Positions 1 through 16,258 are shown, counted from the first letter of the stretch. The stretch is DNA of 16,258 nt from Candidatus Acetothermia bacterium (GCA_046543235.1 JBKGZT010000031.1:1-16258); one strand, 5' to 3'. Numbers and translations are program-made. Notes: generated by a model from the letters alone, not told the origin.

Positions 1-150
1 GGAGCGAGCTCCGGGGCTTTCTCGGCAAGTTTTGGTAAAAATCCAGTTACTCCGCGTCTGCCGACGAACTCGAACTGATAAAGCAACCAATGATTTTCGC
101 AATTCGAAAAGTTAAAAAACGTTATTTCTTAATCCATCGAGGTAGTTAAA

Positions 151-1863
151 ATGGGACTGGACGGAATCACGCTCAGCAAACTCAAACGGGAACTCCAGGA
201 CGGGCTCACCGGAGGGTGGGTCAGGAAGATCTACCAGCCCCGACCCGAACTCGTCACGGTAAACGTCTGGAACGATGAAGACTACAGGCTCCTGATCTCC
301 TGCGGGGAGAACTTCCGGATCCAGCTGACGGAGCTAGAACTGGAGAACCCCGAAACGCCCCCCTCGTTCACCATGCTGCTCCGAAAGCACCTTTCCGGGG
401 GCAAAATCGCTCGGATAACCCAGGAGAGGGGACTGGACAGGATCATCAGGATATCGGTGGACAAGCAGGTAGAAGAAGCGGACGAGAAAAGGATCGAGAG
501 AAAGGAAATCTACATCGAACTAATGGGCCGCAACAGCAACCTCTACCTCGTCCAGGACGGGGAGATCCTCGGGGTTTTACGGGAGAGGAAAAGCAGAAAC
601 AGGGATACGACACCGGGCGGTCGATACGAACTTCCGCCAGGACAGGACAAGCTGGATCCATTTGAACTGACCCAGGAGGAGTTCTTCGATCTCACCCGGC
701 CGGACGATCCGATCTGGAGGAACCTGCTGAACGGAATTGACGGGATAGGTCCCACCCTTGCCAGGGAGGTTCCAACACGGGCAGGGATACCTGATGACCG
801 GGTCGACCTTTCCGAATCAGAACGTGAATCCCTCTGGGAGGCGGCGGAGGAGCTCTTTGACGAACTTTCTTCCAGGGACTTTACTCCGCGGGTCTACCAG
901 GACGACGGAATCCCCGTAGAATTCAGCCCCGTCCGGCTCGAGTCGTTCGCCGACAAAGAGGAACTGACCTATAATTCCCTGAGCAGGGCGCTCGACCATT
1001 ACTACAAGGCCCGCGAAACCAGTTTCGAAACGGTGGAACTGAGAGAAAAAGTCGAGGATACTATAGAAGAGGAACTGGATCGCGTGGAAGGGGCATTGAA
1101 AAACGTAAAAGACCAACTGGAACAATCCCGGAACCGGAAGGAACTAAAGCGGACCGGGGATATCATACTGGCCAACCTCGCGGAGCTCGAAAAAGGCATG
1201 GAGGCCGCGGAACTGGCCGATCCATACAATGAAGGTGAAAAAAAGAAGATAGACCTGGACCCTTCCAAGACACCCCAGGAAAACGCCGAACGCTACTACG
1301 AACGCTACAAGAAACTCAAGCGCGGGAAAGAAAAGTTAGAAAAGAGAAAACGTAATCTGCAAAAAGAACTCGACTTCCTTACAAAACTCGAAAAAAAATA
1401 TGAAGAATCCGAAAACCCGGAAGATTTGGCGAAGATAGAAGGTATTTTAAAGGAGAAGGGCTACATTGACGAAGAGGTCGGCTCCCCCAACCAGGGAAGT
1501 CGAGGCGGACCGAAAGAGTATTGGATCAAGGGCTACAAGGTCATGGTGGGGCGCAACGCCAGACAGAACGACGACCTGGTACGAGAGGCTTCGAGGGACG
1601 ACCTCTGGTTTCACGTTAGAAACTACGCCGGCGCCCACGTGGTAGTCGTCACGGACGGCCGGCCGGACCAGGTGCCTGAGGAGGTAATAATCAAGGCAGC
1701 TCAGTTGGCCGCCGCCAATTCCAAAGCGCGGGGGGCTGAGCGGACGTCGGTGAGTTATACTGAAGTCAGGTACGTGGACAAGCCAAAAGGAGCCAAGCCG
1801 GGCCTTGTCCAGATCACGAACGAGCACACGGTCAACGTATCCCCGAAAGAGGTGATATCATAG
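151..1863 (+). CDS. rqcH: Ribosome quality control protein RqcH/Rqc2 (NFACT family, 'fibronectin-binding protein A' FbpA-like)
   Basis: 570 aa. NFACT-N motifs (KIYQP, PPSFTMLLRKHL, LDRII, IELMGRNSN), HhH-like GIDGIGP, a coiled-coil middle (LDPSKTPQENAERYYERYKKLKR) and NFACT-R (VGRNARQND, DLWFH..GAHVV, YTEVRYVDKPKGAKPGLV). SD GAGGT at 139-143. Confidence 0.93.
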   Translation: MGLDGITLSKLKRELQDGLTGGWVRKIYQPRPELVTVNVWNDEDYRLLISCGENFRIQLTELELENPETPPSFTMLLRKHLSGGKIARITQERGLDRIIRISVDKQVEEADEKRIERKEIYIELMGRNSNLYLVQDGEILGVLRERKSRNRDTTPGGRYELPPGQDKLDPFELTQEEFFDLTRPDDPIWRNLLNGIDGIGPTLAREVPTRAGIPDDRVDLSESERESLWEAAEELFDELSSRDFTPRVYQDDGIPVEFSPVRLESFADKEELTYNSLSRALDHYYKARETSFETVELREKVEDTIEEELDRVEGALKNVKDQLEQSRNRKELKRTGDIILANLAELEKGMEAAELADPYNEGEKKKIDLDPSKTPQENAERYYERYKKLKRGKEKLEKRKRNLQKELDFLTKLEKKYEESENPEDLAKIEGILKEKGYIDEEVGSPNQGSRGGPKEYWIKGYKVMVGRNARQNDDLVREASRDDLWFHVRNYAGAHVVVVTDGRPDQVPEEVIIKAAQLAAANSKARGAERTSVSYTEVRYVDKPKGAKPGLVQITNEHTVNVSPKEVIS

Positions 1864-1880
1864 CTTCCACGATAGTAAAT

Positions 1881-2585
1881 TTGATCATACTGCTTCTAGC
1901 GTTGCTGCCGGCAGCTATTGTTCACGAGTACTCACACGGCTACGTAGCCTGGAAACTGGGCGACCCTACGGCCAAGCAATCCGGCAGGCTGACACTGAAC
2001 CCCGTTCCCCATATCGATCCGGTGGGCACGGTTCTGGTTCCCCTGGGGCTGATCCTGATCCAGTTACTATTCGGAGGAGGTCTATTCATAATTGGCTGGG
2101 CCAAACCGGTACCCATCGATCCCCGTTACTTTCAGGATAAGGAACGAGGGATGCTCCAGGTCGGGCTGGCAGGTCCTCTGAGCAACTTGCTGATGATGTC
2201 CCTGGCCGCCGTCCTGGGACGTCTGCTCGTCCCGCTCTACGTAAACTTCTTTCTGGGTAGAAACGGTGGTTTTTTCTTTCAATTCTCCCAAAACGGACTC
2301 CGCACGCTGATATACTTCTTCGGAGTTTTCGTCATCATCAACATAATCCTTGCCCTCTTTAACCTGATCCCGATGCCGCCACTGGACGGATCACGAATTC
2401 TCAGTTACTTCCTTTCCTACAGAGGGAAACAGATCATGGCTCGGATGGAACAGTACGGTTTCCTGATAATTCTGGCCTTCCTCTGGCTGGGAGGGGACCT
2501 GTTCTTCTGGGTAATTCAACGTATCTGGACTTTAGTGCTCGGCCAGAACTGGATCAACCTAATCGCTGCGGGAGGTATGCTTTAA
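1881..2585 (+). CDS. Site-2 protease family (peptidase M50) intramembrane zinc metalloprotease
   Basis: HExxH motif (HEYSH), GDPTAKQSGRLTLNP..HIDPVG, GWAKPVP, AGPLSNL and NLIPMPPLDG. Several hydrophobic helices. Start is uncertain: TTG at 1881 or in-frame ATA at 1860. Confidence 0.92.
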   Translation: MIILLLALLPAAIVHEYSHGYVAWKLGDPTAKQSGRLTLNPVPHIDPVGTVLVPLGLILIQLLFGGGLFIIGWAKPVPIDPRYFQDKERGMLQVGLAGPLSNLLMMSLAAVLGRLLVPLYVNFFLGRNGGFFFQFSQNGLRTLIYFFGVFVIINIILALFNLIPMPPLDGSRILSYFLSYRGKQIMARMEQYGFLIILAFLWLGGDLFFWVIQRIWTLVLGQNWINLIAAGGML

Positions 2586-2608
2586 GGCTTTTTTGAAGCC
2601 GACAAACC

Positions 2609-3478
2609 ATGGACGAGAAAGGTCGCGGCGAAGAAGTCGGCAAGTTATACGTGGTAGCTACACCCATTGGTAACCTGTCCGACATTACCTTCCGGGCAGT
2701 AGAGGTACTCCGGAATGTCGACGCCATCGTGGCGGAAGACACCCGTCATTCCGGACGGCTTCTGGACGAGTACGAAATAGAAACCCCGTTTACGAAGAGT
2801 TACTACCAGGGAGCAGGAGAGAAGAGGCGGGAAGAAATAACCCAGAAGCTCCTCTCGAACACGGACCTGGCCCTGATAAGCGATGCCGGTACACCGCTGA
2901 TATCCGACCCAGGCTTCAAGCTCGTCCGCCGCGCCAGGGAGGAAGGGGTCGAAATAATTGGGGTTCCCGGGCCCAACGCGGCCGTTACCTGCCTCTCGGT
3001 TTCCGGCCAGCCCACCGACAGTTTCGTCTTCGACGGACAAACCCCGAAGAAAGAAAGGAGGAAACGGGAGTACTTCGAGGAACTTCGGACCAGGAGAAAA
3101 ACCACGATCCTCTACGATTCACCCCACCGGGTCGAGGCAACCCTGGAAATCGCCTCCGATATAATTCCTGAAAGGTCGGTCACGGTCTGTCGCGAGCTGA
3201 CGAAACGGTTCGAACGGACAACAAAAGGATCCTTTGAGGAGGTTCTGAATCAGTTAAAGGAGGGTAAGTCCAAAGGGGAATTCACCCTGGTAATAGCCGG
3301 GGCGAGCGAGGAAGAAATAGCTCTGGTCAAGCAGGAAAGGTATGGGGATATCCCGATAGAACAACAGTTCGAGGGGATCAAGAAGTTCAAGGGTTTATCC
3401 AGAAAGGAGGCAATGCGAGAACTCGCGGAGTTGAGAGGTTCTTCCAGAAACGAGATTTACGACGAGCTAAATAAGTAA
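2609..3478 (+). CDS. rsmI: 16S rRNA (cytidine1402-2'-O)-methyltransferase
   Basis: GKLYVVATPIGNLSDITFRAVEVL, AEDTRHS, LISDAGTPLISDPGFKLV, YDSPHR, CRELTKRFE, KGEFTLVI and C-terminal SRNEIY. Confidence 0.95.
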   Translation: MDEKGRGEEVGKLYVVATPIGNLSDITFRAVEVLRNVDAIVAEDTRHSGRLLDEYEIETPFTKSYYQGAGEKRREEITQKLLSNTDLALISDAGTPLISDPGFKLVRRAREEGVEIIGVPGPNAAVTCLSVSGQPTDSFVFDGQTPKKERRKREYFEELRTRRKTTILYDSPHRVEATLEIASDIIPERSVTVCRELTKRFERTTKGSFEEVLNQLKEGKSKGEFTLVIAGASEEEIALVKQERYGDIPIEQQFEGIKKFKGLSRKEAMRELAELRGSSRNEIYDELNK

Positions 3479-3480
3479 AG

Positions 3481-3960
3481 TCAGGCGTGTTTGTCCGCTA
3501 CCGTGGAAGCCCCGTAGGAATCCGGCTTAGTCCTAACGTCGAACCCGCTTCCGATTATCATTCCGACCACTTCGTCGATTATTTCCTTGGTCTTGCCGTG
3601 CTGGCCCACGTCGACGTGTATCTCCAGGTTATAATCCAGTAGAGTTACCTCCTCAAGGTGTTCCATCAGGTCCTTCGCCAGGTCGAACGAAAGAAAGGCT
3701 TCCTTGTATATTTTGTCCCGCAGAGTATAAATATCGTCCTCAGTCTCCCGCTTCCAGAAATAGCGCCCACCTTTACCCATCCTGTGAATGACGATTGCAC
3801 TGACGAAATCTATCTCGTGGTCACCGGAGGCGGCGTGTGAATCCGTCCCCACGACTATTTCGTACTCGGACCTTTGATCCTTTTCCATCATTCGGATGAT
3901 TTCGTCGACGACCCCGTCGAAATCCAATCTGCCTTTGGTCGGATTATGAAACTGTATCAA
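3481..3960 (-). CDS. RNase H-like YkuK family protein (DUF458)
   Basis: IVVGTDS, FVSAIVIHRMGKGGRYF, LRDKIYKEA, LEIHVDVG..GKT and KPDSYGASTVADKH are typical of the YkuK family. TTG start. Confidence 0.88.
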   Translation of the reverse strand: MIQFHNPTKGRLDFDGVVDEIIRMMEKDQRSEYEIVVGTDSHAASGDHEIDFVSAIVIHRMGKGGRYFWKRETEDDIYTLRDKIYKEAFLSFDLAKDLMEHLEEVTLLDYNLEIHVDVGQHGKTKEIIDEVVGMIIGSGFDVRTKPDSYGASTVADKHA

Positions 3961-3977
3961 GTTATAACACCATCAGG

Positions 3978-4005
3978 ATTATAGTCAATAGATGCTGTTT
4001 TTCAA
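3978..4005 (-). promoter_or_regulatory. Putative sigma70-type promoter for the YkuK-like gene
   Basis: Minus strand TTGAAA (4005-4000), 16 nt spacer, then perfect TATAAT (3983-3978), within the AT-rich 54-nt intergenic gap. Confidence 0.6.
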
Positions 4006-4014
4006 CGAAACACC

Positions 4015-5343
4015 CTAAAATTCGGAACGGAGCAGTTCTTCGGCGGCGTAATAACCGCTCCTGACCGCACCCTCCATGGTGGCCGGCCAGCCCGTATCCG
4101 TCCAATCACCGGCCAAATAAAGACCTTCGGGCGCCGGGTTTTGAGGTGGTCGAAGCTCTTTGCTTTCCGGAGAAGGGACGAAGGTCGCCCGGGGTTGGTG
4201 CAGAACGACCGAGTCGGTCAATTCCGCTTCCCGGATACTCGGAAGCGGGACCGACAGATCGCGCCTGACCTGGCTGACGAGCTCGTCTGAAGGGAGCTCC
4301 TCAAGTTTACCCGGGTCAGAAATCGTCAGGCAAATATGCCCCTCGTTACTTCCGTCGTTCGCGAGGTTAAATACCCAGCCGGACGTACCTTCAAGAAAGC
4401 CAAAGAAGTCCTTCTCCATCACGCTTTCACGGAAGAATAGGTGAACGTTTATAATCGAATTCCAATCCAGCCGCCAGAACGGATTCGAAAAACTAGCTAG
4501 GATCGAATCAGGGAGCAGCTTCTCCAGGACGTGTCCCTGTACCGCGGAGAGAACCAGGTCCGCTTTAACTTCATCGCCGCCTTTGAGTCGGATCAGGTTT
4601 TGGCTTCCCTCTCCTGGTTCAATTTCTACCACCTGGCCGGAAGTCCGAACCTCCCCTCCTTTGCCTTCGATAAAATCCCCGGTCTTCTCCCCAATCCTTC
4701 CCATGGAACCATTTAGACGCCCCAGCTTCCCTCCCTGTCTATCCAGCAGAACCCGCCTTAGTATCATCAAACCCATCGAAATGCTCACTTCGTCAACCTC
4801 GGCATTCAGCGTTGGGACTATGACCTGGTTCCACAATCTCCTGATCGATCTCTCGCTCGCTCCCCTCTTCCTCAACCAGCTTCCGAAGCTAACGTCTCCC
4901 GGATCGTTATCTTGTCCGAACGCTAACGCCGATACTACCGGGCCGACCAGGCTCAACTTGTCCATAAAAGACATGAAGGGAAAACGGAAAGTCGCCAACA
5001 AAAGGTGAAAGGGGGGCGGGAGGCGGTTGCTCCGTACCCGGCCGACGCGTCCGGACTTGTCCCTGAATTCCACGTCCAGCCGAGACTGAGTCCGGAGATT
5101 ATCCGAAAGTCCAACGAGGGAGAGGAACTTCCTGTAAAATTCGAAGCCGGAGACGTGCATGTGCTGGCCAAGATCCAGAGTCCGCCCCCGGTAGTCAATG
5201 GAGGCCGTTCTACCCCCGAGGGAAGGCGATTTCTCCAGAAGAACCAGTTCACCGGAATATCCCTCTTCCAGTATCTTGGCGCTGGCGGAGAGTCCGGCCA
5301 GCCCACCACCGATTACGACTAATCGCTCAGGCTGACGAACCAT
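4015..5343 (-). CDS. hpnE: Hydroxysqualene dehydroxylase (FAD-dependent, squalene-forming)
   Basis: Rossmann motif VVIGGGLAGLSA, LEKSPSLGGR, DLGQH, LPPPFHL, IINVHL, RATF and LYLAGDWTDTGWPATMEGAVRSG. Lies directly after hpnC-hpnD. Confidence 0.92.
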   Translation of the reverse strand: MVRQPERLVVIGGGLAGLSASAKILEEGYSGELVLLEKSPSLGGRTASIDYRGRTLDLGQHMHVSGFEFYRKFLSLVGLSDNLRTQSRLDVEFRDKSGRVGRVRSNRLPPPFHLLLATFRFPFMSFMDKLSLVGPVVSALAFGQDNDPGDVSFGSWLRKRGASERSIRRLWNQVIVPTLNAEVDEVSISMGLMILRRVLLDRQGGKLGRLNGSMGRIGEKTGDFIEGKGGEVRTSGQVVEIEPGEGSQNLIRLKGGDEVKADLVLSAVQGHVLEKLLPDSILASFSNPFWRLDWNSIINVHLFFRESVMEKDFFGFLEGTSGWVFNLANDGSNEGHICLTISDPGKLEELPSDELVSQVRRDLSVPLPSIREAELTDSVVLHQPRATFVPSPESKELRPPQNPAPEGLYLAGDWTDTGWPATMEGAVRSGYYAAEELLRSEF

Positions 5344-6197
5344 TGACCCAGCACGGAACTAATCTTTCGGGCTGTGCTTACCCTGGCCCGTTCGCCCCAG
5401 ATCTTCCATCCGGAGGCTTCCATCTTGTCAAGCAATTTACTGTACACTCCGTACAGTCCGGCGGGACAGGCCCGCGCCCTCCGGGAAAGCTGGAAAAATA
5501 GCCTTTTTCCGCTTTTAAAATATTTCCTTGCCCGGGCCGCTTCGAAGTCCATCAGTTCTCTGAATTCCTCGTTTTCTCCGGTCTCTGCCACTTCGTCAAA
5601 GCTGCAGCCGAACCTTTCCAGGTCCTCCTGAGGAATGTAGATTCTGTCTCTACGGTAGTCCTCGGCCACGTCCCTGATTATATTCGTCAGCTGCATGCCG
5701 AGACCGAAATCCACCGCGTATTTCCGGGCCCGCCAATCCTGGTAGCCGAAGACCTCGATCAGGGCGAGGCCCACCGCGGAAGCCACCCTGAAACAATAGA
5801 CCTTGAGGTCCTCGAAAGTGGGATAGCGCCTCCTGATCAAATCCATCTCAACGCCAGAAATTAGCTGTTCGAAATAGCTTTTAGGTATTCCGTACTTCTC
5901 CACCGGGGCTGCCAGTGCCCTATAAAGCTTGTCTTGGGGATGACCGGCGTATAGCGCGTCCAGCTTCTCCCGTTCCTCCTGGAGTCTATCCTTCTTCCTG
6001 GCCAGCTCCCAGGAACCGTCTGCGATGTCGTCGCTCCGTCGTGCGAAAGTATAAATGGCGTAAACTGCCGATCGTTTTTCCTTCGGGAGAGTAATTATCG
6101 CCCAGTAGAAGTTTTTCGCCCTCTCCCTGGTAATTCTCCTCGAGTATTCTTCGGGGCTTTCATCTTCCTTCATAACCCCCTCAGGCTGCTTTCGCAT
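5319..6197 (-). CDS. hpnD: Presqualene diphosphate synthase (head-to-head prenyltransferase)
   Basis: AKNFYWAIITLPKEKRSAVYAIYTFARRSDDIAD, GVEMDL, YCFRVASAVG, LGMQLTNIIRDVAED and RIYIP. SD GGAGGT precedes ATG 6197; there is an alternative ATG at 6173. Confidence 0.9.
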   Translation of the reverse strand: MRKQPEGVMKEDESPEEYSRRITRERAKNFYWAIITLPKEKRSAVYAIYTFARRSDDIADGSWELARKKDRLQEEREKLDALYAGHPQDKLYRALAAPVEKYGIPKSYFEQLISGVEMDLIRRRYPTFEDLKVYCFRVASAVGLALIEVFGYQDWRARKYAVDFGLGMQLTNIIRDVAEDYRRDRIYIPQEDLERFGCSFDEVAETGENEEFRELMDFEAARARKYFKSGKRLFFQLSRRARACPAGLYGVYSKLLDKMEASGWKIWGERARVSTARKISSVLGQWFVSLSD

Positions 6198-7095
6198 CGA
6201 GCAACCTCCGAAACGGCTTTCTCACCAGGTTTGAGAGGAACAACCAAACCTTTTCACCCTTCGATAGTGTAGGGCGTCCGTGTAAGACGTCGTAGTTCTC
6301 CGCCTCGATCTTATCGAGGATCTTCAAACCACCAAGGTTAAAAAGCCGGACGTCCGTTCTGATTCTGCCATCCAGGGTAGGAACCAGCTCCATCCCCTCC
6401 TCGAGCAGCTCCCTGGCCCTTGAAACCTCAAATCGCATCAGCTCCACGAACCTCTCGTTATAGACACGGTTTCTCAGGTCCTCCTTCGAGTAACCGTACC
6501 TTTCCAGGTCCTCTTCCGGTATATAAATCCGCCCCATTTTTTCGTCACGGTCAACGTCCTGCCAGAAGTTCGTCAGTTGAAGGCCGGTGCAGGTGCTATC
6601 GGAAAGCTCTCGGCGTCTTTCGTCCATGTATCCAAAAATAGCCAGGAACACCCTTCCAACCGGGTTAGCCGAATGATCACAGTAGCGGAGGAGGTCGTCG
6701 TAAGTCTCGTAAGAAAAATTCCTTTGATCCATCCTGTTGGCCTCGATCAGTTTTTTGAAAGGTTCCTCGTCAAGCGAGTTCTCTTCGACCGTGTCGCGCA
6801 GCGCGAGCAGAATCGGGTTTTTCGGCTCTTCCCCCCGAAAAACCGATTCCAGCTCCTCCTCCCAGCGGTTGAGAGCCTCTACGTTCCCTTCCTCCAGCTC
6901 ATCACCGAGGTCGTCTGTGTACCGGCTATAGGCGTAGAGAGCATAGACGTACTTCCTCTTCTCGGCCGGCATCATCCTGCTCACGACCGTAAAGTTCTCG
7001 TAGTGCTCGGTAGCTATATCTCTACAGAGGTCGTAAGCCTGACTTACCGAATAGTCCCTCTTATAAAGTTGGGGCGATATCTCCTTCAGTTCCAC
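6181..7095 (-). CDS. hpnC: Hydroxysqualene synthase (squalene synthase HpnC)
   Basis: Diagnostic HYENFTVVS, YAYSRYTDDLGDE, ANRMDQ, YCDHSANPVGR, SDSTCTGLQLTNFWQDV, GRIYIP and YDVLHGRPTL. GTG start with SD AGGTGA. Confidence 0.93.
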   Translation of the reverse strand: MELKEISPQLYKRDYSVSQAYDLCRDIATEHYENFTVVSRMMPAEKRKYVYALYAYSRYTDDLGDELEEGNVEALNRWEEELESVFRGEEPKNPILLALRDTVEENSLDEEPFKKLIEANRMDQRNFSYETYDDLLRYCDHSANPVGRVFLAIFGYMDERRRELSDSTCTGLQLTNFWQDVDRDEKMGRIYIPEEDLERYGYSKEDLRNRVYNERFVELMRFEVSRARELLEEGMELVPTLDGRIRTDVRLFNLGGLKILDKIEAENYDVLHGRPTLSKGEKVWLFLSNLVRKPFRRLLDAKAA

Positions 7096-7158
7096 GATAT
7101 TTCACCTGGTAAAGGATAAATCATACAGGACCTTGGCAACAAGAGTTCGGGGCTCGCC

Positions 7159-7608
7159 CTAGCCACCTAGTAGCTGCAGGACGACTTCCCTCTTCCTGGA
7201 GTGGTCCAGTTCTATCAGAAAGACCCGCTGCCATTTTCCAAGTTCGAGCTCGCCGTCGATTATCGGTACTGTCTCGCTCGCCCCCAGCCCAAGTGACTGA
7301 CAGTGGGCATGCCCGTTTGGCACTTCATCCGGAGTCATGTTTTCCGTCCTGACCGAGAAATCGTTATGCCGGTAGTACTCGTCCTCGGGAGCAAAATTCT
7401 CGAGGAACTCGGCCATGTCCTTCTTCAGCAGCGTCTCGTTTTCGTTTATCCTGATCGCGGCCGTAGTATGTCGACTAAATATTACCAGAGCTCCCGACTC
7501 AACCTCCCTGTCTTCGACGAACTTTTCCACCTCGTCGGTTATGTCAATGAACTCCGGGGCCTTAGTCGTCTGGATCTGCAAAACCTCCGTGGATGTCGAG
7601 GTCAACAT
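7159..7608 (-). CDS. yjbQ: YjbQ/UPF0047 family protein ('secondary thiamine-phosphate synthase')
   Basis: FIDITDEV, FSRHTTAAIRINENE, YRHND, NGHAH and LELGKWQRVFLIELD..RKR. Strong SD AGGAGGT. Confidence 0.9.
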   Translation of the reverse strand: MLTSTSTEVLQIQTTKAPEFIDITDEVEKFVEDREVESGALVIFSRHTTAAIRINENETLLKKDMAEFLENFAPEDEYYRHNDFSVRTENMTPDEVPNGHAHCQSLGLGASETVPIIDGELELGKWQRVFLIELDHSRKREVVLQLLGG

Positions 7609-7631
7609 CTCTCAAACCTCCTTTTTGTGTT

Positions 7632-8480
7632 CTAAGAACTATCCAACTTTTCCAGGGTCTCCTCCACAGCCGAAACAGCGGATTGGGGGGTAGACGCACC
7701 TGCGGTTATCCCCACTTTATCCACCCCTTCAACCCATTCCGACTCTATCTCCGTTTCGTCCTTAATGTGATGCGTCTCTACTCCAGTGTTACCGGCAACC
7801 TCAGCGAGCTTACGGGTGTTGGCAGAATTCTTGCCTCCAACAACGAGAATCAAATCCACCTTATCCGCCAGCCTTTCAGCCGCCTCGTACCTCCTTTTGG
7901 TCTCACCACAGGTCGTATCAACTATCTTTACGTCCTCGAGTTCCTCCCGGTTAGCCCGGAGGAACTCAGCAGCAAAATCAAAAAAGTACTTTTTCCCCTT
8001 GGTAGTTTGCGACAGCAGAGCAACTCTTCCTTCGGGTATCGGCACGCTCTTCTCCGGGTCCAGGATTGCTACCCCTTTCCCGTTCAACCAACCCAGTATA
8101 TTTCTGACTTCCGTATGGTCCTTTTCCCCGTAAATAACTACCTGATAACCCTTGTTGACCAGGTCTTCTGCCGTCTCCTGAGCTTTCTTAACTATCGGGC
8201 AGGTCGTATCGATCAGGTCCAACCCCTTGCTCTCGATCTCGCTGTGGATTTCCCGACCGGCGCCGTGGGCGGTTATTACCACCGAGTCCGTGTCCACCCT
8301 GTCAAGGGAGTTAACTACCTCGGCACCTTCTTCTGCCAGGTCCTCGACCACGTTCGGGTTATGAACTATCGGCCCCAGGGTATCGATTTTTTCCTGTTCT
8401 TCCAGCTTTCCCTCCACTATATCGACGGCCCGTCTGACGCCGAAACAGAACCCAAATAAATCAGCCTTTATTATTTCCAT
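7632..8480 (-). CDS. ispH: 4-hydroxy-3-methylbut-2-enyl diphosphate reductase (LytB)
   Basis: GFCFGVRRA, GPIVHN, ITAHG, DTTCP, DHTEV, SQTT, DTTC.ET..R, VVGGKNSANT and VGITAGASTP, with all three Fe-S cysteines present. Start reassigned from 8537 to ATG 8480 (SD GAGGAG; MEIIKA matches the family N-terminus). Confidence 0.95.
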   Translation of the reverse strand: MEIIKADLFGFCFGVRRAVDIVEGKLEEQEKIDTLGPIVHNPNVVEDLAEEGAEVVNSLDRVDTDSVVITAHGAGREIHSEIESKGLDLIDTTCPIVKKAQETAEDLVNKGYQVVIYGEKDHTEVRNILGWLNGKGVAILDPEKSVPIPEGRVALLSQTTKGKKYFFDFAAEFLRANREELEDVKIVDTTCGETKRRYEAAERLADKVDLILVVGGKNSANTRKLAEVAGNTGVETHHIKDETEIESEWVEGVDKVGITAGASTPQSAVSAVEETLEKLDSS

Positions 8481-9546
8481 TACTCTCCTCTTTGATATAC
8501 CTCCTTGTCCTTCGTTCCAGGATTTCTGCAACTTCATCGGCTCCGGAAGAAGTGATCAACTTCTCCTGTTCGCCGTTTACGTAAAGCAGTCCACCCTCGG
8601 CAGTCCCGACGATTCCAAGATCGGCCGAACCGGCCTCGCCAATTCCGTTGACGGCACAGCCCATCAGAGCTACCCGGGGAGAATCCTCCAAATCAGCCAG
8701 CCTCCTTTCGAGTTTTCGGCCGATTTTCTCCACGTCGACCTCCGTCCTGCCACAGGTAGGACAGGAAATTACCTCCACTCCTCTATTCCTTATCCCGAGG
8801 GATCCCAGAATATCGTAAGCAGTAAGGACCTCCTCGCTCGGTGGAGCGGTAAGGGAGACCCGAATCGTGTCTCCGATCCCCTCCTGCAGCAAAACGCCGA
8901 TCCCGATCGAGGATTTTACGAGACCGCTCCTTCCACCTCCGGCCTCCGTTACCCCCAGGTGGAGAGGGTAATCGTACTTTTCGTCAAACATCTCGTTGGC
9001 CCTGATCGTCCTGTTTACGTCGCTCGACTTGAGGGAGACCACTATTTCGTCGAAACCTTCGTCCTCCAGGAGCTCGATCTCCTTTTCAGCACTTATGACC
9101 ATCCCCCGGGCCGTCCTACCGTACTTCTCCAGGATGTCCTTGTCCAGCGATCCGGAGTTTACCCCGACTCGGATGGGGATCGACCGGGAGGCAGCCTCAC
9201 GTGCGATCTCGCCAATCGCCTCTTCGTCAGTTATGTTACCGGGGTTGAGTCGGAGCTTGTCGACTCCGGACTCGATGGCCGTAAACGCGAGCTCGGGGGA
9301 GTAATGTATGTCCGCAATAATCGGAACGGGGCTCTCTCTAACGATCTCCGGTAATTTCTCACCCGCCTTGCTGTCAGGAACCGCCACCCTGACCAGCTCA
9401 CATCCCAGGTTAACCAGCCCTTTTATCTGTTCCAGCGTCTCTTCGACTTCTGCAGTGGAAGTGTTGGTCATGGACTGCACTACGACGGGATTGTCGCCGC
9501 CGATCTTAACTCCACCCACGTCCACGACTCTACTCCGCCCTGTCAT
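8461..9546 (-). CDS. ispG: (E)-4-hydroxy-3-methylbut-2-enyl diphosphate synthase (GcpE), two-domain type
   Basis: IGGDNPVVVQSMTNT, VRVAVP, IADIH, LRLNPGNI, IRVGVNSGSL, SLKSS, YPLHLGVTEAG, GIGDTIRVSL, SCPTCGR and MGCAVNG.GE. Confidence 0.97.
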   Translation of the reverse strand: MTGRSRVVDVGGVKIGGDNPVVVQSMTNTSTAEVEETLEQIKGLVNLGCELVRVAVPDSKAGEKLPEIVRESPVPIIADIHYSPELAFTAIESGVDKLRLNPGNITDEEAIGEIAREAASRSIPIRVGVNSGSLDKDILEKYGRTARGMVISAEKEIELLEDEGFDEIVVSLKSSDVNRTIRANEMFDEKYDYPLHLGVTEAGGGRSGLVKSSIGIGVLLQEGIGDTIRVSLTAPPSEEVLTAYDILGSLGIRNRGVEVISCPTCGRTEVDVEKIGRKLERRLADLEDSPRVALMGCAVNGIGEAGSADLGIVGTAEGGLLYVNGEQEKLITSSGADEVAEILERRTRRYIKEESNGNNKG

Positions 9547-10553
9547 CTCGCGATCCTCTCCATTTGTTCTTTTTCGACGTAACCGTTATCGAGAAACCAA
9601 TCCACGGCCTTTTTCAGGGATTTGGCCATCGGCGTCTTCGGGACTCCAAGCTCGTCCAGCCAGGGGGTTAGATCTATTCTCTCGTCCACCCTGGTGGATT
9701 GAATGGAGGCAATCGGTATTCTGGGCCTTCGATTCAACAAAAACCCTTCGAAGAACTCGTCGACCCAGGCTGCAGTCAGCGCCAGAGGGTAGGGTATTCG
9801 AAAGCGCGGTCCCGGAAGACCGGTTATCCGATGCAGTTGCTGGAGCACCTCCGAGAGGTTCGTATTCCTGTTACCTAGGACGTACCTCTTACCGGATTCT
9901 CCCTTTTCCATGGCGAGGACGTGTCCTTCTGCAACGTCCTCCACGTCAACGATATTGAAATCCATGTCGACGAAGCCAGCCATTCCTCCCTTTAGAAATT
10001 CCAGGATCATCCGTCCCGTCGGTGTAGGACCGTAATCACCGGGACCGACCGGTACCGTCGGACTTGCAATCACCACGTCCAGCTCGGATTCCGCTTCCAA
10101 CTCTAGAGCCTGCCTTTCGGCAAAATACTTGGATATCTTGTAGTCGCTCGGTAACTGTTCCGTCGAGCCCGGGAGGCTTTTTCCATCCTCCGAGTGGGCT
10201 AGCAACGAAGCAGTGCTAGTAAATACCGCCCTCTCCAGTCCGGCTTCTTCGGCCACGTTCAGGACGTTCCTGGTTCCGTCCACGTTCGTCTCGTAAAAAT
10301 CCTCGTAGTTCGAAGACCAGAAGCTGTATAGGGCGGCGGTGTGAAAGACCCCGTCAACACCGCTGACGGCATCCTCCATTTCGGACCGATTCCTTATATC
10401 CCCCGTTACCATTTCAGCCTCTACTCCTTCCAGGTTGACGGTATTGCTGGACTCCCTGATTAGTGCCCTAACTTCGTATCCCTCCCGCAATAGCTGCTTG
10501 ACCAGGTTGCTTCCCACAAAACCGTTAGCCCCGGTTACGAGAAACTTCATCAC
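9543..10553 (-). CDS. hpnA: Hopanoid-associated NAD-dependent epimerase/dehydratase (extended SDR, dihydroflavonol reductase-like)
   Basis: LVTGANGFVG, VFHTAALY, TNVDGTRNV, FTST, catalytic YKISK, PTVPVGPGD..PTPTG and VDVEDVAEGH...GKRYVLG. The hpn context supports the call. Start is GTG 10553 or ATG 10550. Confidence 0.85.
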   Translation of the reverse strand: MMKFLVTGANGFVGSNLVKQLLREGYEVRALIRESSNTVNLEGVEAEMVTGDIRNRSEMEDAVSGVDGVFHTAALYSFWSSNYEDFYETNVDGTRNVLNVAEEAGLERAVFTSTASLLAHSEDGKSLPGSTEQLPSDYKISKYFAERQALELEAESELDVVIASPTVPVGPGDYGPTPTGRMILEFLKGGMAGFVDMDFNIVDVEDVAEGHVLAMEKGESGKRYVLGNRNTNLSEVLQQLHRITGLPGPRFRIPYPLALTAAWVDEFFEGFLLNRRPRIPIASIQSTRVDERIDLTPWLDELGVPKTPMAKSLKKAVDWFLDNGYVEKEQMERIAR

Positions 10554-10557
10554 GCGA

Positions 10558-11241
10558 TCACCCCAACAGGACGGGCACCACGGCTTCTACGGCCCGGGCA
10601 AGTCTCTTTCTCGCCCGGACGAGGTCAGTGAAGGCCCCAGGTAACTCGGTCGCTCCCTTCGGGTGCCGAAACAGCCACAACATGAGATTCCATGGCTTGA
10701 CCACCCCGGAATTGTCATAACAGTGATCGGGAGGCAGAGTTCGATCGATATCGTCAAAAACCACCCGCAAACCGAGAAACGGTATATCGTTATCCCGGGC
10801 AACTCTCGCCTGCCAGTAGGTTTCCTGGTCGACTATCGGATACTCTTCACCCTCGAGTGCCCGCTTATCCTCCGATTCCGTCACGGCTTCCTCCAGGGTA
10901 AGCAGTCCCGTGGTTCTTGTATCCTCCTCGAGGACTAGCTCCGCCCGTTTTCTGAACTCCTCGTCCGTCCTGTACTCTCCTTCGGTTACTTCGGATCCGA
11001 TCTTTTCCACGAGACAGAGATCCCCGGTAGTAAACTCGGGATCTATCGAGCCCGCAAAACCGACGGAAAGCATTCCTTCCAGCTCCGAACTCAGTTCCGC
11101 TACATCTAGAGAGTCCTTAACGCCGGTCCTGCCGATTCCCGTAAAAATCAGTTCGTGTTGAGACCAGTTTTCGCTCTCCATATCGAGACCACCGCCGAGA
11201 CCCTCCAGCTCCAGCCTTGTGGATGCCAGAACGGATAACAT
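10558..11241 (-). CDS. hpnG: Hopanoid-associated nucleosidase/phosphorylase (MTAN/PNP fold)
   Basis: TGIG, LSVGFAGSIDP..GDL, K..L, VDQET (canonical VDMES) and IPFLGLRVVFD...LP. Immediately downstream of hpnH. Confidence 0.78.
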   Translation of the reverse strand: MLSVLASTRLELEGLGGGLDMESENWSQHELIFTGIGRTGVKDSLDVAELSSELEGMLSVGFAGSIDPEFTTGDLCLVEKIGSEVTEGEYRTDEEFRKRAELVLEEDTRTTGLLTLEEAVTESEDKRALEGEEYPIVDQETYWQARVARDNDIPFLGLRVVFDDIDRTLPPDHCYDNSGVVKPWNLMLWLFRHPKGATELPGAFTDLVRARKRLARAVEAVVPVLLG

Positions 11242-11246
11242 GTTAA

Positions 11247-12290
11247 CTAAGAACCGGACAGGATATTTTTCACGCTATCCGGAACGGAACTCTTTACCAC
11301 GTCAATTAGACCGTCAGTGCTCCGGAGGGAGTCGATGGTTCCAGCAGTATCGAACCCGGAATGTATCATACAGCTGTTACACCTCCGGTCGTTTCCCGGC
11401 CCGAAGTCCTCCCAGAGCTCCTTTTCCAGAATTTCATCCACGGAATCAACGTGTTCATCGGCCAGAACGTAACACGGTTTTCGCCAGCCCCTGACCGTAT
11501 ACGTCGGTGAGGCCCAGGCAGTACATTCGAGTTCCCGCTTGCCGCGGAGAAAATCCAGGTAAAGCGGAGTATTATAGAGGGGGAAATCATCCACCACGTC
11601 GGGATCCAGGATTTCCTGAAAAACCTCGATTGACTCCTTACGCTCGAGGAAGTGTTCTTCAGCGCTCCGGTCGACGGCGGAATAGTTGTAGCCGGGTGCC
11701 AGCATTATCCCTTCGACCCCGGCCTTGGTCAGCCTTCGGAAGAGCTCGTGCAGGTCGTCCGGATCGCTTTCCTTGAATATCGTCGTATTAGTCGTCACCC
11801 GGTAACCCATGTCGACCGCCTTTTCCAGGGCGGTAAAAGCCCGCTCGTAAGTACCCTCCCTGTTCGTGAACTTGTCGTGAACTTCCTCGGTTCCGTCGAG
11901 ATGGACGGCAAAAGCCAGTTTATCCGAGGGCTCGAACTCGTTCAGCTTTTCCTCGAGCAGGAGACCGTTGGTACAGAGGTAGATGTAGTAGCCCTCGTCT
12001 ATCAGGTTCTCGACGATCGTTTCTATTTCCGGATGAATCAGCGGTTCTCCGCCGGAAATCGATATGACCGGTGCCCCCGATTCGTCGGCCGCCTCCAGGA
12101 CCTCATCGGGTGACAGCCTTTCGTCCATATAATCGGAATACTCCCTGATTCTCCCACATCCGGTACATCTCAAGTTACACTGTTCGAGCGGCTCTATGAT
12201 CGTCACAAGCGGGAACCTCTTTTTTCCCTTGGCCATCTGTGCGGCCGCATAACTCGCTATCTTGGCGTTCATCTTCAAAGGTCTTCCCAT
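11247..12290 (-). CDS. hpnH: Adenosylhopane synthase-like radical SAM enzyme
   Basis: RFPLV..IEPL.QCNLRCTGCG, SGAPVISISGGEPLIHP, IYLCTNGLLL, VHLDG, VTTNTT and PGYNY. C-terminal DUF3463-type region CTAWASPT..GWRKPCY..W..FG.G.D.RC..CM.H.GF. SD AGGAGG. Confidence 0.93.
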   Translation of the reverse strand: MGRPLKMNAKIASYAAAQMAKGKKRFPLVTIIEPLEQCNLRCTGCGRIREYSDYMDERLSPDEVLEAADESGAPVISISGGEPLIHPEIETIVENLIDEGYYIYLCTNGLLLEEKLNEFEPSDKLAFAVHLDGTEEVHDKFTNREGTYERAFTALEKAVDMGYRVTTNTTIFKESDPDDLHELFRRLTKAGVEGIMLAPGYNYSAVDRSAEEHFLERKESIEVFQEILDPDVVDDFPLYNTPLYLDFLRGKRELECTAWASPTYTVRGWRKPCYVLADEHVDSVDEILEKELWEDFGPGNDRRCNSCMIHSGFDTAGTIDSLRSTDGLIDVVKSSVPDSVKNILSGS

Positions 12291-12299
12291 AAATTCCTC

Positions 12300-13328
12300 C
12301 TATTTCTTTCTATTCAACAAAAATTGTCCGAAATTCTTCAGGTCGGCTTTGGCCCAATCCCGTAACTCAGTCCGTTTAAGTTCTCTTTCCGCCTCTGCCC
12401 AGAACTCCCTGGCTTTTTCATTCGTCCCCTCTCTTGCACCTAGTTCCTCTAGGATCCTTTTGGTCTCCTCCACCTCTTCCGAGTCAAGATCATTCCGGCG
12501 AAAATAAAGCCTCTTTAGCTCCGCCAGCATGGAACCTTCGCCCTTCTGCACGGCATAAACCACGGGATAACTCATCTTCTTTTCGATCAAATCGGATTGG
12601 GCGGACTTCCCGGACTCCTCGGGCTGACCCCATATTCCAAGCCAGTCGTCCCTGATTTGATAGACGTAACCGAGCAGCTTCCCCAGCCGTACGAGACTCC
12701 TTTCGTCTCCGGCTTCTTCCCCGTATATCGCCCCAACGTGGAAGGAAGCCTGAAGCAAAGCACAGGTCTTGTCCCGTATCATCTCCAGATAGCTTTCGAC
12801 GTCGACGTCCTTCCTCTCGGCGTACGTCAGGTCCCTAACCTGACCCTGGATCATTCGAAGAGAATAATTTGAGAGTGCGTCCAGTACCCTCAACGTCCTC
12901 CCGGGCCTGGAGCCATCTCCGAGCTCGGTCAGGGCCAGCAACGACATATCCTTTATTCCATCGCCCGCGTTTATCGCCTGGGCCGGTCCCCACTTCGCCT
13001 GCACGCTCTTCCTACCCCTGCGCGTCTCAGCGTCGTCCTGAATATCGTCGTGAACCAGAGAAAAGTTGTGAATTAACTCCAGGGAAACGGCCCCCGGAAG
13101 GGCATCCTCGGGGTCACCTCCCAGCGCCTCGGCGGTGAAGAGTGCCAGGGATGGTCTTATCGCTTTTCCTTTCAGTTCTTCCTCCTCGCCTCCTTCGAGC
13201 CCAAGGTGGTAGTTGACCATTTCGTGCAGCCTGTCTTCCCGACCGCTTATGAGTTCGCGGATCTTTTTACCGACTTTCTTTTTATGCTTTTTTATGTTAT
13301 CCGGTATTCCTTCCACTGCTTCCGTCAT
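12300..13328 (-). CDS. Short-chain trans-polyprenyl diphosphate synthase (IdsA/GGPP-FPP synthase type)
   Basis: GKAIRP, ELIHNFSLVHDDIQD...RRGR (FARM), AINAGD, GQ.RD, KT and YQIRDDWLG.WG....GK...SDL.EKK. Confidence 0.92.
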   Translation of the reverse strand: MTEAVEGIPDNIKKHKKKVGKKIRELISGREDRLHEMVNYHLGLEGGEEEELKGKAIRPSLALFTAEALGGDPEDALPGAVSLELIHNFSLVHDDIQDDAETRRGRKSVQAKWGPAQAINAGDGIKDMSLLALTELGDGSRPGRTLRVLDALSNYSLRMIQGQVRDLTYAERKDVDVESYLEMIRDKTCALLQASFHVGAIYGEEAGDERSLVRLGKLLGYVYQIRDDWLGIWGQPEESGKSAQSDLIEKKMSYPVVYAVQKGEGSMLAELKRLYFRRNDLDSEEVEETKRILEELGAREGTNEKAREFWAEAERELKRTELRDWAKADLKNFGQFLLNRKK

Positions 13329-14068
13329 TTTTCCTCGTCCTTAATTATTCCTTCTTTCAGGGCGAACTCCCTGATTTCTTCGGCAGAGTGAATATCAAGC
13401 TTCTCCATCATGTTTGCGCGGTGAGTCCTTACCGTTTCCACGCTCCTCGAAAGGATATCGGCTATCTCCTTGTTGGAATTGCCCTCGGCCACCAGCTGAA
13501 GTATCTCCCTCTCGCGAGACGTTAGCTTTTCCAGAACGTCCGGCTCTATGTCCTTAAGCTCTCTCTCGATCATCTCCACTAGAGAGGTCAAGATCGGAGG
13601 CGACATGTAATAATAACCTTCCCTGACCGACTGGATTGCCTCCTCCAACTCGTTTATGGCGTCTTCTTTGAGCAAATATCCCGAAGCACCTGTCTTGATC
13701 GCCCTCCTTATGTATCCCTCGTCGTCGTACATAGAAAGGAAGATGACGTCGGTTTTTAGTTCCTGCTCCTTAATCTTTCTGGTAGTTTCCAGACCGTTTA
13801 ACCGAGGCATCGATATATCCAGTATAGCTATATCCGGATTTTTCTCCTCGACCAACTCCAGGGCTTCGTAACCGTCCCCGGCCTGGCCAACTATTTCCAC
13901 CCTGTCGTTTCCTGAAAGCAGCGTTTCTATTCCCTGTCGGACCAACGTATGGTCATCTGCCAGGACTATCTTGAGCTTGCTTCCCGGCTCCCCTTCACCT
14001 TTTAGATCCGAACTGGATTCCCCTTCGGTATTGCCTTCCCCACCTTCGGTCTCGAGATATAAAAACAT
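13325..14068 (-). CDS. NarL/FixJ-family response regulator (REC + LuxR HTH)
   Basis: KIVLADDHTLVRQG, phosphoacceptor region ILDISMPRLNG, LSM, GASGYLLKE and LTSREREILQLVAEGNSNKEIA...TVRTHRANMMEKL. SD AGGTGAT. Overlaps the prenyl synthase by ATGA. Confidence 0.95.
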   Translation of the reverse strand: MFLYLETEGGEGNTEGESSSDLKGEGEPGSKLKIVLADDHTLVRQGIETLLSGNDRVEIVGQAGDGYEALELVEEKNPDIAILDISMPRLNGLETTRKIKEQELKTDVIFLSMYDDEGYIRRAIKTGASGYLLKEDAINELEEAIQSVREGYYYMSPPILTSLVEMIERELKDIEPDVLEKLTSREREILQLVAEGNSNKEIADILSRSVETVRTHRANMMEKLDIHSAEEIREFALKEGIIKDEEK

Positions 14069-14083
14069 GATGAGATCACCTAT

Positions 14084-14111
14084 ATTTTAACGCACCATAT
14101 TCAGTGGTAAA
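14084..14111 (-). promoter_or_regulatory. Possible internal promoter upstream of the response regulator and lipid genes
   Basis: Minus strand TTTACC (14111-14106), 16 nt spacer, TAAAAT (14089-14084), in the only large internal gap (117 nt). It lies very close to the SD, so it is uncertain. Confidence 0.3.
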
Positions 14112-14185
14112 TGCAGGCGTCGTACCAAATTTAGACGGAAGATGTGCCAACGGTGGCACTATCAGTGGTGAGATTTGGCCGGGAA

Positions 14186-15442
14186 CTACTCCATGGGCAG
14201 AAGAATTTCGGCCCTGGTGCCCTTACCTGCTTCTGAATCAATTTCGAACTTTCCTCCCGCTATGTTGACGTTTTCCCTTATTCCCTGCAGACCCAGGCCC
14301 GGCTCCTTTACCACTTCATCGGGGTTGAACCCCTGCCCATCGTCCTCGATAACCAGCCTGACGCTCGTATTACTAACTCCCAGCTCCAGGGATATGCTCT
14401 CGGGGTTCCCGTGTTTGATGGCGTTGTTCAGGAGTTCGTGGGCCGCCCTGTACAGGATCGTCCTCTTTTCCTCCTCCCGAAGCTCTATATCGGGGTTCAA
14501 GGATGTTTCGAACCCTATATCGGTTGATTCCTTGTAGTTTTCCACCAGTTCACGTAAAGCCGCCGTAAGTCCCAGCTCGTCCAGAGTAGAAGGACGAAGA
14601 AGATGTGAGAGGTTTCTGCTCTCGCTGATGGCGTCGCTGAGCAGGTCCTCTATTTCCCTTATCCGGGAATCCTCCATTTCCTTCCCCAGAATGTCCAGCT
14701 TCATTTTAATCCCCATAAGCCTCTGGCCGAGTTGGTCGTGAAGGCGCTTGGCGATCCTTCTTCTTTCCTCCTCCCGTGCGGAAATCAGTTCCCGCCAGAG
14801 GCTTTCGAGTTTGGCCTCCCTCTCCCGGAGCGACTCGTTTTTTTCGCGGAAAAGTTTGGCAAACATCTGGACGGTATACGCAGTTGACACGTAGAGACCC
14901 ACGCCTCCCGTCAGTATCGTGGTCGTGACGTAAAAGGAGCTCTCGTGAAGGTTCGCGGTCCTTTCGAATATTGACCAGTGGGCTATCAGACCGGCGTATT
15001 CGGCGTAGCTAATTCCGGTAAAGAACCCTATTACCAGGAAGGTAATCGTCCAGCCCTTCTTTGGGGGGAGGAAGAAGTTCGCGTAAAGTACCGAAAAGAC
15101 GTAGAATGCGACCCCTATCCATTCCGTACCTCCGATTATATGTATCAGATACGTCAGGATCGCCACCTCGATCACGAAGTAACCGAAGTGAACGTTGTGC
15201 AACGCCTCCTTTGATTTCTGGGCTTCTATCAACCTGGCGAAGGGTATGGTGATAATTTCCCACATCAAGGGTGAAAATATCAAGGGCAAGGGGAAATTAA
15301 GACCTGCCCCAAACCTGAAATAGAGTGCGAGGACGAGGAAGATAGTCAGCGTTACGCGTCGGACCCGGATCGTCTTCAGGATTATCTCCTTCAGTTCGTC
15401 CAGGCTCCTTCTCCGCTGATCTTGCTCAAGATAGCTTTTCAT
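14186..15442 (-). CDS. Membrane-bound sensor histidine kinase, HisKA_3 (NarX/DesK/LiaS class)
   Basis: About six N-terminal hydrophobic helices, H-box EEERRRIAKRLHDQLGQ, LRPSTLDELGL, N-box YRAAHELLNNAIKH, G1 IEDDGQGF, G2 GLGLQGIRE and GKGT. Confidence 0.94.
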   Translation of the reverse strand: MKSYLEQDQRRRSLDELKEIILKTIRVRRVTLTIFLVLALYFRFGAGLNFPLPLIFSPLMWEIITIPFARLIEAQKSKEALHNVHFGYFVIEVAILTYLIHIIGGTEWIGVAFYVFSVLYANFFLPPKKGWTITFLVIGFFTGISYAEYAGLIAHWSIFERTANLHESSFYVTTTILTGGVGLYVSTAYTVQMFAKLFREKNESLREREAKLESLWRELISAREEERRRIAKRLHDQLGQRLMGIKMKLDILGKEMEDSRIREIEDLLSDAISESRNLSHLLRPSTLDELGLTAALRELVENYKESTDIGFETSLNPDIELREEEKRTILYRAAHELLNNAIKHGNPESISLELGVSNTSVRLVIEDDGQGFNPDEVVKEPGLGLQGIRENVNIAGGKFEIDSEAGKGTRAEILLPME

Positions 15443-15462
15443 TATCCCCCAGAACAGGTGAA

Positions 15463-15813
15463 CTAACAGGTAAGATGATAGGCCGCAGCAACCAGGCTCT
15501 CTTCTTCGGACTCATGGAGGGCGTTAAACTGTTTTACGGCTTCGTCCGTTCTGTCAGCCCGTATTTCTATTCCTCTTTCCTCCAGGTAATCCCTGGCTCG
15601 ATCAGTTACCTTCATCCTGCCGCTGCTGCCTTTTCCAACTATTAACAGATCGGGGTTCTCCTCGACTATCCAGCCCAGATCCTCCGGGGAGAGACGGTGT
15701 CCCTCTTTCCTGAACCAGCCCGGTTTGACCTCGTCGCCACAAATCATCAGGTCATCCCGGTATTCCTCCCCTTCTATGACCATTCGGCCGAACGAATAAG
15801 AATCTATCTTCAC
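15463..15813 (-). CDS. Mth938-like domain protein (AAMDC/NDUFAF3 family)
   Basis: (M)KIDSYSFGRMVIEG.EY.DDL, W.RKEGH.L..EDL, PDLLIVGKG..GRM, T.EAV..FN and C-terminal HLTC. Start reassigned from 15924 to GTG 15813 (SD GGGGTGG), which lies downstream of a promoter. Confidence 0.88.
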   Translation of the reverse strand: MKIDSYSFGRMVIEGEEYRDDLMICGDEVKPGWFRKEGHRLSPEDLGWIVEENPDLLIVGKGSSGRMKVTDRARDYLEERGIEIRADRTDEAVKQFNALHESEEESLVAAAYHLTC

Positions 15814-15862
15814 TCCAACCACCCCGTTTCTACTTTTCGTCCGATACCTGGCTCCTGAATCA

Positions 15863-15890
15863 ATTATAGAAGTTGTCAAGTCCAGGTCAA
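15863..15890 (-). promoter_or_regulatory. Putative sigma70-type promoter driving the Mth938-kinase-(regulator-lipid) run
   Basis: Minus strand TTGACC (15890-15885), 16 nt spacer, perfect TATAAT (15868-15863), about 50 nt upstream of the GTG start. Confidence 0.65.
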
Positions 15891-15948
15891 TAATTCTCCA
15901 CTGGACGGAGCATCCCTCGGCCAAGCAGGATGGTGCCTTGCAATAGGG

Positions 15949-15989
15949 AAAAGCCGCCCCCCTGGGAACCTCGCATCGAGGCCCCCGGC
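15949..15989 (-). terminator. Possible intrinsic terminator / stem-loop after the MFS gene
   Basis: Minus-strand stem GGGGGCCUCG-AUG-CGAGGUUCCC (15986-15964), whose G-U pairs form only on this strand. An outer GCCG/CGGC pair is followed by UUUU. Begins about 7 nt after the stop codon. Confidence 0.4.
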
Positions 15990-15996
15990 CTAGTAT

Positions 15997-16257
15997 TTAT
16001 CGAAAGATGACGGCCAAAGCCAGGCTACCCACGGCGGCAAAGACGCCGGCTGACAGCAAAGCACTCCCGAGAGAAAGACTCTCCGCGACCGTTGAGAAGG
16101 CCCAGGTTCCGAAGGCGGCGCCAAAGGTACCCAGGGTTCCCCTGATCCCCATAGCTACACCCCGCTCCTCTTCCTTCGTGTTCTTCCCTATGATGTCAAA
16201 TACTATCGGCAGATAAAGTCCGGAACCGAGACCCCAAAGGGCGGAAAATACTCCGAG
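15997..16257 (-). CDS. MFS transporter, C-terminal fragment (truncated by window edge)
   Basis: My translation: LGVFSALWGLGSGLYLPIVFDIIGKNTKEEERGVAMGIRGTLGTFGAAFGTWAFSTVAESLSLGSALLSAGVFAAVGSLALAVIFR*. This matches the MFS TM10-12 pattern 'G.G.G...P...........RG.AMG'. Not in the ORF track because there is no start codon in the window. Confidence 0.8.
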   Translation of the reverse strand, partial: LGVFSALWGLGSGLYLPIVFDIIGKNTKEEERGVAMGIRGTLGTFGAAFGTWAFSTVAESLSLGSALLSAGVFAAVGSLALAVIFR

Positions 16258-16258
16258 T

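Follow-up and report, generated by a model that had tools for sequence, protein, structure and literature searches.

The stretch of DNA analysed here (16,258 nucleotides, hereafter the window) very probably carries an ordinary hopanoid cluster, with the squalene-hopene cyclase gene (shc) that completes its pathway encoded apart from it, on contig C31 of the same assembly. The window corresponds to an entire 16-kb contig. The MAG to which it belongs, with 97 contigs and a completeness of 87%, comes from an uncultured member of Candidatus Bipolaricaulota. The first-pass annotation had read its hpn genes as a pathway to a non-hopanoid adenosyl/ribosyl-isoprenoid lipid, and had named an intact shc elsewhere in the genome and its relatives, together with ordinary hopanoids in lipid extracts, as grounds for refuting this headline. 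Such an shc is what we found, so the headline falls and nothing unusual is left to explain. The case illustrates that, before a gene is called missing from a cluster known from one MAG contig, the entire bin and related genomes should be searched for it. A full hopanoid gene set in a mostly uncultured anaerobic phylum also bears on the possible sources of hopane biomarkers.

Gene content of the hpn cluster

The 18 proteins of the window were scanned with NCBIfam and Pfam models. Ten contiguous co-oriented genes had been described, and the ORF listing indeed gives ten minus-strand ORFs running from 13328 to 4015. The largest gap, between yjbQ and hpnC, is 63 nt as had been stated, and the others are small gaps or overlaps. 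From 13328 downwards, the genes encode:

12300..13328, minus strand: polyprenyl diphosphate synthase (PF00348, 198.5 bits)
11247..12290, minus strand: HpnH, radical-SAM adenosylhopane synthase (TIGR03470, 393.9 bits; cut-off 225.05)
10558..11241, minus strand: HpnG-like nucleosidase (TIGR03468, 84.2 bits, below the cut-off of 187.1)
9543..10553, minus strand: HpnA-like NAD-dependent epimerase/dehydratase-family protein (TIGR03466, 345.2 bits, just below the cut-off of 367.65)
8461..9546, minus strand: IspG (NF001540, 441.7 bits, above cut-off)
7632..8480, minus strand: IspH, start revised (TIGR00216, 253.9 bits)
7159..7608, minus strand: YjbQ/UPF0047 protein (TIGR00149, 126.3 bits)
6181..7095, minus strand: HpnC, squalene synthase (TIGR03464, 296.4 bits; cut-off 250.45)
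5319..6197, minus strand: HpnD, presqualene diphosphate synthase (TIGR03465, 278.4 bits; cut-off 278.6)
4015..5343, minus strand: HpnE, hydroxysqualene dehydroxylase (TIGR03467, 317.4 bits; cut-off 283.05)

HpnH contains Radical_SAM and DUF3463 domains (Pfam) and carries CNLRCTGC at residue 38, a CxxxCxxC cluster motif. HpnD, 0.2 bits short of its cut-off, has a SQS_PSY domain, and the HpnA-like protein has an Epimerase domain (both Pfam). For the product of 10558..11241, HpnG (TIGR03468) was the top NCBIfam match; the protein passes the Pfam model PNP_UDP_1 (32.7 bits) and weakly matches the MTA/SAH nucleosidase 5UE1. An HpnG-like gene also follows hpnH in the three relatives tested, again with HpnG as the top, sub-threshold match (63-104 bits). 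We interpret the protein as an HpnG-like enzyme that has diverged, its position pointing to its probable function.

No NCBIfam model scored above cut-off with the prenyl synthase, the first Asp-rich motif of which is DDIQDD, with Phe at position -5. The enzyme is presumably of the short-chain trans type and would supply FPP. By tblastn, a second prenyl synthase paralogue was located on contig C4, and ispG and ispH each gave a single copy in the assembly. For ispH, the longest ORF (7632-8537) begins too far upstream. A start at the ATG at 8480, which is preceded by a GAGGAG-like site, yields a normal IspH N-terminus and makes the gene overlap ispG by 20 nt. Neither HpnI, HpnJ nor HpnN was found at its cut-off anywhere in the assembly.

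An intact shc on contig C31

The absence of shc from the window, already noticed in the first-pass annotation, was upheld: none of the 18 window proteins gave an SHC family match, and the longest ORF encodes a 570-aa RqcH. When the genome's own SHC was used in tblastn, the only match was on contig C31. This 3126-bp contig carries an intact shc (G000:C31, bases 639-2549), a 636-aa ORF without internal stops. Its product scores 802.8 bits with TIGR01507 (cut-off 431.1), covering model positions 14-637 of 640, and 494.9 bits with SQHop_cyclase_C. SHCs are recognized by QW repeats and by DxDD(TA), their catalytic motif; the C31 protein shows seven QxxxGxW repeats, and its DTDD lies at residue 380. 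Residues 13-634 align to the Alicyclobacillus acidocaldarius SHC (PDB 1GSZ, 2SQC) with 689 bits for 1GSZ, DTDDTA standing opposite DVDDTA. The C31 protein differs from 1GSZ by a short acidic insertion at about residues 205-220, gapped in the alignment, and by nothing else of note. An shc elsewhere in the genome was one of four options considered earlier, and it is the one that proved right. With an intact shc on C31, the other three (an acyclic substrate, a non-homologous cyclase and scavenged diploptene) are therefore unnecessary, and they are unsupported here.

Loci of shc and hpn genes in related genomes

We searched 41 genomes for SHC, the window's own assembly (G000) counted in and 14 others being of its genus; none of the family genomes among them is closed. 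This TIGR01507 search of the genome and its relatives, proposed with the novel-lipid headline, went against it: SHC was above the curated cut-off in G000 and in 30 of the 41 genomes overall, and in 12 of the 14 other genomes of the genus. Both SHC-negative genomes of the genus, 70% and 84% complete, were also negative with PF13243.

The position of shc depends on the family. In all 14 other hpn clusters examined from the window's family, ispG is directly followed by ispH, with no shc between them. On C31, shc is flanked by a TIM-barrel gene on one side and a metallophosphoesterase gene on the other. We compared nine family shc loci from eight other genomes: the same phosphoesterase gene is downstream in eight and the same TIM-barrel gene upstream in six, and in none of the nine do hpn genes lie beside shc. 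In contrast, each of the 11 genomes that we examined from four other families of the class has shc inside the cluster, directly upstream of ispH. The order is ispG-shc-ispH in 10 of them and hpnG-shc-ispH in one, whereas the window has its direct, overlapping ispG-ispH junction. The usual place of shc had been given as between hpnE and hpnG, which does not hold in this lineage. Apart from shc, the other Bipolaricaulia families show the same order (kinase, regulator, prenyl synthase, HpnH, (HpnG), (HpnA), IspG, IspH, YjbQ), with HpnC, HpnD and HpnE following in some genomes, and their cluster proteins are 27-66% identical to those of the window.

Origin of the separate shc locus

The family ispG-ispH junctions without shc, together with the in-cluster shc of other families, point to a relocation: most likely, shc once stood between ispG and ispH in the window's family as well and later left the cluster. 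The new site would be the one between the TIM-barrel and metallophosphoesterase genes, the direction of the move being deduced from this comparison. An unlikely alternative is that shc disappeared from the cluster and the new site received an shc of another lineage, in which case the hopanoids would still be ordinary. In SHC trees, the family SHCs form one clade on a long stem (about 0.5 changes per column), which representative P0001 joins with a support of 93 in FastTree. This clade, that of the other Bipolaricaulia and a few further clusters form an unresolved polytomy, so that free trees give no resolved sisterhood of the family SHCs to the other Bipolaricaulia SHCs. These features favor a replacement, and because of the polytomy and the long stem, relocation of the native gene is not proven against gain of a related foreign copy. 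However, a constrained tree holding all 20 Bipolaricaulia SHCs together exceeded the free tree by 1.43 lnL units (p-AU 0.565), and a single clade of the 20 is thus not rejected by the data. Moreover, SHC identity to other families (50-57%) is on par with that of HpnH (51-57%), IspG (50-53%) and IspH (47-54%), which also argues against a replacement.

Assignment of C31 to the genome

C31 is short and only binning connects it with the genome, and two genomes of the genus are without detected SHC. It could then be imagined that C31 is a mis-binned foreign fragment and that the genome truly lacks shc, HpnH, HpnG and HpnA acting on an acyclic or scavenged substrate. We consider this highly improbable. 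The composition of C31 is typical of the bin, with a tetranucleotide distance to the genome mean at the 23rd percentile among 377 equal-sized fragments and a GC of 0.545 (bin, 0.528 +/- 0.020). Family genomes that were assembled independently show the TIM-barrel/shc/phosphoesterase arrangement again (8/9 loci), and the C31 SHC is 76-84% identical to the family SHCs, in step with HpnH (77-87%). As to the SHC-negative genomes, both are incomplete. In addition, HpnG, HpnI and HpnJ domains occur only where SHC and HpnH are encoded in the genome too, according to the excerpted text of PMC12324291. Binning, composition and synteny with other MAGs, in place of a physical link, thus support C31 as part of the bin.

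Predicted pathway and product

The functions of IspG/IspH, HpnCDE, SHC, HpnH and HpnG are established for their families. On this basis, IspG and IspH would complete the MEP pathway, the prenyl synthase would provide FPP, and HpnD, HpnC and HpnE would convert it to squalene. The unlinked SHC is predicted to cyclize squalene to diploptene, to which HpnH would attach 5'-deoxyadenosyl; the HpnG-like nucleosidase would then strip adenine, leading to ribosylhopane and bacteriohopanetetrol-type lipids. As judged from the genes, the product is likely to be ordinary C35 hopanoids. It is scarcely credible that HpnH also takes squalene, so that an extra acyclic adenosyl- or ribosyl-squalene lipid is made besides them, since HpnH is far above its equivalog cut-off (393.9 against 225 bits) and, with the 51-57% identity given above to HpnH of relatives having shc in the cluster, no separate type is evident.

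A separate observation concerns the relative G033 (92% complete), which keeps HpnH, HpnG-like and HpnA proteins; SHC and HpnC were looked for in this genome and neither was found. The idea of an shc-less lipid might apply to G033, though not to the window's genome.

Comparison with known hopanoid clusters

Known hpn clusters, such as those of Zymomonas, Rhodopseudomonas palustris and Streptomyces coelicolor, share with the window the set HpnC, HpnD, HpnE, HpnH, HpnG, HpnA and prenyl synthase, plus MEP-pathway genes. In these three, IspH or IspG and Dxs are encoded beside the hpn genes. The window differs from the three in that its shc is at a second locus outside the cluster, in that it embeds both ispG and ispH, the only copies found in the genome, and in that yjbQ and the upstream kinase/regulator pair are conserved with its cluster.

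Split gene sets have been described in hopanoid-producing Acidobacteria, where, in the excerpts of PMC5462960 used here, hpnCDE, ispA-shc-hpnH and hpnA-hpnG form separate or scattered clusters. The same excerpts report hpnH-shc-ispH clustering and place hpnCDE elsewhere than directly upstream of shc. As these are proven producers, an unlinked shc is normal biology. The split itself is not the same: as far as these excerpts go, shc stays with hpnH in Acidobacteria, whereas in the window's family hpnH is clustered with hpnCDE and only shc is elsewhere. Within the phylum, the legend of Fig. S12 of a preprint (bioRxiv 10.1101/2025.11.21.689855), the part of it used here, lists YjbQ, IspH, SHC, a hypothetical protein, adenosyl-hopene transferase and polyprenyl synthetase for the terpenoid cluster of the cultured Bipolaricaulota strain J31. 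This gene list was the only related item in our literature search, which found neither lipid data for the phylum nor a paper tying it to hopanoid lipids.

The upstream kinase and regulator

Unrelated genes had been thought to bound the cluster. This is wrong on the upstream side, where a kinase and a regulator are conserved with it:

14186..15442, minus strand: sensor histidine kinase, HisKA_3 type (Pfam HisKA_3 and HATPase_c)
13325..14068, minus strand: NarL/LuxR-type response regulator (Pfam Response_reg and GerE)

The regulator and prenyl synthase genes share 4 nt, at the stop of the former and the start of the latter. They adjoin in 12/12 family loci and in the 7/7 other-family loci that cover the prenyl synthase gene. 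In every family of the class, kinase and regulator lie ahead of the cluster wherever the compared DNA extends that far, and the kinase gene probably belongs to the conserved unit. By a simple hydropathy scan, the N-terminal ~200 aa of the kinase are hydrophobic with short loops and no large extracytoplasmic domain. Its closest solved chains are DesK cytoplasmic domains, with an E of only about 3e-11. DesK-type kinases combine a HisKA_3 dimerisation domain with a multi-pass membrane sensor that has no large extracytoplasmic domain.

It is possible, and we propose it only tentatively, that the whole block from kinase to HpnE is one regulated membrane-homeostasis unit and that YjbQ is an enzyme of it. 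The DesK-like, membrane-embedded HisKA_3 kinase and the NarL-type regulator would sense the state of the membrane and adjust to it the transcription of the hopanoid genes, and with them that of the sole ispG and ispH copies of the genome. The class-wide YjbQ (UPF0047), encoded between ispH and hpnC, would act in isoprenoid or hopanoid synthesis. Its gene follows ispH in all 11 other-family genomes examined and at 14/14 family loci, and two more yjbQ paralogues were located by tblastn on contigs C41 and C37.

A Ten-Gene Hopanoid Cluster without a Cyclase Gene

The assembly containing the window (G000) amounts to 1.32 Mb in 97 contigs and is 87% complete, and the window is one entire contig (C21). 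In the ORF listing of the window, ten ORFs succeed each other on the minus strand from position 13328 down to 4015 with a maximum intergenic spacing of 63 nt, which bears out the compact, co-oriented cluster described in the first-pass annotation. Their products were identified with NCBIfam and Pfam profiles.

Genes of the cluster, with scores given against profile cut-offs
Polyprenyl synthase, minus strand, cluster member; NCBIfam and Pfam
HpnH, minus strand, cluster member; 393.9 bits, cut-off 225
HpnG-like nucleosidase, minus strand, cluster member; 84.2 bits, below the cut-off of 187.1
HpnA, minus strand, cluster member; 345.2 bits, below the cut-off of 367.65
IspG, minus strand, cluster member; NCBIfam/Pfam
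IspH, minus strand, cluster member; NCBIfam/Pfam; probable start ATG at 8480
YjbQ (UPF0047), 7159-7608, minus strand; NCBIfam/Pfam; between ispH and hpnC
HpnC, minus strand, cluster member; 296.4 bits, above the cut-off of 250.45
HpnD, minus strand, cluster member; 278.4 bits against a cut-off of 278.6
HpnE, minus strand, cluster member; 317.4 bits, above the cut-off of 283.05

No ORF resembling a squalene-hopene cyclase (SHC) was found in the window by ORF listing, by NCBIfam/Pfam scans or by tblastn with the SHC of the same genome, so that the absence of the gene (shc) reported earlier was confirmed. A vestige of shc between ispG and ispH was rejected, since tblastn with SHC matches only contig C31 in the assembly; moreover, the probable start of ispH gives a 20-nt overlap with the end of ispG, leaving no space for a remnant. 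The possibility that ispG and ispH are pathway-specific duplicates was also discarded, as tblastn found no second copy of either in the assembly. Being the sole copies found there, they imply that housekeeping isoprenoid synthesis is encoded in this block as well.

The Cyclase Is Encoded on a Second Contig

To explain the missing cyclase, the first-pass annotation had put forward, as one of four possibilities and its headline candidate, that the cluster feeds a non-hopanoid adenosyl/ribosyl-isoprenoid lipid, a claim that an intact shc elsewhere in the genome and its relatives would contradict, and had suggested a search with the SHC profile TIGR01507. This search gave a single match in the whole assembly, on contig C31, with 802.8 bits (cut-off 431.1), and found shc in relatives as well. 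Across 41 genomes, the window's own included, SHC was above the cut-off in 30 and HpnH in 32. The proposal is thus refuted, and the locus is a hopanoid cluster of an already known type whose cyclase is encoded at a second locus.

The match on C31 covers model positions 14-637 of 640 without internal stops, in an ORF of 636 aa that Pfam SQHop_cyclase_C also identifies. Alignment with the Alicyclobacillus enzyme of known structure (1GSZ, 689 bits) spans the protein from end to end and sets its DTDDTA motif against DVDDTA; the protein also contains seven QxxxGxW repeats. On the contig, shc is flanked by a xylose-isomerase-like TIM-barrel gene on one side and a calcineurin-like phosphoesterase gene on the other. 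A promoter/terminator scan of C31 found no promoter-like site, and the terminator-like sites fall within genes. Because C31 is only 3126 bp long, its membership of the genome was tested. In tetranucleotide composition, its distance from the genome mean ranks at percentile 23 among 377 fragments of equal size from the other contigs, and its GC content is 0.545 vs 0.528 +/- 0.020 for the genome. Furthermore, its SHC is 76-84% identical to those of family relatives, in step with HpnH (77-87%). Many family MAGs have an shc contig that breaks within about 0.6-1.4 kb of the gene (for instance G000:C31, G002:C126, G007:C178, G011:C43, and G014:C51). This suggests that a repeat or strain-variable stretch near shc fragments these assemblies, which may be how shc ends up on short contigs. 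In three genomes of another genus, an apparent in-frame TGA within shc was dismissed, translation showing it to be the natural stop at the end of the match.

Location of shc in the Family and in the Class

We compared nine shc loci of the window's family, from eight genomes other than the window's own. The phosphoesterase gene is downstream of shc in eight of them and the TIM-barrel gene upstream in six; two further loci stop at the contig end before the TIM-barrel position, and the last, an additional copy in G015, has other neighbours. In none of the nine are hpn genes found beside shc. The neighbourhood shared with C31 further supports its membership of the genome. The gene order of the window, with ispG directly followed by ispH, was found in all 14 other hpn clusters examined in the family, and in one relative (G012) no shc occurs in the DNA flanking the cluster on its contig, about 13 kb at one end and 40 kb at the other. 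Elsewhere in the class, shc stands within the cluster, immediately upstream of ispH, in 11/11 genomes examined, which represent four other families; its other neighbour is ispG (10 genomes) or hpnG (one). Two more SHC-positive genomes from other families, G030 and G032, were outside this comparison.

The in-cluster order agrees with that of the first cultured Bipolaricaulota strain, for which the legend of Fig. S12 (bioRxiv 10.1101/2025.11.21.689855) lists in one cluster YjbQ, IspH, SHC, a hypothetical protein, an adenosyl-hopene transferase, and a polyprenyl synthetase. An unlinked shc is not unusual either, since hpnCDE, ispA-shc-hpnH, and hpnA-hpnG are separate or scattered in hopanoid-producing Acidobacteria, according to an excerpt of PMC5462960. 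Our literature search found no paper tying Bipolaricaulota to hopanoid lipids; the portion of PMC10667739 considered makes no link between Acetothermia and hopanoids, and that of PMC12583986 adds nothing on gene order.

HpnH was above the cut-off with no SHC found in three of the 41 genomes, G004 (70% complete), G005 (84%), and G033 (92%); one genome has SHC with merely a partial HpnH, and eight have neither. G033, from another family, has 1% contamination. One of its contigs (G033:C74, L068 6592-9850) groups HpnA and an HpnG-like gene with an intact HpnH (387 bits); on another (G033:C16, L077 2575-5462), the genes for prenyl synthase, IspG, and IspH are directly adjacent. Neither SHC nor HpnC was found anywhere in this 92% complete assembly; its sister genome G036 has the complete set inside the cluster. 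The GC contents of the two G033 contigs (0.667 and 0.662) and the identities to G036 (HpnH 61%, IspH 64%, IspG 80%) fit one lineage. G033 may be a genuine case of hpnH without shc, or merely lack a contig. A survey preprint (PMC12324291) reports HpnG, HpnI, and HpnJ domains exclusively from genomes encoding both SHC and HpnH.

At the hpnE end, the window (151-3960) encodes RqcH (NFACT), an M50 peptidase, RsmI, and an RNase H-like (PF04308) protein. This flank is kept within the family but is not conserved in other families' loci reaching beyond HpnE (L032, L033, L069).

Relocation or Replacement of shc

These arrangements are most simply explained if shc moved out from between ispG and ispH in the family's ancestor, to the separate, conserved site where it is now found. 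A tree was built from 20 Bipolaricaulia SHCs and 87 representatives, namely those of 600-730 aa among the best 150 in a 50%-identity library (63 were dropped for length). With FastTree, two clades were obtained, the family SHCs (support 100) and the remaining Bipolaricaulia SHCs (99), both inside one group of 26 rows with six representatives, whose internal branching was not resolved. IQ-TREE (LG+G4, quick) gave the same picture on 34 rows, 14 of them representatives picked after the first tree was seen. A single clade of all 20 Bipolaricaulia SHCs was not rejected by the AU test, the constrained tree being 1.43 lnL units better (p-AU 0.565), a result that is compatible with relocation of the native gene, short of proof. 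The family clade sits on a long stem, which keeps open the rival reading that the family shc is a replacement by a related copy.

The second shc of G015 (G015:C105, L029 6334-8250) nests inside the window's genus in the SHC tree, G015 itself being of another genus. Two MR_MLE enolase-family genes and an ABC peptide transporter precede it, and LMW phosphatase and ArsR genes follow. This contig is probably mis-binned or the result of a transfer.

A Conserved Kinase/Regulator Pair and YjbQ

Directly upstream of the cluster and in the same orientation, the window encodes a HisKA_3 kinase and a NarL-type response regulator (13325-15442, minus strand), with a 4-nt overlap between the regulator gene and that of the prenyl synthase. 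The pair precedes the cluster in all families wherever the DNA compared extends so far, with two regulators instead of one in some families; the earlier description of the neighbours as unrelated therefore fails for these genes. The 200 N-terminal residues of the HisKA_3-type kinase are hydrophobic with short loops, and its nearest solved relatives are cytoplasmic domains of DesK, a membrane sensor. Membrane state might plausibly control the block from kinase to cluster. A literature search on two-component control of hopanoid synthesis, judged by titles and the starts of abstracts, found no paper about a kinase beside hpn genes.

The YjbQ gene follows ispH and precedes hpnC in every cluster examined, in five families, and its identity between families (55-66%) equals or exceeds that of the surrounding enzymes. 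No paper combining YjbQ and hopanoid was found in our literature search. Two additional YjbQ paralogues are encoded in the same genome, on C41 and C37.

Predicted Pathway and Product

Judging from gene content, IspG and IspH would finish the MEP pathway, the prenyl synthase would provide FPP, and HpnD, HpnC, and HpnE would yield squalene. SHC would then produce diploptene, HpnH adenosylhopane, and HpnG ribosylhopane, the precursor of bacteriohopanetetrol. The biochemistry of these steps is established knowledge of the enzyme families, in part set out in PMC5462960 and in Table 1 of PMC12324291. HpnI, HpnJ, and HpnN all score below cut-off in the 87% complete assembly, which suggests, within this incompleteness, simple, untailored C35 hopanoids. 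As for side-chain tailoring genes or a transporter, the best candidate, an RND/MMPL-type transporter (G000:C88:16153-18183, L064), was rejected, its 291-bit HpnN match being far below the cut-off of 752. This transporter could be an exporter of hopanoids or other lipids.
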